Assembly: GCA_900320385.1 (NCBI GenBank) | Contig: ONSD01000019.1 | Coordinates: forward strand, 4,444-68,443 | Length of the DNA stretch: 64,000 nt | Direction: 5' to 3' | DNA from: an uncultured Bacteroidales bacterium | GTDB lineage: Bacteria > Bacteroidota > Bacteroidia > Bacteroidales > UBA932 | Part shown: piece by piece, positions 1 to 64,000 of the stretch | How positions within the stretch are numbered: the first letter of the stretch is position 1 | Layout of the letters: every line of letters begins with the position of its first letter | The notes under the pieces: model-generated | What the model saw: only the letters and a program-made list of their open reading frames with translations | The model's database searches: none | What the model was told of the DNA's origin: nothing | Translations under genes and position numbers: made by a program

Positions 1-1497
1 GTCGACTGGTACAAGGCCATTTCCGACGACCTGCTCTACAGCGTCGCGGTACCCGCCGAGGCTGGTGCCACGAACGGCAGCGTGACCATGAACGCCGCTA
101 CGATGGTGAACACCGGTCTCGAGCTCGCAGCCGCCTACCACAACTACGACCACGCCCTCAAGTACGACATCTCCGGCAACGTAACGTTCCCCAGGAACGT
201 GGTTACCAAACTCGGTACCGGCGAGAGCCGCGTTGACGGTTTTACCAAGACCGAGCAGGGCAAGGAAGTGGGCCAGTTCTACGGTTATGTCTATGAAGGT
301 ATCTTCCAGAGCCAGAGCGAGATCGACAACCATGTCAACGCCCAGGGCAACATCATAACCCAGCAGGGCGCACAGCCCGGCGACGTGGCCTATGCCGACA
401 TCAGCGGCCCCGACGGAGTTCCGGACGGTGAGATCACGACCGACGACCAGACCTATCTGGGAAGCGGCATGCCCGATGTCAACTTCGGTCTCAGCTTCAG
501 GCTGGAATACAAGAACTTCGACCTTTCCGTATCCACCTTCGGCGCACTCGGATTCAAAGTCCTCGACTACATCGACATGGTACTCCACTCCTCGTACGGC
601 GTTACCAACAAGAGTGTGGACCTCATCAAATCCTGGACTCCCGAGAACCCCAGCACCACTATCCCGGCTTCGTACTACAAGACAGGCAGCACGGTCACCA
701 ACGACCTCTTCAGCGCCAGGTTCCTGCAGAACGGCGATTACTGGAAGCTTGCCAACGTCGAACTCGGATACAACTTCAGGGAAGACTGGTTCCACGGCCT
801 GATCAGCGGCGTACGCGTGTACGTATCCGGCCAGAACCTCTTTACGCTTTCGAAGTACCGCGGATACAACATCGACTTCGCAGGCGGCACCTTCACTCCC
901 GGCTACAACTACTGCTCGTACCCGACTCCCCGCACCTTCATGGCCGGCGTCAAGCTCTCGTTCAGGGGCGATGATCCCGCCGCACACGTAGATGCGGATG
1001 CCGCAGCAGCGGCAGCACAGGCCCTCGCCGCAGCGGAAGCCGCAGCAAGGGCGGCCCGTGCCGAGGCAGACAAGGCCAACCGCCGTGCGGAACAGGCTGA
1101 GGCTGCACTTGGCGCCTGCCGCACCGAGAATGCCGAGCTCAGGAACAAGCCCGCCACCGTGGAGAAATACGCTGATTACTTCGACGAACCCTTCATCGCT
1201 TACTTCACCATCGGCAAGAGCGTGCTCTCCGCCAGCGAGGTCGAACACGTGAAGGCCGCTGCCCGCAGGATACTTGCTGGCGGCAACAAGGTACGCTTCA
1301 CCCTCGCAGGCCATGCCGACTCCGGCACCGGCTCGCAGGCACGCAACGAACAGCTCGCAAGGGAGCGCGTGCAGACCGTCTACAACCTCATGAAGGAAAT
1401 GGGCGTGGATCCCGCACTCTTCACCGTCACCTCCAGCGTGGAGGACATATTCTCCACTCCTGAGCTCAACAGGTGTGTAATCGTTGACAAACAGTAA
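1..1497 (+). CDS. susC: SusC/RagA TonB-dependent transporter (5'-truncated by window) fused to a C-terminal coiled coil and OmpA-like peptidoglycan-binding domain
   Basis: Frame is open from base 1 (VDWYKAISDDLLY). SusC C-terminal motifs GIFQS, QPGDVAYADISG, VRVYVSGQNLFT and YPTPRTFMAGVKLSF (F at 961-963) are present. These are followed by an Ala-rich helix and the OmpA_C motif GHADSGTG..N..LARER..V..NRCV. SusD follows. Confidence 0.9.
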   Translation, partial: VDWYKAISDDLLYSVAVPAEAGATNGSVTMNAATMVNTGLELAAAYHNYDHALKYDISGNVTFPRNVVTKLGTGESRVDGFTKTEQGKEVGQFYGYVYEGIFQSQSEIDNHVNAQGNIITQQGAQPGDVAYADISGPDGVPDGEITTDDQTYLGSGMPDVNFGLSFRLEYKNFDLSVSTFGALGFKVLDYIDMVLHSSYGVTNKSVDLIKSWTPENPSTTIPASYYKTGSTVTNDLFSARFLQNGDYWKLANVELGYNFREDWFHGLISGVRVYVSGQNLFTLSKYRGYNIDFAGGTFTPGYNYCSYPTPRTFMAGVKLSFRGDDPAAHVDADAAAAAAQALAAAEAAARAARAEADKANRRAEQAEAALGACRTENAELRNKPATVEKYADYFDEPFIAYFTIGKSVLSASEVEHVKAAARRILAGGNKVRFTLAGHADSGTGSQARNEQLARERVQTVYNLMKEMGVDPALFTVTSSVEDIFSTPELNRCVIVDKQ

Positions 1498-1515
1498 TTC
1501 AAGGAGGACTACAAC

Positions 1516-3288
1516 ATGAAAAAGATACTTGTTATACTCGCGGCCCTGGCCATCATCGGCGGAATGACCGCATGTGAAGACGAACTGAACGTAGTCAACG
1601 TCAACAACCAGACGACATACGACTTCGGCGACGCCCAGGACGAACTGGAAGAAGCCGTCATAGCCTGCTACAACAGGATACGTCTCGAGGGTACCTTCGC
1701 CCGCGTGGGCTACACCATGGATGCCGTCCGCGGCGACGAAGTGTGGAACTCATCGCAGCAGTGGTACCTCCCCTACGACAATTACAATGCTCCGGCCAGC
1801 GACGAAATCGGCAACATGTGGATCTGGCGCGACTGCTACCATGTGGTTAACCGCTGCAACTTCGTGCTGAAGAAGGTGGAAGACGCAAAGCTTTCCGACG
1901 AGGCCTACAATCAGATCAAGGGACAGGCACTGTTCCTCAGGGGCCTCGCCTACTATGAGATAGCCACTTATTATCAGTCCGCCCCGCTCTTCACGGATTA
2001 TTCCCAGTACTCCAGCATGGAGGGGATGTATGCCGAGCAGGCAAGCCTGGACGAACTTATGGACCAGGTGGATTCCGATTTCTCCGAGGCCATGGGCATG
2101 CTCCCTTCGCGCAACAAGGGAGGAGAGTGGGCGAAGGGCCGCGCCACCTGCGGAGCGGCTGCAGGCTATTACGCCCGTTCGCTTATGTTCCGTCACAAAT
2201 ACGACGAAGCCCTCACCGTCCTCAAGGATATCATTTCCGGCAAGTACGGAAGCTACCGCCTCATGGCGGACTATGGCGACAACTTCCGCGAAGGCACCGC
2301 CTATGAGAACAACGACGAAAGCCTCTTCGAGGTGCAGTTCCTCGACTATGGCATGGGCGGATCCGACGAGGAATGGACTCCCGTGAACATCTCGTCCAAC
2401 GCCACCCAGGGCCATGCGGTCGAAAGCAATTACGCTTCGCAGGCTCTCGGCAGCTGGGGCGACCTCGCCGGCGCTCCATGGCTCTACAATCTCTTCAAGG
2501 CTGAAAAGACCACCGACGGCCAGCTCGACCCGAGGCTCTACTGGACTCTGGTAACCTACGAACCCGAATATGATACTTATACCGGGCTCAAGGATGTGGC
2601 TTACCCCGACGGCGACCCGCGCAGCAACGTGGTCTACATGGAAGCCATCAGTTCCACCCCGCGTTCCAACGGCAATCAGGGAGGCATTTCCATCGCCAAG
2701 TTCACCAATGCCCGCAACAACATCTACAGCAGCATCACCACCGGACTGCACTGCGGCGTGAACCTGAGGCTCATGCGCTACAGCGACGTGCTGCTGCGCG
2801 CGGCCGAATGCATCAACGAGGTGAGCGGCCCGAATGCCGAGGCCATAGGCTACATCAACCAGGTGCGCAGGCGTGCCGGGCTCGCCGACATCAGCCTCTC
2901 GGACTTCTCCTCGGCCGACAAGCTCTTCGAGCAGATAGCCAATGTGGAACGCCCGAAGGAATTCGGTTGCGAGAACGGACGCGGCATCGACCTCATCCGC
3001 TGGGGATTCTTCTATGACGAGGGACGCCGGAACCAGCTGGCACAGCATACCAGCTACCACTTCGACGACCCCGACGCAGGAGTGTCAACCGCCGAAGAGA
3101 CCACGGCTACCGCCAGTGACTACTCCATGAAGTACTATACCCCGGGTCATGAGTACTTCATGATCGCCCAGAGCACCATGAACAACAACCAGAGCCTTGT
3201 CGGCAACTCCGCCAACAACAACAGCGACAACAGCTCCTGGTACAGCGGGAACGGCTGGTCCGTGCACCCCGTAGTGGATCTGGACTAA
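1516..3288 (+). CDS. susD: SusD/RagB nutrient-binding lipoprotein
   Basis: Lipoprotein signal (MTAC); SusD motifs GQALFLRGLAY, DPRL, LMRYSDVLLRAAE, INQVRRRAG, ERPKEFGCENGRGIDLIRWG; directly after susC. Confidence 0.95.
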   Translation: MKKILVILAALAIIGGMTACEDELNVVNVNNQTTYDFGDAQDELEEAVIACYNRIRLEGTFARVGYTMDAVRGDEVWNSSQQWYLPYDNYNAPASDEIGNMWIWRDCYHVVNRCNFVLKKVEDAKLSDEAYNQIKGQALFLRGLAYYEIATYYQSAPLFTDYSQYSSMEGMYAEQASLDELMDQVDSDFSEAMGMLPSRNKGGEWAKGRATCGAAAGYYARSLMFRHKYDEALTVLKDIISGKYGSYRLMADYGDNFREGTAYENNDESLFEVQFLDYGMGGSDEEWTPVNISSNATQGHAVESNYASQALGSWGDLAGAPWLYNLFKAEKTTDGQLDPRLYWTLVTYEPEYDTYTGLKDVAYPDGDPRSNVVYMEAISSTPRSNGNQGGISIAKFTNARNNIYSSITTGLHCGVNLRLMRYSDVLLRAAECINEVSGPNAEAIGYINQVRRRAGLADISLSDFSSADKLFEQIANVERPKEFGCENGRGIDLIRWGFFYDEGRRNQLAQHTSYHFDDPDAGVSTAEETTATASDYSMKYYTPGHEYFMIAQSTMNNNQSLVGNSANNNSDNSSWYSGNGWSVHPVVDLD

Positions 3289-3309
3289 TTTGCAAATTAT
3301 TGCTAACTT

Positions 3310-3352
3310 TGTGGAGGCAGGGGCACGCAGCCTCCGCCTCCACATTCTTTTT
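3310..3352 (+). terminator. Hairpin with U-tract after susD (terminator or mRNA-stabilising stem)
   Basis: TGTGGAGGC/GCCTCCACA stem followed by TTCTTTTT, ending just before the GH43 ATG. Confidence 0.6.
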
Positions 3353-3357
3353 GGAAC

Positions 3358-5121
3358 ATGAGATTCTTCAAATATCTTTTCCCCTTCGCCATAGCGGCCG
3401 GCCTTGCCCTTGTTTCCTGCGACAAGGATCCGCAGGAAGGCAGCGGCATCCACACGAAACCGGTGGACGGCGATGAAACAGTCACCCCTTCCACCCAGGA
3501 AAAGAGCGGCTTCACCATGTCGACCGGCTACTGGGCCCCCGCTGTCCGCAAAGTAAACGTGAACGGGGTCGAAAAACTTCGCATGTACTACTGCCTGGTG
3601 CCCTCCAACTGCATAAAGACGGGCTCCCCCGATTTTGACGGCAGCTGGACGGAACGCGCCATCATCGGCATGTGCGAAAGCAGCGATCCGGCCGGAGGCA
3701 GGTGGGAAGACAAGGGATATGTCGTCTGCTCGTCATCCGACAAGGGGCGCGACGGCTATGCCAGGAGCAGCGAAAGCGACTGGAACGCATATTTCTATTA
3801 CAACGCCATCGACCCCACTTATATCGTGAACCCGGCGGGCGACGGCAAGGATTACCTCATCTACGGATCGTGGCACAGCGGCTTCGCCCTCCTGGAGATC
3901 GACCATGTCACCGGCAAGCCCGTGAACGCTCCGGGAGACCCGTGGGCGGGCAGCGCCGCGGAACTCTCTTCCCGCTTCGGGGTGCGCATCGGTACCCGCA
4001 ATTCCAATTCCCGCTGGCAGGGCAGCGAGGCCCCCGAAATCATTTACAAGGACGGTTATTATTATCTGTTCATGGCTTATGACGGCCTGGATGTCCCCTA
4101 CAACACCCGCGTAGTGCGCTCCACAAGCATCGAAGGCCCGTACAAGGACATAACCGGCCGCAATTTCACAAACGGCCGCGGCGACTGCTTCCCCATCGTC
4201 ACCCATCCCTACAAGTTCAGCAAGGGTTACGGCTGGGTGGGCATTTCGCACTGCGCCGTCTTCCCTGAAGAAGGCGGGAGCGAATGGTTCTACATGTCGC
4301 AGGGACGCTTCCCCGTCAACGTGGGGGGCAACGCTTACAGCAACGCCCTCATGATGGGGCACGTGCGCAGGCTGGCATGGGTACCGGCATCTCCCGACAC
4401 ACCTGACGACCTGTGGCCCGTCGCCCTTCCCGAACGCTACGGCGCGGTTCCCCAAAGCCCCGTTTCCAAAGAAGAAATCGCAGGCACCTGGGAGCATATC
4501 AACCTCGGCTACCATTATGCTGCCCAGGACGCATCCGAAGACCTCCTGCTCCTTCCGGACGGCACCATGTCGGGTGCCCTCAACGGCAAGTGGAGTTACG
4601 ACGCCGGCACAGGCCTGCTCACCCTGGACGACAATGCTACTGCCGCACCGGTATGCGTGAAGGTGACACGCGAACTCGACTGGGAAGCATCCCCAAGGGT
4701 GCCGACCCTCGTCTATGCCGGCACCGGGGTCAGCCTCAACGCTACATGGTGGGGCAAGAAGGTGGCGGAGGCCGACGGTTCTGCCATTGCCGCCACGCCG
4801 GGATACACCGCTCCCTCATACAACGACAATTACGTTTCCCTCGCCGCATGGTCGCACCACGACAGCTGGAATCTCGCGAACACCCACGATCCCTCGGTGG
4901 CATACTTCGACGGCTACTATTATGAGTGGGGCACGGACGCCTCCTATGGAAACGCGCATCTCGACGCCGCCAGCGGCAGGCACTTCCCCGGAAAGAGGAG
5001 CCGGAACCTGGTGGACTGGGAATATGTCCCCGGTCCTTTCAACGCCACTCCCCAATGGGCGGCCGACACTCTTAATTCCATACGCAAGCGCATGGGACTC
5101 AAATCGATAGCTAAAGATTAA
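3358..5121 (+). CDS. GH43 endo-1,5-alpha-L-arabinanase-like lipoprotein, circularly permuted
   Basis: Lipobox LVSC. GH43 motifs WAP, NAIDP, YGSWHSG, GSEAP and GISHCAV are followed by the C-terminal domain (..WWGKK). The normally N-terminal WNLANTHDPSV..TDASYGNAH..SRNLVDW block is at the extreme C-terminus. Confidence 0.88.
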   Translation: MRFFKYLFPFAIAAGLALVSCDKDPQEGSGIHTKPVDGDETVTPSTQEKSGFTMSTGYWAPAVRKVNVNGVEKLRMYYCLVPSNCIKTGSPDFDGSWTERAIIGMCESSDPAGGRWEDKGYVVCSSSDKGRDGYARSSESDWNAYFYYNAIDPTYIVNPAGDGKDYLIYGSWHSGFALLEIDHVTGKPVNAPGDPWAGSAAELSSRFGVRIGTRNSNSRWQGSEAPEIIYKDGYYYLFMAYDGLDVPYNTRVVRSTSIEGPYKDITGRNFTNGRGDCFPIVTHPYKFSKGYGWVGISHCAVFPEEGGSEWFYMSQGRFPVNVGGNAYSNALMMGHVRRLAWVPASPDTPDDLWPVALPERYGAVPQSPVSKEEIAGTWEHINLGYHYAAQDASEDLLLLPDGTMSGALNGKWSYDAGTGLLTLDDNATAAPVCVKVTRELDWEASPRVPTLVYAGTGVSLNATWWGKKVAEADGSAIAATPGYTAPSYNDNYVSLAAWSHHDSWNLANTHDPSVAYFDGYYYEWGTDASYGNAHLDAASGRHFPGKRSRNLVDWEYVPGPFNATPQWAADTLNSIRKRMGLKSIAKD

Positions 5122-5134
5122 AAAGATATCCAGA

Positions 5135-7075
5135 ATGAAAAACCTGACCTCTCTCATAGCAGCGGCCCTGTTGGCGGCGGCATGTTCGCAGCCCGCGCAT
5201 ATTTTCGAGATAGCCGCCGACAAACCGGGAGCCGAAATCCAGTCCACGATGTACGGCGTCTTCTTCGAGGACATCAACTTCGGAGCCGACGGCGGCCTTT
5301 ATGCCGACATGGTGAAGAACCGTTCTTTCGAGTTCCCGAATGCCTTCATGGGATGGGAGACTTTCGGCAACGTGGAACTGCGTACCGGCGGGCCTTTCCC
5401 GCGCAACCCGCACTATGTCCACCTCGGCTATTCCGGGCACAGCGACAAATTCTCCGGACTCGAGAACGAAGGATTCTTCGGGATGGGCCTCAAGGAAGGG
5501 GCTAAATATGACTTTTCGGTATATGCCCGCGGAACGGGATCGCTTCGCGTCGCCTTCGTGGACGACGACACCATGGAGGAACGCCAGATGTTCGCCGAAG
5601 ACACCCTGTTCGTCTCCGACCCCGCCTGGAAGAAATACACCCTTGCCATAGAATCTCCCCTTACCATCCAGGACGCGCACCTGCGCCTCACCCTCATAGG
5701 TGACGGTTCCCTCGACATAGAGCACGTTTCGCTCTTCCCGCAGGACAGCTGGAACGGACTGCGCGCCGACCTGGTGAAGGCGCTGGAAGACCTGAAGCCC
5801 GGCGTGTTCCGCTTCCCCGGCGGCTGCATAGTGGAAGGAGCCGAACTCTCTACCCGCTATCAGTGGAAGAACAGCGTGGGCCCGGTGGAGAACCGGCCGC
5901 TGAACGAGAACCGCTGGCATTATACCTTCGATTACAAATTGTTCCCCGACTATTTCCAGAGCTACGGACTCGGATTCTACGAGTATTTCCTGCTCTGCGA
6001 GCATCTGGGAGCCGAACCCCTGCCGGTCATCAGCTGCGGCCTGGCCTGCCAGTTCCAGAACTGGGACAAGCCCGAAGCGCACGTTCCCGTAAAGGACCTT
6101 GGGCCCTACATCCAGGACGCCCTCGACCTGGTCGAATTCGCTAACGGCGCCGTCACCACGAAGTGGGGCAAGGTCCGCGCCGACATGGGTCATCCGGAGC
6201 CTTTCGGCATGAAGTACCTCGCCGTGGGCAACGAGCAGTGGGACTATCTGTATCCCGAGCGCCTCGTCCCCTTCGTGGAAGCGCTCCGCGAAGCCTATCC
6301 CGACCTCAAGATAATAGGCACGTCCGGTCCCGATTCCGAAGGCAAGCAGTTCGAATACCTCTGGCCCGAAATGCGAAGGATAGGGGTCGACCTCGTGGAC
6401 GAGCACTTCTACCGTCCCGAGAGCTGGTTCCTCGCCGAGGGCACCCGCTATGACGATTATCCCCGCGAAGGCCCCAAGGTGTTCGCCGGCGAATATGCAT
6501 GCCACGGCAAAGGCAAGAAGTGGAACCACTTCGAAGCCTCCCTGCTCGAGGCCGCGTTCATGACCGATATCGAGCGTAACGCCGACATAGTGCACATGGC
6601 CACCTACGCACCCCTCTTCGCCCATGTGAAGGGATGGCAGTGGAGGCCGGACCTCATCTGGTTCGACAATCTCGAGACAGTGCGCAGCTGCAGCTATTAC
6701 GTGCAGCAGCTCTACTCCCTCAACAAGGGCACCAACGTGCTGTCCCTCACAATGGACGGCAAGCCCGTGGCCGGGCTCGAAGGCCAGGACGGCCTCTTCG
6801 CCTCGGCCGTATGTGATTCCGGAACCGGAGAGGTGATAGTGAAGATAGCCAACACATCTGCCGAAGCCCAGACCGTCAGGCTGGAATTCAGCGGGGTGAG
6901 CCTCGGTGCAGGCAAGCTTTTCAGCCTTCATTCCGACGACCCCGATGCAGACAACAGCCTCGAAGAACCCTGCAAGGTGGTTCCGGTAGAATCGGCAGTG
7001 AAAGCCAGCGGCAGCAGCCTCGATGCAAAGGTGCCCGCACAGACATTCCAGGTATACAGGATTCCAGTAAAATAA
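5135..7075 (+). CDS. GH51 alpha-L-arabinofuranosidase (lipoprotein signal)
   Basis: YGVFFEDINFGADGGLYA, RFPGGC, GNEQW (acid/base), DEHFY, GEYA (nucleophile), ATYAPLF, WRPDLIWFD. Confidence 0.93.
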   Translation: MKNLTSLIAAALLAAACSQPAHIFEIAADKPGAEIQSTMYGVFFEDINFGADGGLYADMVKNRSFEFPNAFMGWETFGNVELRTGGPFPRNPHYVHLGYSGHSDKFSGLENEGFFGMGLKEGAKYDFSVYARGTGSLRVAFVDDDTMEERQMFAEDTLFVSDPAWKKYTLAIESPLTIQDAHLRLTLIGDGSLDIEHVSLFPQDSWNGLRADLVKALEDLKPGVFRFPGGCIVEGAELSTRYQWKNSVGPVENRPLNENRWHYTFDYKLFPDYFQSYGLGFYEYFLLCEHLGAEPLPVISCGLACQFQNWDKPEAHVPVKDLGPYIQDALDLVEFANGAVTTKWGKVRADMGHPEPFGMKYLAVGNEQWDYLYPERLVPFVEALREAYPDLKIIGTSGPDSEGKQFEYLWPEMRRIGVDLVDEHFYRPESWFLAEGTRYDDYPREGPKVFAGEYACHGKGKKWNHFEASLLEAAFMTDIERNADIVHMATYAPLFAHVKGWQWRPDLIWFDNLETVRSCSYYVQQLYSLNKGTNVLSLTMDGKPVAGLEGQDGLFASAVCDSGTGEVIVKIANTSAEAQTVRLEFSGVSLGAGKLFSLHSDDPDADNSLEEPCKVVPVESAVKASGSSLDAKVPAQTFQVYRIPVK

Positions 7076-7082
7076 AAAAAAT

Positions 7083-9167
7083 ATGGGAAAGTACGATTGG
7101 AAATACGCCAACGTGGGAGGAGCCTCCCGCGTGCTGATCAGGACGGGCGAAGACATCGCCCATCTCGCAGAACTCGACCGCAAGCAGTGGACGGTGCTCA
7201 GCTGCCCGGTCAAGGGCCTTGAATTCGATTCCAGGACCCTTCAACTGCTCGATTCCGACGGAGACGGCCACATACATGTAGACGAAGTGATAGCCGTTTC
7301 GCAGTGGCTCAGCGCCGCCCTCAAGGATCCGGGCATACTCCTCAAAGGCGAGGGAACCCTCGCCCTCGACGCACTTTCCGACAGCGAAGAAGGTGAAAAA
7401 CTGCGCAAATCGGCCCTCCAGATCCTCGGGAACCTCGGAGCGGAAGACTTGAGCACCATCTCGATCGAGCAGACTTCGGACCTGGCGAAGATCTTTGCCG
7501 GAAGCCGTTTCAACGGCGACGGGGTCATCACCCCCACCAGCGCCGAAGACGAGGACCTCAAGGCCCTGATAGGCAAGATTGCCGAGATCAGCGGAGGTGC
7601 TGACGACCGTTCAGGAGAAAAGGGTGTGAACGCCGAACAGATCGAAGCATTCTACACCGCTTGCAGCGACTATGCCGCGTGGAAGGCCGCCGCAGGCAAG
7701 GACACACTCCCCTACGGAGAATCCACCGCAGCCGCCATGGATGCATGCAACGCACTCGCCGACAAGATCGCCGACTTCTTCATGCGCTGCAAGCTCATAG
7801 CCTTCGATTCCGAAGCCGCCCCGGCTGTTGACGTGGATATAGAAAAGATCAAGGCCATAGGAGGAGAAGACCTTTCCGGCAGTTCCGAAAAGATAGCTGC
7901 CCATCCGCTTGCGAGACCTACCGCCGAAGGGCTGCTGCCCCTGGACGGCAGCATCAACCCCGCCTGGCAGGGTGCTTTCGCAAGCCTCAAGGAACTTGTC
8001 TTCGATAAGGATTTCAAGGACAGGAAGGCCATCAGCGAAGCCGACTGGAATACAGTACTCGGCAAGTTCAGCACCTACAAGGAGTGGCTGGGCGCCAAAA
8101 AGGGTGCAGAGGTAGAAGCGCTGGGGCTCGACGAAATCAAAGCCATACTCAAGGCCGACAGGAAGGCAGCCCTAATGGAACTTGTCGAGAGTGACAAGGC
8201 CCTGGAAAGCGAGGCTCTCGGCATCGAAGCCGTGGACAAGCTCCTGCATTACTGCCGCGACTTCTATTCGTTCCTTTGCAACTACGTAGTATTCAGCGAC
8301 TTCTACGATTCCGACAAGAAGGCCGTCTTCCAGGCCGGCAAGCTCTATGTCGACCAACGCTGCTGCGAACTCTGCGTAAGCGTGGACGACATGGGACGTC
8401 ATGCAGACATGCCGGCTCACAGCGGCATGTTCCTCATCTACTGCGACTGCAAATCCAAGCTGGACGGCAGCAAGCGCACCATCGTGGCGGCCGTTACCAA
8501 GGGCAGCATCGACGGCCTGATCCCCGGCAAGAACGGCGTTTTCTACGACCGCGACGGTCTCGACTACGACGCTACCATCACCAAGGTCGTGGATAATCCC
8601 ATCAGTGTGCTCCAGGCATTCTGGTCGCCCTACCGCAAGTTCGGCAAATGGATTTCAGAACGCTTCGGCAAGAAGGCCGCCGACAAGGAAGCCGCAGGAT
8701 TCGATACCATGACCGCCAAGGCTGCTGAAGCCCCCGTACCGGGCGCAGCAGCTGCTCCGGCCGCTCCCAAGTCCTCTTTCGACATCGCCAAGTTCGCCGG
8801 CATATTCGCCGCCATAGGCATGGCCATCGCCTATCTGTCGCAAGCACTCGTCGCCCTGGCCAGGGGAGCATCCAATGCAGGCTGGCTCAAGGTCCTTCTG
8901 GTGATCGCAGCCATCATGCTGGTCATCTCCCTGCCCTCCATGATCCTCGCATGGATCAAGTTGCGCAAGCGCGACGTTGGCCCGGTGCTCAACGCCAACG
9001 GCTGGGCCATCAACGCCCGCTCGTACGTAAGGCCGCGTTTCGGCAAGACCCTGACCAGCGTAGCCAAGTACCCGAAAGTCAAGAAGTCGGGCCGCGGAAC
9101 GGTCATCCTCATCGTCGTCCTGCTCCTGATCCTCGCACTTCTCGCGGTGTACTATTTCTTCCTTTAA
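7083..9167 (+). CDS. Hypothetical EF-hand-containing protein with C-terminal transmembrane helices
   Basis: Canonical 12-residue EF-hand loop DSDGDGHIHVDE at 7251-7286; no signal peptide; three hydrophobic segments near the C-terminus. Confidence 0.8.
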   Translation: MGKYDWKYANVGGASRVLIRTGEDIAHLAELDRKQWTVLSCPVKGLEFDSRTLQLLDSDGDGHIHVDEVIAVSQWLSAALKDPGILLKGEGTLALDALSDSEEGEKLRKSALQILGNLGAEDLSTISIEQTSDLAKIFAGSRFNGDGVITPTSAEDEDLKALIGKIAEISGGADDRSGEKGVNAEQIEAFYTACSDYAAWKAAAGKDTLPYGESTAAAMDACNALADKIADFFMRCKLIAFDSEAAPAVDVDIEKIKAIGGEDLSGSSEKIAAHPLARPTAEGLLPLDGSINPAWQGAFASLKELVFDKDFKDRKAISEADWNTVLGKFSTYKEWLGAKKGAEVEALGLDEIKAILKADRKAALMELVESDKALESEALGIEAVDKLLHYCRDFYSFLCNYVVFSDFYDSDKKAVFQAGKLYVDQRCCELCVSVDDMGRHADMPAHSGMFLIYCDCKSKLDGSKRTIVAAVTKGSIDGLIPGKNGVFYDRDGLDYDATITKVVDNPISVLQAFWSPYRKFGKWISERFGKKAADKEAAGFDTMTAKAAEAPVPGAAAAPAAPKSSFDIAKFAGIFAAIGMAIAYLSQALVALARGASNAGWLKVLLVIAAIMLVISLPSMILAWIKLRKRDVGPVLNANGWAINARSYVRPRFGKTLTSVAKYPKVKKSGRGTVILIVVLLLILALLAVYYFFL

Positions 9168-9177
9168 ATAAATTTCA

Positions 9178-9185
9178 TACCTTTG
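9178..9185 (+). promoter_or_regulatory. Bacteroidetes -7 promoter element
   Basis: TACCTTTG matches TAnnTTTG, 29 nt before ATG 9215. Confidence 0.55.
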
Positions 9186-9214
9186 CACGGATTTATTCAA
9201 ACTTTTATTTAAAA

Positions 9215-9838
9215 ATGAAAAAGATTATCCTTACCCTTGCCCTTGCGGCAATTGCTACCAGCGCATTCGCTCAGATCAGCGTAGGCGGCGGTTATCTCAG
9301 CTCTACCAAGACCAGCGGTGACAACGCTTTTACTGGCCAGGGTTTCTATGCAGGTGTCGACTATAACATCCATCTTGGAACTTCCGGCCTCGGTGTAGCT
9401 CCCGGCGTGTTCTACAGCAGCATCACCGATGAATCCCGGGCATCCCTTATCGGCGGAATCGCCAAGATCGAAGGCAAGACGGTCGAGCAGTTCATCAACG
9501 TTCCCGTTAACTTCAACTACGGCTTCAACTTCGTTGACGGCGCCCTCAAGCTCTCGCTCTATGCAGGTCCTACCCTGAACTATTGCATCAGCTCCAAGAC
9601 CACCCTTTCCGGCAGTGTTGCAGGCGTCGGCGGAAGCACCGATCCTACCAACAACTTCGAGGCTGACAAGGACTACAAGCCCCTCAACGTACTCGTAGGC
9701 GGCGGTGTCGCCCTTGACATCGTTGAAACCATCCGTGTCAACTTCGGTTACAACTACGGCCTTATGGACCTCCACGCAAATGAGAACATCACCCTCAAGC
9801 GCGCCGGCTGGCATGTAGGCCTCGCTCTGGTATTCTAA
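9215..9838 (+). CDS. Outer-membrane beta-barrel (porin family, small barrel) protein
   Basis: Signal peptide MKKIILTLALAAIATSAFA, amphipathic beta strands, terminal F. True start is 9215, not 8951. Confidence 0.85.
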   Translation: MKKIILTLALAAIATSAFAQISVGGGYLSSTKTSGDNAFTGQGFYAGVDYNIHLGTSGLGVAPGVFYSSITDESRASLIGGIAKIEGKTVEQFINVPVNFNYGFNFVDGALKLSLYAGPTLNYCISSKTTLSGSVAGVGGSTDPTNNFEADKDYKPLNVLVGGGVALDIVETIRVNFGYNYGLMDLHANENITLKRAGWHVGLALVF

Positions 9839-9861
9839 GAGATACCTTCTGACAGTTTTTG

Positions 9862-9893
9862 ACCTCCTTCTGCAACGGAAGGAGGTTTTTTTT
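9862..9893 (+). terminator. Rho-independent terminator
   Basis: ACCTCCTTC/GAAGGAGGT stem plus T run. Confidence 0.85.
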
Positions 9894-9927
9894 CATCTTA
9901 TAAGTCAGGAAACAACACTTACGAGAT

Positions 9928-10563
9928 ATGAAAAGATTCCTCCTAACCATCGTCATGCTCGCAGCCGCTGCAGGCGCAGCCACTGCCCAGGTTGCGGCCG
10001 GTGCCGGTTATCTGAACTCGACCACCACCACCAAGGCCGTCAACTCCACCGACGTCACATTCGACGGCTTTTATGCCGGGGCCAGCTATGGGATTCCGCT
10101 CTCAATGGGACTGGGCATCGCCCCGGGCCTGTACTACAGTTACCTCAAGACCGGTGACGGCCTGGTAATCAGCGACAATCTTTCCGGAGGCATCGAACAG
10201 ACACAGCAGTTCATTTCCATCCCGGTCAATCTGTACTACGGAACCGAAGCCACTCCGGAACTCAGGCTCAGCATCTACGGAGGCCCTGCCCTGGATTACT
10301 GCTTCTCGTACAAGACCGTATTCAGGGCCAGCGCATTCGGCGCCAAGATAGAGCATGAAGACGACAATTTCGAAACCGATCCCAACAACAAGCACTTCGA
10401 CATACTCATAGGAGGCGGCGTAGCCCTTGACGTTGCAGGGATACTGCGCGTGAGCTGCGGCTACAACTTCGGCCTGCTCGACAAGTATGCCAACGCCGGC
10501 GGCGACGACGGCATAACCGTCACCCGCAGGGGCCTCAATGTCGGACTCGCTTTCCTTTTCTAG
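9928..10563 (+). CDS. Outer-membrane beta-barrel protein, paralog of the upstream gene
   Basis: Signal peptide; shares GFYAG, APG.Y, QFI..PVN, YC.S.KT, GGGVALD and GYN.GL with 9215-9838; terminal F. Confidence 0.85.
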   Translation: MKRFLLTIVMLAAAAGAATAQVAAGAGYLNSTTTTKAVNSTDVTFDGFYAGASYGIPLSMGLGIAPGLYYSYLKTGDGLVISDNLSGGIEQTQQFISIPVNLYYGTEATPELRLSIYGGPALDYCFSYKTVFRASAFGAKIEHEDDNFETDPNNKHFDILIGGGVALDVAGILRVSCGYNFGLLDKYANAGGDDGITVTRRGLNVGLAFLF

Positions 10564-11285
10564 AAAAGCCTTTTGCCGACCGTGGCGACGAATTCCTTGA
10601 GATAGAAGGGTTCGAAATAAGCGACGTCCTCGAAGGCGCGTTTCTCCAACAGACCGAGCGCGGGACGCAACATGGAAGAAGCTTCAGGGCATTGCTGCAC
10701 GAATATCGGTGCGGCAATGCCTTTTTCTTCGGCCGCGGCCGTAATGGCAGGCCGGCACTTGTCGACACCGTCGCCTATGAAGATGACGGGACCGGCTGCG
10801 AGCTCATCGGCGAAACTGCCGGCGTCAACTACGATGGGCTTAACCTCCCCAAGGCGTACAAAGCCTTGATCATCAGTGAATTTGAATGGCGCCGCGTAGA
10901 CTTCCATGCGGCGGGCGTCTATCATGGGGATAACGGTCGTTCCGGGGACTGTCACAGGCTCCCCAAGGGCTAGCGACTGCCAGGCGAGGGTATCCAGCGT
11001 TCCCACCGACAGCAGGGGTATGCCGCCTCCGAAGCACAGTCCTTTGGCCGTGGAAGCCCCCACGCGAAGCCCGGTATACGACCCCGGGCCCTTGCTAACG
11101 CACACGGCGTCGCAGTCCTGCACCCTCCAGCCGCATTCATCAAGCATCTCCTTGACGTACACCGCCGTCATGGATGCATGGGCGCGCGGCTCAGCGCTGC
11201 GGCGGGAACAGACAATCCTGTCGCCTTCGGACAGGGCCGTCGAACAGAGGGATGTGGATGTTTCTATGAAGATTATCCTAGACAT
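10560..11285 (-). CDS. tsaB: tRNA threonylcarbamoyladenosine biosynthesis protein TsaB
   Basis: IETSTSLCS, GPGSYTGLRVG, IDARRMEVY, FEPFYLK. Start MSRIIF at 11285 overlaps the cvpA stop. Confidence 0.93.
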   Translation of the reverse strand: MSRIIFIETSTSLCSTALSEGDRIVCSRRSAEPRAHASMTAVYVKEMLDECGWRVQDCDAVCVSKGPGSYTGLRVGASTAKGLCFGGGIPLLSVGTLDTLAWQSLALGEPVTVPGTTVIPMIDARRMEVYAAPFKFTDDQGFVRLGEVKPIVVDAGSFADELAAGPVIFIGDGVDKCRPAITAAAEEKGIAAPIFVQQCPEASSMLRPALGLLEKRAFEDVAYFEPFYLKEFVATVGKRLF

Positions 11286-11784
11286 CGGCGGCAGCGTTGT
11301 TCCAGAGCGATTCGAGGAACGGGAAAACCTTCTGGGCGACGGTGCGGAGCGCACAATAGACCGGGGATGCGTCCAGCGTTTCGGGCGAGACGAGCGCAAT
11401 TTTCGAATTGAGGCTCTCGAAGAGGACGATGAGGAGCCCTATCACCAGGGCGGCCTTGAGGATGGCGAACACCACTCCGAGCATACGGTTGATGAAGTTC
11501 AGGTCCGCCATTTTGAGCATCTTGACTATGAGTCCGCCCAGGAGCTGCAGGAGCAGTATGGTCACTGTCACGATGAGCAGGAAACTCAGTATCCCCAACA
11601 GCTTCGGGTCCATCGTCACCATGGTGGACAGCCACGCGCTGGCTGGCGATGAGAATTTGAAGGCGAGCCAGGCGCCCAGGATTATAGCCACAAGTGCCAC
11701 CAGCTGCTCTACAAAGCCTTTCTGGATACCCCTGACAATGGCAGGGATGAAACAAATCAGCAAAATGATATCGAGAGTCCCCAT
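11278..11784 (-). CDS. cvpA: CvpA (colicin V production) family membrane protein
   Basis: LDII..G..KGFV, four hydrophobic helices, NRMLGVVF. Confidence 0.85.
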   Translation of the reverse strand: MGTLDIILLICFIPAIVRGIQKGFVEQLVALVAIILGAWLAFKFSSPASAWLSTMVTMDPKLLGILSFLLIVTVTILLLQLLGGLIVKMLKMADLNFINRMLGVVFAILKAALVIGLLIVLFESLNSKIALVSPETLDASPVYCALRTVAQKVFPFLESLWNNAAADV

Positions 11785-11786
11785 TC

Positions 11787-11818
11787 TTTGTAAATACGCT
11801 CAGAAATGATTATATTTG
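11787..11818 (+). promoter_or_regulatory. sigma70-type Bacteroidetes promoter for ileS
   Basis: TTTG (11787-11790), a 20-nt spacer, then TATATTTG (11811-11818). Confidence 0.7.
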
Positions 11819-11853
11819 TAGGTTAAAAAAACGCACAAAAATAGCTAAAAAAT

Positions 11854-14800
11854 ATGACATTCAAAGAATACAAGGGACTGGATTTGGTAGATGTAGGGAA
11901 CAGGGTACTGCACCATTGGCAGGAGATCCATGCCTTCGAGAAGAGCGTGGAACTGAGGCAGGGAGCACCTGAGTTCATATTCTTTGAAGGTCCGCCGTCG
12001 GCCAACGGCAAACCGGGCATCCATCATGTCATGGCGCGCTCCATCAAGGACGCCGTCTGCCGCTACAAGACGCAGACCGGTTACCAGGTGCGCCGCCGTG
12101 CAGGATGGGACACCCACGGGCTCCCCGTCGAAATAGGCGTCGAGAAGAAGCTCGGCATCCACAAGGAGGACATAGGTACGCGCATCAGCGTGGAAGAATA
12201 CAACGCCACCTGCCGTTCGGAAGTGATGAAATACACCGCCGAATGGGAGAACCTTACCGAAAGGGTCGGCTACTGGGTGGACATGAAAGACCCGTACATC
12301 ACCTATGACAACCGCTATATCGAAACCCTCTGGTATCTGCTGAAGGACATCTACGACAAGGGACTTCTCTACAAGGGATATTCGATTCAGCCTTTCAGCC
12401 CGTCCGACGGCACCGGCCTCAGCAGCCACGAGCTCAACCAGCCCGGCTGCTACAAAGACGTTACCGACACCACCTGCACCGTGCAGTTCGAGATGGTTCC
12501 GGACGATGCCCACAAGGCCCTCTTCGCCGACGGCCCCCTCTTCTTCATAGCATGGACCACCACTCCGTGGACCCTTCCCAGCAACATGGCGCTCTGCGTC
12601 GGGCCAAAGATCGACTACGTGCGCGTGAAGGCGGCCAATCCCTACAGCTCGGAGCCGGCAGTGTACCTGGTAGCCCAGGCTTTGGTAGAAACCTGGTTCG
12701 GGAAGATCCCGCACGAAGTGCTCCCCGGCATCGTCAAGGGCTCTGAACTCACCGGGCTGCATTACAAGCAGCTTATCCCCTGGTTCAAATCGGCCCAGGC
12801 GGGCAAGGCCTTCGAAGTAATAAGCGGAGACTATGTAACCACCGAGGAAGGAACCGGCATCGTGCACATCGCCGGCACCTTCGGCGCCGACGACAAGCGC
12901 GTGAGCGAGCAGAACGGGATCGCAGCCATGATGGTCCTCGACAAGGCCGGTGTACGCCAGGCCCAGGTGGACCGCGAAGGCCGCTTCTACCGCCTCGAAG
13001 ACCTCGACCCGCAGTATGTCAAGGACTGCGTCGATCCCTCTTACGCCGCGTTTGCCGGCCGTTATGTGAAGAATGCGTTCGACGACACGCTTCCCTCCGA
13101 CGCCCCCACCCTCGACGTGGACCTCTGCGTCATGCTCAAGCAGGAGGGCAAGGCCTTCAGGATACAGAAGCACGTGCACAGCTACCCCCACAGCTGGCGC
13201 ACCGACAAGCCGGTGCTCTATTATCCGCTGGACGCCTGGTTCATCAAGACTACCGCCGTCAAGGACAAGATGGTGGAACTCAACAAACAGATCAGCTGGA
13301 AGCCGGAATCCACCGGTACCGGCAGGTTCGGACAGTGGCTGGAGAACATCCAGGACTGGAACCTCAGCCGCAGCCGTTTCTGGGGCACCCCCCTGCCGAT
13401 TTGGCGTACCGAAGACGGCCGGGAGGAAATCTGCATCGGCAGCGTAAAACAGTTCTTCAACGAGATCGACAAGGCCGTGGAAGCCGGTATCATGCCGTCC
13501 AACCCGCTAAGGGACAAGGGCTTCGACCCTGAAGACATGAGCCTCGCCAACTACGACAGGATAGATCTCCACAGGCCGTATGTCGACAATATCTTCCTCG
13601 TAAGCCCCAGCGGCAAGAAGATGACCCGCGAGACCGACCTCATCGACGTATGGTTCGATTCCGGATCCATGCCCTATGCCCAGACGGGCCTGCGCGGACT
13701 CGCTTCCCCCGATTTCGGCGTAACCGCCGACTTCATCGCCGAAGGCGTCGACCAGACCCGCGGCTGGTTCTACACCCTGCATGCCATCCATACCATGGTG
13801 AGCGGGACCCCGGCTTTCAAGAGGGTAATCTCCAACGGCCTCGTGCTCGACAAGGACGGCAACAAGATGAGCAAGCGTCTCGGCAATGCCGTCGATCCTT
13901 TCCTCGAGCTGGACAAATACGGCGCGGACGCCCTCCGCTGGTACATGCTCACCAACGCCCAGCCCTGGGACAACCTCCGCTTCGACGAACTGGGAGTGGA
14001 TGAGGTGCGCCGCAAATTCTTCGGAACCCTCTACAACACATATTCCTTCTTCGCACTGTACGCCAACGTGGACGGTTTCGATCCCGCCGGCGCCAGGCAT
14101 ATCCCGTATTCCGACAGGCCGGAAATCGACCGCTGGATAATCTCCAGGCTCAACACCCTCATCGACGAGGTGCGCTCCGCCTACGAAGACTACGACATCA
14201 CCCTGGCAGGCCGCCTGATCCAGGACTTCGTGTGCGACCACGTATCCAACTGGTACGTCCGCCTCAACCGCAAGCGTTTCTGGGGCGGAGAACTCTCCGC
14301 GGACAAACTGGCCGCTTACGAAACCCTCTATGAGGTGCTCAGGGACGTTGCCGTGCTCATGGCGCCCATCGCCCCGTTCTACAGCGACCAGCTTTACAGG
14401 GACCTCGTTCCGGCGGCGGAAAGCGTACACTTCACCCTCATGCCCGAGAGCAACCATGTCCTGGTGGACAAGGACCTCGAAGAACGCATGGAACTCGCCC
14501 AGAAAGCCACTTCGCTCGTCCTAGCGCTCCGCCGCAAGGTCAACATCAAGGTGCGCCAGCCCCTCAGCAAGCTGGTTATCCCGGTGCTCTCCGACAAGGT
14601 GCGTTCCCAGTTCGAACAGGTCAAGGACCTCATACTCGGCGAAGTGAACGTCAAGGAGGCCGAATTCATTACCGATACGACCGGAATCATCACCAAGAAG
14701 ATAAAACCGAATTTCCGCTCGCTGGGAAAGAAATACGGCCCGCGAATGAAGGAAATCGCCGCCGCATTCGCTAAACTGGACCAGGCCACCATTTCCGCCA

Positions 14801-15636
14801 TACAGAGCGCCGGCAACTACAGCCTGCAACTCGACGGCGGGGCCGTGGACCTCGCTCCCGAAGACTACGAGATCAGTTCAGAGGATATGCCGGGATGGTT
14901 CGTAGCTACCGAAGGCCAGCTGACCATAGCGCTCGACGTGGAAGTCAGCGATGCACTGCGTGCCGAAGGCGTCGCCCGCGAACTCATCAACCGTATACAG
15001 AACCTGCGCAAGGACAGCGGTTTCGAACTTACCGACAAGATAGCCGTGACAATTTGTGCCGACGGTGCAGCGTATGACGAGATCGCGGCATCTTTGCAGC
15101 AGTACAAGGATTATATCTGCGCCCAGACACTTGCCCTGGCGCTCGACCTCCGCAAGGGAGGGGACGCCGGCCGCGAGGTGGACTGGGATGAAGGAACCAT
15201 CAGGATAGAAGTAAACAAAACAGATTCCATAACTATGACAGAAGAGACCAAAACCCGTTATACCGACGAAGAACTCGCCGAGTTCCGCGTCATTATCGAG
15301 GGTATGCTCGAAAAGGCAAGGGCCGAGTACGACACCCTCCGCAAGGTGGTGATGCACGGTGGCAACAATGACATCGAGGACACTTCGCCCACTTTCAAGA
15401 CCGTCGAGGACGACGGTGCCAACCAGCTTACCAAGGAGGAAGCCAGCCAGCTCGCTCAGAGGCAGTACAAGTTCATCAAGAACCTGGAAGCCGCCCTCGT
15501 ACGCATCGAGAACAAGACATACGGCATCTGCCGCGTCACCGGAAAGCTGATCCCGAAGGAGAGGCTACGCCTGGTGCCGCACGCCACCCTCACGGTAGAG
15601 GCTAAGGAGATGCTTGCAAAACAGGGCAAGAACTGA
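11854..15636 (+). CDS. ileS: Isoleucine--tRNA ligase (type 2) with in-frame C-terminal DksA/TraR-family domain
   Basis: GPPSANGKPGIHH, GWDTHGLP, WTTTPWTL, DWNLSRSRFWG, EGVDQTRGWF, KMSKR. There is no stop before the DksA-like region starting at 15235. Confidence 0.93.
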   Translation: MTFKEYKGLDLVDVGNRVLHHWQEIHAFEKSVELRQGAPEFIFFEGPPSANGKPGIHHVMARSIKDAVCRYKTQTGYQVRRRAGWDTHGLPVEIGVEKKLGIHKEDIGTRISVEEYNATCRSEVMKYTAEWENLTERVGYWVDMKDPYITYDNRYIETLWYLLKDIYDKGLLYKGYSIQPFSPSDGTGLSSHELNQPGCYKDVTDTTCTVQFEMVPDDAHKALFADGPLFFIAWTTTPWTLPSNMALCVGPKIDYVRVKAANPYSSEPAVYLVAQALVETWFGKIPHEVLPGIVKGSELTGLHYKQLIPWFKSAQAGKAFEVISGDYVTTEEGTGIVHIAGTFGADDKRVSEQNGIAAMMVLDKAGVRQAQVDREGRFYRLEDLDPQYVKDCVDPSYAAFAGRYVKNAFDDTLPSDAPTLDVDLCVMLKQEGKAFRIQKHVHSYPHSWRTDKPVLYYPLDAWFIKTTAVKDKMVELNKQISWKPESTGTGRFGQWLENIQDWNLSRSRFWGTPLPIWRTEDGREEICIGSVKQFFNEIDKAVEAGIMPSNPLRDKGFDPEDMSLANYDRIDLHRPYVDNIFLVSPSGKKMTRETDLIDVWFDSGSMPYAQTGLRGLASPDFGVTADFIAEGVDQTRGWFYTLHAIHTMVSGTPAFKRVISNGLVLDKDGNKMSKRLGNAVDPFLELDKYGADALRWYMLTNAQPWDNLRFDELGVDEVRRKFFGTLYNTYSFFALYANVDGFDPAGARHIPYSDRPEIDRWIISRLNTLIDEVRSAYEDYDITLAGRLIQDFVCDHVSNWYVRLNRKRFWGGELSADKLAAYETLYEVLRDVAVLMAPIAPFYSDQLYRDLVPAAESVHFTLMPESNHVLVDKDLEERMELAQKATSLVLALRRKVNIKVRQPLSKLVIPVLSDKVRSQFEQVKDLILGEVNVKEAEFITDTTGIITKKIKPNFRSLGKKYGPRMKEIAAAFAKLDQATISAIQSAGNYSLQLDGGAVDLAPEDYEISSEDMPGWFVATEGQLTIALDVEVSDALRAEGVARELINRIQNLRKDSGFELTDKIAVTICADGAAYDEIAASLQQYKDYICAQTLALALDLRKGGDAGREVDWDEGTIRIEVNKTDSITMTEETKTRYTDEELAEFRVIIEGMLEKARAEYDTLRKVVMHGGNNDIEDTSPTFKTVEDDGANQLTKEEASQLAQRQYKFIKNLEAALVRIENKTYGICRVTGKLIPKERLRLVPHATLTVEAKEMLAKQGKN
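15235..15636 (+). CDS. DksA/TraR-family transcription factor (in frame with ileS; may also initiate independently)
   Basis: TRYTDEELAEFR, RQYKFIKNLEAALVRIENKTYGICRVTGKLIPKERLRLVPHATL (Bacteroidetes DksA-like, single Cys); ileS-dksA-lspA order. Confidence 0.85.
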   Translation: MTEETKTRYTDEELAEFRVIIEGMLEKARAEYDTLRKVVMHGGNNDIEDTSPTFKTVEDDGANQLTKEEASQLAQRQYKFIKNLEAALVRIENKTYGICRVTGKLIPKERLRLVPHATLTVEAKEMLAKQGKN

Positions 15637-15645
15637 CGCCTTTCC

Positions 15646-16206
15646 ATGAAAATCTCGAAAGGGGCGAAACTCGTCATCCTGGGCATTCTGCTCGTGATCG
15701 TCGACCAGGTCTCCAAAGTCCTGGTCAAGACCAACATGAGTCTCGGTGAACAGATCCCGGTGCTCGGGCAATGGTTCAGGATATGCTTCATTGAGAACGA
15801 GGGCATGGCCTTCGGCATGAAACTGGGCGGGACTGTGGGAAAGTTCCTGCTGAGCCTGTTCCGCATCGTGCTCTGCGGCGCCCTCATCTGGTGGATTTCC
15901 TCCCTGAGCAAGAAACCCGGAACCCCCACGGGGGCTCTTGTAGGCCTAACCCTCATAACCGCCGGCGCCTTCGGCAACATAATCGACAGTCTCTTCTATG
16001 GTCTTATCTGGGATTATGCGCCGTTTATGTTCGGCAAGGTGGTGGACATGCTCTACTTCCCCATAATTCGCAGCGGCGAAAGGGTGTTGTTCTTCAGCCC
16101 CGTATTCAACTTTGCCGACAGCTGCGTGACCGTGGGAGCCTTCTACCTGATACTCTTCCAGTGGAGCTTCTTCGCCAAGGGCGACAAGAAGGAAGCGAAA
16201 GCATAG
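15646..16206 (+). CDS. lspA: Lipoprotein signal peptidase II
   Basis: DQVSK, NEGMAFG, GAFGNIID, VVDM, VFNFADS. Confidence 0.93.
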   Translation: MKISKGAKLVILGILLVIVDQVSKVLVKTNMSLGEQIPVLGQWFRICFIENEGMAFGMKLGGTVGKFLLSLFRIVLCGALIWWISSLSKKPGTPTGALVGLTLITAGAFGNIIDSLFYGLIWDYAPFMFGKVVDMLYFPIIRSGERVLFFSPVFNFADSCVTVGAFYLILFQWSFFAKGDKKEAKA

Positions 16207-16225
16207 GAACTCCCTCAATTACAAT

Positions 16226-16255
16226 AAAAAAGCTCCGGCGCAGGCCGGAGCTTTT
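16226..16255. terminator. Bidirectional rho-independent terminator
   Basis: AAAAA AGCTCCGGC gcag GCCGGAGCT TTT between convergent genes. Confidence 0.85.
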
Positions 16256-16274
16256 GTGTATATGGACTCTCAGG

Positions 16275-17783
16275 TCAGTCGGCCTGGGCGTACTGCTTTG
16301 CGAGCTCCTCGGGCATCTGGCCAAGGACTTCGAAGTAGGGAACTCCGTCAACCACCGTAGTACGGTAGATGGTGTCGTCCACTTTGTAGTAGTCATTGCC
16401 GTCCGAGAGGGTGACGTTGTCATAGTCGTCCGGGAGGGCCTTGATGAGGGCTCCTGCGGGAGGAACGATGACCTTGTACTGGCTGTCGCTTCCCTTGGTG
16501 AAGAAAACGCCGTCGTCGTAGTAGTACTCGGTATTGGCCGCTGCGAAACTCTGCACGAGGCCGAGTTTGTTCGCGAGCTCATACGAAGCTGCACTCTTGA
16601 GGGCGTTCAGGTCTACCGAGGGGGCAGCTGCCTGTGCCTGGGCGGCCTGAGCCGCCTGCTGGGCAGCCGCAGTAGCGTTGTTCGCTGCGATCGTGGCGTT
16701 CTGCGCCGCGATGGTCGCATTGTTCTCCGCTATGATGCGGTTCTGCTCCTGGATGGTGTCGTAGTTCCTGTCCACAACCCGGTACGTACGGTACACGTTG
16801 TTGTAGTAGGCGAAGCGGAGCACATCCAGCTCCAGGTCGTAAAGGGCTATGTCAAAGAGCACTCCGAAGGGAGGTCTGCAGATGATATAGTGTCCGAGGT
16901 AATATCTATAATATATGTCATTATAGATGAAGTAGTCGATTCCCCAGTATCTTACGCGCCTGTAATAGGGCAGGTAGCGTACACGGTATCCGAAGAAGTG
17001 CGGATCGCGGCCGAAGAAGCGGCCCGGACGGTCGTATGCCATGAAGTCCCTGTGACGGGGCGGTATACGGTCGCCGCGGTTGTCGAAGCGAACCTGTCCG
17101 GCGGGGCCGGCGGTCTGCCTGTCGTAACTGCGTCCGGCGTTGTAACCGCGGTCGGCAGCCTGGTTGTTGCCGGGCCTGGCGGCATTGCGGCTTTCGTCGC
17201 TTCTGCTCGCAGAAGCACGGCTGGAAGTGCCGCTTGCGCTGGTGCCGGAGCTGCGGGATACACCCGAGCTGGCGCGGCTGCTGGTGCTGCCCGACGAACG
17301 GCTTGCAGTTGAACCGGAGCTGCGGGTAGAATTAGCCGAAGAACCGTTGACCGTGGTGCCGCGGGTGCGGGAAGAGGAAGAATTGTTCACGACAGTGCCG
17401 GAAGAGCGGGTGGAACTGCTGCCGCTGGAGCGGCTGACGGTACCTCCGCGTGCGCGGGTGGTCGTCTGCTGGCCGTAAGAGCCGGCGGAACGGCTTACGC
17501 TGCCGCTGGAACGGGTAGAAGAACTGCTCGAACGGCTCACGCTGCCGCTGGAACGGGTGGCTGCGGATCCCGAAGAACGGGAGACCGAAGATCCCGAAGA
17601 ACGGGAGACCGAAGATCCCGAAGAACGGGTCGAACTGCCGGAAGAGCGGGAAACGCTTGTAGTTCCGCGAGAACTACTTCCACCGCCACGACTCGAACGC
17701 GACTGAGCGCTGACATCTGCCGATGAGAGAGCGAGTGCAACTGCTGCTGCAGCAGTGATCGCGATTTTGAAAATGGTTCTCAT
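16275..17783 (-). CDS. Secreted protein with long Ser/Arg/Gly low-complexity region and Tyr-rich C-terminal domains (DUF6515-like)
   Basis: Signal peptide; about 170 aa of SRSSGS-type repeats; Y-rich motifs YYYDDGVFF and VIVPPAGALIKALP; NATIAA heptads. Confidence 0.75.
   Translation of the reverse strand: MRTIFKIAITAAAAVALALSSADVSAQSRSSRGGGSSSRGTTSVSRSSGSSTRSSGSSVSRSSGSSVSRSSGSAATRSSGSVSRSSSSSTRSSGSVSRSAGSYGQQTTTRARGGTVSRSSGSSSTRSSGTVVNNSSSSRTRGTTVNGSSANSTRSSGSTASRSSGSTSSRASSGVSRSSGTSASGTSSRASASRSDESRNAARPGNNQAADRGYNAGRSYDRQTAGPAGQVRFDNRGDRIPPRHRDFMAYDRPGRFFGRDPHFFGYRVRYLPYYRRVRYWGIDYFIYNDIYYRYYLGHYIICRPPFGVLFDIALYDLELDVLRFAYYNNVYRTYRVVDRNYDTIQEQNRIIAENNATIAAQNATIAANNATAAAQQAAQAAQAQAAAPSVDLNALKSAASYELANKLGLVQSFAAANTEYYYDDGVFFTKGSDSQYKVIVPPAGALIKALPDDYDNVTLSDGNDYYKVDDTIYRTTVVDGVPYFEVLGQMPEELAKQYAQAD
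17566..17629. repeat. 24-bp in-frame tandem repeat (about 2.7 copies)
   Basis: GATCCCGAAGAACGGGAGACCGAA twice plus a partial copy; encodes SVSRSSGS on the minus strand. Confidence 0.9.
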
Positions 17784-17802
17784 ATTGCTCTGATTTTAAT
17801 GG

Positions 17803-19248
17803 TTAGTATAAGTAATACCGTTTTGAAAGTTTCCGGAATGCTTCGACGTCTTTGTTCCAGAAAGGAGTGATATCGGACACTCTGAAAGACTTCCTGAAAG
17901 TTGCACTGACATAATCCGTGCCACAAACTTTATTGAACATCTCTATACGGCCCGGAGATATCTTGAAGGGGTCTTTTTTATACAGTTCATACACTGCCTG
18001 CATCACATAGAACTGCGTCAGCGTCACCGTGGCCGCCTCATAATCCGTAAAGAAGTACTGCACCCCCTGCAGGCTCTTGCCCGAGCGGCTGTAATGGATA
18101 GTGCGGAACGATGTGCCGGGAATGTGCCAGGAATCCAGCTTCGACTTCAGGACGTCGGCGTCGATCCACTCGGCTGCGAACACCCCGAACGGCAGGAATC
18201 CTATCCCGATCTGGAGGTATCCGTTGAACTCGCCGCAAAGACCGGCGGCAGGGTAGCAGACGGCGGTTTCCGGGAACGGGATGTTGGGAGAAGGCAGGAT
18301 CCACTGGAGGCCGGTGTCGGCGAAGAGCATGTCGCGCTCCCAGCCCTCCATGGGGATTACAGTAAGATTGCACTTGAGGGGTGCGTCCAAGCCTTTCTGC
18401 CCGCGGTTAAGGCCTTCTTCGTTTATCAGTCCCGCCAGTTCCCCGACGGTGAGGCCGTAAACGTACGGTATGCGGTACTGGCTGACGAAGGAATTGAAAG
18501 GCTGCTCGACGAGGGGCCCTTCGACCTTGAGGCCTCCCAGGGGGTTCGGACGGTCGAGCACCATGACGTCTATCCCCTGCTCGGCACAGGCCTGCATCAT
18601 GAGGCCGAGCGAACTGATGAAGGTGTAAGAACGGGTGCCGACGTCCTGGATATCGTAGACCACGATGTCGAGCCCCTTGAGCATGGCCGGTGTGGGCTTG
18701 CGGGTTTCACCGTACATCGAATACACTGGCAGGCCGGTGCGCTTGTCGGTGTACGAAGATACATATCCCCCGGCCTCCACGTCGCCCCTGGCGCCGTGTT
18801 CGGGAGCGAATATGGCCTTCAGCTGGACTCCGGGGGCATTGAAAAGGATGTCCACGGTGGAGTTCATGTGCCTGTCCACACCCGAAGGATTGGTGAGCAG
18901 TCCCACCCTCTTGCCGACAAGGCCTGCGAATCCCCTTTCGCGCAGCACCTCTATTCCGGGCTTCACATTGCCGCGGATGCGCCGGTACAGGGTGTCGGTG
19001 CGGGTAAGGGTGCGGGTGATCGTAACGGTATCGTGGACCGTCCTCACCCTCCCCATGTCGATGGGAGTAGCGTCCGGCAAGCGGTCGGCTACCGTGGTCT
19101 GCGAGGCTTCGGGGATGGTGGATTCATACTCGGTTCCCGGGCTGACCCTGCCGCCTGAAGCCTTGTAGGTCAATGACTTGATAGCGCTGCATCCGCTAAG
19201 GGGCAACACTGCCGCAAGCAGGAGCGATATGATTCTATTTCTTACCAT
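17803..19248 (-). CDS. namZ: Exo-beta-N-acetylmuramidase NamZ (DUF1343/YbbC) lipoprotein
   Basis: Lipobox LSGC; VGLLTNPSG, FAPEHG, YDIQDVGTRSYT, LDRPNPLGG, SPNIP. Confidence 0.88.
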   Translation of the reverse strand: MVRNRIISLLLAAVLPLSGCSAIKSLTYKASGGRVSPGTEYESTIPEASQTTVADRLPDATPIDMGRVRTVHDTVTITRTLTRTDTLYRRIRGNVKPGIEVLRERGFAGLVGKRVGLLTNPSGVDRHMNSTVDILFNAPGVQLKAIFAPEHGARGDVEAGGYVSSYTDKRTGLPVYSMYGETRKPTPAMLKGLDIVVYDIQDVGTRSYTFISSLGLMMQACAEQGIDVMVLDRPNPLGGLKVEGPLVEQPFNSFVSQYRIPYVYGLTVGELAGLINEEGLNRGQKGLDAPLKCNLTVIPMEGWERDMLFADTGLQWILPSPNIPFPETAVCYPAAGLCGEFNGYLQIGIGFLPFGVFAAEWIDADVLKSKLDSWHIPGTSFRTIHYSRSGKSLQGVQYFFTDYEAATVTLTQFYVMQAVYELYKKDPFKISPGRIEMFNKVCGTDYVSATFRKSFRVSDITPFWNKDVEAFRKLSKRYYLY

Positions 19249-20527
19249 AATCGGGGCGTATGTGACGGGGAAGAAGGGCGGTGACGCCTATGGTGGCCAG
19301 GCAGCAGAGCATTACAAGGATGAAGAATCCCACATATCCCAGGCGTTCCTGCAGCATGCCGGCAAAGAATCCGGGCACCATCATGCTGAGGGCCATGAAG
19401 GCTGTGCAGAGGGCATAATGGGAAGTCTTGTACTCGCCCTCGCTGAAGTACATCATGTAGAGCATGTATGCGGTGAAGCCGAAGCCGTAGCCGAACTGGT
19501 CAAATGCTACACAGAGGTAAACCACCCATATCCGGGTTGGCTGGGTGAGCGCCATAAAAAGGTAAACCGCACACGGCAGGGCAAGGCTCAAAGCCATTGG
19601 CCACAAAGCTTTGCGCAGACCAACCCGAGCCGACCACAGGCCACCCAGGATTCCTCCCAGCGTCAAGGCGATAACTCCTACAGTACCGTAAACGAGGCCT
19701 GATTGGGCGGTGCTCAGGCCCAGGCCGCCTACATCGGTGGTATCGAGAAGGAAGGGGGTAAGCATCTTTACCGAAAGGGCTTCCGGGAGGCGGAAAAGCA
19801 GCATGAATACCATTGCCAGCCATATCCCGGGCTTGCGGAAGAATGTCGCGAACGCCCTGCCTATGGAACGTTTTTCCTGCTGCACCGGATCGTGCAGCGC
19901 AAGCGGTTCCGCAGGGAGCAGGAACTTGTGCCACAGGGTAAGCAGCAGCAGAAGGAACGAAGCACCCAGGAGAGTCGCTGTCCAGGCGCGCGGAATGTCA
20001 TCCATGCGCGTTTCGAGCAGGCCGGCCACCACCACTATAACACCTTGTCCGAAAACGCTGGCTATGCGGTAGAATGTACTCCGGATGCCCACGAAAAGGC
20101 TCTGGCGGTGTTCATCGAGGGCAAGCATGTAAAAGCCGTCCGCGGCTATGTCGTGCGTCGCCGAGAGCATGGCGCTGATATAGAAGATGACCAGGGCGGG
20201 GACGAAGGCTCCAAGGGGTTCCCCCACCTTGCCGGGAAGGCTCAGGGCGAGGGCGGTGAAGCAAAGCGTCATCGCGGCCTGCATAACCACTATCCACCAG
20301 CGTTTGGTGCGGAAAACGTCTACGAGAGGGCTCCAGAGCGGCTTTATTACCCAAGGAAGATAGAGCAGGCTGGTGTACATGGCAAGGTCGGCATTGCCCA
20401 TGCCGAGACGCTTGAACATCGTTACCGATATCACGTTCACCAGAAAGTACGGGATACCCTCGGCGAAGTAAAGGGTCGGCACCCAGAACCACGGCGAGCG
20501 CGAAGCGTTATTCTGCCTGGCCTTCAT
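19235..20527 (-). CDS. ampG: AmpG-like MFS muropeptide permease
   Basis: WVPTLYFAEGIP, LPWVIKPLWSP, SATHDIAADGFY, multiple TM helices. Confidence 0.88.
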   Translation of the reverse strand: MKARQNNASRSPWFWVPTLYFAEGIPYFLVNVISVTMFKRLGMGNADLAMYTSLLYLPWVIKPLWSPLVDVFRTKRWWIVVMQAAMTLCFTALALSLPGKVGEPLGAFVPALVIFYISAMLSATHDIAADGFYMLALDEHRQSLFVGIRSTFYRIASVFGQGVIVVVAGLLETRMDDIPRAWTATLLGASFLLLLLTLWHKFLLPAEPLALHDPVQQEKRSIGRAFATFFRKPGIWLAMVFMLLFRLPEALSVKMLTPFLLDTTDVGGLGLSTAQSGLVYGTVGVIALTLGGILGGLWSARVGLRKALWPMALSLALPCAVYLFMALTQPTRIWVVYLCVAFDQFGYGFGFTAYMLYMMYFSEGEYKTSHYALCTAFMALSMMVPGFFAGMLQERLGYVGFFILVMLCCLATIGVTALLPRHIRPDYGKK

Positions 20528-22639
20528 CTATTTCCGCTTTTCTGGAACCGGGGAATGCATGGTGTCGGGAACCTCGCTTCCTCTGTAGTAGTGCGAGAGT
20601 ATCTCCCGGCAGCTGTAGCCTTTTTCAGCCATCACGGCCGCGCCGATCTGGCACAGTCCCACGCCGTGGCCCCAGCCCTTACCGTGCAGGATGCATACGT
20701 CGCCGCGCCATTCCACCTCAAATGCGGAACTCTTCAAATGACTGGTACTCAAGGCATGGCGTATGTTCAGTTCCTTGCCTATGGTCGCCGAGGCCTTGCT
20801 GCCGAGTATCTTCAGGTACTTGATCCTGCCGGACGCTCCCCTTTCCACCGGCACAAGGTCCCGTATGGTTCCGAAGTCGATGCCGGTGCGTTCCTTCACC
20901 AGGGCGGAGAGTTCGTCGCGGCTGTAACGTACCTCCCAGCGGTAGAAATCTTCGGTGATCAGGTCGTAATCGTTCAGGACGGTAGCGAGCAGCCGCTTGT
21001 CGGCCGTATGGCAGAAAGGATCTGCCCCAGCGGCAGGAGCATCCTCAACTGGCTGCAGATAAGGCACATCCGTATCTTCCCAACAGGTAGGGAAACTCTC
21101 CGTCATGCCGCCGCAGCACTTGGAATAGCGTGCGTCGCAGATTTCGCCCTTGTACATCAGCATCTGTCCCCAGGTCTGGTCGATCGCGTTGCGCACGCTG
21201 CTCCCTATCTCTTCCGTAATGCCCTGGTAGCGCTGGCAATGGTCGTCGGCGCATACGTCATAAGTCCCGTGACGGCCAAGATTGTTCATCACCCATGAAC
21301 GGGAGATGATGGCGTGCGCCTTCAGGAACTCCAGCGGCGCGGTGGCGCGCATCTCCGAAGAGATTACGCTCAGCAGGTAGTCTTCGACGCCTATGGTATT
21401 GATAGCCCGTATCTTGTCGCCTTCGACCACGAAGCGCAGGCGTCCGGCGAATTTGCGGGTGAGCTTGCGTTCCCAGTGGAAATCGATGCCTATTGTGACT
21501 CCGTGAAGTATGAAAGTTGGTTCCGCGAAGAGGGTGGAACGGGTCACGGCATCGAATGTGAGGTCGTCGTAAAGCGAACCGTTGTAATTGATGCGGCCAT
21601 CGTACCAACTCACCTTCTGCGGACCTGCACCGTCGGAAATGATCTCGAACACGATTTCGGGGGCGGCCATGATGCCCACGTCCACAAGGGGTTGCGTACG
21701 GGTGAGGCGCCAGGCAACCATCTGTTCATCTTCGGCCGAGATGGACACTTCATCCACCATTGAAGCGAGCATGGGGGCGCTGATCTTGCGGAAATCCTCT
21801 TCCTTGGGCGCGATGAAGAAACCGGCCATGTCGGCTGCGCCCGGACTCATCGTGAGGTGCTCGGGGCCTTCGGCGGTATAGTGGTGCGAACGCAGGTTGG
21901 AGCGGAGCACGACAGCGGTGCGGAATTCGCCGTTCTTGTACCAGCAGAAGCAGTTGAAGCGGGGCTCGTTCTCGCCTTCGTGGCGCGGGGAGCATTCGAG
22001 CAGGCGGTAGAAGAGCTTGGCCATCGACTTCTGCGTGGTGGATTTGAGCACGTACACCCCCCTGGCGAAGCGGGGGTATTTGTAGAGACTTGCGTCCTGC
22101 GCGGTTGCGAGGAGGTTCTCCGGGTTGTCCAGGAATGCATCGGCGTCCTTCTCGAGGGGCAGTATCCCTCTCGGGCAGGCCTGGAAATGAAGATGGTCGG
22201 GTGCCGAAGCTCCGCTGCACGGGCCGTTGTAGAATACCGTGAAGTCGGGATACATCCTGCTGAACAACAGCATGTCCGGCAGATGATGCCAGATGGTCTG
22301 CGGCAGGTGTTCGCTGCGCACTACAACAAGATGGTTGCGTGTAACGGGGTACGGGTTCACCTGTATGCGGTAGGTGCGGCCCTTCTTGCCCTCGTACATT
22401 ATGTGGAACTGCTCCTTGGGGCGGTATTCGGTGCAGAGGAAGCATTTGCGGGCGGCCAGGCTCTCCGGGTCCACCTCGGCGGTGGAGGAAGCGATGCGGC
22501 AGGGATTGAACTGCACGCTCACTTGCAGTCCGCCTATATCGAAATGCTTGTATTCGGCTGCCTTGACGGCGCGGAAGTTGGCGGCGGCAAGGGGCCATAC
22601 CGACAATTGATCGCCTATGAATTTATCGATTTCGCTCAT
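20528..22639 (-). CDS. DUF4922 (HIT/GalT-like) fused to a SpoIID/LytB lytic transglycosylase domain
   Basis: N-terminal half: QFNPCRIASS, CFLC, NPYP, FYNG..GASAPDHLHFQ. C-terminal half: VEDYLLSVISSEM, LKAHAIISRS, DVCADDHCQRYQG, GWGHGVGLCQ. Confidence 0.88.
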   Translation of the reverse strand: MSEIDKFIGDQLSVWPLAAANFRAVKAAEYKHFDIGGLQVSVQFNPCRIASSTAEVDPESLAARKCFLCTEYRPKEQFHIMYEGKKGRTYRIQVNPYPVTRNHLVVVRSEHLPQTIWHHLPDMLLFSRMYPDFTVFYNGPCSGASAPDHLHFQACPRGILPLEKDADAFLDNPENLLATAQDASLYKYPRFARGVYVLKSTTQKSMAKLFYRLLECSPRHEGENEPRFNCFCWYKNGEFRTAVVLRSNLRSHHYTAEGPEHLTMSPGAADMAGFFIAPKEEDFRKISAPMLASMVDEVSISAEDEQMVAWRLTRTQPLVDVGIMAAPEIVFEIISDGAGPQKVSWYDGRINYNGSLYDDLTFDAVTRSTLFAEPTFILHGVTIGIDFHWERKLTRKFAGRLRFVVEGDKIRAINTIGVEDYLLSVISSEMRATAPLEFLKAHAIISRSWVMNNLGRHGTYDVCADDHCQRYQGITEEIGSSVRNAIDQTWGQMLMYKGEICDARYSKCCGGMTESFPTCWEDTDVPYLQPVEDAPAAGADPFCHTADKRLLATVLNDYDLITEDFYRWEVRYSRDELSALVKERTGIDFGTIRDLVPVERGASGRIKYLKILGSKASATIGKELNIRHALSTSHLKSSAFEVEWRGDVCILHGKGWGHGVGLCQIGAAVMAEKGYSCREILSHYYRGSEVPDTMHSPVPEKRK

Positions 22640-23205
22640 AGAAGTGCCTCCAGGGCGTCTTTAATCTGTTCGTATTCGGCTTCGAAGTTGGGAGTGAGTA
22701 TGCCCTTGCCTTTGGCCCTGGTTATAGCCCCGGGCGTCCAGAACCGGGCCTCGCTCACTTCGTCGTTGCTCACCTTGGGCATGGAGCTGCGGATAGTGGC
22801 GAACACGTTCACCAGTTCTTCTTCGTCCCGTCCATGGAACACATAGCTCCGGAGATATACCGGGTTGAAGTCATAAAGAGCAAGCTCTTCGGCCGCTTCG
22901 CGGTAAAGGGCTTCCTCCAGGAATTCGCCATAGCCCACATGACCGCCGACAGCCGTGTCCCAAAGTCCGGGATAAAGGTCTTTGGACGGGCCCCGTTTCT
23001 GCAGGTAAACCCTTGAGAACCTGTCAATGACATGCAGATGGACCACTGGATGCAGCGGGTTGGATCCGGCATGGCAGAATTCACGGGTAGTGCGGCCTAT
23101 TACCTGGCCCGTGGGTTCCACCACGGGAAGTATCTCCGCGCCCTTCGGCACTTCCCTCATGCCGAGCAGCGGTGCTGTCTCTACGGGATATACCAGATCG
23201 AACAT
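22636..23205 (-). CDS. NUDIX hydrolase (Idi-like)
   Basis: LHPVVHLH, LQKR, WDTAVGGHV..GE....ALYREAAEEL Nudix box. Confidence 0.9.
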   Translation of the reverse strand: MFDLVYPVETAPLLGMREVPKGAEILPVVEPTGQVIGRTTREFCHAGSNPLHPVVHLHVIDRFSRVYLQKRGPSKDLYPGLWDTAVGGHVGYGEFLEEALYREAAEELALYDFNPVYLRSYVFHGRDEEELVNVFATIRSSMPKVSNDEVSEARFWTPGAITRAKGKGILTPNFEAEYEQIKDALEALL

Positions 23206-23206
23206 G

Positions 23207-24097
23207 CTAGTAGTTGATGATTTCGAGCTCCTCGGGCGTGTAGAGCAGTGAATCGATGAAATCGGGGGCGACCTGGCAGAGGATGAGGAAGACTGCGATG
23301 AACAATGCGCATGCAGCTACGGCAAGGAGGGGGGCCAGCCACCACCATTTGCTGATATGGCGGCGTACCTTGGTCCTGGGAACGGCATAGGCCTTCTTCT
23401 TCACCGTCACCACCGGTTGCCGGTATTCCGGTTTGCGTACCGTAATCTCCGGCTCCAGGTACTTCGGTTTCGAAACAGTGACAGCCGGGGAGCTGTATTG
23501 AGGTTTGGCGACGGTAACCGAGGGCTCGGAATAAGCGGCCTTTGCCGGAACCTCAGGTAAGGGTTCTTCCGCCGGTTCCACCAGGAAATCCGCTTCCTGT
23601 TGCTGCGCATTGACCACAGGTTCCACGATCGCGGCGAGTTCGGCAACGGCGACGTGCGTCTCTTCAGCCGTCAGGCCGTGATTCTTGAGTGAGATGCTCT
23701 GCAGGCCGAAGGCGTCGGGGTAGATGTCGAGGTCTTCGTCGGTTATGAAGAAGAAATTGTTCTGCCGTGTGGCCCGGAGACGCCCGAGACCGGGGAAGAC
23801 GACGGTCTTCCGGTCGATAAGCACCTTCTTGGTATCCTCGAGGAAGTGCTTGATTATGGCGGCCGCCTGGTCGTAATCCACACCGTTGCTCTGCGAATAG
23901 AGCCGCACGAGCGAATCTTCTTCACTCTTGCCGGGAACGAAGGTGAGCCTGCGGTATGGCGGGTTGATGGTATAGCCCCTGTCGGAGAACGAGGCGGGGA
24001 CCATCTCCGTCACGAATGAGCCGAGCCCGGGAAGGCCCACCTCGTCGTGGCTGAGGACAAGCTCGCGCACCATATTCGACAGGAGTTCTATGTCCAT
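23207..24097 (-). CDS. HU-like (CCDC81-type) N-terminal domains, 12-aa repeats and a C-terminal TM anchor
   Basis: VGLPGLGSFV..PP.RRLTF and VVFPGLGRL HU-like segments; TM WWWLAPLLAVAACALFIAVFLIL; probable start MDIELL at 24097. Confidence 0.7.
   Translation of the reverse strand: MDIELLSNMVRELVLSHDEVGLPGLGSFVTEMVPASFSDRGYTINPPYRRLTFVPGKSEEDSLVRLYSQSNGVDYDQAAAIIKHFLEDTKKVLIDRKTVVFPGLGRLRATRQNNFFFITDEDLDIYPDAFGLQSISLKNHGLTAEETHVAVAELAAIVEPVVNAQQQEADFLVEPAEEPLPEVPAKAAYSEPSVTVAKPQYSSPAVTVSKPKYLEPEITVRKPEYRQPVVTVKKKAYAVPRTKVRRHISKWWWLAPLLAVAACALFIAVFLILCQVAPDFIDSLLYTPEELEIINY
23390..23533 (-). repeat. Four degenerate 36-bp (12-aa) tandem repeats
   Basis: YSEPSVTVAKPQ / YSSPAVTVSKPK / YLEPEITVRKPE / YRQPVVTVKKKA. 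Confidence 0.85.
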
Positions 24098-24111
24098 AAT
24101 CTTATAACTTA

Positions 24112-24119
24112 CAAATATA
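24112..24119 (-). promoter_or_regulatory. -7 promoter element for the HU-like/PG-recycling operon
   Basis: TATATTTG on the minus strand, 14 nt before ATG 24097. Confidence 0.55.
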
Positions 24120-24175
24120 ATAAAATTACCTGACAAAGATTTAGTGTCGCCACGACTGAAAAAAGTTTAAAAAGA

Positions 24176-24207
24176 TTTGGCGGAATTGAGTTTTTATACT
24201 ACATTTG
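24176..24207 (+). promoter_or_regulatory. Promoter for tRNA-Asn
   Basis: TTTG (24176-24179), a 20-nt spacer, then TACATTTG (24200-24207). Confidence 0.75.
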
Positions 24208-24258
24208 CAGTCCCGAAACGGAAGACATGCCCGCACGCCGGGCCCGTATAAGGGAAAT

Positions 24259-24332
24259 GCCTCTTTAGCTCAGTTGGTTAGAGCATCTGACTGTTAATCA
24301 GGGGGTCGTAGGTTCAAGTCCTTCAAGGGGCG
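24259..24332 (+). tRNA. tRNA-Asn (GTT)
   Basis: Acceptor GCCTCTT/AAGGGGC; D-arm GCTC-AGTTGGTTA-GAGC; anticodon arm TCTGA-CTGTTAA-TCAGG; T-loop TTCAAGT. Confidence 0.95.
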
Positions 24333-24342
24333 CATTTATAAT

Positions 24343-24377
24343 CAAGCACTTACAGATTTTGTAAGTGCTTGTTTTTT
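24343..24377 (+). terminator. Rho-independent terminator after tRNA-Asn
   Basis: CAAGCACTTACA/TGTAAGTGCTTG 12-bp stem plus T6. Confidence 0.8.
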
Positions 24378-24422
24378 GCTTTGGCCCAGCCCGTTTGTCT
24401 CCGGGCCCCTTTAATTGAAACC

Positions 24423-24977
24423 TTAGTTAGCGAATTCCTTGCCCGGAGCCACGCAGGGCCCGATAGGTTCGCCGGTGCGGATATAACGGAAGCCCTGCTG
24501 TTCGAACAGGACAGGTTTGAACTTGGCGTAGTCTATCTTCTTTCCGTCGTCCTGCAGCAGGTCTTCGCGCACATAGGTGCCGGCGACCTTGCATATGAGC
24601 AGATAGCAGCCGTGGTCGTCGTAGATATCCTCGAGGGTACATTCCATGCACACCGGGGCGTCGTCCGGCACCGGAGCTCCGAGTTCGCCGGCGTGCCAGG
24701 CGAAGACGCCGCTCTTGTCCGCCTGCCTGCCGCTCACTATCCCCACGTAATCGGCCCTCGGTATGAGCGCTTCGTCCAAAAGGCTGATGCTCAACTTCTT
24801 TTCGGCACGGATGCCGTCGCAGGTATAGTGGTTGCGCGTGACACTCAGGGTCACCACATCACTGTCGCCTATGCCCACCCATGCAACTTCGAACCATGCG
24901 GGCTTACCCGCAACCATGGCACCCACAACCACTATCGGGGTGGGAAATGCCGCATTTACTTTTCCGATATTCTTCAT
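24423..24977 (-). CDS. Flavin reductase (flavoredoxin) family protein
   Basis: FPTPIVVVGA, VAWVG, ADYVGIVSGRQADKS, APVCMEC. Confidence 0.85.
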   Translation of the reverse strand: MKNIGKVNAAFPTPIVVVGAMVAGKPAWFEVAWVGIGDSDVVTLSVTRNHYTCDGIRAEKKLSISLLDEALIPRADYVGIVSGRQADKSGVFAWHAGELGAPVPDDAPVCMECTLEDIYDDHGCYLLICKVAGTYVREDLLQDDGKKIDYAKFKPVLFEQQGFRYIRTGEPIGPCVAPGKEFAN

Positions 24978-24991
24978 AATATAAGAACATT

Positions 24992-26854
24992 TTATCTTCC
25001 CGCTTCAATCACCCTGGTGTTGGCGGCTTTCACGCGCTCCACATCCATCTTGCATACGGCACGGTCGTAGGTGAGCAAACCGTTGACTTCGTTCTCCACG
25101 TCAGTGGTCTGGGTGTACACGGCAGCCGCGCAGCCTTCGCGGGCCATCTTTTCGAGGATGCCCGCATACTCCTCATACTGAGCCGTAACCGCCTCACTGT
25201 CATTGAACTGAACATATCCCCAGTTGCCGCCTGCATTCCAGATATGGCCTTCGAGGGGCAGGCCTATGCCTCCGTATTCCCCAAGCACGTTGATCATCGC
25301 CGGGTCGCTTACGCGCAAGCGCGGTTCAGGATAATAATGCGAGTCGAGGATGTCGCCCACCCCGCCGGAGATCCAGTTGCCTCCGGATGCCATGTTGATC
25401 AGGCGGGAAGCATCGTTCTTACGGGTAAGGTCCACGATCGCCGGGGTCTCGAACTGGCCCCAGGCCTCATTGAAAGGCACCCAAACCACTATGCACTGGA
25501 ACTTGTCGAGATGGTTCTGAATCTCGGTCCATTCGCGGCGGAAATTCTCCCTGTACTCTTCGGGCAGGGGGTAGTCGAAGCCGGTATCGTACATGTTGGT
25601 GTCCTGGCCCCAGCTGCCGGCCACATGAGTAGCGCAGCTCGGCATATCCTGCCAAACCAGGATGCCCAAACGGTCGCAGGCATCGTACCAGGTAGAAGGC
25701 TCCACCTTGATATGCTTGCGTATCATATTGAATCCCAACTCTTTAGTTCTCACCAGGTCGTATTCCATCGCCTCTTCGGTAGGAGCCGTATAAAGGCCGT
25801 CAGGCCACCAGCCCTGGTCGAGGGGACCGAATTGGAAAAGGGTTTCGCCGTTAAGGGCCATGCGCTTGTGGCCTGCGGAGTCGGTGGCCGCCGATATCTC
25901 GCGGAAGGCGACATGCCCCTGCACGCAATCGATTTTCTTTCCGCCGCTGAAAAGGGTAAGGCGGAGCCCGTAAAGATAAGGATGGCCGGGGCTCCAGAGC
26001 TGAGGAGCGTCGAGGGCGAGTCCGGCCGTTTCTCCCGATTTGACGGAGACGCTGGCCAGGACCTCCCCTGCAGGAGAGTCACTCCTGTACCCCACCCCGC
26101 CTTCGAGCAGTTCCACCCGGATGTCGTCGGCTCCGGACGAGAACGGGGTCACCTCAACGGCGTTCCGGGCAAGGCGCGGGGTCACTTTGTAATCCCGGAT
26201 ATAGCCTTTGCGGCTCACAGCCTCGATCCATACGCTCTGCCAGATTCCGCTCACGGCGGTATACCAGATGCCGGACGGAGACAGTACCTGCTTGCCGCGC
26301 GGGAAGAATCCGTCTTTGTCGGTAGAATCCTTGACGCGCACCTCCAGATGCTGGCGTCCGCGCTTGAGAAATGGCGTGACATCGAAGCAGAAAGGAACGT
26401 AACCGCCTGAATGTGAGCCGACTTCTTGTCCGTTCAGATACACGGTGCATTCCCTGTCCACGGCTTCGAAGTGCAGCAGCACCGTCTTTTTGCGGCGCCA
26501 GCGGCAAGGGACCTTGATATCCCTGGTGTATATGAGGACGTCTCCCGGATTGAAGGTCCCTCCGACACCGGACAAGGAAGACTCGAAGCAGAAGGGAACG
26601 AGTATCTTGCCGGATTCGGAAGAAGCGGATGCGCCCGCGCGCAGGACCGAATAGTCCCAGAGGCCGTTCAGGCTGCGCCAATTGCCCCGCACCATCTGGG
26701 GACGGGGATATTCTGGATGGGCGTTGGCAGGACTGACTTGCTCCGCCCATTGGGTACGGATACGCTCGCCGGAAGGCTTCCACTGTCCATTATCCGCCAG
26801 CAGCGAAACAGGGAGAAGAAGCATCAGGGCGATGAGAATAACTTTGGAATTCAT
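24992..26854 (-). CDS. Glycoside hydrolase family 2, secreted
   Basis: Signal peptide from MNSKVIL; HPEYPRPQ, LNGLWDY, GPLDQGWWPDGLYTAP, RKHIKVEP, PFNEAWGQ, GEYGG, YTQTTDVE. Confidence 0.9.
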   Translation of the reverse strand: MNSKVILIALMLLLPVSLLADNGQWKPSGERIRTQWAEQVSPANAHPEYPRPQMVRGNWRSLNGLWDYSVLRAGASASSESGKILVPFCFESSLSGVGGTFNPGDVLIYTRDIKVPCRWRRKKTVLLHFEAVDRECTVYLNGQEVGSHSGGYVPFCFDVTPFLKRGRQHLEVRVKDSTDKDGFFPRGKQVLSPSGIWYTAVSGIWQSVWIEAVSRKGYIRDYKVTPRLARNAVEVTPFSSGADDIRVELLEGGVGYRSDSPAGEVLASVSVKSGETAGLALDAPQLWSPGHPYLYGLRLTLFSGGKKIDCVQGHVAFREISAATDSAGHKRMALNGETLFQFGPLDQGWWPDGLYTAPTEEAMEYDLVRTKELGFNMIRKHIKVEPSTWYDACDRLGILVWQDMPSCATHVAGSWGQDTNMYDTGFDYPLPEEYRENFRREWTEIQNHLDKFQCIVVWVPFNEAWGQFETPAIVDLTRKNDASRLINMASGGNWISGGVGDILDSHYYPEPRLRVSDPAMINVLGEYGGIGLPLEGHIWNAGGNWGYVQFNDSEAVTAQYEEYAGILEKMAREGCAAAVYTQTTDVENEVNGLLTYDRAVCKMDVERVKAANTRVIEAGR

Positions 26855-26923
26855 AATCAAGGAATAATACTTTTGCAAATATAGCAAAATGATTATCCAA
26901 AATTATGTCAAAAGCTTCCGAAA

Positions 26924-27991
26924 TTATTTCAACCTTATCCTGCGCCCTACCCGCAAAGTGGTCTTGGTGGTTATGTTGTTGAGCTTGCAGATGCTGGACA
27001 CCGACACTCCGTTTCGCTTTGCGATGGTGGACAGGTTGTCGCCTGACTTTATTGTATACCAGACTTCAGCAGCCTTGGCGGCAGCCTCCTCGGCGGCCTT
27101 CCTCTCGGCTTCGGCAGCGGCCACAGCCTCCTGCTCGGCAATCTCTTCGTCGGCGCGGAAGATTTCGTCATCTTCTTCTTCGCTTTCGGGAACGTACTTG
27201 TTCTGTGTCCCGAACTGGGTGCGCTTGAGGATGTAGACGCCGTGGCGTAGTATTCCCTTCTCGAAGTCGATTATCCACTGCGGATCGAACGCATAGCCCT
27301 CATAGCGGGTCTCGAAGTGCAGGTGTGGACCGGAAGCACGGCCTGTGGAGCCGCATGTGCCTATCACATCGCCCGCCTTCACCCAGTCGTTGGCCTTGAC
27401 CTTGCGCTCCGACATGTGGCCATAAATGGTTTCGAGGCCGTTCTCGTGCCTGATTACCACCACGTTGCCAAAGCCCCGGTGGAAAGTGGAAACACGCACC
27501 TTGCCGTCGAAGGCGGCATACAGTTCAGAGCCCCGGGGCATAGGTATGTCCACCCCGTTGTGGTTGCGGCCGTGCCTGCGTCCGAATGGGGAGAACACCT
27601 TGATCCCATATGGGCAGCAGAACTTGCTGGCGTCATCGGAGAGGACCAGCATTATCTTCAGCGGCAGGTCCGAAAGGGCCTGGGTATAAGGGATTATTGT
27701 CTCGTTGTTCCAGTAGCTGTGGAACACGGGGTTCTCGGAAGCGACGACCGGGTCCTTGGCGTATTCCCATGTGCCGTCGCTGTGAAGGACGACCTTGAGC
27801 ACCGGGTTCGAAGTCTCTATGGTATCACCCGGCGATTCCATCTCTCCGGGTATGAGCGAACGCACCGGGTCGAAAGCCGGGCGCGGCACCAGTATCTGTG
27901 CCTGTTTAAGGGTTATGGTCTTCTCCTGCCCGCACAGGATCACGGGCAGAAGAAGCAAGCTTAGGCTTATGGTTAAAGTACGGTTTTTCAT
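26924..27991 (-). CDS. M23 metallopeptidase with C-terminal LysM
   Basis: HNGVD, YGH, GPHLHFE; LysM YTIKSGDNLSTIAKRNG. Confidence 0.9.
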   Translation of the reverse strand: MKNRTLTISLSLLLLPVILCGQEKTITLKQAQILVPRPAFDPVRSLIPGEMESPGDTIETSNPVLKVVLHSDGTWEYAKDPVVASENPVFHSYWNNETIIPYTQALSDLPLKIMLVLSDDASKFCCPYGIKVFSPFGRRHGRNHNGVDIPMPRGSELYAAFDGKVRVSTFHRGFGNVVVIRHENGLETIYGHMSERKVKANDWVKAGDVIGTCGSTGRASGPHLHFETRYEGYAFDPQWIIDFEKGILRHGVYILKRTQFGTQNKYVPESEEEDDEIFRADEEIAEQEAVAAAEAERKAAEEAAAKAAEVWYTIKSGDNLSTIAKRNGVSVSSICKLNNITTKTTLRVGRRIRLK

Positions 27992-28025
27992 TTGACGGAC
28001 TTAGTACCCTCCAAATATCAGGCCG

Positions 28026-29393
28026 CTACGAACGCTTTCCGCCGAATTGTTTTTCGATGATCTCGGTCACTTCCGCTATCTTGCCCTGCATCAGCGAGTC
28101 GGTCGTCGCTTCGCAGATGAAGCGCAGGTAAGGCTCGGTATTGGACGGGCGGATGTTGAACCACCACTGCGGGAATTCCAGGCGGTAGCCGTCGAAGTCC
28201 ATCACGACATCGGGCTTTTCGGCAGACTCGAAATGGGCCTTTACGGCCTCCATGGCGCCCTTCTTGTCCTCGACCTTGAAATTCACCTCACCGGAATTGC
28301 GGTACTTGGTGAGCGAATCTATCTCGTCGCTGAAGCTGATGCCCTGCTTCTTGAGTGCGGACACTATGCGGAGCACTATGATGCTTGCCAGCATGCCGCT
28401 GTCGGAATAGAAGAAATCCTTGAAGTAATAATGCCCGGCGAGTTCTCCGCCCCAGAGGCCGTCGATTTCGCGGAGCTTGGGCGCTGCGAAGGCACGGCCC
28501 ACCTTCCAGGTGTGGAGGTCGGCGCCGTATCCCTGAAGGAATTCGCCCACTGCCTTGCTGGAACGGATTTCCTGGAGCACGCGGGGGTTCTTTTCGCCCC
28601 GTTCGCCGCAGAAATAGAGGGCCATCATGGCTATGATGAGGTCGGGCGCCACGAAGCGCGCCTTGTCGTCAACGAACATTACCCGGTCGGCATCGCCGTC
28701 GTAGATCACACCCACGTCGGCACCCGTCTTGGCCACGAGCTGCTTGAGCGGTTCCACATTCTTGGGAATCAGCGGGTTGGGTTCATGGTTGGGGAAACGG
28801 CCGTCGAGGGTGTCGAAAAGGTATTCGGCATCTTCTCCCGCATAGACTTCCTTGGCGAAGAGGTTGGCCATGCCGTTCGAGAGGTCGAAGGCTATCTTGA
28901 GATTGGAATAATCACCCTTGAACTGCATCAGGAACTTGATATAGTCGGCCTTGATGTCGATTTCAGTCACCTTGCCCTTCTTGGCTGCGGGCGGGGTGGG
29001 ACGGCCTTCGTCTATCCAGGCCTTGATCTGTCCCAGGCCGGTGTCGAGTCCGACCGGAAGGGCGTTCTCACGGGACACCTTCATTCCGTTGTACTCCGGC
29101 GGATTGTGCGATGCGGTTATCTGCACCGAGGCCTTGTAACCGTAGCGGGCGGTGCCGAAATATACCAGCGGAGTGCTGCTGAGTCCGATGTCGTCGACAT
29201 CGGCTCCGGCATCGGTCAGGCCCTCTATGAGGGCGTCGTGGATCTCCTGTCCGGAAACGCGGCAGTCGCGGCCCACCAGCACCTTGTCGGCGCCGAGCAG
29301 CCCGGGAAGGAAGTAACCCACCTTGTAGGCGGTCGTCTTATCGAAATCAACATTGTAGATTCCGCGGATGTCATATGCATGGAATGCTCCCAT
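28026..29393 (-). CDS. Phosphomannomutase/phosphoglucomutase
   Basis: YDIRG, TASHNP, DGDADR, GELAGHYYF, RPSNTEP. Confidence 0.93.
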   Translation of the reverse strand: MGAFHAYDIRGIYNVDFDKTTAYKVGYFLPGLLGADKVLVGRDCRVSGQEIHDALIEGLTDAGADVDDIGLSSTPLVYFGTARYGYKASVQITASHNPPEYNGMKVSRENALPVGLDTGLGQIKAWIDEGRPTPPAAKKGKVTEIDIKADYIKFLMQFKGDYSNLKIAFDLSNGMANLFAKEVYAGEDAEYLFDTLDGRFPNHEPNPLIPKNVEPLKQLVAKTGADVGVIYDGDADRVMFVDDKARFVAPDLIIAMMALYFCGERGEKNPRVLQEIRSSKAVGEFLQGYGADLHTWKVGRAFAAPKLREIDGLWGGELAGHYYFKDFFYSDSGMLASIIVLRIVSALKKQGISFSDEIDSLTKYRNSGEVNFKVEDKKGAMEAVKAHFESAEKPDVVMDFDGYRLEFPQWWFNIRPSNTEPYLRFICEATTDSLMQGKIAEVTEIIEKQFGGKRS

Positions 29394-29398
29394 ATCGG

Positions 29399-29956
29399 TT
29401 ATTTTTTAAGTGTTGACTTGTAATGCGTTGCAACCTTGCCGGCAGATATGCCCTGCAGCTTGCGGCCTATGAGCTTGCGGCGGATGGGGGCCACGAGGTC
29501 GGTGAAGAGCACACCGTCGAGATGGCTGAATTCGTGCTGGATCATCCTGGCGGCGAAATTGTCGAACTCCTCTTCCCTGGGCTGGAGGTCCCCGTCGTAG
29601 TAGCGTACCTTTATCTTCTTGGGCCTCAGCACGTCACAGTATATGCCGGGGACGCTGAGGCAGCCCTCGTTGTAGCTGACCTGTTCCTTGCTCTCCTCAA
29701 TGACCTCGGGATTCACGAAAGCCCTCTTGAAGCCCTTGAGATAAGGATATACGTCGGCCATGACGTCGCCGTCCACGACCACGACGCGGACGCTCTCCCC
29801 TATCTGGGGAGCCGCCAGCCCGCAGCCTTCGCTGGCCGCCAGCGTGTCCCAAAGGTCCTGGATCAACGCTGCTATTTCTTCTTTCTTCGAAAGTTCGGCG
29901 GGTACTGCCACTTCGCGCAGCACCTCCGATCCGTACAAATAAATCGGTCTGATCAT
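29399..29956 (-). CDS. def: Peptide deformylase
   Basis: GCGLAAPQIG, EGCLS, QHEFSH; start MIRPIY at 29956. Confidence 0.93.
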   Translation of the reverse strand: MIRPIYLYGSEVLREVAVPAELSKKEEIAALIQDLWDTLAASEGCGLAAPQIGESVRVVVVDGDVMADVYPYLKGFKRAFVNPEVIEESKEQVSYNEGCLSVPGIYCDVLRPKKIKVRYYDGDLQPREEEFDNFAARMIQHEFSHLDGVLFTDLVAPIRRKLIGRKLQGISAGKVATHYKSTLKK

Positions 29957-30375
29957 TTTTCCCTGTTCTGCCTGTCGAGGTATCCCTGCAAAATGATGGC
30001 CGCGCTTATCTTGTCGCACGACATCTTGTCGCGCCTGCGGCTCTTCTTCATCCCGCCGTCTATCATCGCCCTGTGGGCCAGCACTGTAGTGAAACGTTCA
30101 TCCTCGAGGGTGACGGGAACATCCGGGAACTTCCTGGCGAGCTGCTTCAGGAAGACATCCACGTCCTGCGCGGCCTCGGAAGGACGGCCGTCGAGATTCA
30201 TCGGATAACCCACCACGAAGCCGACAATGGTCTGTGAAGCGGCGTATTTTTGCAGATAATCTATTATCTTTGCAGTCTGCACGGTTTCCACCGGCGAGGC
30301 GAAGATGCCGAGAGGGTCGCTCACTGCGATTCCAACCCTGGCCCTGCCGTAGTCTATGCCGATGGTCCTGTCCAT
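29953..30375 (-). CDS. ruvX: RuvX/YqgF pre-16S rRNA nuclease
   Basis: GIDYG..RVGIAVSD, VVGYP, DERFTT, DKISAAIILQ; start ATG 30375 (or TTG 30381). Confidence 0.9.
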   Translation of the reverse strand: MDRTIGIDYGRARVGIAVSDPLGIFASPVETVQTAKIIDYLQKYAASQTIVGFVVGYPMNLDGRPSEAAQDVDVFLKQLARKFPDVPVTLEDERFTTVLAHRAMIDGGMKKSRRRDKMSCDKISAAIILQGYLDRQNREK

Positions 30376-30403
30376 ATTCAAATTGCAAATTTAAGAAAAA
30401 GGT

Positions 30404-31228
30404 ATGGGAAAAGAAAATTCCGGTCTGGGTAAGCCCTATCGTCTTTCGCTGGTGGAAGACGAATCGCACAAGCGCATCCGTTCCTGGCGTTTCACCAGGC
30501 TGGGAGGCATAGTGGGAGCCGTTACCGCCGTCGTGGTATCGTTCCTGCTGCTCTTCGCCCTCATAGCCCTCACCCCGCTCAAAAGCTGGGTACCGGGATA
30601 TCCCGACGCCCATTTCAAGCGCGATGCGATCGCCAATGCCATCAAGATAGATTCCCTCGAGAACGAGATGTTCCGCTGGAGTCTCTATGCAGAAAACCTC
30701 AGCCGCGTGCTTGCAGGAGAGGAGGGGCTCGGTGCCGACAGCCTCATCGCCGCCGGCACCCGCAGGTATCTCAGCGAACTTTCGGAAAGGGAACTCGCGC
30801 GAAGGGATTCGCTCCTTCGCATTGAAGTGCAGAATGCCCAGCAGGCCCCGTCACAGGACGGTTCAGGCCGGGTCCTGCCCATAGAGGGGATGCACTTCTT
30901 CTCTCCTGTGAAGGGCACGGTTACGGCCGGTTTCGACAAGGTTGCCCACCCGTCGGTGGAAATATCCGCTCCGGCCAATTCGGTGGTATGTGCTGTCCTG
31001 GACGGCACAGTGGTTTTCTCGGGATGGACCGACGACGGAGGCTACGCCATATGCATACAGCATCCGGGCAACATAATCTCCTGCTACCGCCACGGGCAGA
31101 AAGTGCTCAAGAACACCGCCGACAAAGTGACCGCCGGCACTCCGGTGGCGCTGGTGGGAGAGAATCTCCTCCTCGAAATCTGGTATAACGGCGAAGCCGT
31201 CGACCCTTCGAAATACTGTACGTTCTGA
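30404..31228 (+). CDS. M23-family protein with N-terminal TM anchor and degenerate zinc ligands
   Basis: SPVKG, AVLDGTVVFSGWT, GY.ICIQH, YRH, VDP. HxxxD is HPSVE and HxH is LLL. Confidence 0.8.
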   Translation: MGKENSGLGKPYRLSLVEDESHKRIRSWRFTRLGGIVGAVTAVVVSFLLLFALIALTPLKSWVPGYPDAHFKRDAIANAIKIDSLENEMFRWSLYAENLSRVLAGEEGLGADSLIAAGTRRYLSELSERELARRDSLLRIEVQNAQQAPSQDGSGRVLPIEGMHFFSPVKGTVTAGFDKVAHPSVEISAPANSVVCAVLDGTVVFSGWTDDGGYAICIQHPGNIISCYRHGQKVLKNTADKVTAGTPVALVGENLLLEIWYNGEAVDPSKYCTF

Positions 31229-32379
31229 TGGAAAAGCGCAGGATAACCATACTCGGCTCGACCGGTTCGATAGGAACCCAGACACTGGACGTGATACGGC
31301 GTCACCGCGACATGTTCGAAGTGGAGACCATCGCCGCCGGCAGCAACGCCGGCCTTCTCATCGAGCAGGCCCTGGAATTCGATGTGAACAATGCCGTGAT
31401 CGCCGATGAAGCGAAATACAAGACCGTAGCCGATGCACTGCAAGCCCGGGGCATAAAGGTGTTCACCGGCGAAGACAGCCTATGCTCCCTCGCGGCAGCG
31501 GATAACGTAGACATGGTAGTAGGCGCGATGGTGGGGTTCAGCGGGCTGAGGCCAGTCCTCGCGGCCCTCGACGCAGGCAAGGTGGTTGCCCTGGCCAACA
31601 AGGAGACCCTCGTCGCGGCAGGAGCCATAGTGACGGCTCACGCCCTCAGGCACGGCGGCCGCATCCTTCCCGTGGATTCGGAGCATTCAGCTATCTTCCA
31701 GTGCCTCCAGGGAGCCAACGGCAACCCGATAGAAAAAATCCATCTCACCGCATCCGGCGGGCCTTTCCGCAGCTGGGAAAGGGAAAGGATCGCCAAGGTT
31801 ACGGCTGCCGACGCCCTCAAGCATCCCAACTGGAACATGGGCGCAAAGGTGACGATAGATTCTTCCACCATGATGAACAAGGGTTTCGAGGTCATCGAGG
31901 CCCGCTGGCTCTTCGACGTCCAGCCCGAACGCATCAACGTGGTGGTGCACCCCGAATCCATAATCCACTCCATGGTCGAATTCGCCGACGGTGCCGTCAT
32001 AGCCCAGCTCGGCTGCCCGGACATGAGGCAGCCTATCGGCTTCGCCCTCAGCTACCCGGAGAGGGTGAGCGTCGGCAACAGGAAACTCGATTTCGCCGAA
32101 CTCGCTTCGCTCAGTTTCAGCAGCGCCGACACGGAGCGCTTCCCCTGCCTGGCCCTGGCCTACGAGGCCATACGGCGCGGCGGGAACATCCCCTGTGCCA
32201 TGAACGCGGCCAACGAAGTGGCCGTCGCAGCCTTCCTCCAAGGCAGGATAGGCTATTACGACATCGCGCGCATAGTTGAAGACGGCATATCAGGCGCAGA
32301 TTTTGCAGCGTCACCTTCGCTCGACGACATTTTCGCCACCAACGAGGCGGCGGCCGCCAGGGCGAGGAAACTGCTGTAA
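31228..32379 (+). CDS. dxr: 1-deoxy-D-xylulose-5-phosphate reductoisomerase
   Basis: LGSTGSIG, LANKE, PVDSEHSA, HPNWNMG, NKGFEVIEA. Confidence 0.96.
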   Translation: MEKRRITILGSTGSIGTQTLDVIRRHRDMFEVETIAAGSNAGLLIEQALEFDVNNAVIADEAKYKTVADALQARGIKVFTGEDSLCSLAAADNVDMVVGAMVGFSGLRPVLAALDAGKVVALANKETLVAAGAIVTAHALRHGGRILPVDSEHSAIFQCLQGANGNPIEKIHLTASGGPFRSWERERIAKVTAADALKHPNWNMGAKVTIDSSTMMNKGFEVIEARWLFDVQPERINVVVHPESIIHSMVEFADGAVIAQLGCPDMRQPIGFALSYPERVSVGNRKLDFAELASLSFSSADTERFPCLALAYEAIRRGGNIPCAMNAANEVAVAAFLQGRIGYYDIARIVEDGISGADFAASPSLDDIFATNEAAAARARKLL

Positions 32380-32382
32380 CAC

Positions 32383-33720
32383 ATGGCCGTATTGATGAAA
32401 ATCCTGCAAGTAGTACTTGCGCTTTCCATACTCATCGCCTTCCACGAATTGGGGCACTTCACATTCTCGAAGCTGTTCCGCATAAGGGTGGAGAAATTCT
32501 ACCTGTTCTTCGACCTGGGCGGCAAGTTCCTCTTCAGCACCAAAAAGAGCCGCTGGTTCACGCGTCTCTGCCCCAAAGCGCTCGACTGGGAAACCGAGTA
32601 CGGCATAGGCTGGCTGCCCCTCGGCGGCTATTGCAAGATAGCGGGCATGATAGATGAGAGCATGGACCTGGAGTCCATGAAGAAGGAACCCCGGCCATGG
32701 GAGCTCCGCAGCCATCCCAACTGGCAGAAACTGCTGGTGATGGCGGGAGGCGTGCTCTTCAACTTCATCCTGGCCATCGTGGTGTACATAGGCATCGTGG
32801 ACATCTGGGGACAGAGTTTCATTCCCAACAAGGGTTCGAAGATATATGTGAACGCCCTTGCCGAAGAGATGGGGTTCCGCAACGGCGACGAAATCCTGCG
32901 CTTCGACGATTACGCTCCCGAGGGCTTCGCCTCGCTGCAGGCCGACCTTGCAAGGCGCAACGTCCACAAGGCCACGGTATTGCGTGGTGCGGACACCGTA
33001 GACATATATATCGACCGCAACATGATAGGCGACGTGCTCAATTCGGAGCTCATGTTCGATCTGGCCGTGCCTTTCGAGATAGATTCCGTGGCTGCTGGCA
33101 GTCCCAACGGGGCCGTCCTTGTGCACGGTGACAGGATAACTGCCTTCGATTCGGTGCGGGTTGCCTACCTTCAGGATGCGCGGCCCGTCCTGGCCGGAAT
33201 GGCCGGCAGCAGCGTCACCGCCACAGTGGAGAGGGGCGGTGAGACCGTAGCCGTGCCCGTGGAGGTCGACAGCCTCGGAAGGATAGGGGTCTATATGAAG
33301 GCTCCGGAGATAATCAGGAAGGAATACAACTTCTGGCAGGCCGTGCCTGCCGGAATCAAACTCACCGGAGATATTCTCTCCGGATACCTGAAGGACCTCA
33401 GGCTCCTGGCGACACCGTCCAGCGGCGCATACAAGTCGGTGGGCAGTTTCATCGCCATCGGGCAGGTGTTCCCTGCGGCATGGGATTGGTATAGGTTCAT
33501 GTACATGCTTGCACTGCTTTCGGTGATGCTCGGCGTGATGAACCTCATCCCCATCCCGGGGCTCGACGGCGGGCACATCCTCTTCATACTCGTGGAGATG
33601 ATTAGCGGCCGCAAGCCTTCGGACAAGTTCATGGCCGTCATGCAGGGCATAGGCATGATACTGCTGCTGGCGCTGATGATGCTGGCCTTCGGCAACGACA
33701 TCGGAAGATTAATGCATTAA
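32383..33720 (+). CDS. rseP: RIP metalloprotease RseP
   Basis: HELGH, PLGGY, PDZ-like middle region, NLIPIPGLDGG. Confidence 0.93.
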   Translation: MAVLMKILQVVLALSILIAFHELGHFTFSKLFRIRVEKFYLFFDLGGKFLFSTKKSRWFTRLCPKALDWETEYGIGWLPLGGYCKIAGMIDESMDLESMKKEPRPWELRSHPNWQKLLVMAGGVLFNFILAIVVYIGIVDIWGQSFIPNKGSKIYVNALAEEMGFRNGDEILRFDDYAPEGFASLQADLARRNVHKATVLRGADTVDIYIDRNMIGDVLNSELMFDLAVPFEIDSVAAGSPNGAVLVHGDRITAFDSVRVAYLQDARPVLAGMAGSSVTATVERGGETVAVPVEVDSLGRIGVYMKAPEIIRKEYNFWQAVPAGIKLTGDILSGYLKDLRLLATPSSGAYKSVGSFIAIGQVFPAAWDWYRFMYMLALLSVMLGVMNLIPIPGLDGGHILFILVEMISGRKPSDKFMAVMQGIGMILLLALMMLAFGNDIGRLMH

Positions 33721-33724
33721 CGAT

Positions 33725-34732
33725 ATGAAAAAGATCCTCATCCTCCTCGCATTTGCGATTGCAGCCGTATCGTGCGGCAACAGGCACGCCTCCCTCCTGC
33801 CCAACATCAGCGGGAAGGCCGGCGAAATCATCGTAGTGATGGACAAGAACAACTGGGAAGGCCAGCTCGGGAACGACGTGCGCGCCCTCCTGGGTTCCGA
33901 CTGCCCCTATCTCCCCATCCGCGAACCCCTCTACTCCCTGGTGAACATCTCCCCGACCGCACTCGACAACCTGTTCAAGGTGCACCGCAACATAGTGTAC
34001 TTCGACATCGACCCCCAAGTTGCGGAAACCAAGGTTTCGTACCTCGCAAACCGCTGGGCCGCACCCCAGGCCCTGGTGTACATCTCGGCTCCCGACAGCC
34101 GCACCGCGGATTCCCTGCTGAACGCAGGCGCTTCCACCGTAGTGAACTACATCGAGCAGGCGGAGCGCGACAGGATCATCTCCAACAACCTGCACTATGA
34201 GGAGATAAGCCTCGCCCAGAGGGTGCAGGAAGTGTTCGGCGGCAGCCCTCACTTCCCTACCGGATACAAGCTCAAGAAAAGTTCCGACGACTTCATCTGG
34301 ATAGCCGACGAAAAGCAGTATACCATGCAGGGCGTTTTCGTGTACAGGTATCCGGCCGAAGGTGACGGGAGCTTCAGCCTCGAAAAGATAATAGCGCACC
34401 GCAACGAGACCCTCAAGGCCAATGTGCCCGGCATGTTCGAGAACACCTACATGACCACGGGAGACATCCCGGCTCCTTCGGTGGAATTCCTCAAATACAA
34501 GGGACGCGATTTCGCCCAGACCCGCGGCTGGTGGGAAGTCGAGAACGATTATATGGCCGGCCCGTTCGTGTCGCACAGCTTCTACAGTCCCGACGGCAAG
34601 GATATCATAGTTGCAGAGGCGTTCGTCTATGCCCCGAAGTACGATAAGCGTCAATACCTGCGCCAGGTAGAGTCCATACTGTACTCCTGGGAGTGGAAAA
34701 AGGCGGCATCTGAAGATAACTCAAAAAAATAG
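33725..34732 (+). CDS. DUF4837-like lipoprotein
   Basis: Lipobox AVSC; SGKAGEIIVV, RGWW..MAGPFVSH, EAFVYAP. Confidence 0.75.
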   Translation: MKKILILLAFAIAAVSCGNRHASLLPNISGKAGEIIVVMDKNNWEGQLGNDVRALLGSDCPYLPIREPLYSLVNISPTALDNLFKVHRNIVYFDIDPQVAETKVSYLANRWAAPQALVYISAPDSRTADSLLNAGASTVVNYIEQAERDRIISNNLHYEEISLAQRVQEVFGGSPHFPTGYKLKKSSDDFIWIADEKQYTMQGVFVYRYPAEGDGSFSLEKIIAHRNETLKANVPGMFENTYMTTGDIPAPSVEFLKYKGRDFAQTRGWWEVENDYMAGPFVSHSFYSPDGKDIIVAEAFVYAPKYDKRQYLRQVESILYSWEWKKAASEDNSKK

Positions 34733-34763
34733 TTTGAGATATCAAAAATAATTCCTACCTTTG
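34733..34763 (+). promoter_or_regulatory. Promoter for tRNA-Glu/rpsT
   Basis: TTTG (34733-34736), a 19-nt spacer, then TACCTTTG (34756-34763). Confidence 0.75.
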
Positions 34764-34779
34764 CAACCCTTATCGGAAT

Positions 34780-34851
34780 GGTGGGTTCGTATAACGGTTA
34801 GTACTCAGGATTTTCATTCCTGCAATAGGAGTTCGATTCTCCTACCCACTA
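34780..34851 (+). tRNA. tRNA-Glu (TTC)
   Basis: GGTGGGT/ACCCACT acceptor; CAGGA-TTTTCAT-TCCTG anticodon arm; AGGAG-TTCGATT-CTCCT T-arm. Confidence 0.93.
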
Positions 34852-34876
34852 CTGGAAAATATTAAAAAAGATAACA

Positions 34877-35131
34877 ATGGCAAACAACGCATCAGCAGAA
34901 AAAGCCAATCGCCAAAGCGAAAGGCGCAGATTGCATAACAGGTATTATGCAAGGACAACCCGCAACGCGATACGCGCTATCCGTACCACCACCGACAAGC
35001 AGGCTGCACAGGCAGAAGCTCCCAAGGTGTACGCAATGATAGACAAGCTCGCAAAGATCGGCCTCATCCACAAGAACAAGGCTTCCAACCTCAAGAGCGG
35101 CATCGCGGTTTACATCAACAAGTTGTCGTAA
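34877..35131 (+). CDS. rpsT: 30S ribosomal protein S20
   Basis: MAN..SA.K..RQ..RR..N, IDKLAK.GLIHKNKASNLKS. Confidence 0.96.
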   Translation: MANNASAEKANRQSERRRLHNRYYARTTRNAIRAIRTTTDKQAAQAEAPKVYAMIDKLAKIGLIHKNKASNLKSGIAVYINKLS

Positions 35132-35170
35132 GGAATCCAGGAAGGCGCGGTGAGAGCCGCGTCTTTCTTT

Positions 35171-35243
35171 CGGGATGTAGCGCAGTTGGTAGCGCACTAC
35201 GTTCGGGACGTAGGGGTCGCTCGTTCGAGTCGAGTCATCCCGA
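35171..35243 (+). tRNA. tRNA-Pro (CGG)
   Basis: CGGGATG/CATCCCG acceptor; CTACG-TTCGGGA-CGTAG anticodon arm; TTCGAGT T-loop. Confidence 0.95.
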
Positions 35244-35244
35244 C

Positions 35245-35277
35245 AAAAAAAAACCAGCCTGAGTGGCTGGTTTTTTT
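35245..35277. terminator. Bidirectional rho-independent terminator
   Basis: A9 CCAGCC tgagt GGCTGG T7. Confidence 0.85.
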
Positions 35278-35294
35278 GTTGTTGCTGCCGGATG

Positions 35295-36335
35295 CTACCA
35301 GCGGATGTAGGTCTGTAACCAGATCTCGTTGTAGTTCGGGGAAATAAGGGTAAGGTCGTTGTGATGACGGAACTCGAGCTGGAAGTTGAGGTTCTTGTGC
35401 AGACGGAAGTTGGCGGCAAGCGAATAGAGGTCGTGTGAGGTGTCGCTGTTCGCCTGGCTGCGGAACTCATCCCACTTTGCGTAGACCTTGAGCCAGTCAC
35501 GGACGGGGATACCCACTGTCACGTAGAATGCGTCGGATGCGCCGCTCTGTTCCTTCTCCCCTGCAACGGCAGTCGCGTACTCGGCGCGGACAGTCCAGTT
35601 GTCGCGGTCGTACTTGAGGCCTGCGCTCACGCGTTCACGCTTGAGTTCGGTCCCGACGCTGTTGGTCCAAGTTCCCTTCCAACCGAAAGCACCTACATAC
35701 AGGCCCTTGATGGGCTGGAACTGGAGGGTTCCGATAAGGTCCTTGGCCTTATTGGCATCGGTGGCATTTATGCCCTGGCCGTTGTAAACGCCAAGTTGAT
35801 AGTGGATCAGGCGATACTGGTCTTCTTCCATGGGGAACAGGTCACCCTGGACCTGAAGGCCCTGGTCGCGGCCGCCCATGTTGGCCTCACCGAGACGGTC
35901 GCCCATGCCGGCGAACTTCTGCACAAGCAGCGAGAAATCGCCTACGCCCACATCCCAGGGATTCATCGGGTTCTCGAAGGTGAAGGCCCTCTTGAACTGA
36001 CCCATCTTTACGGAGAACTCTTTGTATTTGGCCCACTCAATGTAGTAGTCCTTGACATGGGGAGTACCGCTTCCGGCCTGGAACTGTACGCGATAGTTGA
36101 AATCGCCGAAGATGCTGCCGTCGACGTATGCACGGATGAGCCTGAGGCCGAAGCCAGGGCCATCGTGTGCGCCTTCGCGGTCGCTGTATTTATAGGAGCC
36201 GATGATATAGGCCCCAACCTTGGGAGTGCTCATGAAGCCGGTCTGCTTGTAACCGTACTCCGGAGCAGCGTTTTCCTGTGCGAAGGCAGCGATGCCGAGG
36301 CAGAGTATGATCGCGCTGATAAATGCTTTTTTCAT
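35295..36335 (-). CDS. Porin (OprO/OprP phosphate-selective porin-like)
   Basis: Signal peptide MKKAF; GQFKRAFTFENP, GRDQG, GVYNGQGIN; terminal aromatic residue. Confidence 0.8.
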   Translation of the reverse strand: MKKAFISAIILCLGIAAFAQENAAPEYGYKQTGFMSTPKVGAYIIGSYKYSDREGAHDGPGFGLRLIRAYVDGSIFGDFNYRVQFQAGSGTPHVKDYYIEWAKYKEFSVKMGQFKRAFTFENPMNPWDVGVGDFSLLVQKFAGMGDRLGEANMGGRDQGLQVQGDLFPMEEDQYRLIHYQLGVYNGQGINATDANKAKDLIGTLQFQPIKGLYVGAFGWKGTWTNSVGTELKRERVSAGLKYDRDNWTVRAEYATAVAGEKEQSGASDAFYVTVGIPVRDWLKVYAKWDEFRSQANSDTSHDLYSLAANFRLHKNLNFQLEFRHHNDLTLISPNYNEIWLQTYIRW

Positions 36336-36354
36336 ATTAACTAAGGATGATACA

Positions 36355-37803
36355 CTATGCAAACGGGAAAATCTTGGTGAGCCAGAAAAATCCGAAGACG
36401 AATCCGACTACGCCGATGACGACGCCCACCTTCGACATATCTTTGGTCTCCACGAGGCCTGTCGACGCAGCGATGGCGTTCGGAGGCGTGGAGATGGGGA
36501 AACACATGGCGAGGGAAGCACATACGGCGATGAAAGTGATCATGGCCTTGGTGCCGCCCAGGGCGAGGAACGAGGCGTTGTTGGCAGCAGACGGATCCGC
36601 CATGCCTTCAGCGACTACGATGAGGATAGGGATCAGCAGCGCCGCCGTCGCGGAATTACTGATGAAATTGGAGAGGAAGTAGCATATTATGCCCGCGAGT
36701 ATGAGAACGAGCACGACCGACATGCTTCCGAACGGAATGGCTTCGATAAGCGTCTTGGCCAGTCCGGTACCCTGAAGGGACGTACCCAGGGCGAAACCGC
36801 CGGCGACCAGCCAGAGCACGCTCCAGTTGATTTCCTTGATGTCTTCTTTAGTGAAAATGCCCATCATGGTAAGTGCGGCGAGCGGGATGAGCGCTACGAC
36901 ATTGGAGTTGACGTGGTGGATCTGCTCGGTCATCCAGAGGAGGATGGTACCGACGAAGACGATCCATACCGCATAGTACTTCCAATCCTTGGCACGCTTG
37001 CTCTCGGGTATTTCCAACACGACTTCCTTTGCCTTGAAGGGGAAGAACACCTGAAGGAGGAACCATGCGAAAGCTATCATTATGATAACGTACGGGACCA
37101 TATGGAGCATCCACTCGCCGAAACCGATCTCGGCACCGGCATCTGCCAGAAAGCGTACCGCGGTGGCGTTGGGAGGCGTTCCGATGGGAGTGCCAATACC
37201 GCCGATGTTCGCTGCCACCGGGATTGCCAGGGCCAGGCCTATGCGGCCGCGGTCATCCTTGGGAAGGACGGCGAGCACGGGCGCCAGGAAGGCCAGCATC
37301 ATGGCGGCGGTAGCGGTGTTGCTCATGAACATCGAGAACACGGAAATGACTATAAGGAATCCCAGAAGCACGGATTTCGGGTTCTTGCCGAAAGGCTTCA
37401 GAAGCACGCGGGCCAGGGTAACGTCGAGGCCGTACTTCTCCGCCATGATGGCAAGGACGAAACCACCCAGGAAGAGCATCACTACCGGATCGGCGAAGGC
37501 GGCCATGAGCTGTTTGTAATCCACGAGCTGGCCGGCTGCCGGAGTGCACAGGAATCCAAGTCCCTTGTTGGAGACGGTGAGCAGCGACAGCACGATCACG
37601 AGAAGAGAGGTGGTCCAGTTGGGAATGATCTCGAATATCCACATGAGTGCGGCGAAGGCAAAAAGGGCGATCACCCGCTGCTGCGTGGCGGTAAGGGCGT
37701 CGATACCGAAGAATGAGGTAGGCACGGCCCAGAGGAATATTGTGACCAGAAGCACGATGGGCAAAAGTACACAATACTTCGGATTGAATTTTTTGTTACC
37801 CAT
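36355..37803 (-). CDS. SLC13/DASS anion:sodium symporter
   Basis: FMSNTATAAMM, GTPIGTPPN, FISNSATAALL, PISTPPNAI. Confidence 0.92.
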   Translation of the reverse strand: MGNKKFNPKYCVLLPIVLLVTIFLWAVPTSFFGIDALTATQQRVIALFAFAALMWIFEIIPNWTTSLLVIVLSLLTVSNKGLGFLCTPAAGQLVDYKQLMAAFADPVVMLFLGGFVLAIMAEKYGLDVTLARVLLKPFGKNPKSVLLGFLIVISVFSMFMSNTATAAMMLAFLAPVLAVLPKDDRGRIGLALAIPVAANIGGIGTPIGTPPNATAVRFLADAGAEIGFGEWMLHMVPYVIIMIAFAWFLLQVFFPFKAKEVVLEIPESKRAKDWKYYAVWIVFVGTILLWMTEQIHHVNSNVVALIPLAALTMMGIFTKEDIKEINWSVLWLVAGGFALGTSLQGTGLAKTLIEAIPFGSMSVVLVLILAGIICYFLSNFISNSATAALLIPILIVVAEGMADPSAANNASFLALGGTKAMITFIAVCASLAMCFPISTPPNAIAASTGLVETKDMSKVGVVIGVVGFVFGFFWLTKIFPFA

Positions 37804-37827
37804 AATCAGGTTAGGTTGAATACTTTA

Positions 37828-37861
37828 CAAAAAGCAGTTGCGTTCCGGAAAACGCAACTGC
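37828..37861 (-). terminator. Terminator after gdhA
   Basis: GCAGTTGCGTT/AACGCAACTGC stem with a T tract on the minus strand; abuts a TACATTTG -7 box (37861-37868). Confidence 0.7.
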
Positions 37862-37903
37862 AAATGTAGTCAATATTTTTGACTTGGCGAAGGATGACTG
37901 GCA

Positions 37904-39247
37904 TTAAATGATGCCCTGCTCGAGCATTGCCTGGGCAACCTTCATGAAGCCGGCGATGTTGGCGCCCTTCACATAGTCGATGCTGCCGTCGGCCTGGGTG
38001 CCGAACTTGACGCACTGCTCATGGATTGCGGCCATGATGTGATGGAGCCTTTCGTCCACCTCGTCTGCGGTCCAGCTGATGTGCTCCGCATTCTGGGTCA
38101 TTTCGAGACCGCTGGTAGCCACACCGCCTGCGTTGACGGCCTTGCCGGGAGCGAACATCATTCCGTTGCCCTGGATCCAGTGGATCGCGTCGGCCTGGCA
38201 GCCCATGTTGGAAATCTCAAACACTGCCCAGCAGCCGTTCTTCTTGAGTTCCTGTGCGTCAGCGAGGCTGAGCTCATTCTGGAATGCGGACGGGAACGCG
38301 ATGTCTACCGGTATAGCCCAGCTCTTCTTGCCGGCGGTGAACTTGGTGGCGGCAGGATACTTGACTGCCATATCCTCAACCTTGTTGCGGTTGGAGGCAC
38401 GCATGTCGAGCATATAGTCGATCATCTCGTCGGTGATGCCGTCGGGAATCTCGCAGACGCCGTCCGGGCCGCTGATGGCGACCACCTTGGCACCGAGCTG
38501 CTTGGCCTTCTTGGCTGCACCCCAGGCAACGTTGCCGAAGCCGGAGAGAGCGATGCGCTGGCCTGCGAGGGACTTGCCCACCTTCTCAAGGGCGAGCTGC
38601 GCGAAATACATGGCACCGTAGCCGGTAGCTTCGGGACGGAGGATGGAACCACCCCAGGTCATACCCTTGCCGGTAAGGACACCGGTGTTGTACTGACGGG
38701 CGAGCTTGCGGTACATACCGTCGAGGAAGCCGATCTCACGGCCGCCTACGCCTACGTCGCCTGCCGGAACGTCCTCGTCCGGACCGATGCAGCGCCACAG
38801 TTCAAGCATGAAAGCCTGGCAGAAACGCATGATTTCGTCGTTGCTCTTGCCTACCGGGTCGAAGTCGGAGCCGCCCTTGCCGCCGCCCATCGGGAGCGTG
38901 GTGAGAGCGTTCTTGAAAGTCTGCTCGAAACCGAGGAATTTGAGCATGGAAGGCGTTACGGCCTTATGGAAGCGGAGACCTCCCTTGTAGGGGCCGATGG
39001 CACTGTTGAACTGTACGCGATAGCCCAGATTGCTCTGGATCTGACCCTTGTCGTCAACCCAGGTAACGCGGAAGGTGTAGATGCGGTCGGGCTCTACCAT
39101 CCTTTCCACGATCTTGGCCTTCTCGAATTCGGGATGCTGGTTATAAACGTCCTCAATGCTTTCTAGAACCTCCTGCACTGCCTGCAGATACTCGTTTTCT
39201 CCCGGATGCTTGGCCTGGAGAGCCGCCATGATTTCAGTAGTTTTCAT
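37904..39247 (-). CDS. gdhA: Glutamate dehydrogenase (NADP-type)
   Basis: GPYKGGLRFH, MGGGKGGSDFDP, VPAGDVGVG, RPEATGYG, SGFGNV, NAGGVATSGLEM. Confidence 0.96.
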   Translation of the reverse strand: MKTTEIMAALQAKHPGENEYLQAVQEVLESIEDVYNQHPEFEKAKIVERMVEPDRIYTFRVTWVDDKGQIQSNLGYRVQFNSAIGPYKGGLRFHKAVTPSMLKFLGFEQTFKNALTTLPMGGGKGGSDFDPVGKSNDEIMRFCQAFMLELWRCIGPDEDVPAGDVGVGGREIGFLDGMYRKLARQYNTGVLTGKGMTWGGSILRPEATGYGAMYFAQLALEKVGKSLAGQRIALSGFGNVAWGAAKKAKQLGAKVVAISGPDGVCEIPDGITDEMIDYMLDMRASNRNKVEDMAVKYPAATKFTAGKKSWAIPVDIAFPSAFQNELSLADAQELKKNGCWAVFEISNMGCQADAIHWIQGNGMMFAPGKAVNAGGVATSGLEMTQNAEHISWTADEVDERLHHIMAAIHEQCVKFGTQADGSIDYVKGANIAGFMKVAQAMLEQGII

Positions 39248-39290
39248 AATAGTTGCTTATGTGGTTGATATATAAGTGTATGCAAATGCA

Positions 39291-39330
39291 AAAGAGTTTC
39301 CGGCGACGGTATGTCTGTCGCCGGAAACTC
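39291..39330 (-). terminator. Terminator between ompH and gdhA
   Basis: Perfect 14-bp GAGTTTCCGGCGAC/GTCGCCGGAAACTC stem plus TTTT on the minus strand. Confidence 0.75.
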
Positions 39331-39402
39331 CTGTAAATCTTCAAACAACATCCCTGGCAATAAGAACCGCGTGTTGCATTTCAGATTTGAAGATAATCGA
39401 TT

Positions 39403-39966
39403 CTACTCTGACGCTGTCTGCTGTTGTGCCTGGAGTTCCGCCTGGAGAGACTCGAGGGTGCGGTCGTCCGCGATGCCGAGAGCCTTGCGGGCAGCCTTGG
39501 TGATGTCGGTGCTCTGGGTGTCGTCGATGTAGAGGATGCTGCTGCGGTCGAAGACGTATACATATCCGGCCTTCTTGGCGAGGGAATTAACTGTCTCCTG
39601 AGCTTTCTGGTAGATGGGGGCCATGAGCTGCTGCTCCTGCTGCTGGAGTTCCTGCGAAACGGTGGCCTGGAACTCCTGTACGCGCTGCTGGATTTCGGTG
39701 AGTTCCTTTTCCTTGCTCTCACGTATCGCCGGCGTCCAGGTGTTCAGTTTCTGCTGATAGGTGGAATACTTGCTGTTGAACTCCTCGACCATGGTCTGGT
39801 ATGTTTCCTGAGCCTCTTTGCTGGAAGCCTGGAGGGTAGCACGCGCCTGATCGGCCTCGGGCATGAGCTGCACGAGTTCAGAGAAGTTCACATGCGCGAA
39901 CTTGGGCTGCGCCCAGGCTGCTGCGCTGAAGAGCATCACTGCTGCAAATAAAATGACCTTTTTCAT
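39403..39966 (-). CDS. skp: OmpH/Skp periplasmic chaperone
   Basis: Signal peptide MKKVILF; KFAHVN..MPE, coiled coil, GYVYVFD, DIT; downstream of bamA. Confidence 0.88.
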   Translation of the reverse strand: MKKVILFAAVMLFSAAAWAQPKFAHVNFSELVQLMPEADQARATLQASSKEAQETYQTMVEEFNSKYSTYQQKLNTWTPAIRESKEKELTEIQQRVQEFQATVSQELQQQEQQLMAPIYQKAQETVNSLAKKAGYVYVFDRSSILYIDDTQSTDITKAARKALGIADDRTLESLQAELQAQQQTASE

Positions 39967-40036
39967 ATCGATGCTTATTGGTTTTGTTTCTGTTGTACTA
40001 ATAGGATGCAAATTTACATCAAAATGTTTCAATTTC

Positions 40037-42622
40037 CTAAAATTGTTGTCCGATTATGAAGTGGAACTGACTCTTGCCGCTGGTGGCGTCGTCGAAACCG
40101 TAACCCCAGTCGATACCGAGCAAGCCTATCATAGGCAGGAAGATACGCACGCCTACACCGGCGCTCCGCTTGATCTGCAACGGATTGAAGTCGCGTATGT
40201 CGGCCCAGCAGTTGCCGCCTTCCAGGAAGAGCAGGGCGAAGATGGTGGAAGAAGGCTGGAGTATAACGGGATAGCGGAGTTCCACGGTGAACTTGTCGTA
40301 GACGTTGCCGGCATATGCCGAGCCGCTCGAGTTGTAACTGGTTTCGCGGTACGGTGTGAGAGAATAGTTCTCATATCCGCGGAGCGGTATGATGTCGGTT
40401 CCGTAGGTAGCATATCCGCTCATGCCGTCGCCGCCCACCATGAAGCCTTCGAACGGGGAATAGCCCCATCTGCGGTTGTAATAGCCGAGGTATCCGAACT
40501 GGGCCTTGGTCATGAGCACCAGGTCGCCAGCAAGCTTGGTGTAGTTGGCCGCCGAGAATTTCCATTTATGGTACTCGATCCACTTGAAACGCTGCTGAGA
40601 GGTCCAGTTGTCGTAATTGATATCGGAGGGCTTGTCGACCTTGATGACGTTCCCGCTGGCGTCATACGACTTCCTGCGGAAGAGCGAGAATGGCGGGGTG
40701 ACCTGCAGCGAGAGGCTGAATTCGGAGCCCTGGCGGGGATATATCTGCTGGTCGGTACTGTTGCGCACGAGGTTTGAGGTGAAGCTGATGTTGTGCGAGA
40801 TACCGTCCTGGAACATGAAGTAACCCTGATACCAGTTGGTAAGCTTGTATGTCTGCCAGCTCAGACCGTTGTAGAGCACGAAGTAATTGTCGGGCCAGTC
40901 GAGGCGGCGTCCCAGGGAAGCAGAAGCGCCGAATATCTCGAGTATGCGGTCGACTGAATAATTGTAGAAGTAGTTGTAATAGCCGCCGCTGTTGGATGCG
41001 GTCTGGCGGGTGTAGTACACGCCGAGGTTGAGGGAAGTGGGCCTGTTGCCGAAGAGCCAGGGTTCCACGAAACTGGCCGAAAGCGCTGTATAGTACGAAC
41101 CGTTGGTCTGGAAACGGAACGAGAGGTTCTGGGCGTCTCCAAGGGGTACCGGCCTCCATGCGCTCTTGTCAAAGAAGCGGTGGGTGCTGAAGTTGTTGAA
41201 CGACACGCCGGCGGTGGCGACGAAGGTCCTGCCGCCCCAGCCTCCGGACAGTTCGAGCTGGCTGGAGGGCTTTTCGGTGACGTTGTAAACTATGTCGACG
41301 GTGTTGTTGACCTGGTTGGGGATGATCGAATAGCCGCCTTCGCTCATTATGGCCTCGGGGTCGAACTGGCCGAGCGAGGATATTTCGCGTATGCTCCTTT
41401 CGAAGTCGGTCTGGCTGAACAGGTAACCGGGACGGGTGAAGATCTGGCGGCGGACCACTTTCTCGTTGGTAAGGTCGTTGCCGTTGATGACGATATTGTT
41501 GAGCGTAGCCTGCTTGCCTTCGGAAATGCGCATCTCCACATCCACGGAGTCGTTCTGGATATTGGTTTCCACAGGATTCACGTAGAAGAAGAGGTAGCCG
41601 TTGTCGCGATATAGCTTGGTGATGTCGTACTCATTCTGCTTGCCGCCGCCGAACAGCCTCTTCTGCATCAGGACCACATCGTATACGTCGCCGGGACGTA
41701 TGCCGAGCACCTCGTTGAGGGCGTCGGTGGTGTAAACCGAGTTGCCGGTCCAGCTGATATCCCGGAAATAGTACCTGTCGCCTTCATCGACGGTGATGTC
41801 GATCCCCAGTCTGCCGGGTTCGATGTAATAGATGGAATCCTTTACGATGCGTGCGTCACGGAAGCCCTTTTCGTTGAAAGCGCTGAGCAGCCCCTTCTTG
41901 TCGTTCGGATATTCCTTCTCGTTGAATTTCTTGGTATGGAAGAAGTTATAGAACTTGTTGCTCTTGGTCTTCTTCATGGAACGCGCGAGCTTGTACTCGG
42001 ACACATGGTCGTTGCCTATGAAATTGATCTCGCGCACCTTGACCTTGACTCCGCGGTCCACCGCAAAATTGACGCGAATGGCCTTGCGTATCATGGTATC
42101 CTGCTGCACTTCGGCCTTTACGTCGCAGTTGAGGAAGCCCTTCTCGGCATAGAAACGCTTGATTATGTCCACCGACGTCTTTTCGACATACTCGGAAAAC
42201 TCACCGCCGCGGCGCAGGTGGAGCCTTTCCTTGAGGTCCTTCTCTTCGCCGGACTTGACTCCGGAGAAAGTCCAGCGCGATACGCGCGGGCGCTCGATTA
42301 TACCTATCTTGAGGAATACCGAATCCCGGTCGGCGCTGAAGCGGTCGATGGTCATGGACACGTCTTCGAAATAACGCTGGAGCCAGAGGCGGCGCACTAT
42401 GTTGGAGATGTCTTCGCCCGGGATGGTAAGCTCCATCCCCTTGACCAGGCCGGTGAGGGAGATGATCTGCTGGGAGCTGAAATAATTGTTCCCTTCGACC
42501 GAAACCCCACCCACTATATATTTTTGCGGATGATTGTAATCCACCTCTATGTCCTGCTGCTGGGCATGCGCGAGCGTGCCGGCGAGCAGGGAGGCGAAGA
42601 TGATAATCAATGTCCGTTTCAT
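40037..42622 (-). CDS. bamA: Outer membrane protein assembly factor BamA
   Basis: POTRA repeats, QLELSGGWG, LRGY, GIDWGYGFD, terminal GQQF. Confidence 0.95.
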   Translation of the reverse strand: MKRTLIIIFASLLAGTLAHAQQQDIEVDYNHPQKYIVGGVSVEGNNYFSSQQIISLTGLVKGMELTIPGEDISNIVRRLWLQRYFEDVSMTIDRFSADRDSVFLKIGIIERPRVSRWTFSGVKSGEEKDLKERLHLRRGGEFSEYVEKTSVDIIKRFYAEKGFLNCDVKAEVQQDTMIRKAIRVNFAVDRGVKVKVREINFIGNDHVSEYKLARSMKKTKSNKFYNFFHTKKFNEKEYPNDKKGLLSAFNEKGFRDARIVKDSIYYIEPGRLGIDITVDEGDRYYFRDISWTGNSVYTTDALNEVLGIRPGDVYDVVLMQKRLFGGGKQNEYDITKLYRDNGYLFFYVNPVETNIQNDSVDVEMRISEGKQATLNNIVINGNDLTNEKVVRRQIFTRPGYLFSQTDFERSIREISSLGQFDPEAIMSEGGYSIIPNQVNNTVDIVYNVTEKPSSQLELSGGWGGRTFVATAGVSFNNFSTHRFFDKSAWRPVPLGDAQNLSFRFQTNGSYYTALSASFVEPWLFGNRPTSLNLGVYYTRQTASNSGGYYNYFYNYSVDRILEIFGASASLGRRLDWPDNYFVLYNGLSWQTYKLTNWYQGYFMFQDGISHNISFTSNLVRNSTDQQIYPRQGSEFSLSLQVTPPFSLFRRKSYDASGNVIKVDKPSDINYDNWTSQQRFKWIEYHKWKFSAANYTKLAGDLVLMTKAQFGYLGYYNRRWGYSPFEGFMVGGDGMSGYATYGTDIIPLRGYENYSLTPYRETSYNSSGSAYAGNVYDKFTVELRYPVILQPSSTIFALLFLEGGNCWADIRDFNPLQIKRSAGVGVRIFLPMIGLLGIDWGYGFDDATSGKSQFHFIIGQQF

Positions 42623-43308
42623 TTGCTGTCTTTCACTTTTCCAAAACGACGGTCGCGCGAAGCATACTCCTGCAGCGCGGCACGGAAACTGTCCTTTCTA
42701 AAATCAGGCCAAAGTGTGTCCACGAACACAAATTCGGAATAGGCCGCCTGCCAGAGCAGATAATTGCTCAGACGCTTCTCTCCGGAGGTGCGGATGATCA
42801 GGTCGGGGTCCGGTATGCCGGCAGTCACCAGATATGGCTCGAGGTCGTGTGCGCCTTCTTCGGCCATGCGGTCGGCAGCCTGCTGGATGTCCCATTTGCC
42901 GCTGTAACTCAGGAAGAGGATGAGCGTGAGGTTCTCTCCCCCGGCAGTGGCATCCTCCAGGAAATCGATGGCCTTGTTGAGCCCGTCCGAAAGGCGGGCC
43001 CTGTTTCCAAGTACCCGGAAGCGCACACCGTTCTTGATGAAGGTCCCGTATTCGTTCTTCATCGAACTGGCCATTATCTTCATAAGGGTGTCCACCTCGG
43101 TCTCGGGACGGCCCCAGTTCTCTTCGGAGAACGCGAAGACCGAAAGGTACTTTACCCCGAATTCGACGCAGGCTTCGGTAACCGCCCTTACGCTCTCCAC
43201 CCCTTCGGCATGGCCGCGGACCCTTTCGAGGCCGCGGTTCTGCGCCCAACGGCCGTTGCCGTCCATGATTATCGATACGTGTGTGGGGATCTTCGCTGGT
43301 CTTTCCAT
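42619..43308 (-). CDS. uppS: Undecaprenyl diphosphate synthase
   Basis: PTHVSIIMDGNGRWA, FSEENWGRP, DLIIRTSGEKRLSNYLLWQ; start MERPAK at 43308. Confidence 0.95.
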   Translation of the reverse strand: MERPAKIPTHVSIIMDGNGRWAQNRGLERVRGHAEGVESVRAVTEACVEFGVKYLSVFAFSEENWGRPETEVDTLMKIMASSMKNEYGTFIKNGVRFRVLGNRARLSDGLNKAIDFLEDATAGGENLTLILFLSYSGKWDIQQAADRMAEEGAHDLEPYLVTAGIPDPDLIIRTSGEKRLSNYLLWQAAYSEFVFVDTLWPDFRKDSFRAALQEYASRDRRFGKVKDSK

Positions 43309-43309
43309 G

Positions 43310-44125
43310 CTAATTGGTGTTTCGGACGTCTTCCCCCCAGAAGAAGCGGGATTCGAGGGCATCGATGAAGCTGGCCTTGCCCAGGTCCACGGTCTTGAGG
43401 GAGAAGGGAGCAAGGTTCACCTGAACCGCCATCTTTTCGGGTATGCTGTACGAGCGGTTGTCCAGGGTAAGGGTGGCGGTGCCGGAGCGCGACTGGGCTG
43501 CAAGCAACACCTGCGATCCGGCGGGGATCACAAGTGGCCTGAGATTCAGGTTATGGGGAGCTACCGGTGTGAGCAGCAGCACCTTGGAGTCGGGCAGGCA
43601 GATGGGACCCCCGGCGCTGAGATTGTATGCCGTGGAGCCGATGCTGCTGGCTACCAGGAGGCCGTCGGCCCAGTATGTGGGAAGACGGTTGTCGTCTACC
43701 GTGGCGTCGATGCCGAGCATTTCGGCGCCGGTGCGGTGCAGGCTCACTTCGTTCACCGCATAAGGACAGAATCCATCCGGCTCGGGGCCATAGAGCCTGA
43801 CCTGCAGCATGGCCCTTTCCCTTATGCGGTATTCCCCTGCCAGAAGGGCGGGAGCCACGTCTTCGGGGGCGTTCTGCGACAGGAAGCCCATGCGTCCCAT
43901 GTTCACGCCGAGTATCGGAATGTCTTTCTGCGCCACCAGATGGGCGGTCGAGAGGAAGGTTCCGTCGCCGCCGAGGCTGAGGACCATCCCTGTCCCGGGC
44001 CTGATGTCCCGGGTGTTCCGGACGGGGTAGACCTCCATTCCGGCTTCGCGGAGAGTCCCCAGCAGGGATTCCGTACGCGGGTCGCCTTGGAGTGCCGTCT
44101 TATGGATGTAGAATGCTATCCTCAT
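43310..44125 (-). CDS. nadK: NAD kinase
   Basis: LGGDGTFL, GRMGFL, NE, DGLLVASSIGSTAYNLSAGGP. Confidence 0.93.
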   Translation of the reverse strand: MRIAFYIHKTALQGDPRTESLLGTLREAGMEVYPVRNTRDIRPGTGMVLSLGGDGTFLSTAHLVAQKDIPILGVNMGRMGFLSQNAPEDVAPALLAGEYRIRERAMLQVRLYGPEPDGFCPYAVNEVSLHRTGAEMLGIDATVDDNRLPTYWADGLLVASSIGSTAYNLSAGGPICLPDSKVLLLTPVAPHNLNLRPLVIPAGSQVLLAAQSRSGTATLTLDNRSYSIPEKMAVQVNLAPFSLKTVDLGKASFIDALESRFFWGEDVRNTN

Positions 44126-44231
44126 TTAAACAAAGTCAGCAAATTTAACACTTTATTTACAATTTTCGACAAATCCATAATTTTTAATTAACTTTGCGGA
44201 TACTTTGGAAATTCTAAAACAAACGACAATA

Positions 44232-44837
44232 ATGAAAAGGACACTTTTATTCCTCGGAATCATCGCAGCGATGACATTCGTTTCCTGCAACCAGAACCAG
44301 GGCGCCACCGCTCAGGAAGAAGAAAAGACCGAAAGCACCGCCCCCGGTAAGGGACAGATCGTATACTTCAACCTCGACAAGGTGCTCAACGAGTACGACA
44401 TGGCCAACGACCTGCGTTCGGTCGTCGAAACCAAGATCAAGGGCATCAACGACGAAGTCAACCGCAGGGGCAACAAGCTCGACAGCGACATCAAGTCGTT
44501 CCAGGACAAGATCGACAAAGGCCTCATGACCCGCAGCACCGCCGAGGTACAGAGCGCCGACCTGCAAAAAAGGCAGCAGTCTTTCCAGACCTACGCAGCC
44601 CAGAAGCAGCAGGAAATCGCCGAAGAGCAGCAGGTCATGCTCAACCAGCTGGCCGATGCCATCAAGACCTTCCTCGACAAGTACAACGCCGAGAAGCATT
44701 TCGCGATGATCCTTACCACCCAGGGCGACATCCTTCCCGCCCCCATCGCAGCCGCCGACTCTTCGCTTGACGTCACCGACGATATCCTCGCAGGACTCAA
44801 CGCCGAGTACGTAAAGACCAAAGGCCAGTCCAAATAA
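44232..44837 (+). CDS. OmpH-family lipoprotein
   Basis: Lipobox FVSC; IVYFNLD, coiled coil, DVTDDILAGLN; TAACTTTG box at 44189-44196. Confidence 0.82.
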   Translation: MKRTLLFLGIIAAMTFVSCNQNQGATAQEEEKTESTAPGKGQIVYFNLDKVLNEYDMANDLRSVVETKIKGINDEVNRRGNKLDSDIKSFQDKIDKGLMTRSTAEVQSADLQKRQQSFQTYAAQKQQEIAEEQQVMLNQLADAIKTFLDKYNAEKHFAMILTTQGDILPAPIAAADSSLDVTDDILAGLNAEYVKTKGQSK

Positions 44838-44840
44838 ACT

Positions 44841-45962
44841 GTGAGAATCGCCCTGCTGTCATGTTTCTACCCCTTCAGAGGGGGGATTTCCCAGTTCAAC
44901 GCAAACATGTACCTCGAACTGGGGAAGAGGCATGTGGTCAAGGCTTTCAATTTCACAAGGCAATATCCCGACTTCCTCTTCCCGGGGAAGTCGCAGTTTG
45001 TTTCCCCCCAGGATGAAGCCGAACCGATAGAATCCGAGCGTCTGCTCGATTCGGTGGGCCCGTTCTCCTGGAAGAAAACCGCCAAGGCCATCGCCGGATG
45101 GGGTCCCGATGCGGTGGTGATGAGCTGGTGGATGTCGGCATTCGGCCCGTCGATGGGCTATGTGGCGCACTATCTCAGCAAACGCGGCATCAAGGTGGTG
45201 TCCGTGCTGCATAACGTCATCCCTCACGAAAAGAAGTTCTACGACACTCCCCTCACCCAGTATTTCCTCAAGGGATGCACGGCCCACGTGACCCTATGCA
45301 GGGAGGTGGACGGCGACCTTCACTCCCTCGGGAGTTTCAGGAGCAGGCAACTGTTCCACCCCGTCTACACCCATTTCGGCGAAAGGCTCCCGCGCAGCGA
45401 AGCCGAAAAGGACCTCGGACTCAGGCCCGGCATGAAGAACCTGCTTTTCTTCGGCCTGATACGCGAATACAAGGGGCTGGACATCCTCCTCGAAGCTTTC
45501 GACACCCTCCCGGACGATTACCAGCTGATAATCGCCGGCGAGCCCTATGGCTCTTTCGACAAGTACCGTCAGATGATAGACGCCTCGCCCGGCAAGGACC
45601 GCATCCACTGTTTCCTCAACTACGTGCGCGACTCGGAGGTGAAAGTCTTCTTTTCGGCCGCCGACCTTACCGTCCTGCCGTACCGCAGCGCCACCCAGAG
45701 CGGTGTCAGCTCGGTTTCGTACCACTTCGAGGTGCCCATGGAGGTTACCGACGTGGGCGGGCTCATGGAAGCGGTGGGAGAGACTGGCACGGGTATTGTC
45801 GCTTCCAAGGCGGAAGCCGGTGAAATCGCTGCAGGCATAAAACGCTTCTTCGGCGATGCCGACCTCCGTAAAAATTGCGTGGAATCCATCAGGAAGGAAA
45901 AAGAAAGGCTTTCCTGGCGCCGGTTCTGCGATTCATTGGTCAATTTCATCCTGGAACTGTGA
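44841..45962 (+). CDS. Glycosyltransferase family 4
   Basis: PFRGGI, FFGLIREYKGLD, LPYRSATQSGV, TDVGGL. Confidence 0.9.
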   Translation: MRIALLSCFYPFRGGISQFNANMYLELGKRHVVKAFNFTRQYPDFLFPGKSQFVSPQDEAEPIESERLLDSVGPFSWKKTAKAIAGWGPDAVVMSWWMSAFGPSMGYVAHYLSKRGIKVVSVLHNVIPHEKKFYDTPLTQYFLKGCTAHVTLCREVDGDLHSLGSFRSRQLFHPVYTHFGERLPRSEAEKDLGLRPGMKNLLFFGLIREYKGLDILLEAFDTLPDDYQLIIAGEPYGSFDKYRQMIDASPGKDRIHCFLNYVRDSEVKVFFSAADLTVLPYRSATQSGVSSVSYHFEVPMEVTDVGGLMEAVGETGTGIVASKAEAGEIAAGIKRFFGDADLRKNCVESIRKEKERLSWRRFCDSLVNFILEL

Positions 45963-47416
45963 GAAGATTGTACATAATACTGATGCTGACGCTGGCACTG
46001 CCGTTCACGGTGCCTGCACAGGAGTATCAGGTCCCTGTGGTCGAAAGGTCGAAGGACAGGGTTAAGGTGGACGGCAAGGCGTATTATGCACATGTGGTTA
46101 CCGAGAAGCAGACACTGTTCTCGATTTGCAAGGCCTACGACGTGAGCGTCGATGCCATATACGAAGCCAACGAGAACCTGAACCTGCGCACCGAAGGCCT
46201 CAAGACAGGTCAGGTGCTGCTGATTCCGGTAAAGGCCCAGGCCGGAGCGCCCGAAGAGACCGCCGCGCCGGCGGAGACGGCTGAAGAAGCAGCGGACGAG
46301 GGCGGGCAGGACAAGCGATCGCTCTTCCCGCAACTGCGCGACATATTCGAAAGGGTACTCGGGAAAACCGAGACCTACACCCTGGATGTACCCGATGTAA
46401 TCAATGTAGCCATACTGCTGCCCTTCGCCGCAAACGGCAAGGCCGACGAAAAGAGCCTTGATTTCTATTCCGGAGCGCTAATGGCGGCCAGGGACCTGGG
46501 CAACAGCGGTATCAAGATGAACATCACCGCCCTGGACGTGGCTGCGGCTGCTCCGGGAGCGCGCTTGCTTGAAGAAAGCGACGTAATCATCGGTCCCATT
46601 TCTGTAGAAGGGATCAAGTCCGCGGCAGGGCGCAGCGGCGAAGGCAAATACATCATCTCCCCCCTTGAACCCAAGGTTTCCCAGCTGGTAGACAGCCTGT
46701 CGATAGTCCAGACCCCCACCCCTTCCGGCATCCAGGACAGTGAACTGGTCAAATGGGCCATCGAAGACATGCAGTACGGCGACAGCCTGGTACTCGTAAC
46801 CCAGGCTGGAGTTGCCCTCACCGGTGACGCCAAAGAAATAGTCGACGCCCTCAGGGCTTCTGGCAGGAGGTACCGCAACCTGTCGTATTCCATTACCCGC
46901 GGCACCCAGTCGCAGGCGGGTTTCGTCAATGCTTCTGCAAAGAACGGCACCACACGCTTCATCGTCGCTTCCGAAAGCGAAACCTTCGTCAACGACGTGG
47001 TGCGCAACGTCACCCTCCTCTCGTACAGGAAAAACTCCGTCGCACTTTACGCCCCCTCTCGCATACGCAGCTACGGCATGATCGAGAGCGAGAACCTTCA
47101 CAAGGCCAATACACACGTGACTGCAGGCTATTTCGTCGACTACGGCGACCCCAAGGTCAAGCAGTTCGTGCTGGCTTACCGCTCGCTCTTCGGCGGGGAG
47201 CCCAACTCCTTCGCTTTCCACGGATACGACACCTTGCACTACTTCGTCGGAATCTGCCACAGATTCGGAAGGATGTGGGATATGAAGCTTGACGAATATA
47301 CCGAACGCGGACTGCAGACCGATTTCCGCTTCATCCCCGACAAGGGTGACGGCCGCGAGAACACCGCTGTCAGGCGCATCGTATACTCGCCCGATTACAA
47401 GATAACCCTAGAATAA
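45959..47416 (+). CDS. LysM plus periplasmic-binding-protein type 1 (LpoA-like) protein
   Basis: GTG start overlapping the GT4 stop; signal peptide; LysM HVVTEKQTLFSICKAYDVS; VAILLPF, DFYSG, IIGP, AFHGYD. Confidence 0.75.
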   Translation: MRRLYIILMLTLALPFTVPAQEYQVPVVERSKDRVKVDGKAYYAHVVTEKQTLFSICKAYDVSVDAIYEANENLNLRTEGLKTGQVLLIPVKAQAGAPEETAAPAETAEEAADEGGQDKRSLFPQLRDIFERVLGKTETYTLDVPDVINVAILLPFAANGKADEKSLDFYSGALMAARDLGNSGIKMNITALDVAAAAPGARLLEESDVIIGPISVEGIKSAAGRSGEGKYIISPLEPKVSQLVDSLSIVQTPTPSGIQDSELVKWAIEDMQYGDSLVLVTQAGVALTGDAKEIVDALRASGRRYRNLSYSITRGTQSQAGFVNASAKNGTTRFIVASESETFVNDVVRNVTLLSYRKNSVALYAPSRIRSYGMIESENLHKANTHVTAGYFVDYGDPKVKQFVLAYRSLFGGEPNSFAFHGYDTLHYFVGICHRFGRMWDMKLDEYTERGLQTDFRFIPDKGDGRENTAVRRIVYSPDYKITLE

Positions 47417-47423
47417 CGGAACC

Positions 47424-48728
47424 ATGATACTCCACCTGATCACGACTCTTGCCGTGGCGTTCAGCACGTATTTCTCCGATGCCACGCTGCGCCTCGACTA
47501 CATCTTCTCCGGTAACGCCACCACCCAGGAAATAAGCTTCCTGGAAGCCTTCCGGAGCGATGTCTGGGCCGGACGCCGGAGCAATCTCGATGCAGCCCTG
47601 CTGGAGAGCAACGGCATGGTTACCGTACAGGATGCTGCCACCGGAACCGTGATCTACCGCAACGGCTTCTCCACCCTTTTCCAGGAATGGCAGGTGACAG
47701 AAGAAGCGAAGAGCGTCACCAAAGGATTCGAGTGCTGCCTGCAGGTGCCGTGGCCCAAGAAGCCGGTGGACATAAGCGTCACGTTGAAGGACCATCGCAA
47801 CGTGGTCAGAGCGAGCCTCAAACACAGGATAGACCCCAACGACATACTCATAAGGCCGCTGAAGCCGACGCACGGCTACCGCCAGATCCTTGGCGGAGGC
47901 AACTTCGAATCCCGCATCGACGTAGTGATAGTGGGAGACGGCTACACCCGTGAGGAGTCCGCCAAATTCTACTCCGATGCCGCCAGGGTTTCGGGGCAGT
48001 TGATGAAGCACGAGCCCTTCGCCTCGAATGCGGGCAGGTTCAACTTCGTCGCGCTGGCCCTGGATTCGGAAGAATCGGGCGTGAGCGAACCGGGCAGGGG
48101 CAGGTGGAAGAGCACCGCGCTCTCCTCGCACTACGATACCTTCTACCAGGACCGCTACCTCACCTCCTCGAACATGCGCGCACTGTACGACGCCCTGGCG
48201 GGAGTGCCTTTCGAGCATGTCATAATCCTGGTGAACACGCCCAGATACGGAGGCGGAGGCATTTACAATTCCATGACGGTGGCCGCAGCCGACAATCCCA
48301 CCACCGGCGTGGTGCTGGTCCATGAATTCGGGCATGCGTTCGCCGGTCTCGCCGACGAATACGCCTACGACGACGAGCAGGCGGGGACCTATCCCGGCGA
48401 TATAGAGCCGTGGGAACCCAACATCACTACCCTCACGGACTTCGGGTCAAAGTGGCAGGACATGGTGCCGGAAGGGGTGAAGATCCCCACTCCCGTGGAC
48501 GAGATGGAAAAGCGGCCGGACATCAGGCGCATCTGGAACACGCTCCCTGCCGGGGTGCAGGAGGAACTCAACCGCAAGGTGGGCGTATACGAAGGGGGCG
48601 GATACCGTTCCAAGGGCATATACCGTCCGGTGCAGGAATGCCGCATGCGCATGAACGAATGCGAACACTTCTGTCCGGTGTGCACGAGGGCCATCCAGCA
48701 CACCATCGACTACTATACCGGAAACTAG
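47424..48728 (+). CDS. Peptidase M64 (IgA peptidase family)
   Basis: TLRLDYIFSG, GDGYT, YGGGGIYN, HEFGH..GLADEY, EPNITTL, CRMR..FCPVC. Confidence 0.9.
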   Translation: MILHLITTLAVAFSTYFSDATLRLDYIFSGNATTQEISFLEAFRSDVWAGRRSNLDAALLESNGMVTVQDAATGTVIYRNGFSTLFQEWQVTEEAKSVTKGFECCLQVPWPKKPVDISVTLKDHRNVVRASLKHRIDPNDILIRPLKPTHGYRQILGGGNFESRIDVVIVGDGYTREESAKFYSDAARVSGQLMKHEPFASNAGRFNFVALALDSEESGVSEPGRGRWKSTALSSHYDTFYQDRYLTSSNMRALYDALAGVPFEHVIILVNTPRYGGGGIYNSMTVAAADNPTTGVVLVHEFGHAFAGLADEYAYDDEQAGTYPGDIEPWEPNITTLTDFGSKWQDMVPEGVKIPTPVDEMEKRPDIRRIWNTLPAGVQEELNRKVGVYEGGGYRSKGIYRPVQECRMRMNECEHFCPVCTRAIQHTIDYYTGN

Positions 48729-48783
48729 CTGCGGCCTGAGGATACTCCGTTTTTTTTATTATCTTTGCATTCGGAGTTCCGTT

Positions 48784-49380
48784 ATGAAAATCACCGATGC
48801 CAGATTCGCAGGGAGCAGCACACGCGTCTCTCAGAGGCCAGCACGTGCGCTGCCCGAATTCGCCTTCATAGGCCGCTCCAACGTCGGTAAGTCTTCCCTG
48901 ATAAACATGCTCACTGGCCGCAAGGGCCTCGCCAAGACGTCTTCCACCCCCGGAAAGACCCAACTTGTCAACCACTTTGTCATAAACGACCGCTGGTACC
49001 TGGTGGACCTGCCCGGTTACGGCTACGCCCGCCTGCCCCAGAAGGAAAGGGAAGAACTCCAGAACGTCATCTCCGACTATGTACTGAACTCTCCCGACCT
49101 GGTTTGCCTGTTCGTGCTGATAGATTCCAGGCACGACGTGCAGAAGGTAGACCGCGATTTCATAGCCAGGCTGGGAGAAGAAGGGGTGCCCTTCGCGCTC
49201 ATATTCACAAAAGGCGACAAGATGGGTCCGGTAGCCCTCAGGGAGCAGATGGAGCGCAGCAAGGGGATACTGCTCGAAGACTGGGAGGAGCTCCCGCCTT
49301 CGTTCGCCACGTCCTCCCTCAAAGGCCAGGGCAAGGAAGAAGTGCTGGACTATGTAGAAAGTATACTCAAAACCCTATAG
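48784..49380 (+). CDS. engB: Ribosome biogenesis GTPase YihA/EngB
   Basis: GRSNVGKSSLIN, PGKTQ, DLPGYGYA, TKGDK. Confidence 0.95.
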   Translation: MKITDARFAGSSTRVSQRPARALPEFAFIGRSNVGKSSLINMLTGRKGLAKTSSTPGKTQLVNHFVINDRWYLVDLPGYGYARLPQKEREELQNVISDYVLNSPDLVCLFVLIDSRHDVQKVDRDFIARLGEEGVPFALIFTKGDKMGPVALREQMERSKGILLEDWEELPPSFATSSLKGQGKEEVLDYVESILKTL

Positions 49381-49387
49381 GAACCTT

Positions 49388-50404
49388 ATGCAACACGAAC
49401 ACAGAATGATGGTATTCAGCTGCGACACTTCCGTGGCATTCGCCAGGAACGTGGTCAAGCATCTGAAAAAGCTCGACATCGACGACGAAGACAAGGTGCG
49501 TCTTGGCTACGTCGAAGTAAAGCACTTCACGGACGGAGAATTCCAGCCTTATTACCACGACAGCGTGCGCGGCGCCACCGTCTTCATCATCCAGTCCACC
49601 ATAGCCCCATCCGACAACCTCATGGAGCTCCTGCTCTGCATCGATGCCGCCAAGCGGGCTTCCGCCTCGAAGGTCATCGTGGTCACCCCCTATTTCGGCT
49701 GGGCCCGCCAGGACAGGAAAGACAAGCCCCGCACCAGCATCGGAGCCAAGCTGGTGGCCAACCTGCTCCGTGCCGCCGGAGCCGACCGCATCATGACCTG
49801 TGACCTCCACGCCGACCAGATCCAGGGATTCTTCGACATCCCGGTCGACCATCTCATGGCGAGCAACCTCTTCCTCCAGCAGATACAGGACCTGCACCTG
49901 CCCAACCTGTCCATCGCTTCACCCGACATCGGCGGAGCGAAGAGGGCGAACTTCTACGCCAACACCCTCAAGAAGATAACCGGACAGGAGCCGCCCATCA
50001 TCATCTGCCACAAGACCCGCCTCGTCCAGAACGAGGTCGATACGCTCAGGGTGATAGGAGACGTCGAAGGCCGGGACGTGGTGATAGTGGACGATATTAT
50101 CGATACGGCCGGCACGCTCTGCAAGGCAGCCACCGAGCTCAAGAAGCAGGGCGCCGCAAGCGTCAGGGCCTGCGCCACCCATGCCCTGCTGAGCACCGAC
50201 AAGCAAGGCGTCCCCGCAGTGGACAAGATAGAAGCTTCGGACATCGACGAAGTATACGTAACCGACACGGTCCCCCAGCCCAAGGGCAAATACGACAAGT
50301 CGACCAAGATACACGTGCTCAGCATGAGCGACCTTTTCGCCCGCATGATGCGCAACGTATACATGTACGAGCCTATCAGCCCCGTGTTCCATCAGGATTA
50401 TTAA
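49388..50404 (+). CDS. prs: Ribose-phosphate pyrophosphokinase
   Basis: FTDGE, PYFGWARQDRK, DLHADQIQGFF, SPDIGG, VDDIIDTAGTL. Confidence 0.95.
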   Translation: MQHEHRMMVFSCDTSVAFARNVVKHLKKLDIDDEDKVRLGYVEVKHFTDGEFQPYYHDSVRGATVFIIQSTIAPSDNLMELLLCIDAAKRASASKVIVVTPYFGWARQDRKDKPRTSIGAKLVANLLRAAGADRIMTCDLHADQIQGFFDIPVDHLMASNLFLQQIQDLHLPNLSIASPDIGGAKRANFYANTLKKITGQEPPIIICHKTRLVQNEVDTLRVIGDVEGRDVVIVDDIIDTAGTLCKAATELKKQGAASVRACATHALLSTDKQGVPAVDKIEASDIDEVYVTDTVPQPKGKYDKSTKIHVLSMSDLFARMMRNVYMYEPISPVFHQDY

Positions 50405-50407
50405 CAG

Positions 50408-50689
50408 ATGAAAGTGTTCCTCGCGGCTTTGCTCCTCGTGGGCCTGTGCGTCCTCGGAATGTGCGTGGGAGTCCTTTTCCACAAGGGCTTCCCGAAGTAC
50501 GACGTGGGCAGCAATCCCGAGATGCGCAAGCGGGGGATCACCTGCTACAAGGACGAAGACGCCCGCATACAGAGGGAAGCATCCCGCGGGAGCAGAAGCG
50601 CCGCCTGCACCGGCGAATACAGCGAAGCCTGCGATGGCTGCGCCCTGTATCAATTCGAGAGTATTACCAATAAGGAGACCGCAAGATGA
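50408..50689 (+). CDS. Small membrane-anchored protein with Cys-rich C-terminus
   Basis: N-terminal TM; GFP..DVG.N.EMRKRGI.C; [12 protein letters not shown]; overlaps the der start (ATGA). Confidence 0.7.
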
Positions 50690-51993
50690 GCCTGGTCGCA
50701 ATCGTGGGACGTCCCAACGTGGGCAAATCCACACTTTTCAACCGCCTCGTGGGAATGAGGCAGGCAATAGTAGACGACATTTCCGGAGTAACCCGCGACC
50801 GCCATTACGGACGCAGCGACTGGAACGGCAGGGAGTTTTCGGTGGTAGACACCGGGGGCTTCACTTCCAACTCCGACGACATCTTCGAGAAGGCCATACG
50901 CCGTCAGGTGGAGATAGCCATCGACGAGGCTGACGTCATCATCTTCATGGTGGAAGCGGCTACCGGCATCACCGACTACGACTCCGAAATGGCTGAAGTT
51001 CTCCGGCGCAGCAAAAAGCCGGTCATACTCTGCGTCAACAAGGTGGACAGCGGCGAGAAGGTGTTCGACACCTATGAGTTCTACAGTCTCGGCCTCGGAG
51101 AGGTCCATTCCATCTCCGCCGCGAACGGAAGCGGCACCGGCGACCTGCTGGACGCGGTTGTAGGGGCCTTGCCGGCTGAAGAGGAAGGAGAGGACCCTTA
51201 CGCCGGGCTCCCCAGGATAGCCATCGTGGGCAAGCCGAACGTGGGCAAATCGTCACTCACCAACGCCCTCCTGGGCGAAGAGCGCAACATAGTGACGCCC
51301 CTGGCCGGCACCACGCGCGACAGCATCGAAACCCACTACAACAAGTTCGGCCACGAATTCATGCTGGTCGATACGGCAGGCATACGCAAGAAAGGCAAGG
51401 TCAACGAAGACCTCGAATTCTATTCGGTCATGCGTTCCATCCGAGCCATTGAGCATTCGGACGTCTGCGTGATGATGATAGACTCCACCACCGGAATGGA
51501 GGCCCAGGACATGAACATCTTCAACCTGATCCTGCGCAACCGCAAGGGCTGCGTGCTGGTGGTGAACAAATGGGACCTCTTCGAGAAGGATTCCAAGACC
51601 CTCAAGGAATACACCGCATCGCTCAGGGAGCGCATCTCCCCCTTCGACGACGTGCCCATCATCTTCACCAGCATAGTCAAGATGCAGCGCGTCCAGGACG
51701 TACTCAACGCGGTTTCGCAGGTATACGAGAACTATTCACGCAAGATACCCACCTCGCGCCTCAACGACACCATGCTCCCCATCCTGGAGCAGACCCCGCC
51801 TCCGTCATGGAAGGGCAAGTACGTGAAAATCAAGTATGTGACGCAGTTGCCCACCAAGTTCCCGGCTTTCGCTTTCTTCTGCAACCTGCCCCAGTACATA
51901 AAGGAACCGTACAAGCGCTTCCTCGAGAACAAACTCCGCGAGAATTTCCAGCTCACGGGCTGTCCAGTACAGATTTTCTGCCGTAAGAAATAA
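50686..51993 (+). CDS. der: Ribosome biogenesis GTPase Der (EngA)
   Basis: Two G-domains ([16 protein letters not shown] and [16 protein letters not shown]) plus a KH-like C-terminus. Confidence 0.96.
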
Positions 51994-51996
51994 AGC

Positions 51997-54900
51997 CTAG
52001 GCGTTCTTCGGATAAAGGATCGTGAAGCAGGCCCCTCCCAGAGTGAAGGACTTGCTGTACGAGATGCTGGCGCCGCACTTTTCGAGTATGCTGCGCGAGA
52101 TTGCTAGCCCGAGGCCGCTGCCGCCTGTCTTGGTGGTGAAGTTGGGAGTGAACAGTTTCCCTATGTTTTCCGGCGCCACTCCCGGGCCGTTGTCTTCCAC
52201 CACTATGTCGTAGTACCCATCCTGCACCGAATTCCTCAGCGATACTATCACACGGCCTCCTTCTTCGTCTTCCAGGGCCTGGACGGCATTGTTGATAAGG
52301 TTCACGAACACGCGGGTCAGCTGGGGCTTGGGCGCCATCGCCGGTGCGGGCGACATGCCTATGTAGTCGAAGCGGGTGCTGCCCTTGCTGTCGAACATCG
52401 AAATCTCTTCCTGGAGTATCCGGTCCAGGTCGACGGGAGTGGGCTCTTCGGTATACAGCTTCGCGAATGTGGAGAACTCGTTGGCCGTGTCGGTGAGGAT
52501 GTCGATGTGGTCCAGAAGGACCTTCGCCACCTCGTCGAACTTCTGCTGCCAGCCCGGATCGCCCTTCGCCTTGAGGCGGATGATGCGCTGCAGCTGCAGC
52601 TTCATGGGGGTGAGCGGGTTCTTGATTTCGTGGGCGACCTGCCGTGCCATTCCGCTCCAGGCCTTGTCCCTCTCCGCCTGTGCCAGCCGCTTGGAACTCT
52701 CCGACAGGTCGGACACCATGCGGTTGTATGCGTTAACCAGCGACGAAATCTCGTCCTGCTTGTCGTATTCAATGTACTCCAGCGAGTCGAGGTTCGCTCC
52801 GTCCATCTTGCGGCCCATCTCGAGGAGGGGCCGGAACATCCTCTCCAGCACACTGCTGGAAGTGAAACGGGCGAAGAGCAGCAGGAGGAGGAACACCGAC
52901 AGGATCATGATCAGATGGTTGGCGGCGTTCGTCTCGAAGTCGTAGTTGTCACCGGTGTATGGCGACGATATTATGGCTATGATACGGCCGTTGTCGCCTA
53001 TCAGCGGGGCGTACATGCAGTAATAGCGGTGCCTGCCCGTCCTCTCCTTCTGGATGTAGTAGCGGCTGGTCAGGTACATTATGTTGTAATAGGCGGTGCC
53101 GTCGATGCGGCTGTCCATCAGCATCTGGTCGAATACCGCCGGCGCGGTGGACATCATTATCATGCCGTCGGTGGAGTAAAGCGAGACGTCGGAATCGGTG
53201 TTGTTGCCTACGTCTTCCAGCAGGCCCATGACTTCGGGCACACGCAGGTCGGCACTCGAGTTGGCTCCCCTTATGCGTGCGAACACCGAGGTCTGGATCG
53301 AATTGATCTTCTCGGCCATGAGCGCCCTCAGGTTCGACTCGTTCTGGGTGTATACGAAGTACACGCTGAGAGCCGCCATGGTGACCAGAGTGAGCGAGAG
53401 AGAGTACATGATAACCCTCGTAAGCCTGGTCTGGAAGTAGTTCTGCTCGAAGGGGCGGCGCTTCCTCGGGTCGGAAGATACCAGGGTGAGGAGGATGAAG
53501 GATATGAGGGCTATGAAGATGGCCGAGATGCCGTAATTGAGCGTCCCAATGGTGGGGCGGGACACTATCACCGATTCGCCGTCGGCCACTTTGTACAGGA
53601 AGTGGGTATGGCCGCCAAGTTTGATATGATGGTCGCCCTCGCCGTACACGCTGTCTTCCAGGCGCTTGTCCATACGCACCGGGTAGGCGAAACTGCCCTT
53701 GAAATTCAGGAGCCGGGTTCCCTGGTAACGCGCGAACGAATAGTTCGAAGGGATAAGCACCTTGCCCGGGAGCGAAGTGCCGAGTATGCTGGCATAGCCG
53801 CGGTAGCGCCAATCGCCCTTCTGCTCTATCGTGATCATGACACGGGTGATGCCGTAGTTCTGAAGGCGGAAGAAGAACATGCCGGAATAGGTGGCGAGTC
53901 CGTTGCTGTTCTCCTTGTAGAAGAAGCGCGAATTGGGCGATATCTGCTCCCCGTCCCTCAGCGCCGAGAAATCGCTGTCATTCACACTCACGAGCATGTC
54001 GTACTCCTGGGCCACCCGGTTCAGGTAGGTCTCGGTAAGGCGGTTGCGTATGTTATAGGCGGCATTGTCCAGCACCGACAGCGACGCGATCACCGGGTCG
54101 GTGGAGATATTGTCTTCGACCGAATGGAGCTGTACCTCCAGGGCGATGTCGCGGTTGAGTGCCAGGCGGTTGGCCCAGACTTCAAGGCTCTGCTGTTCCT
54201 TCCGGAAACCGGTCATGGAGGTCACGAAAACCAGGTACACCGCGGCCAGGGCGGAGATGCATATGCGGTTGAGCAGCGAGAAGGCGCTGCTGTGGAAGCC
54301 GGTGAGGCGGGATATCGCAGGCTGCATCAGCTGCATCAGCATGGGGATGCAAGAAAGCAGGGCGATAAACGACAGGTAAACCAGCACGCTCATCACGGTG
54401 ATGCGGCCTATCTTGTAGATCTCCAGATTGATGTTGGAATTGAGGGTGATGCTCCTCAGGCCCTCGTAGGAATACCATACTATGCCGAGCACGGCAGCAA
54501 AGAGGACGACCGACCAGATTATCATCACCCATGCCAGACGCTTCCTGGCCGAGATATCCTGCCGCACCAGGAACAGGCACCAGACGGTCATGGAAACCAT
54601 GAGGTTGAGCAGCAGCAAGCCTCCCAGCGAATAGAATACGGGCCCGTCGGCATACAGTGTCGGCGAGAAGATGCTGGGGCCGTTGCCCATGGTCTTTCCC
54701 CAGAGGAAGAAAGCGGCCATCAGCGCCAGCGAGAGCACGAGCAAGGGCAGCGCACGCTTTAAGGTGGGCTTCGCGGATATGAACAGGAGGAAAGCTATGG
54801 TCAGCAGCAGCAAGGCCCCCCACAGAAGGAGTTCGTTGGCTTCGTGGGATGCTATGTGCGAATCGTTGAAAAGCTTGAAAAGCGGCACCCCGTCCACCTT

Positions 54901-55473
54901 CACCTCGATACCGTCACTGTCGTTCAGCGGCCTGGCTTCGCATCCGGCCGACATCCCGAGCCGCAGGTTCATGGCTGCCAGCTCCGAATTGCCGTCCATT
55001 ATCTCAAGCCCTTCCACGACCTTGATGGGGCCGTTCTCCAGGTACTTCACCACATACCACTTGGGGCCTATGTTCATGAAGGAATACTCATCGCCGACCT
55101 CGGAAAGCGGGGAACTGAGGCCGGAACGGGGATTGATGAAACGCTGGTACAGCACTTTCTGCTCGATGGCGTCGTTCGCTGAGGGGAAGCGGTTCTGCCA
55201 GCTCTGCAGGGAATCTTCGACATAGCGGTAAACCACCATGTCGGCAGGGATCGATTCTTCCAGCCACAGCGACGGGGCAGCGTCCAGGGCCTTGCGGGCA
55301 TAGCCGTCAAGTTTCGAAAGCCTCCTCGACACAATGCGCTCGAGCCTTGATGCATCGCGCATCCTCTGCCCGGAAGGGCGCCCGCTGAGCACCGCAAAGA
55401 TGAACAGCGCCACCCCGAGCACCAGCAGGCACCCGGCTGCGATCTGCTTTATATTCTGTCTGCGAGCGTTCAT
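51997..55473 (-). CDS. Large multi-TM sensor histidine kinase (HAMP, HisKA, HATPase; NtrY-like)
   Basis: DEISSLVNAYNRM HAMP; AHEIKNPLTP H-box; NLINNA, DNGPG, FTPNFTTK, GSGLGL. Confidence 0.92.
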   Translation of the reverse strand: MNARRQNIKQIAAGCLLVLGVALFIFAVLSGRPSGQRMRDASRLERIVSRRLSKLDGYARKALDAAPSLWLEESIPADMVVYRYVEDSLQSWQNRFPSANDAIEQKVLYQRFINPRSGLSSPLSEVGDEYSFMNIGPKWYVVKYLENGPIKVVEGLEIMDGNSELAAMNLRLGMSAGCEARPLNDSDGIEVKVDGVPLFKLFNDSHIASHEANELLLWGALLLLTIAFLLFISAKPTLKRALPLLVLSLALMAAFFLWGKTMGNGPSIFSPTLYADGPVFYSLGGLLLLNLMVSMTVWCLFLVRQDISARKRLAWVMIIWSVVLFAAVLGIVWYSYEGLRSITLNSNINLEIYKIGRITVMSVLVYLSFIALLSCIPMLMQLMQPAISRLTGFHSSAFSLLNRICISALAAVYLVFVTSMTGFRKEQQSLEVWANRLALNRDIALEVQLHSVEDNISTDPVIASLSVLDNAAYNIRNRLTETYLNRVAQEYDMLVSVNDSDFSALRDGEQISPNSRFFYKENSNGLATYSGMFFFRLQNYGITRVMITIEQKGDWRYRGYASILGTSLPGKVLIPSNYSFARYQGTRLLNFKGSFAYPVRMDKRLEDSVYGEGDHHIKLGGHTHFLYKVADGESVIVSRPTIGTLNYGISAIFIALISFILLTLVSSDPRKRRPFEQNYFQTRLTRVIMYSLSLTLVTMAALSVYFVYTQNESNLRALMAEKINSIQTSVFARIRGANSSADLRVPEVMGLLEDVGNNTDSDVSLYSTDGMIMMSTAPAVFDQMLMDSRIDGTAYYNIMYLTSRYYIQKERTGRHRYYCMYAPLIGDNGRIIAIISSPYTGDNYDFETNAANHLIMILSVFLLLLLFARFTSSSVLERMFRPLLEMGRKMDGANLDSLEYIEYDKQDEISSLVNAYNRMVSDLSESSKRLAQAERDKAWSGMARQVAHEIKNPLTPMKLQLQRIIRLKAKGDPGWQQKFDEVAKVLLDHIDILTDTANEFSTFAKLYTEEPTPVDLDRILQEEISMFDSKGSTRFDYIGMSPAPAMAPKPQLTRVFVNLINNAVQALEDEEGGRVIVSLRNSVQDGYYDIVVEDNGPGVAPENIGKLFTPNFTTKTGGSGLGLAISRSILEKCGASISYSKSFTLGGACFTILYPKNA

Positions 55474-55940
55474 TCGTGGTGATACGGTTCTCCTTTGATT
55501 ATCGTGAAGGCACGGTAAAGCTGCTCTGCAAAAACCGTTCTAACCATCTGGTGCGGGAACGTCATCTTAGAGAGGGATATCTTGCCGTCGGCGCGGGCAT
55601 ACACGGCAGGAGAAAAGCCATAGGCGCCCCCGACGACGAAGGCTATGTCCCTGCCGCCTGCAGCCATGCGCTTTTCGAGCTCCCGTGCGAATTCCATCGA
55701 GCGGTATTCCTTGCCATGCTCGTCGAGCAGCAGTATGGCATCGCCGCCCGCCGCCTTGAGGATGAGCTCACCCTCCTTTTCGCGTATCTGCCCTTCGCTC
55801 AATGCCGAAGCATTCTTGAGCTCGGGTATTTCAGTTACGGAAAAACGCACATAATGCCCGAGACGGGAGGTATAAAGGTCCAGTCCTTCTTTCACCCAAG
55901 GCACGTCGGTGCGTCCTACGGTTATGAGTCTGAGTCTCAC
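55470..55940 (-). CDS. rlmH: 23S rRNA (pseudouridine1915-N3)-methyltransferase
   Basis: LDEHGK, FVVGGAYG, SLSKMTFPHQMVR, EQLYRA..I..GEPYHHE; GTG start at 55940. Confidence 0.93.
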   Translation of the reverse strand: MRLRLITVGRTDVPWVKEGLDLYTSRLGHYVRFSVTEIPELKNASALSEGQIREKEGELILKAAGGDAILLLDEHGKEYRSMEFARELEKRMAAGGRDIAFVVGGAYGFSPAVYARADGKISLSKMTFPHQMVRTVFAEQLYRAFTIIKGEPYHHE

Positions 55941-55990
55941 AATGCAAATATAGTAAATGTGGCTTGGAATTTGCAAAAGAATTTGTCCGT

Positions 55991-56401
55991 ATGCGGGCAG
56001 TGATAAAATCTTCGTTCCTTACCGTAGCCCTCACCCTGATGGCTTGCCTCGGCGCAAAGGCCCAGAGCGGGGATTATGACGTATTCAATCCCATCGCGAA
56101 GTACATTTCCCGCGGAGATACCGACGCCCTATCGGCCTGGTTCAGCGGGAACCTCGAGATATCGGTGCTCGGCAACGGAGGGAACTCCAGCCGCAACCAG
56201 GCGAAGCAGATACTGCGCTCTTTCTTCGAATCTTATACGCCGCGCTCCTTCAGGATCACCTACACAGCCGGCAGGGCCAACATGAAGTATGCCCTCGGGA
56301 CCCTCAGCGCGGGCGGGGAATCTTTCCTGGTAACGATCTTCGTAAGTTCAAAGGGAGATACCTACAACATCCAGCAACTCAAGATCGAAAGGGTACAATG
56401 A
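55991..56401 (+). CDS. DUF4783-like secreted protein
   Basis: Signal peptide; GD..ALS.WF, S..QA.QIL..FF, YALG.L. Confidence 0.7.
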   Translation: MRAVIKSSFLTVALTLMACLGAKAQSGDYDVFNPIAKYISRGDTDALSAWFSGNLEISVLGNGGNSSRNQAKQILRSFFESYTPRSFRITYTAGRANMKYALGTLSAGGESFLVTIFVSSKGDTYNIQQLKIERVQ

Positions 56402-56431
56402 ATAAACGCTCCGGGTTTCCGGAGCGTTTAT
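56402..56431. terminator. Bidirectional terminator
   Basis: ATAAACGCTCCGG/CCGGAGCGTTTAT 13-bp inverted repeat between convergent genes. Confidence 0.8.
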
Positions 56432-56451
56432 CATTCTGCGGTCAGCTTCGC

Positions 56452-57018
56452 TTACGACTGCCTCTGGCCGTATGAACGGTCGGTGGTGTTCACGGTGATC
56501 ACGTCGCCCTGGTTGATGAAAAGCGGGACCATGATCTTGGCGCCGGTCTCGAGGGTGACTTCCTTGAGGGCGCTGGTGCTGGCGGTGTTGCCCTTGACGG
56601 CGGGCTCGGAGTAGGTAACCTCGAGGGTTACATAGGTGGGGAGCTCGCAGGTGAGGCACCTTTCCTCATCAGCCACGAACATCATCTCCACATGCTGGCC
56701 TTCCTTCATGAGGTCGGCGTTTTCCACGAGGTCCTTGGGAAGATGGATCTGTTCGTAGGTCTCTTCGTGCATGAAGTTGAATCCGTCCTCATCGGCATAG
56801 AGGAACTGGTAGGGACGCCTTTCGACGTTGATGGTCTCGATCTTCATGCCTGCGGTGAAGGTATTCTCGAGGATGCGACCGTTCTCAAGGTTGCGGAGTT
56901 TGCACTTTACGAATGCGGGGCCCTTTCCCGGCTTTACGTGCTGGAACCATACGATCATGCACGGCTTGCCGTTGAAATTCATATAAAGGCCGTTCTTGAA
57001 ATCAGCTGTTGTTGCCAT
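56452..57018 (-). CDS. efp: Elongation factor P
   Basis: HVKPGKGPAFV, YQFLY, TYEQI, PAVKGNT, LETGA..VPLFINQGD. Confidence 0.96.
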   Translation of the reverse strand: MATTADFKNGLYMNFNGKPCMIVWFQHVKPGKGPAFVKCKLRNLENGRILENTFTAGMKIETINVERRPYQFLYADEDGFNFMHEETYEQIHLPKDLVENADLMKEGQHVEMMFVADEERCLTCELPTYVTLEVTYSEPAVKGNTASTSALKEVTLETGAKIMVPLFINQGDVITVNTTDRSYGQRQS

Positions 57019-57078
57019 AATTATAATGTTTTTGAATCTAATCTGCCGAAAGCCTGCGAATTTAACAATTATAGGGAA

Positions 57079-57936
57079 TTAATGCAAATTTTTTATATGC
57101 CCTGCCACCTCCTCGAGCAGCCATTTGGGAGTTGAAGTGGCTCCGCATACGCCCACGAAGTCCATGGGATCGAACCAGAGGGGGTCGATGTCCGCCACGG
57201 CGGTAACGTTATGGGTGCGGGGATTCTCCCGCAGGCAGAGTTCGCTGAGTACCTTGCCGTTGGAACTGGTGCTGCCCGTGACGAAGATCACCACGTCGTG
57301 AGCCCGGGCGAAATCGCCGAGCTGTTCGTGGCGCGAAGCCACCTGGCGGCAGATGGTATCGTGCACGGAGATGTCGGAAGCGGTCCGCGACAGCCAGTCG
57401 CAGAGTTCCCCGTATGCATCGGGATCCATCGTGGTCTGGGAGAAGACTTCTATGTGGCCGGAGATGTCGAAGGAGCCTGAGGCTACCAGGTCTTTGAGCT
57501 GGCCGAGATTCTCGACCACAGTGGCGTCACCGCCCACCTGGCCGATCAAGCCGAGCACTTCAGCATGGCCTATCTTGCCGAATATGAGCACCCTGCCCTT
57601 TTTATAGGCTTCCCTTATGCTTTTTTGCAGGCGCAGCACCACGGGGCAGGTGCAGTCTATCAGGCGCAGGCCCCGCGCCTCCGCTTCGGAGTAGGTGGCT
57701 GGGGGTTCGCCATGAGCCCGGATGAGCAGTTTCTCCCCTCTTGGCAAGCTGCGGAGGTCGTCGTGTCTCAGGCTCACAAGCCCCTTCCGGCCCAGACGCC
57801 GGAGCTCAGCCTCGTTGTGCACCATGTCGCCCAGCGAGTACAGGCGGCCGGAAACCGCGAGTTCCTTCTCCGCCTTGTCTATCGCACGGATCACACCCCC
57901 GCAGAAACCGGAATGGCTGTCTGTCTCTACCCTCAT
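57079..57936 (-). CDS. ispH: 4-hydroxy-3-methylbut-2-enyl diphosphate reductase
   Basis: GFCGGV, VHN, RAHG, DCTCPVV, HAEV, SQTT, DTICRQV, SSN, GATSTP. Confidence 0.95.
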   Translation of the reverse strand: MRVETDSHSGFCGGVIRAIDKAEKELAVSGRLYSLGDMVHNEAELRRLGRKGLVSLRHDDLRSLPRGEKLLIRAHGEPPATYSEAEARGLRLIDCTCPVVLRLQKSIREAYKKGRVLIFGKIGHAEVLGLIGQVGGDATVVENLGQLKDLVASGSFDISGHIEVFSQTTMDPDAYGELCDWLSRTASDISVHDTICRQVASRHEQLGDFARAHDVVIFVTGSTSSNGKVLSELCLRENPRTHNVTAVADIDPLWFDPMDFVGVCGATSTPKWLLEEVAGHIKNLH

Positions 57937-58631
57937 TCCAGAATGCCGAATTTACCTTGCAGAAGGCCCCGGAGCCAAACCGTCTCTTCGTGCAGGGTCA
58001 TGTCGGAATTGTCCATCACATAGGCATCCTCCGCCCTTTTGAGCGGCGAGGTCTCACGGTGCGAATCGATGTAGTCGCGCTCCAGCAGGTTCTTCATCAC
58101 CTCGTCGAAATCGGGATTCTCCCCCTTCGCCTTGAGTTCGTCGAAGCGGCGCTGCGCCCTTATTTCGGGCTCCGCCACCATGAACACCTTCACCTCGGCG
58201 TTCGGGAATACGGTAGTGCCTATGTCGCGCCCGTCCATGATGACCCTGCCTTTTTCGCTGAAGGCGTGCAGGCGCTCGTCCACCCAGTTGCGTACGAAGG
58301 GTATGGCCGAGACGGGGCTCACGTGCGAAGACACCTCCATGGTACGGATTTCCTTTTCGATGCAGCGCTCTCCACTGTAAAGCAGGGTGCCTTCGGCGCC
58401 GTGCTCGAAATGCAGCTCGAGCTCCCCGAGCGACTTCCGCAGGGCTTTTTCGTCTATGGTGCCTTCAGCATCGATGAAGCCTTTTTCCATCGCGAAGAGG
58501 GTGACACCCCTGTACATGGCTCCCGAATCGAGATACAGGAATGCGAATTCCTTTGCGACCAGCTTTGCGAAGGTGCTCTTTCCCGTCGAAGAGTAGCCGT
58601 CCACGGCGATAATTATATCCGGTACTTGCAT
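57933..58631 (-). CDS. cmk: Cytidylate kinase
   Basis: DGYSSTGKST, DSGAMYR, MDGRDIGTTVFP, RDYIDSHR..SPL. Confidence 0.95.
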   Translation of the reverse strand: MQVPDIIIAVDGYSSTGKSTFAKLVAKEFAFLYLDSGAMYRGVTLFAMEKGFIDAEGTIDEKALRKSLGELELHFEHGAEGTLLYSGERCIEKEIRTMEVSSHVSPVSAIPFVRNWVDERLHAFSEKGRVIMDGRDIGTTVFPNAEVKVFMVAEPEIRAQRRFDELKAKGENPDFDEVMKNLLERDYIDSHRETSPLKRAEDAYVMDNSDMTLHEETVWLRGLLQGKFGILE

Positions 58632-58777
58632 TTGTCGTAGGTGGTCCCGTTAGTGGGCCCGGTCTACAAAAATATAGAATTCCGGGGAACTCTGCAAGGG
58701 TTTCGGAGCTGCTTTCCGGCGTTGGATATTAGGCGGGGATTTCGTATATTTGTAGACTTGCTTAACCACATGAAGAA

Positions 58778-60535
58778 ATGAACAGGATTCTTGTAGAATG
58801 CGTTCCCAACTATTCCGAAGGGCGCGACAGAAACGTAATCGATTCCATAGTCAAAGCCATAGCCGCCACCAAGACCGGGGCGGGTGAAAGCGTAAAGGTG
58901 CTCAACGTCGACCCGGGCGAGGCCACCAACCGCACGGTGGTGACCTTCATAGGCTCGCCCGAGGCGGTGTGCGAAGCCGCATTCCAGGGCGCGAAGAAGG
59001 CGCAGGAGCTCATCGACATGAGGGGCCACCACGGGGCGCATCCCCGTTCGGGTGCCACCGACGTGCTGCCGCTGGTGCCGGTTGCCGGAATAAGCCTGGA
59101 AGAATGTGCACGGCTCGCCCGTGGCCTTGCCAAGCGCATGTGGGAAGAACTCGGGATACCCTGCTACTGCTACGAAGCCGCAGCATACATACCTGAAAGG
59201 AAGAACCTCGCGGTATGCCGCGCCGGAGAATACGAAGCCCTTGCCGAGAAGATGGCCGACCCGGCCCGCAAGCCCGACTTCGGTCCGGACAGTTTCCACG
59301 CCAACCCGGCCGAACGCACTCCCGCCGAAGCTGCGGCATGGGAGATCGCGGCAGGATGCGGCGCCACAAACGTGGGCGCCCGAAACTTCCTGGTAGCCGT
59401 GAACTTCAACCTCAACACCACCTCCACCCGCAAGGCATCTTCGGTAGCCTTCGACGTACGCGAAAAAGGCCGCAAGGCACGCGAAGGGGGCAAACTCACC
59501 GGAGCCCTGCTCAAGGATGCTGACGGGAACCAGATCTGGATTCCCGGCACCCTCAAGGGCTGCAAGGCCATCGGCTGGTACATCGACGAATACGGCATCG
59601 CCCAGGTAAGCATGAACATCACCGACATCAGCGCCACACCGCTGCACAAGGCCTTCGACGAAGTGTGCGCAAAGGCCCAGGCCCGCGGGCTCAGGGTGAC
59701 CGGCACCGAGATAGTCGGCCTTGTTCCCAAGAGCGTGCTCATCGACGCAGGACGGTATTTCCTCGAAAAACAGGGCCGCAGCGTGGGCGTGAGCGAGAGC
59801 GAGCTGCTGAAGATAGCCGACAAGAGCATGGGCCTCTCCGACCTGAAGCCCTTCAATCCGAAGGAGAAAGTTATAGAATACCTTATGGAGGACGAAAAGG
59901 AAGCCGCCGAAAGGGAAAAGCTGATCCGCATGAGCGTCAAGGGCTTCGCCGAAGAAACCGCCTCCGAGTCCCCCGCCCCGGGCGGCGGCAGCGTGGCGGC
60001 CGTGATGGGAGCGTTCGGCGCCGCCCTCTCCACCATGGTGGCGAATCTCTCCGCCGGCAAACGCGGATGGGACGAGCGCTGGAAAGAATTCTCCGACTGG
60101 GCCGACAAGGGCCAGAAAGTGATGGAGCGCATGCTCGAGCTGGTGGACGAAGACACCCGCTCTTTCAACGGGATAATGGATGCCATGGGCATGCCCAAGG
60201 GCACTCCTGAGGAGAAGGCAGCCCGTGCCGAGGCCATGGAAGCCGCAACCCTGCACGCAGCCGAAGTCCCGCTCCAGACCATGAAGACCGCAATGGAAGT
60301 GTTCCCCATCGCCCGTGCGATGGCCGCCGACGGCAACCCCAATTCGGCATCCGATGCCGGAGTGGGCGCACTCGCCGCAAGGGCCGCCGTGCGCGGAGCA
60401 TTGCTGAACGTCAAGATAAACGCAGCAGGCCTCGAAGACAAGGAAGCGGCCGCCCGTCTCATAGCCGAAGGCGAAGCCATGGCGGCGGAGGCCGCCAAGC
60501 TCGAGGCGGAAGTACTGGAACTCACTAAACTTTAA
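58778..60535 (+). CDS. ftcD: Bifunctional glutamate formimidoyltransferase / formiminotetrahydrofolate cyclodeaminase
   Basis: ECVPNYSEGR, HPRSGATDV, GEYE, VGAR, QVSMNI; C-terminal SPAPGGGSVAA, LVDED..SF, GNPNSASDAGV. TATATTTG box at 58745-58752. Confidence 0.93.
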   Translation: MNRILVECVPNYSEGRDRNVIDSIVKAIAATKTGAGESVKVLNVDPGEATNRTVVTFIGSPEAVCEAAFQGAKKAQELIDMRGHHGAHPRSGATDVLPLVPVAGISLEECARLARGLAKRMWEELGIPCYCYEAAAYIPERKNLAVCRAGEYEALAEKMADPARKPDFGPDSFHANPAERTPAEAAAWEIAAGCGATNVGARNFLVAVNFNLNTTSTRKASSVAFDVREKGRKAREGGKLTGALLKDADGNQIWIPGTLKGCKAIGWYIDEYGIAQVSMNITDISATPLHKAFDEVCAKAQARGLRVTGTEIVGLVPKSVLIDAGRYFLEKQGRSVGVSESELLKIADKSMGLSDLKPFNPKEKVIEYLMEDEKEAAEREKLIRMSVKGFAEETASESPAPGGGSVAAVMGAFGAALSTMVANLSAGKRGWDERWKEFSDWADKGQKVMERMLELVDEDTRSFNGIMDAMGMPKGTPEEKAARAEAMEAATLHAAEVPLQTMKTAMEVFPIARAMAADGNPNSASDAGVGALAARAAVRGALLNVKINAAGLEDKEAAARLIAEGEAMAAEAAKLEAEVLELTKL

Positions 60536-60541
60536 CCGTAT

Positions 60542-62563
60542 ATGACCTTCAAGGAAGAAATCCTGGCCGGCATCCCGCAGGACTGCCTGCCTGAGCCCAA
60601 GCCTTACGACAAGAACATCAACCACGCCCCCCGGCGCAAGGACATCCTCACCCCCGCGGAAAAGGAGCTGGCGCTGCGCAACGCCCTGCGCTATTTCCCG
60701 GAGAAGCTGCACGCGCAGCTCGCGCCCGAGTTCGCCCGGGAGCTCCGCGACTACGGCCGCATCTACATGTACCGTTACCGTCCTTCGTATAAGATCTACG
60801 CCCGCCCCATAGACGAATACCCCTGCAAGTGCAGGCAGGCTGCGGCCATGATGGCCATGATACAGAACAATCTGGACGAGCGCGTCGCCCAGCACCCGCA
60901 CGAGCTTATAATCTACGGCGGCAACGGCGGCTGCTTCCAGAACTGGGCGCAGTACCGGCTTACCATGCAGTATCTGGCGAACATGACCGAAGAACAGACC
61001 CTCGCCATGTACAGCGGACTCCCGATAGGGCTCTTTCCCAGCCACAAGGATGCCCCCAGGGTGGTCATCACCAACGGCATGGTGATCCCCAACTACTCCA
61101 GCCAGGACAACTGGGAGCGTTTCAATGCGATGGGCGTGAGCCAGTACGGCCAGATGACGGCCGGGAGCTGGATGTACATTGGTCCCCAGGGCATAGTGCA
61201 CGGCACCACCATCACGGTGATGAACGCCGCGCGCAAGCAGCTCTGGAAGAAAGGCCTGAAGGGTACTGAAGAAGAACGCCACGGCATGCTCTTCGTCACT
61301 GCAGGACTTGGCGGCATGTCGGGAGCCCAGCCCAAGGCTGGCAACATAGCCGGAGTGGTTTCAGTGACCGCCGAGATCAATCCCAATGCCGCCCGGAAGC
61401 GTTTCGACCAGGGTTGGGTGGACGAACTCCACTCCGACCTCGATGAGCTCATGGCCCGGATACGCAAGGCCACCGCAGCTAAGGAGATCGTCTCCCTCGC
61501 CTATGTAGGCAACGTGGTCGACCTTTGGGAAAGGCTCGCCGACGAAGGCGTGAAGGTGGACCTCGGTTCCGACCAGACCTCCCTGCACAATCCCTTCGCC
61601 GGAGGCTACTACCCGGCCGGATTCAGCTTCGAGGAGAGCAAGCGCATGATGGCCGAGGAACCCGAGAGGTTCAAGGAAGCCGTCCATGCATCGCTCCGCA
61701 GGCATGTCGCTGCCATCAACCGCCTGTCAGCCAACGGAATGTACTTCTTCGACTACGGCAACGCCTTCCTTCTGGAAAGTTCGCGCGCAGGCGCCGACAT
61801 CCTCAAGGAAGACGGCACCTTCCGTTATCCTTCGTACGTGCAGGACATCATGGGCCCGATGTATTTCGACTACGGTTTCGGCCCGTTCCGTTGGGTCTGC
61901 ATGAGCGAAGATCCCGACGACCTCGCCACCACCGACCGTCTTGCAATGGACGTGCTCCGCTCCGAGTCGGAATCGGCTCCCGACGAGATCAAGGGACAGA
62001 TGCAGGACAATATAAAGTGGATAGACGAAGCCGGGAAGAACCATCTGGTGGTGGGCTCGCAGGCCCGCATCCTCTATGCCGACTGCGAAGGGCGCACCAG
62101 GATAGCGCTGGCCTTCAACGACGCCATACGTGACGGACGTCTCAAGGCCCCGGTGGTGCTCGGACGCGACCATCACGACGTATCCGGCACCGATTCTCCC
62201 TTCCGTGAGACCTCCAACATCTACGACGGAAGCCGGTTCACTGCCGACATGGCCGTGCAGAATGTCATCGGCGACGCTTTCCGCGGCGCCACCTGGGTGT
62301 CTATCCACAACGGAGGAGGCGTAGGCTGGGGCGAAGTTATCAACGGCGGCTTCGGCATGGTGATAGACGGCAGCGAGGATTCCGCCCGGCACATCAGGCA
62401 GATGCTTTTCTGGGACGTCAACAACGGTATAGCCCGCCGCAGCTGGGCCCGCAACGAGGGCTCCATCCATGCAATCAGGCGCGAGATGGAACGCACTCCG
62501 GGCCTGCAGGTAACGATGCCGCATATGGCCGATGACGACATAATCAAGGACGCACTCAAATAA
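60542..62563 (+). CDS. hutU: Urocanate hydratase (long form)
   Basis: NNLD..VAQHP.EL..YGG, GQMTAGSW.YIGPQGIVHGT, GLGGMSGAQ, SDQTS.HN, GRDHHDVSG, HNGGGVGWG. Confidence 0.96.
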   Translation: MTFKEEILAGIPQDCLPEPKPYDKNINHAPRRKDILTPAEKELALRNALRYFPEKLHAQLAPEFARELRDYGRIYMYRYRPSYKIYARPIDEYPCKCRQAAAMMAMIQNNLDERVAQHPHELIIYGGNGGCFQNWAQYRLTMQYLANMTEEQTLAMYSGLPIGLFPSHKDAPRVVITNGMVIPNYSSQDNWERFNAMGVSQYGQMTAGSWMYIGPQGIVHGTTITVMNAARKQLWKKGLKGTEEERHGMLFVTAGLGGMSGAQPKAGNIAGVVSVTAEINPNAARKRFDQGWVDELHSDLDELMARIRKATAAKEIVSLAYVGNVVDLWERLADEGVKVDLGSDQTSLHNPFAGGYYPAGFSFEESKRMMAEEPERFKEAVHASLRRHVAAINRLSANGMYFFDYGNAFLLESSRAGADILKEDGTFRYPSYVQDIMGPMYFDYGFGPFRWVCMSEDPDDLATTDRLAMDVLRSESESAPDEIKGQMQDNIKWIDEAGKNHLVVGSQARILYADCEGRTRIALAFNDAIRDGRLKAPVVLGRDHHDVSGTDSPFRETSNIYDGSRFTADMAVQNVIGDAFRGATWVSIHNGGGVGWGEVINGGFGMVIDGSEDSARHIRQMLFWDVNNGIARRSWARNEGSIHAIRREMERTPGLQVTMPHMADDDIIKDALK

Positions 62564-62569
62564 CCACAT

Positions 62570-64000
62570 ATGCATCAGATAAACTTCGATCATCTTTCCT
62601 TCGACAGGATCAAGGAGATAATTGACAATCACGAAAAAATTGAACTTTCACAGCAGGCGAAAGAAGCCATAATAAAATGCCGCAAGTATCTGGACAGCAA
62701 GATGGAAGACATCGGCCGCCCGGTTTACGGCGTCACCACCGGCTTCGGCAGCCTTTACAATATCACGATTCCGGCGGGGGAACTCTCGCAGCTCCAGCAC
62801 AACCTGGTGATGTCGCATGCCTGCGGCACCGGCGAGAAGGTCAGGCCCAAGATAGTCAAGATAATGCTGCTCCTCAAGGCGCAGAGCCTCTCATACGGCC
62901 ATTCCGGAGCCCAGCTGGCCACTGTCCAGCGGCTCGTGGACATGTTCAACGAAGACGTGCTGCCGGTAGTCTATTCCCAGGGATCCCTGGGCGCCTCCGG
63001 CGACCTCGCTCCCCTCGCCCACATGTGCCTGCCCCTCATCGGCCTGGGCGAAGTGCTGTACAAGGGAGCGGTGCGTCCTTCCGCCGAAGTATGGAAAGAA
63101 CTCGGCTGGGAGCCCATCACCCTGCAGAGCAAAGAGGGGCTGGCCCTTCTCAACGGGACCCAGTTCATGAGCGCCCATGCGGTGTACAGCCTCATCAAGG
63201 CGCAGCGTCTCAGCAGGTGGGCCGACATCATCGGAGCCATTTCGCTCGAAGCCTACGACGGCCGCATCGAACCCTTCCTGCCGCTGACGCACAAACTCCG
63301 CTCGCATCAGGGCCAGATGGAGACCGCCAGGGCCTTCATGGACCTGCTCGAGGGAAGCGAACTCATCGGCAGGCCCAAGGAGCATGTGCAGGATCCGTAC
63401 TCGTTCCGCTGCATACCGCAGGTTCACGGCGCCGTAAAGGACAATATCCGCTACGTACGCAGCGTCATCGAGAACGAGATCAACTCCGTTACCGACAACC
63501 CCAACATCTTCCCGGACGAGGACATGATAATCTCCGCCGGAAATTTCCACGGGGAGCCCATAGCCATTCCCATGGACACCATGGCCATAGCCCTGAGCGA
63601 ACTGGCCAACATCTCCGAAAGGCGCATCTATCAGCTTATCTCCGGCCTGCGCGGACTGCCCAAGTTCCTGGTGGCGAATCCGGGTCTCAACAGCGGTTTC
63701 ATGATCCCGCAATATACCGCGGCTTCGATCGTGAGCCAGAACAAGATGTACTGCTGGCCCGCCTCGGCCGACTCCATCCCCTCTTCGCAGGGCCAGGAAG
63801 ACCACGTGAGCATGGGCGCCAACGCCGCCACAAAGCTCGTCAAGGTGGCCGACAATTGCGAGACCGTGCTGGGCATCGAGCTTATGAATGCGGCGCAGGC
63901 CATGCATTTCCGCCGTCCGGCAAAGACCAGCCCCAGACTGGAAGCGCTCCTTGCCGATTATCGCAGGGAGGTTCCTTTCGTGAGCGACGACACCTACCTC
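62570..64000 (+). CDS. hutH: Histidine ammonia-lyase (3'-truncated by window)
   Basis: MHQINFD.., VYGVTTGFGSL, GSLGASGDLAPL (MIO-forming ASG), KEGLALLNGT, QDPYSFRC, GNFHG, QEDHVSMG. Absent from the ORF track because no stop lies in the window. Confidence 0.95.
   Translation, partial: MHQINFDHLSFDRIKEIIDNHEKIELSQQAKEAIIKCRKYLDSKMEDIGRPVYGVTTGFGSLYNITIPAGELSQLQHNLVMSHACGTGEKVRPKIVKIMLLLKAQSLSYGHSGAQLATVQRLVDMFNEDVLPVVYSQGSLGASGDLAPLAHMCLPLIGLGEVLYKGAVRPSAEVWKELGWEPITLQSKEGLALLNGTQFMSAHAVYSLIKAQRLSRWADIIGAISLEAYDGRIEPFLPLTHKLRSHQGQMETARAFMDLLEGSELIGRPKEHVQDPYSFRCIPQVHGAVKDNIRYVRSVIENEINSVTDNPNIFPDEDMIISAGNFHGEPIAIPMDTMAIALSELANISERRIYQLISGLRGLPKFLVANPGLNSGFMIPQYTAASIVSQNKMYCWPASADSIPSSQGQEDHVSMGANAATKLVKVADNCETVLGIELMNAAQAMHFRRPAKTSPRLEALLADYRREVPFVSDDTYL

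Follow-up and report, generated by a model that had tools for sequence, protein, structure and literature searches.

SusC-type TonB-dependent transporters extended by a helical stalk and an OmpA-like domain: candidate outer-membrane-to-wall tethers in a genus of Bacteroidales

Background

In the usual picture, a TonB-dependent transporter is a free-standing barrel whose last strand is also the end of the protein. SusC transporters are dimeric, and in a 22-strand barrel both termini lie in the periplasm. The BAM β-signal can be internal, as it is in OmpA itself. OmpA-like proteins of P. gingivalis have been reported to be trimeric. In the lipoprotein Lpp the spacer measures 56 residues and, to our knowledge, Bacteroidota lack Braun's lipoprotein. 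A different arrangement has been described in diderm Firmicutes, where OmpM joins an SLH domain at its N-terminus to a coiled coil proven to be trimeric and to a 16-strand diffusion porin (PMC10628300).

Here we analyse a stretch of 64,000 nucleotides from an uncultured Bacteroidales bacterium of the rumen (G000:C94:4444-68443), referred to throughout as the window, which opens inside a long ORF on the + strand. An earlier note on this DNA had described the ORF as a SusC transporter running on into a helix and an OmpA-like domain, and had supposed that this architecture was uncharacterised. The supposition holds, in that full-text literature searches found no paper describing a SusC or other TonB-dependent transporter with an OmpA tail. 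We were interested in establishing whether the fusion is genuine, where its tail comes from, how widely it occurs and what it may do.

Results

The fused gene and its locus

Direct reading and translation show that the SusC frame stays open past the terminal Phe of the barrel. The SusC part ends in ...FMAGVKLSF, 177 further codons precede the stop, and the susD start codon follows after a gap of 18 nt (Table 1); both the absence of a stop after the barrel and the 18-nt spacing are as the earlier note had given them. The gene begins before the window opens, at G000:C94:2191, and its product has 1249 aa by the start chosen here, or 1247 aa as called in databases. TIGR04056 (SusC/RagA) matches the whole gene with 853 bits (cut-off 368.25) over model positions 2-981, and the last model position, 981, falls on the terminal Phe, residue 321 of the window ORF. 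Members of the family typically stop at the terminal aromatic residue, although this is no formal criterion of TIGR04056; here 177 residues lie beyond it. The fused protein also matches Plug (PF07715, 81.9 bits) and the CarboxypepD_reg-like N-terminal domain (PF13715, 61.3 bits), and a TonB-box-like stretch, DQVVVIGYG, can be read directly before the plug in the protein sequence P0003.

Table 1. Features of the fused gene and of the genes that follow it (positions in the window)
Feature	Position	Strand	Basis
SusC/RagA barrel, C-terminal third	1..963	+	TIGR04056 alignment
Terminal aromatic Phe (TTC) of the last barrel strand; position of the C-terminus in untailed orthologues	961..963	+	Alignment to P0012
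Ala/Glu/Arg-rich helical stalk (predicted), tail residues 5-61	976..1146	+	AlphaFold2
Short non-helical connector between stalk and OmpA domain (predicted), tail residues 62-75	1147..1188	+	AlphaFold2
OmpA-C-like (peptidoglycan-binding type) domain, tail residues 76-177	1189..1494	+	PF00691, PDB 9uu2, Foldseek
Conserved Asp, tail D119 in GHAD	1318..1320	+	Alignment A1, 9uu2
Conserved Arg, tail R135 in LARER	1366..1368	+	Alignment A1, 9uu2
Stop codon TAA of the fused gene	1495..1497	+	Direct reading
susD-like lipoprotein gene	1516..3288	+	SusD_RagB, SusD-like_3
GH43	3358-5121	+	Glyco_hydro_43 + GH43_C
GH51-type alpha-L-arabinofuranosidase	5135-7075	+	ASD1_dom + Alpha-L-AF_C
694-aa ORF, last co-oriented gene of the arabinan locus	7083-9167	+	No Pfam match at E <= 1e-4

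The locus runs in the order Big_3 protein, susC-OmpA, susD, GH43, GH51 and 694-aa protein, and the GH43 and GH51 genes beside susC and susD point to an arabinan-type PUL. The Big_3 protein (582 aa; L009:436-2184, +), encoded directly upstream of the tailed susC and outside the window, has only a faint match to that domain; it is kept beside tailed susC in other assemblies, and may be a surface glycan-binding protein of the locus. A 295-aa ORF with an OMP_b-brl match (8951-9838) overlaps the end of the 694-aa ORF in another frame.

The tail consists of a predicted helical stalk and an OmpA-type domain

On the tail alone, PF00691 (OmpA) scores 32.2 bits against a gathering cut-off of 27.2, with a match spanning model positions 1-78 of 98; in longer contexts the score is 27.6-29.4 bits, the full-length protein, at 27.6, being barely above the cut-off. 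The AlphaFold2 model of the tail, built on a 40-sequence alignment, has a mean pLDDT of 91.8 and consists of one unbroken helix over tail residues 5-61 (pLDDT 92-98), a connector at which the pLDDT dips to about 67, and a beta/alpha OmpA-C fold. The predicted stalk of 57 residues would measure about 8-8.5 nm, at 0.15 nm per residue. When the model was compared with known structures by Foldseek, the best match for the OmpA domain was 9uu2 (TM 0.87, rmsd 1.4 Å, 36% identity, probability 1.00), which a sequence search against the PDB also matched to the tail domain (E 9.5e-10). Further matches with probability 1.00 were OprF (5u1h), two A. baumannii proteins, Pal (4g4w) and OmpA (3td3-5), and the OmpA of C. 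gingivalis (5wtp/5wtl); one of the A. baumannii OmpA structures contains a peptidoglycan peptide in bound form.

Six tail residues, G116, D119, G123, N128, R135 and R170, are invariant in an alignment of 40 tails (A1). D119 aligns to the D of GYAD in 9uu2 and R135 to the R of LSQKRA; we take the former to be the canonical diaminopimelate-contacting Asp of OmpA-like domains and the latter its canonical partner Arg. By sequence and fold, the tail domain has what peptide-stem binding of peptidoglycan needs. The earlier note had claimed an Ala-rich helix of about 55 aa past the barrel and an OmpA_C-like domain with its Asp and Arg retained, and had proposed a Pfam search and an AlphaFold model as checks. 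Both now agree with it, and the HMM, fold and residue alignment results together make its description of the sequence right in every detail that was checked.

The stalk is different in character, with low sequence conservation and few large hydrophobic residues, and where the earlier note had put a coiled coil the model predicts a single helix. A trimer prediction with three copies of the tail (alignment A1) gave a score of 0.11 against a mark of 0.42, and weighs on neither side. In 15 of 16 transporter fusions the linker from the terminal aromatic residue to the first OmpA strand measures 74-83 aa, and the stalks of these fusions have almost no mutual sequence identity, BLAST finding little or nothing.

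The fusion is genuine

Logan contigs from four runs bridge the junction with few substitutions. They come from bovine (600-1391), goat (600-999 plus 972-1700) and sheep (867-1255) gut-metagenome runs and from an RNA library (600-1391), where bridging of the junction is not in itself proof of transcription. No indel or joint was found at the junction in these contigs from the bovine, goat and sheep DNA and the one RNA run. Furthermore, the identical 1247-aa protein is present, with the same neighbours, in three independent ENA assemblies, one of them from the PRJEB21624 metagenome. The 90%-identity cluster of the fused protein contains 14 distinct variants, all 14 full-length and intact; of their variable sites, 8 lie in the SusC part (1070 residues) and 5 in the tail (177 residues). 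An artefact (misassembly, a sequencing error deleting a stop, or two genes wrongly joined) is almost certainly not the explanation and was rejected, as was readthrough, since no support for it was found, fragmented as this MAG is (171 contigs, 77% complete), and against it stand the bridging of the junction without indels in independent runs, the same protein in independent assemblies, and a layout common to five tailed paralogues in this genome and to many fusions in other species. The fusion is thus confirmed as genuine, and it occurs repeatedly in natural populations.

The tail as an addition related to OmpA-type proteins

The best untailed relative of the fused protein, P0012 (1065 aa, annotated as 'TonB-dependent receptor [Bacteroidales bacterium]'), shows 72% identity to it across 1072 alignment columns, and its C-terminus coincides exactly with ...KLSF; more than 100 clusters of about 1052-1077 aa have the same barrel end as the focal SusC. 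Because a class of 72%-identical orthologues stops exactly at this point, the tail is, judged by sequence comparison, an addition to a SusC lineage that otherwise ends at the terminal Phe, and since these orthologues lack it, it would not be needed for transport. The earlier note had counted close orthologues ending at KLSF, with no other instance of the fusion, against its own reading; the first part holds for the closest orthologue, but the second does not, as other fusions exist.

A phmmer search of 1.84 billion cluster representatives showed that the relatives of the tail, among the best 150 matches, are almost all proteins of 360-430 aa, matched across stalk and domain. No transporter-length protein was among these 150, an absence of little weight as to rarity, as the cluster heads that stand for fused proteins may be untailed SusC sequences. 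The genome itself encodes such a protein, a 378-aa OmpA-type protein on contig C48 whose matching tail was found by tblastn. In its model an 8-strand barrel is followed by a helix of 51 residues and then by the OmpA domain. Full-length E. coli OmpA is the closest PDB match to the protein, whose OmpA domain is 69-75% identical to those of the tailed transporters. On sequence and model, the tail, stalk included, is homologous to the C-terminal half of this 8-strand OmpA/OprF-type protein. That the relatives of about 400 aa are matched over both stalk and domain fits an origin from an OmpA-type porin, and an 8-strand protein of the C48 type is the likely source of the module.

A shared cassette within one genome

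By tblastn, six transporters of this genome carry the tail, namely the focal one on C94 and five other TonB-dependent transporters: two SusC proteins encoded on C137, a non-SusC, Oar-like TonB-dependent barrel on C99, and SusC proteins on C131 and C96, two contigs that both break inside the tail. The OmpA domains of the tailed genes are 64-91% identical, whereas their barrels are 24-44% identical or unrelated. Compared with its orthologue from another assembly (P0009), the C99 protein is 81.7% identical in the barrel and 73.6% in the OmpA domain, whereas the OmpA domains of C99 and C94, in the same genome, are 90.6% identical. On C131 and C96 the barrels are 44% identical and the final 87 nt are identical, starting near the OmpA-domain start (EYFESP motif). 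These contrasts between barrel and domain, together with the identical 87-nt ends, indicate that the OmpA domain has been gene-converted or very recently copied within the genome.

The start of contig C150 overlaps the 87-nt stretch of C131 and C96 by 47 nt, and C150 and C163 are 98.8% identical over 83 nt at the tail end, after which different susD-like genes follow. Four contig ends (C131 end, C96 end, C150 start and C163 start) meet in one OmpA cassette, and the MAG is broken at these places because of this near-identical repeat.

The other tailed loci include a nuclease locus, a locus with a 1735-aa DUF4957/DUF5123 protein and a GH30 locus, and with such unrelated substrates the tail is not tied to any one of them. 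The nuclease locus (L118, G000:C99:6000-15900; L010), with the tailed Oar-like barrel at its head, encodes two BACON-domain proteins, which are lipoproteins, a DNA/RNA non-specific endonuclease (Endonuclease_NS), an endonuclease/exonuclease/phosphatase-family protein and a second CarboxypepD_reg barrel, and it looks like a system for extracellular nucleic-acid scavenging. The 1735-aa protein (L119:1882-7086, G000:C137) follows the susD of a tailed SusC and has fn3, three DUF5123 and four DUF4957 stretches.

Distribution in the genus and beyond

A within-genus search found a tail-like match in 271 of 400 genomes, mostly on ORFs of about 400 aa. Tailed ORFs longer than 1200 aa are present in at least eight other species of the genus, and all fetched examples consist of a SusC gene followed by susD, so that the survey of related genomes proposed in the earlier note did find the same architecture. 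The tail is carried by 9 of 36 SusC proteins in one genome (G268) and by 5 of 31 in another (G133). It is patchy, being found on a minority of SusC genes and in a minority of the species of the genus. Among 400 Bacteroidales genomes from outside the genus, covering about 150 families, there was no tailed transporter, and matches at E <= 1e-9 fell only on proteins of about 400 aa. A search of genome contigs with the tail as query gave no confirmed relative locus. For a second tail type, a word-based protein search returned no fewer than 34 additional clusters at 90% identity that have both Plug and OmpA; where these are named they are called only 'SusC/RagA family', public annotations ignoring the tail.

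In a quick maximum-likelihood tree of tails, the transporter-borne ones form at least three to four separate clades nested among tails of small barrels; well-supported branches alone force at least three state changes, and one truncated locus is mislabelled. One of the transporter clades has a different, non-helical linker. Separate clades and a different linker suggest that transporters have probably captured the tail more than once. In another species of the genus, a 1255-aa SusC (L031, G255:C13) carries its OmpA domain on a 50-residue linker rich in Glu, Lys, Val and Pro rather than Ala; its tail lies on a long separate branch of the tree, and this fusion is probably independent.

With IleRS as marker, the named genomes that come closest are MAGs from rumen and hindgut, several of them labelled Candidatus Cryptobacteroides and some Muribaculaceae by NCBI, and the host genus is probably Candidatus Cryptobacteroides. 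The isoleucyl-tRNA synthetase-type gene of the window (tRNA-synt_1; 11854-15636, +) has a C-terminal DUF5915 and a dksA/traR zinc finger.

Discussion

These results describe a natural lineage that has repeatedly joined a domain of the cell-wall-anchor type to TonB-dependent importers. We consider it probable, from sequence and structural models, that the tailed SusCD importer doubles as a non-covalent tether between the outer membrane and the wall. The focal gene, part of an arabinan locus, encodes an entire SusC-type TonB-dependent transporter, and the last strand of its barrel runs on into a periplasmic module; since the C-terminus of a 22-strand barrel is periplasmic, stalk and OmpA module would hang in the periplasm. 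There the OmpA-like domain would bind peptidoglycan non-covalently, and it is from this binding, which we infer, that a second role as tether would follow. The stalk would set a fixed distance of about 8 nm between outer membrane and wall, the importer would be immobilised, and envelope-stabilising links would be added in proportion to the abundance of the transporter.

Several observations count against a tether. In the full-length context PF00691 only just passes its threshold, and 78 of its 98 model positions are covered. Orthologues 72% identical lack the tail, a minority of the SusC genes in a genome have it, and no substrate logic is apparent; the cassette could have spread by gene conversion at little benefit. 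Finally, the stalk is poorly conserved and short of large hydrophobic residues, and the model predicts a single helix only.

Among the alternatives, an unlikely one is that the tail serves mainly in assembly. Different tailed transporters, and with them the small OmpA-type protein, would form dimers or trimers through their stalks and OmpA domains and so gather SusCD importers in wall-anchored clusters; homogenisation within the genome would be selected because it keeps partners compatible. Such a role would suit OmpA domains that are homogenised across unrelated barrels and the resident C48 protein, as well as the dimeric state of SusC and the trimeric state reported for P. gingivalis OmpA-like proteins; however, conservation is lowest in the stalks, which would be the obvious element for oligomerisation, and neutral gene conversion between repeats would also homogenise the domains. 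A more specific proposal, which we regard as quite unlikely, is that the tail is a shared docking module: through their tails, different SusCD importers would assemble on the wall with one another and with the resident OmpA-type porin, and selected importers would thereby be organised into fixed uptake patches, with the length-conserved stalk setting the distance and gene conversion keeping the partners compatible. If true, TonB-dependent transporters would be arranged in the outer membrane in a manner not known before.

It is also rather improbable that the cassette is nearly neutral, spread by recombination between repeated OmpA sequences, without a specific role for the importer and tolerated since a periplasmic extension leaves the barrel undisturbed. 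Neutral spread would account for a tail that is patchy across the SusC genes and species of the genus, is missing from close orthologues, sits in loci with unrelated substrates and bears clear signs of gene conversion. It accounts less well for the fact that every examined copy is intact with invariant binding residues, that linker length is kept across tail types with almost no common sequence, that at least three to four separate tail clades are found on transporters, and that dozens of clusters persist across ruminant hosts.

Very unlikely, in our estimate, is a role as a mechanical brace, in which the barrel, anchored to the wall, and the membrane with it would be kept in place against the pull of TonB on the plug. 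It agrees with topology only, in that the tail leaves the periplasmic rim of a barrel whose plug TonB pulls, and with the tail on the Oar-like, non-SusC TonB-dependent barrel of C99. Against it, the same module is present on a plugless 8-strand barrel, its likely source, and most TonB-dependent transporters, the 72%-identical orthologues included, work without a tail.

For the tether itself, the earlier note had offered retention of the barrel outside vesicles as a possible rationale. This is a weak argument, because B. thetaiotaomicron already keeps untailed SusC, and likewise an OmpA-type protein, in the outer membrane and not in vesicles (PMC6222051). Tailed transporters side by side with untailed, 72%-identical orthologues provide a clean natural experiment, and they raise the question of how coupling an importer to peptidoglycan affects transport, membrane mobility, vesicle sorting and envelope strength. 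They also raise the questions of how the spacing between outer membrane and wall is set in Bacteroidota, and of how a domain cassette can spread through paralogous outer-membrane proteins while its copies remain homogeneous. The host organisms are abundant rumen fibre degraders.

Compared with canonical SusC/RagA proteins, such as SusC of B. thetaiotaomicron or P0012, the focal protein has the same signal peptide, CarboxypepD_reg-like domain, plug and 22-strand barrel, the same terminal aromatic strand and an adjoining susD in a glycan utilisation locus; unlike them, it has 177 extra residues, predicted to be periplasmic, which comprise the stalk and the OmpA-like domain. With OmpA/OprF-type proteins (C48 and its Bacteroidales relatives of about 400 aa) it shares the order barrel, helix, OmpA domain and an internal beta-signal, but its barrel is that of a 22-strand, plugged, TonB-dependent importer and not an 8-strand one, and the focal-type linker is about 10 residues longer than that of C48.

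Two further systems resemble it in design. Like Lpp and Pal it would link the outer membrane to the wall, as proposed here; the helical spacer of Lpp is of similar length and Pal shares the OmpA-like fold, but both are anchored by lipid and not by a barrel, neither is part of a transporter, and Lpp is attached covalently. Like OmpM, it would unite in one chain a barrel for nutrient uptake, a long helical stalk in the periplasm and a domain of the wall-binding type (PMC10628300), an arrangement that is predicted in the present case. Unlike in OmpM, the binding-type domain is C-terminal and OmpA-like, no SLH domain being matched by Pfam in the focal protein, and the barrel belongs to an active transporter; there is no homology between the two, and OmpM is a functional analogue of the tailed SusC. 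All the parts of the tailed transporters are of known kinds; what is new is their combination, its recurrence and their concerted evolution.

Follow-up and report, generated by a model that had tools for sequence, protein, structure and literature searches.

The window, a 64,000-nucleotide stretch of DNA, belongs to a fragmented, metagenome-type assembly (171 contigs, completeness 77%) of a gut-type Bacteroidales bacterium. It opens with the 3' part of a SusC-like transporter gene (1..1497) that carries a C-terminal OmpA-like extension (OmpA match of 29.4 bits in the window frame); the full gene in an identical locus, L012, encodes 1247 amino acids with CarboxypepD_reg and Plug domains. A SusD-like gene follows at 1516..3288 (Pfam SusD_RagB 7e-41, SusD-like_3 1.2e-22), the product of which shares 69-73% identity with the SusD proteins encoded upstream of GH43 genes of normal segment order in relatives. 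The ORF of interest (3358-5121) encodes 587 amino acids and ends in MGLKSIAKD with its stop at 5121, and a GH51 alpha-L-arabinofuranosidase gene begins 14 nt past that stop (5135..7075; Pfam ASD1_dom 5e-60, Alpha-L-AF_C 8.5e-32). All of these genes and the features described below lie on the + strand. The GH43 gene thus has the setting of a PUL member: it is co-oriented with SusC/SusD upstream and GH51 downstream, and its lipobox, LVSC, can be read from the sequence. It is also the only BT0360-type gene found in the 77%-complete source genome. When relatives were compared at the same position, a match to the window GH51 was absent in two of them (G001 and G013), and a third (G007) has just one GH51-like match, of 28% identity, shortly downstream of its GH43 gene.

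The ORF encodes, in order, a lipoprotein signal, a linker, propeller blades II-V with Asp152 and Glu224, the GH43_C domain, a 16-residue linker and blade I with His510-Asp511-Pro512, after which comes the stop. The putative signal peptide (residues 1-21, 3358..3420; lipobox LVSC, Cys21) was read by eye from the translation and is modelled with pLDDT <50. The N-terminal tether (residues 22-53, 3421..3516; CDKDPQEGSGIHTKPVDGDE...EKSGFT) shares homology with the linker found at the N-terminus in one normal subclade (P0091, P0051, P0068 and G007); variants of 577 amino acids have lost 10 of its codons in frame (residues 39-48). The tether meets the start of blade II at the N-junction (residues 50-59, SGFT-MSTG-YW, 3505..3534). 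Blades II-V (residues 54-345, 3517..4392) are 71% identical to the closest normal homologue, P0004, from its residue 154 on, and hold the assigned pKa modulator Asp152 in NAIDP (3811-3813) and the assigned general acid Glu224 in GSEAP (4027-4029). The lipocalin-like beta domain GH43_C occupies residues 358-466 (4429..4755; Pfam PF16369, 47.4 bits against a cut-off of 23.4; pLDDT 86-98); it is internal here, inserted after blade V and before blade I, and terminal in normal proteins. Immediately after WWGKKV come the C-junction and linker 2 (residues 470-485, 4765..4812; AEADGSAIAATPGYTA), and then the relocated blade I with a trailing helix (residues 486-587 and the stop codon, 4813..5121; 61% identity to P0004 residues 49-151), in which the predicted catalytic base Asp511 lies in NTHDP (4888-4890). 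The positions given in the earlier note (Met54 of MSTGYWAP at 3517, Asp152 in NAIDP, Glu224 in GSEAP, the end of WWGKK at 4761 and Asp511 in NTHDPSV) all hold.

Segment order, junctions and the second permuted lineage

BLASTP against P0004 aligned residues 55-469 with residues 154-562 of the homologue at 71% identity, and residues 483-585 with its residues 49-151 at 61% identity (E 8e-35). The same pattern of two swapped diagonals, anticipated in the earlier note, was obtained against each of the 119 homologues that come closest once the gene's own 90% cluster is set aside, all 119 of which have the normal order. At each junction only a handful of residues lack a partner, in keeping with the claim that almost none had been lost; two swapped collinear segments with little lost or gained are what a natural permutant should display. 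Membership of the GH43 family is significant (PF04616, 85.3 bits against a cut-off of 32.2), but the protein lacks a single collinear PF04616 stretch starting from blade I: the Glyco_hydro_43 match begins at profile position 49 (protein residue 42), and the C-terminal block taken alone covers profile positions 10-61 with residues 509-569. In the source genome's other seven GH43-family genes the profile start falls mostly at positions 1-9, with one at 28. Residues 1-45 comprise the signal peptide and a disordered linker (pLDDT <50), so there is no hidden N-terminal blade I, which would have spoken against a permutation. Species of the same genus carry a normal gene at the same position behind SusC-SusD, and their SusD is equally diverged (69-72%). 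Judged from these alignments, the ORF is a natural circular permutant in which blade I, with the catalytic base, has moved to the end of the protein, as had been proposed earlier; the swapped diagonals and the normal gene at the same position in the genus agree with that proposal, as do the second lineage and the purifying selection described below.

The junctions differ in detail from the corresponding sites of normal proteins. Directly before G[YF]WAP, 165/165 normal proteins have an aromatic residue or Cys and the permuted ones have Thr or Pro, the N-junction of the second lineage reading SGYT-ISPG-FW. Normal proteins end in GKKV plus one residue, followed by the stop. Linker 2 aligns to the segment that precedes blade I of normal proteins, and its equivalent in the second lineage is LNSDGSAIEADPSWTA. 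Back-translated WWGKKV-xxx-DGSAI had 0 matches in a scan of one genome per GTDB species, a set from which the source genome may be missing. In 400 other species of the same genus the blade-I block was found in 30 and a junction-spanning match in 0. A scan of JGI metagenomes with the junction alignment gave 41 loci, all of them normal genes or 3' remnants; three that appeared to span the junction (L031, L039 and L029) turned out to be normal, and L040 proved to hold a normal gene with a different GH43 gene behind it.

That second gene of L040 starts 28 nt on, and gene remnants are present in related PULs (L049), so there is precedent for reading the C-terminal block as the dead remnant of an accidentally fused second gene, lying outside an incomplete propeller. 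The block is, however, blade I of the very same subfamily (61-68% identity, with the subfamily-specific inserts), the protein has no other blade I, purifying selection acts on the block across lineages now 67% identical, and the models place it in the ring between blades V and II. We regard a remnant as highly improbable.

The 90% cluster of the permuted gene contains 20 distinct sequences drawn from NCBI, ENA, JGI and Logan, and the same locus has been assembled in ERZ28594531, ERZ28594754, ERZ27318127, ERZ1043200 and GCA_017392995.1, the naming styles of which point to different assemblers. A search of relatives for permuted versions, as the earlier note had suggested, identified P0285 (599 aa), which is 67% identical to the window protein, collinear with it across residues 1-586 and shares both junctions; the same GH51 gene lies 14 nt downstream of it. 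The fragmented, incomplete state of the source assembly might have favoured an assembly or binning artefact, the alternative raised in the earlier note, but recurrence of the identical architecture in many independent samples and assemblers, together with the diverged second lineage, excludes it for practical purposes.

The two permuted proteins are sisters with support of 100/99 (IQ-TREE), nested within normal BT0360-type arabinanases, and they group as sisters again in separate trees of blade I and of blades II-V. As the two lineages form one 100/99 clade, the permutation happened once. These comparisons indicate a permuted form that is inherited and maintained, neither a one-off lesion nor an artefact. 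One housekeeping neighbour of the second lineage is closer to other species of the genus than to the source genome; a single marker is too little to choose between vertical descent and transfer.

Predicted fold and catalytic residues

AlphaFold2 returned models with pLDDT 82.2 and pTM 0.85 for the window protein and pLDDT 81.7 and pTM 0.84 for P0285. In these full-length models the alignment rows covering blade I are those of the two permuted lineages only. Whenever blade II-V fragments were included, MAFFT misplaced the separate blade-I fragments onto internal blades; the full-length models were therefore built with blade II-V rows only, and blade I was additionally modelled as a chain of its own from a dedicated alignment. 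The blade-I strands have pLDDT 79-91, and two blade-I loops (489-495 and 529-541) fall below 50. In line with the possibility raised in the earlier note, the C-terminal block completes the propeller in the models, and the protein is thus predicted to form a closed five-bladed beta-propeller. Model residues 55-559 align by rotation to whole five-bladed propellers (Z ~19).

In the two-chain model of residues 55-469 and 470-587, blade I docks with blades II and V on either side, adjacent to Asp152, with an ipSAE of 0.94; the best of three controls gave 0.00. This mark was reached by 58/80 solved complexes and 2/110 mismatched pairs, counts that are valid only roughly because own alignments were used. 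The runs agreed in at least 84% of contacts, with partner pLDDT of at least 84, and blade I contacts residues 56-65, 298-336, Asp152, Ala225 and 440-449. Because solved structures exist for the fold that was split into these two pieces, the high score may come from resemblance to them or from recall. From the contact lists and alignments, Asp511 is predicted to lie near Asp152 and Glu224.

The best structural matches of the model are the two-domain arabinanases B. subtilis Abn2 (2x8f) and YxiA (3lv4), Thermotoga TpABN (4kc7) and Geobacillus AbnA (5ho0), with Z of 25-28 and rmsd of 2.5-3.2 Å over 350-369 residues of blades II-V and the C-terminal beta domain, at ~26% sequence identity. Model residues 54-470 correspond to residues ~90-99 to 470 of a solved chain (Z ~27, rmsd 2.5 Å, ~352 residues). 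Blade I of the solved enzymes (their first 90-115 residues) has no collinear partner because the model supplies this blade from residues 486-587. In the ESM Atlas, a shape search gave clusters that align to model residues ~470-496 (one to 549) and none through the C-terminus, and a feature search gave leads scoring <0.9 only.

In GH43 enzymes an Asp of the HDP motif serves as general base, a second Asp as pKa modulator and a Glu as general acid (PMC11813348). His510, Asp511 and Pro512 are invariant in 67 alignment rows, and Asp152 and Glu224 in alignments of 59-67 rows, so that the three acids of an inverting GH43 enzyme are all present and were rightly described earlier as kept. With a profile of the relocated block, its HDP aligned to the N-terminal HDP, the general-base motif, of the solved arabinanase chains CjArb43A, ABN-TS and GsAbnB. 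Against NF049889, the NCBIfam BT0360 equivalog, the protein reaches 643.8 bits (cut-off 600) in two stretches, which upholds the family assignment; the normal homologue P0004 reaches 700.3 bits in a single stretch. BT0360 of Bacteroides thetaiotaomicron is a surface endo-arabinanase acting on arabinan (PMC8002723). The window protein resembles this type in its 64-73% identity per block to hundreds of proteins annotated at source as 'arabinan endo-1,5-alpha-L-arabinosidase', and in its GH43 and GH43_C domains, putative lipoprotein signal and SusC/SusD and GH51 neighbours. It differs in that blade I with the general base comes after GH43_C, and in that the anchor tether enters at blade II.

Selection, function and origin

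The permuted gene and each of its parts are constrained. Within the species, the window gene differs from L058 by 32 synonymous changes and 1 non-synonymous change, and dN/dS values are 0.01-0.07; when the two permuted lineages are compared, the ratio is 0.17 (blades II-V) and 0.23 (blade I). These values indicate purifying selection on the permuted gene, blade I included. The gap obtained by subtracting blade II-V identity from blade-I identity is -8.1 and -7.2 for the two permuted lineages, against -1.5 ± 4.1 for normal pairs; blade I of both has thus diverged from normal blade I by 7-8 identity points beyond the blade II-V prediction. Between the permuted lineages themselves the gap is -1.3, in the normal range. 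Among positions conserved in at least 90% of normal proteins, both lineages share the derived changes V509T (beside the base), D491N, V568A, F102I/L and H165D. Given this extra divergence of blade I, V509T included, activity or specificity may have shifted.

Such a burst of change on the stem of the permuted clade, with shared changes at otherwise conserved positions, would also suit a protein that folds as described and has lost its endo-arabinanase role, becoming a weak surface glycan-binding protein or one of altered specificity or mode of action. Retention of the three catalytic acids and their motifs in both lineages, low dN/dS in every block, an equivalog score above the cut-off and the occupation of the PUL enzyme slot by the sole BT0360-type gene found all argue the other way, and loss of the role is improbable. 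The explanation that we hold to be very probable is a genuine and inherited circular permutant of a BT0360-type GH43 endo-alpha-1,5-arabinanase, which in all likelihood remains active on plant arabinan as a surface lipoprotein of an arabinan PUL (SusC-SusD-GH43-GH51), its activity being predicted. The chain would run from the lipid anchor through the tether, blades II-V, GH43_C and the 16-residue linker to blade I, which would fold back between blades V and II and close the five-bladed propeller. Asp511 would thereby be placed beside Asp152 and Glu224, so that the usual inverting mechanism could operate. GH43_C would now interrupt the propeller as an inserted domain, and blade II would be the attachment point of the membrane tether.

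The permutation arose by a single rearrangement in an ancestor of the two lineages. This ancestor may have carried the N-terminal module of one normal subclade (GYTPIKPxSTGxWxGxAAEP..DGKTIP), which is present in 35/165 normal proteins and is split around blades II-V and GH43_C in the permuted ones. The likeness of SGFT to PGYT, suggested earlier to be a duplication scar, reads better as the two ends of this one split conserved module; a DNA repeat scan of 3200-5400 gave short, chance-level repeats only and no duplication scar. A duplication or tandem gene pair could have been trimmed at the similarities STGxW/GYW and WxGK/WWGKK, which are short and were compared across species, and the trailing copy of blades II-V would have been lost as far as the GH51 gene. 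A search among longer proteins, which gave two hits, revealed no duplicated intermediate and carries little weight as evidence. P0324, the hit compared, shows the normal order with additional C-terminal domains and was ruled out as a tandem-duplicated intermediate.

For the origin only, the gene could alternatively be a chimera of two adjacent BT0360-type paralogues, the upstream one contributing blades II-V and GH43_C and the downstream one contributing blade I; in that case neither a single gene nor a fresh duplicate would have been rearranged. Other members of the genus do contain BT0360-type genes in tandem (G019 contig C109 and G405 contig C214), the divergence of blade I from its normal counterpart exceeds expectation, and the nearest normal rows differ, being P0022/P0013 for blade I and P0042/P0008 for blades II-V. 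Both blocks nevertheless fall inside the same BT0360-type radiation, the tree backbone of which lacks resolution, the blade-I tree draws on 99 columns only, and the normal gap between the permuted lineages fits a burst on the stem equally well. A chimeric origin is accordingly a serious candidate that we nonetheless consider unlikely.

A further reading, which we think doubtful, takes the permutation to be adaptive and not neutral. The tether, formerly on the segment before blade I that packs on the GH43_C domain, would by its shift to blade II re-orient the active-site face with respect to both the membrane and the SusCD transporter. If so, the handover of arabinan fragments to the transporter could change, and the blade-I and interface substitutions (V509T, F102I/L, H165D) would represent tuning after the move.

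Comparison with known permutants

To our knowledge, circular permutation is seldom seen in natural enzymes, and the arabinanase permutant is such a rare natural example; the literature searched describes no permuted GH43, arabinanase or five-bladed propeller glycoside hydrolase. In GH70 glucansucrases the GtfB-type and the non-permuted GtfC/GtfD types are a case of natural circular permutation in which both forms coexist (PMC9732880). As in GH70, fold and catalytic residues would be kept while the order of segments rotates. GH70 enzymes, in contrast, are (beta/alpha)8 barrels in which the permutation marks large, old groups; here an entire blade of a five-bladed propeller has moved across an accessory domain, and only two narrow lineages are known. 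The engineered propeller permutants WRAP-T and Pizza tolerate new termini, even between blades without 'Velcro' strand exchange (PMC8458387). These are designed, symmetric and non-catalytic, whereas the arabinanase is natural, asymmetric and predicted to be catalytic, with a domain inserted at the former termini.

The case is a clean one, in which a whole blade bearing the catalytic base crossed an accessory domain and the permuted form survived selection in two diverged lineages. Closely related normal orthologues at the same genomic position in sister species provide matched natural pairs for questions of propeller closure, folding order and the effect of domain insertion on stability and catalysis, as well as of the tether point of a PUL surface lipoprotein and of how permutation arises in genomes. 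Collinear profile annotation can mask rearrangements of this kind: for the permuted arabinanase, Pfam reports just a truncated GH43 domain.

Domain order of the GH43 protein

The open reading frame at window 3358-5121 (+ strand) encodes a 587-residue protein. This gene is a genuine circular permutant of the BT0360-type GH43 endo-arabinanases, inherited and under selection. A lipoprotein signal (residues 1-21, lipobox LVSC) and a tether (residues 22-53) precede MSTGYWAP, downstream of which lie NAIDP and GSEAP with Asp152 and Glu224, respectively. The GH43_C domain ends in WWGKKV at residue 469 and is connected by the segment AEADGSAIAATPGYTA to a C-terminal block, which carries NTHDPSV with Asp511 and terminates in MGLKSIAKD before the stop codon. 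Translation of the frame showed that all coordinates of the earlier note are correct. The Pfam Glyco_hydro_43 match begins only at profile position 49 and is followed by GH43_C; the C-terminal block on its own matches profile positions 10-61. The NCBI equivalog model for the BT0360 arabinanase, a surface endo-α-1,5-arabinanase that belongs to the arabinan PUL of B. thetaiotaomicron (PMC8002723), scores 643.8 bits (cut-off 600), the match being split into two stretches.

Comparison with P0004 (563 aa), the nearest homologue of normal order, yields two swapped segments: its residues 154-562 correspond to residues 55-469 of the window protein (71%) and its residues 49-151 to residues 483-585 (61%). 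The same pattern is seen with 119 of the 119 closest proteins outside the window gene's own 90% cluster, which establishes the permuted order that had been proposed from the sequence. The permuted gene is a positional orthologue, since in three same-genus species (G001, G013 and G007) a normal GH43 gene immediately follows the orthologous SusC and SusD genes, and their SusD proteins are 69-72% identical to that of the window, a divergence similar to that of the GH43 proteins. The literature searched contained no description of circular permutation in a GH43 enzyme or an arabinanase; among glycoside hydrolases, the permutation of GH70 (PMC9732880) comes closest as a precedent.

Occurrence and divergence of the permuted form

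An assembly artefact is ruled out by the 20 distinct sequences in the 90% cluster of the permuted gene (NCBI, ENA, JGI and Logan) and by seven other records of the locus, all of which show SusC-SusD-GH43(permuted)-GH51, or the contig's share of it, with the reading frame intact. Ten codons of the tether (window 3472-3501, residues 39-48) are deleted in frame in some variants, among them the 577-residue proteins such as that of GCA_017392995.1 (locus L058). The permuted form is rare; the junction pattern was absent from scans of one genome per GTDB species, of 400 other species of the genus and of JGI metagenomes, and from the ESM Atlas cluster representatives.

Exhaustive search of cluster representatives found a second lineage, first as a 256-residue fragment spanning the junction (P0153) and, within its cluster, as P0285, a full-length protein of 599 residues. 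P0285 shares 67% identity with the window protein and is collinear with it over residues 1-586. The two share the N-junction (SG[FY]T-[MI]S[TP]G-[YF]WAP), the C-junction (WWGKKV-xxx-DGSAI), a stop codon a few residues past MGLKSI and an orthologous GH51 gene (72% identity) 14 nt 3' of the permuted gene. IQ-TREE analysis places them in one clade (100/99 support) nested within the normal proteins, and the same clade is recovered when blade I and blades II-V are analysed separately. The shared junctions and common clade indicate that the rearrangement happened once and was kept through substantial divergence. An aminotransferase beside the second permuted PUL (L016:26-1210) is 76-78% identical to those of several other species of the genus and matches the window's genome more weakly (E 5e-150 vs 1e-208). 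This raises the possibility that the hosts of the two lineages are not sister to one another, a hint of PUL transfer.

In the window's species the great majority of differences are synonymous (32 vs 1 non-synonymous in one comparison), and dN/dS is 0.01-0.07. The comparison of the two lineages, in which synonymous sites approach saturation, gives dN/dS values of 0.17 (blades II-V), 0.13 (GH43_C) and 0.23 (blade I). Normal proteins that share 64-74% identity in blades II-V are about as similar to each other in blade I (gap -1.5 ± 4.1 points). Against normal proteins, blade I of both permuted lineages is 7-8 points lower, and the gap between the two lineages is a normal -1.3; the stem of the permuted clade therefore went through a burst of change before constraint returned. 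Derived changes common to both lineages include V509T, beside the catalytic base, D491N, V568A, H165D and F102I/L, residue 102 being one of the modelled contacts with blade I.

Predicted fold

AlphaFold2 models of the window protein (pLDDT 82.2, pTM 0.85) and P0285 (pLDDT 81.7, pTM 0.84) were built from alignments whose rows spanned blades II-V and GH43_C only. The blade I strands have pLDDT values of 79-91, and two of its loops are poor. The solved two-domain arabinanases 3lv4, 2x8f, 4kc7 and 5ho0 match model residues 54-470 (Z about 25-28), the alignments starting at their own residues 89-115, past their blade I. Complete five-bladed propellers align in rotated register to model residues 55-559 (Z about 19), so that the C-terminal block takes the place of the fifth blade.

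The protein was further modelled as a pair of chains (residues 55-469 and 470-587), with a separate 67-row alignment for each. The resulting ipSAE was 0.94, compared with 0.00 for the best of three controls. Of 80 solved complexes 58 attain this mark, as do 2 of 110 mismatched pairs; these counts are rough because the chains were run with alignments built in this analysis. At least 84% of contacts agree between runs, with partner pLDDT of at least 84. The contacts involve blade II (56-65), blade V (298-336), Asp152, Ala225 and the GH43_C domain (440-449). Since both pieces come from a fold with many solved structures, this pass may reflect likeness to those structures. Together, the AlphaFold2 models, rotated alignment and two-chain docking support the view that the C-terminal block completes the propeller. 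The profile of this block aligns HDP with the general-base motif of CjArb43A, ABN-TS and GsAbnB (GH43 catalytic roles from PMC11813348). The protein is most likely active.

Possible origin and neighbouring genes

A conserved N-terminal module, GYTPIKPxSTGxWxGxAAEP..DGKTIPxFxDDY, occurs in 35 of 165 normal proteins, and the signal peptide and tether of the window protein resemble those of this subclade. In the permuted proteins the first half of the module lies at the N-junction (SG[FY]T..S[TP]G[YF]W) and the second half past WWGKKV (AE.DGS...T.P..ND.Y). Directly before G[YF]WAP, each of the 165 normal proteins has an aromatic residue or Cys; the permuted proteins have Thr or Pro there. The module DNA of G007 (ACC GGC AAC TGG AGC GGC AAG) is similar to the DNA at each junction, ACC GGC TAC TGG at the N-junction and TGG TGG GGC AAG at the C-junction. 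The split module and the DNA similarity at both junctions fit an origin, probable from these sequence comparisons, either by duplication or from two genes in tandem (as in the same-genus species G019 and G405). Trimming at short similarities would have followed, and the downstream copy of blades II-V would have been lost as far as the GH51 gene. No DNA repeat was found at the permuted gene as a trace of duplication, and a search for a duplicated intermediate found none.

Tandem BT0360-type genes are present in these two species (G019:C109, on loci L006 and L008, and G405:C214), one copy having a long N-terminal extension in an open frame of 985 aa. At L049:2725-3099, and also in L055 and L056, a normal BT0360-type gene is reduced to its last ~55 codons, ending ...NATWWGKKVQ; the remnant adjoins a GH51 gene that is encoded on the other strand. 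In relatives, then, arabinan PULs have undergone breakage and rearrangement at this gene. Locus L040 was rejected as a junction-spanning match: 28 nt downstream of a normal BT0360-type gene (2926-4587) lies a second, different GH43 gene (4615-4929) that has a signal peptide itself, and tblastn runs across both, mimicking the junction.

The SusC-like transporter of the window PUL (window 1-1497; also L012:397-4140) has 1247 residues, with an OmpA-like domain at its C-terminus (Pfam OmpA, 29.4 bits); that of the second permuted lineage has 1062 residues, with no OmpA match on record. An inverted repeat (window 3310-3344) with 15-nt arms, 87% complementary, and a 5-nt loop lies in the 69 nt that separate susD from the GH43 gene. 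Past the GH51 gene, a 694-residue frame (window 7083-9167) matching no Pfam family is kept in all loci of the window's species; the second lineage has a hybrid two-component regulator (L016:13801-17325) in its place. Finally, the 1260-residue product of a frame at window 11854-15636 has isoleucyl-tRNA synthetase domains and, at its C-terminus, a DksA/TraR zinc finger (residues 1222-1251, 30.2 bits).

Follow-up and report, generated by a model that had tools for sequence, protein, structure and literature searches.

DksA-family proteins act in the RNA polymerase secondary channel during the stringent response. In Bacteroidetes, ileS, dksA/traR and lspA are usually separate adjacent genes. This usual gene order, which the preliminary description of the locus had given, holds in hundreds of genomes of Bacteroidota, in which the order and spacing of the conserved ileS-dksA-lspA operon are alike. 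In the window, which is the whole stretch of 64,000 nucleotides analysed here (uncultured Bacteroidales bacterium, contig ONSD01000019.1), in contrast, the ileS stop codon is lost and the first two genes of the operon form one ORF.

The closest described counterpart of the synthetase part is P. megaterium IleRS2 (8C8V/8C8W), a member of the GXHH subclade. It has the same fold with INS and ARD3, the KMSKR motif, the anticodon residues and GXHH, but the window protein adds a whole DksA-family protein behind ARD3. The DksA part shares the CxxT-x17-TxxA motif, and a coiled coil with a disordered tip, with Chlamydia trachomatis DksA (6PTG) and Rhodobacter RSP2654, and Chlamydia dksA is also located upstream of lspA, as in the window. 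Unlike these C1 DksA proteins, the window module is fused to IleRS, and its tip is not DxxDxA, unlike those of RSP2654 and E. coli DksA. Domains appended to IleRS are already known: NCBIfam ileS_w_GNAT (NF040702) carries an extra module, as does eukaryotic IARS1 with UNE-I (7WRS), indicating that IleRS accepts additions. The window appendage differs from these: an intact neighbour gene that brings its own start and codes for a member of a transcription-factor family, it has been gained often and at shallow depth. In Lys-rich-tailed Bacteroidota DksA, the DksA domain is likewise C-terminal in a longer protein, but the N-terminal partner in the window is a folded 1120-aa essential enzyme and not a low-complexity tail. 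A preprint on the remodelling of the IleRS C-terminus reports domain exchange and loss, with no mention of DksA or fusions (10.64898/2026.02.03.703510). Nothing relevant on an IleRS-DksA fusion or on the ileS-dksA-lspA operon, and no account of any aminoacyl-tRNA synthetase linked to a factor of RNA polymerase, was found in the literature searched, which covered a minority of subscription journals.

The fused ORF and its two modules

The translated window contains a single 1260-aa ORF without an internal stop on the plus strand (11854-15636), which carries Pfam tRNA-synt_1, Anticodon_1, DUF5915 and zf-dskA_traR. The junction residues are IRIEVNK-TDSIT-MTEET, and the dksA ATG is at 15235. The ORF, the junction and the Pfam domains thus agree with the preliminary description, in which ileS lacks a stop and continues in frame into a DksA-like domain to give 1260 aa. 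The features of the locus are as follows.

11854 to 15636, plus strand: fused ileS-dksA, 1260 aa; the same product occurs in independent assemblies
11854 to 15219, plus strand: IleRS module, type 2, residues 1-1122, from TIGR00392 and PDB matches
12016 to 12027, plus strand: class I signature GIHH (GXHH type), non-canonical, invariant across 40 relatives
13864 to 13878, plus strand: KMSKR signature motif, K671-R675 invariant
14998 to 15012, plus strand: anticodon-reading residues of ARD3 (Q1049, R1052, K1053), invariant
15134 to 15136, plus strand: CCC run, of which one C is missing in two conspecific assemblies (L037, L038)
15210 to 15237, plus strand: predicted internal initiation region and dksA ATG (Met1128), from the start score and the lack of predicted structure
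15220 to 15234, plus strand: linker TDSIT, five codons of formerly intergenic DNA, which varies between fused lineages
15235 to 15636, plus strand: DksA/TraR-family module, 133 aa, from PF01258, 6PTG and the modelled coiled-coil helices
15361 to 15420, plus strand: coiled-coil tip loop without canonical DxxDxA, with an acidic residue at the D74-equivalent spacing
15529 to 15603, plus strand: one-cysteine zinc-free motif CxxT-x17-TxxA, as defined in PMC9126822
15646 to 16206, plus strand: lspA, lipoprotein signal peptidase II (PF01252), the separate third gene of the operon, which starts 9 nt downstream of the fused-ORF stop
16228 to 16255, no strand assigned: terminator-like hairpin in the gap that separates lspA from the convergent gene, listed for the minus strand; a consensus match only

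The IleRS module scores 968 bits against TIGR00392 (ileS equivalog; cut-off 621), and P. megaterium IleRS2 (8c8w/8c8v) gives its best PDB matches. It is the sole IleRS found in the genome; the other tblastn match is 22% identical and is probably ValRS. GIHH and KMSKR are invariant among 40 aligned Bacteroidota relatives, and GXHH in IleRS2 has been linked to mupirocin hyper-resistance in the enzymes tested (10.1101/2023.01.31.526100). The C-terminal INS/ARD3 region is present and the IleRS1 zinc-binding domain is absent, as indicated by the DUF5915 match and by the alignment of the model with 8C8V/8C9D (~385 columns, rmsd 3.1). Judging from motif spacing, Q1049, R1052 and K1053 probably correspond to Q961, R964 and K965 of the P. 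megaterium enzyme. Polymorphic codons of the IleRS region comprise 62 synonymous and 9 replacement codons. This purifying selection and the single copy suggest that tRNA-Ile is charged by an IleRS that bears a DksA tail.

The DksA module scores 34.2 bits against PF01258 (gathering cut-off 24.9), and its closest solved relative is Chlamydia DksA (6PTG, E 5e-12). It has a single cysteine and therefore no four-cysteine zinc finger, and C99-x-x-T102, 17 residues and T120-x-x-A123 conform to the zinc-free C1 DksA motif, CxxS/T-x17-C/S/TxxA (PMC9126822). It falls below the cut-offs of the dksA equivalogs TIGR02420 (48 versus 115.5 bits) and NF033459 (45 versus 105). DxxDxA at the coiled-coil tip is an indicator of E. 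coli-like function (PMC4010833). By spacing to the first Cys, the window module has TxxDxG at this position, like Chlamydia DksA, which does not complement E. coli dksA (PMC9126822). A DxxDxS sequence is located 10 residues earlier in the tip loop and might substitute for DxxDxA. Tests of RNA polymerase binding by this Bacteroidota DksA subfamily, or of its action with ppGpp, were not found in the papers searched. The module likely acts on RNA polymerase.

A second, stand-alone DksA-like gene is present in the same genome (G000, contig C117, ~7768-8124, minus strand), directly behind a probable GNAT acetyltransferase gene. Its product is 48% identical to the DksA module, with Asp in place of the single Cys. 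This paralog is not seen in ten other fused genomes, in which no DksA beyond the fused copy was found, so that a need of fused genomes for a back-up paralog is unsupported.

According to an AlphaFold2 model of residues 740-1260 (pLDDT 80), the anticodon, INS and ARD3 domains of IleRS2 are followed by the coiled coil of DksA, whose tip is disordered. The helices of the DksA part lie at model residues 399-431, 455-481 and 509-517. The linker, at about residues 1125-1134, is of low confidence (pLDDT < 50). Foldseek matches the IleRS part to P. megaterium IleRS2 with E 3e-30 and the DksA part to 1TJL, 4IJJ and 6PTG, weakly, with E 0.006-0.06 for the 521-aa query. Complex prediction for the C-terminal part of IleRS and DksA gives a score of 0.00, which speaks neither for nor against a complex. 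The model suggests that the fusion protein consists of two modules joined by a flexible linker. A tether at the DksA N-terminus is plausible by analogy, because many Bacteroidota DksA proteins have Lys/Ala/Pro-rich, histone-H1-like N-terminal tails of 110-340 aa (P0205-P0276) and because E. coli DksA can do without its first 18 residues (PMC4010833).

Three other loci were noted elsewhere in the window. A DUF4922-SpoIID/LytB fusion of 703 aa (20528-22639, minus strand) lies upstream of an AmpG-like MFS transporter and NamZ; its full-length frame is open in three of the five congeners tested, and it looks ordinary for the genus. A 502-aa ORF (16275-17783, minus strand) has a long Ser/Arg-rich low-complexity N-terminus and DUF6515, and gene callers give ~255 aa for it in conspecific contigs. 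A conserved 694-aa protein without a Pfam match (7083-9167, plus strand) has, by eye, EF-hand-like motifs and C-terminal membrane helices.

The fusion within the species and proposed initiation at Met1128

An AAAA run is present at 15217-15220 and an out-of-frame TAA at 15230-15232, within the linker, as had been described. Removal of one A from this run places a stop 2 nt ahead of the ATG, a spacing that occurs in relatives, and an error of 1 nt had therefore been regarded as plausible. However, the junction DNA between the final IleRS codons and the ATG, including AAAA, is identical in eight other conspecific assemblies, whose genes differ from those of the window by 29-57 SNPs. Records of the 1260-aa product comprise six alleles from 15 contigs, with 0-8 residues different from the window protein, and two further partial proteins of the same 12-member protein cluster also cross the junction. 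An extra A introduced by sequencing or assembly has a negligible probability, because the same junction is found in assemblies with different SNP haplotypes and the full-length product is found on 15 contigs. The fusion is genuine. It is nearly fixed within the species, eight of the ten junction-spanning proteins recorded for the species being fused. The close IleRS matches are named Ca. Cryptobacteroides, and most of the named relatives come from ruminant gut samples; the species is probably a rumen member of Ca. Cryptobacteroides.

In two of these eight conspecific assemblies, which lack one C at 15134-15136 (L037 and L038), a 1117-aa IleRS with a scrambled tail is encoded (gene 3001-6354) and dksA is separate again. 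The deletion replaces the last 28 conserved IleRS residues, which form the terminal strands of ARD3, and such a loss is surprising in an essential single-copy enzyme. This un-fusing frameshift is probably a real derived haplotype, because L037 and L038 differ from each other by 10 SNPs over 9.3 kb.

The locus is best explained, with fair probability, as a real read-through fusion of operon neighbours that is tolerated but not required, with DksA as a passenger tail and as a free protein initiated at Met1128. The ileS stop is lost, and the ORF continues through a five-codon linker of formerly intergenic DNA into an intact dksA. Ribosomes that start at ileS would produce a 1260-aa protein, so that all IleRS would carry DksA as a tail on a flexible tether, and initiation at Met1128 would produce free 133-aa DksA. 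Because one mRNA would thus give both IleRS-DksA and free DksA, neither function would be lost.

Bacteroidetes initiate translation without Shine-Dalgarno sequences, aided by an A in position −3 and by weak structure (PMC6847099). The A/T-rich initiation context pointed out in the preliminary description is indeed kept. At the junction ATG, positions −3 and −6 are A and no RNA structure is predicted, and this ATG scores 9.2 bits, above 99.9% of the internal ATGs of the genome and second only to Met1 within the fused ORF, by a start-site model whose training set was crude ORF calls and whose score reflects mostly A/T richness. An ATG is retained at each of the 19 distinct fused junctions that were scored in the genus, 17 of which have A at −3. 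The median start score is slightly lower for fused junctions than for separate ones (9.2 versus 10.6, p 0.04, with related genomes not independent), and the A/T-rich context could be a relic; both points count against the preferred explanation. Searches for an internal dksA promoter, a weak test, gave neither a sigma-70-like site on the plus strand upstream and close to the junction nor, within the 3.8 kb that flank it, a Bacteroides −7 box.

Fusions without an internal start occur outside the genus. In P0051 (21 members), a Pro/Ala linker offers nothing better than weakly scoring GTGs, and near the junction of P0058/P0059 there is neither ATG nor GTG. The conserved DksA residues persist in these fusions, and DksA must function tethered or be cut out in these lineages. 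Start-less IleRS-DksA fusions were noted at loci L232, L233, L235 and L236 (P0051, P0059), and P0057-P0060 in addition have a shorter final IleRS hairpin. In the P0057 cluster, fused-Met, fused-Val and separate alleles exist side by side at > 90% identity (L238/P0163, L234/P0057), and the separate P0163 allele has an overlapping stop and start. The start-less forms with conserved DksA residues also count against a fusion that is only tolerated. It is very improbable that internal initiation is lacking in the window species as well, such that the fusion is the sole source of DksA, which acts tethered or freed by proteolysis while the C117 paralog covers the free function. The start-less fusions of other lineages, the paralog and the disordered linker of the model fit such an arrangement, but the junction ATG is unstructured and the second-best start, and the other fused genomes with no paralog do not fit it.

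Origins, frequency and persistence of the fusion

A draw of 400 genomes of the genus gave 374 junction matches, and fused frames were each checked by translation. At least 19 of the 374 congeners, including G000, are fused (~5%). This 5% is a minimum, since a further 273 matches of lower strength are outside the listing. Two genomes that a long shared frame had suggested to be fused, G039 and G050, contain stops. A genome with both fused and unfused ileS-dksA loci was also noted (G197; L131, L192), which is probably bin contamination (5%). In a protein search, ~44 clusters contain IleRS and DksA, some with 20-150 members; nearly all full-length members listed are fused, and their names include Prevotella sp. 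and Bacteroidaceae. The fusion is rarer outside the genus, because G000 is the only fused genome among 19 strong matches of an order-wide draw of 300 genomes, the other 18 being separate. Public records of fused genomes say just isoleucine--tRNA ligase, and dksA is therefore hidden from annotation in these genomes.

About 10 separate fusion events are shown for the genus, and further ones for other Bacteroidota. Trees of the C-terminal half of IleRS together with DksA give 10 separate fused groups, and a 49-row tree requires 10 changes, with the window grouped with four unfused relatives (support 96). The nearest relatives of the window are ~80% identical with different spacers, and the nearest IleRS relatives listed (<= 77%, residues 700-1122) are unfused. 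A single ancestral fusion followed by many losses is rejected: one fused clade gives p-AU 5.7e-9, and the linkers of fused lineages are unlike in length and sequence. The junction of one fused clade (clade A) has one additional nucleotide relative to all ten unfused neighbours, and in other fused clades the in-frame stop is lost or indels compensate. The preliminary description had proposed a recent stop loss as an alternative. The stop is indeed lost, but the fusion is more than a private recent event, because it arose repeatedly and, in some lineages, has no internal start.

The ileS-dksA gap has a median of ~12 nt in the genus versus mostly 18-170 nt in other Bacteroidales, and 16 of 24 unfused congeners are one step from fusion (nine by one stop substitution, seven by one indel). 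The fusion recurs probably because the gap is short and one mutation suffices in most species of the genus, because the IleRS2 C-terminus and the DksA N-terminus accept appendages, and because Bacteroidota initiate at A-rich unstructured sites without Shine-Dalgarno sequences. Stop loss is usually resisted, we infer, because most one-step junctions should have fused at these divergences if fusion were neutral. The A-rich ileS stop may also be retained because it contributes to the start region of dksA. If the fusion is tolerated, weak selection against it would keep its frequency near 5%; once fixed, it could persist, and loss of the internal start would make it obligatory in a few lineages.

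An alternative in which the stop loss is slightly harmful, was fixed by drift and is now being purged, with the frameshift haplotype as a selected escape, is quite unlikely. It would account for the ~5% of fused junctions when two thirds are one mutation away, for an un-fusing deletion common to two strains despite the replaced end of IleRS, and for the resemblance of the separate P0163 allele to a +1 revertant. Quick reversion would then be expected, yet clade A has stayed fused over dS > 1, and eight of the ten recorded proteins of the window species that cross the junction are fused.

Clade A comprises at least five species with IleRS dS ~0.8-1.7. The DksA module is strongly conserved after fusion, because DksA dN is 0.00-0.02 in this clade. 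Clades B-D have dS of 0.3-0.7, and in clade C the linkers differ at 12 of 27 bases, at approximately the synonymous rate. Both modules are under purifying selection. The fusion is inherited across species in these multi-species clades, and the window's own lineage is one species. No stop has been regained in the four multi-species fused clades, versus ~2.3-2.5 regains expected (P ~0.08-0.10) under a rough, sampling-sensitive model. This is a weak hint of maintenance, which counts against a fusion that is merely tolerated.

Selection for a physical link, in which IleRS, depending on Ile or tRNA-Ile status, sequesters DksA or delivers it to RNA polymerase, or in which a 1:1 ratio is kept, is rather unlikely as an explanation of the locus. 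Repeated fusion may be read as a Rosetta-stone sign of an IleRS-DksA partnership behind the conserved operon, with 10 or more origins within one genus and others beyond it, survival of the fusion over dS 1.0-1.7 with nearly unchanged DksA, four clades without stop regain (P ~0.09), start-less fusions, one with a Pro/Ala linker, and 10 fused genomes with the fused copy as the only DksA found. Among at least 120 longer DksA proteins, IleRS fusions also dominate the close matches listed, and DksA-LspA occurs once, although its rarity is expected anyway, because free DksA would vanish and be tied to the membrane. Against a selected link, ~95% of congeners and the 18 other matches of the order-wide draw are separate, the linkers share neither length nor sequence, un-fused alleles segregate in the species and in the P0057 cluster, and the tip is without DxxDxA, the most similar solved DksA having failed to complement E. 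coli (PMC9126822). Coupling is only a proposal, because the module is zinc-free, has one cysteine and lacks the canonical DxxDxA tip. Of the interpretation given in the preliminary description, the fusion, the domains, the gene order and the start context stand, and the coupling of charging to transcription is without direct support.

Implications for Bacteroidota

The fusion and its relatives provide a natural series of stages, from separate genes, through genes that are one mutation away and fused genes with an internal start, to polymorphic and start-less fused genes, and this series makes the birth of a gene fusion testable. A bolder reading, that gut Bacteroidota have repeatedly evolved a bifunctional IleRS-DksA, obligatory in some, in which the synthetase gates a secondary-channel factor by Ile/tRNA-Ile status, is unlikely; if true, aminoacylation would be linked to transcription independently of the ribosome. 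The start-less lineages imply that Bacteroidota DksA either can work while attached to a 125-kDa enzyme or is released from it by cleavage, and these forms bear on the role of DksA in the phylum and on the reason for the conservation of ileS-dksA-lspA.
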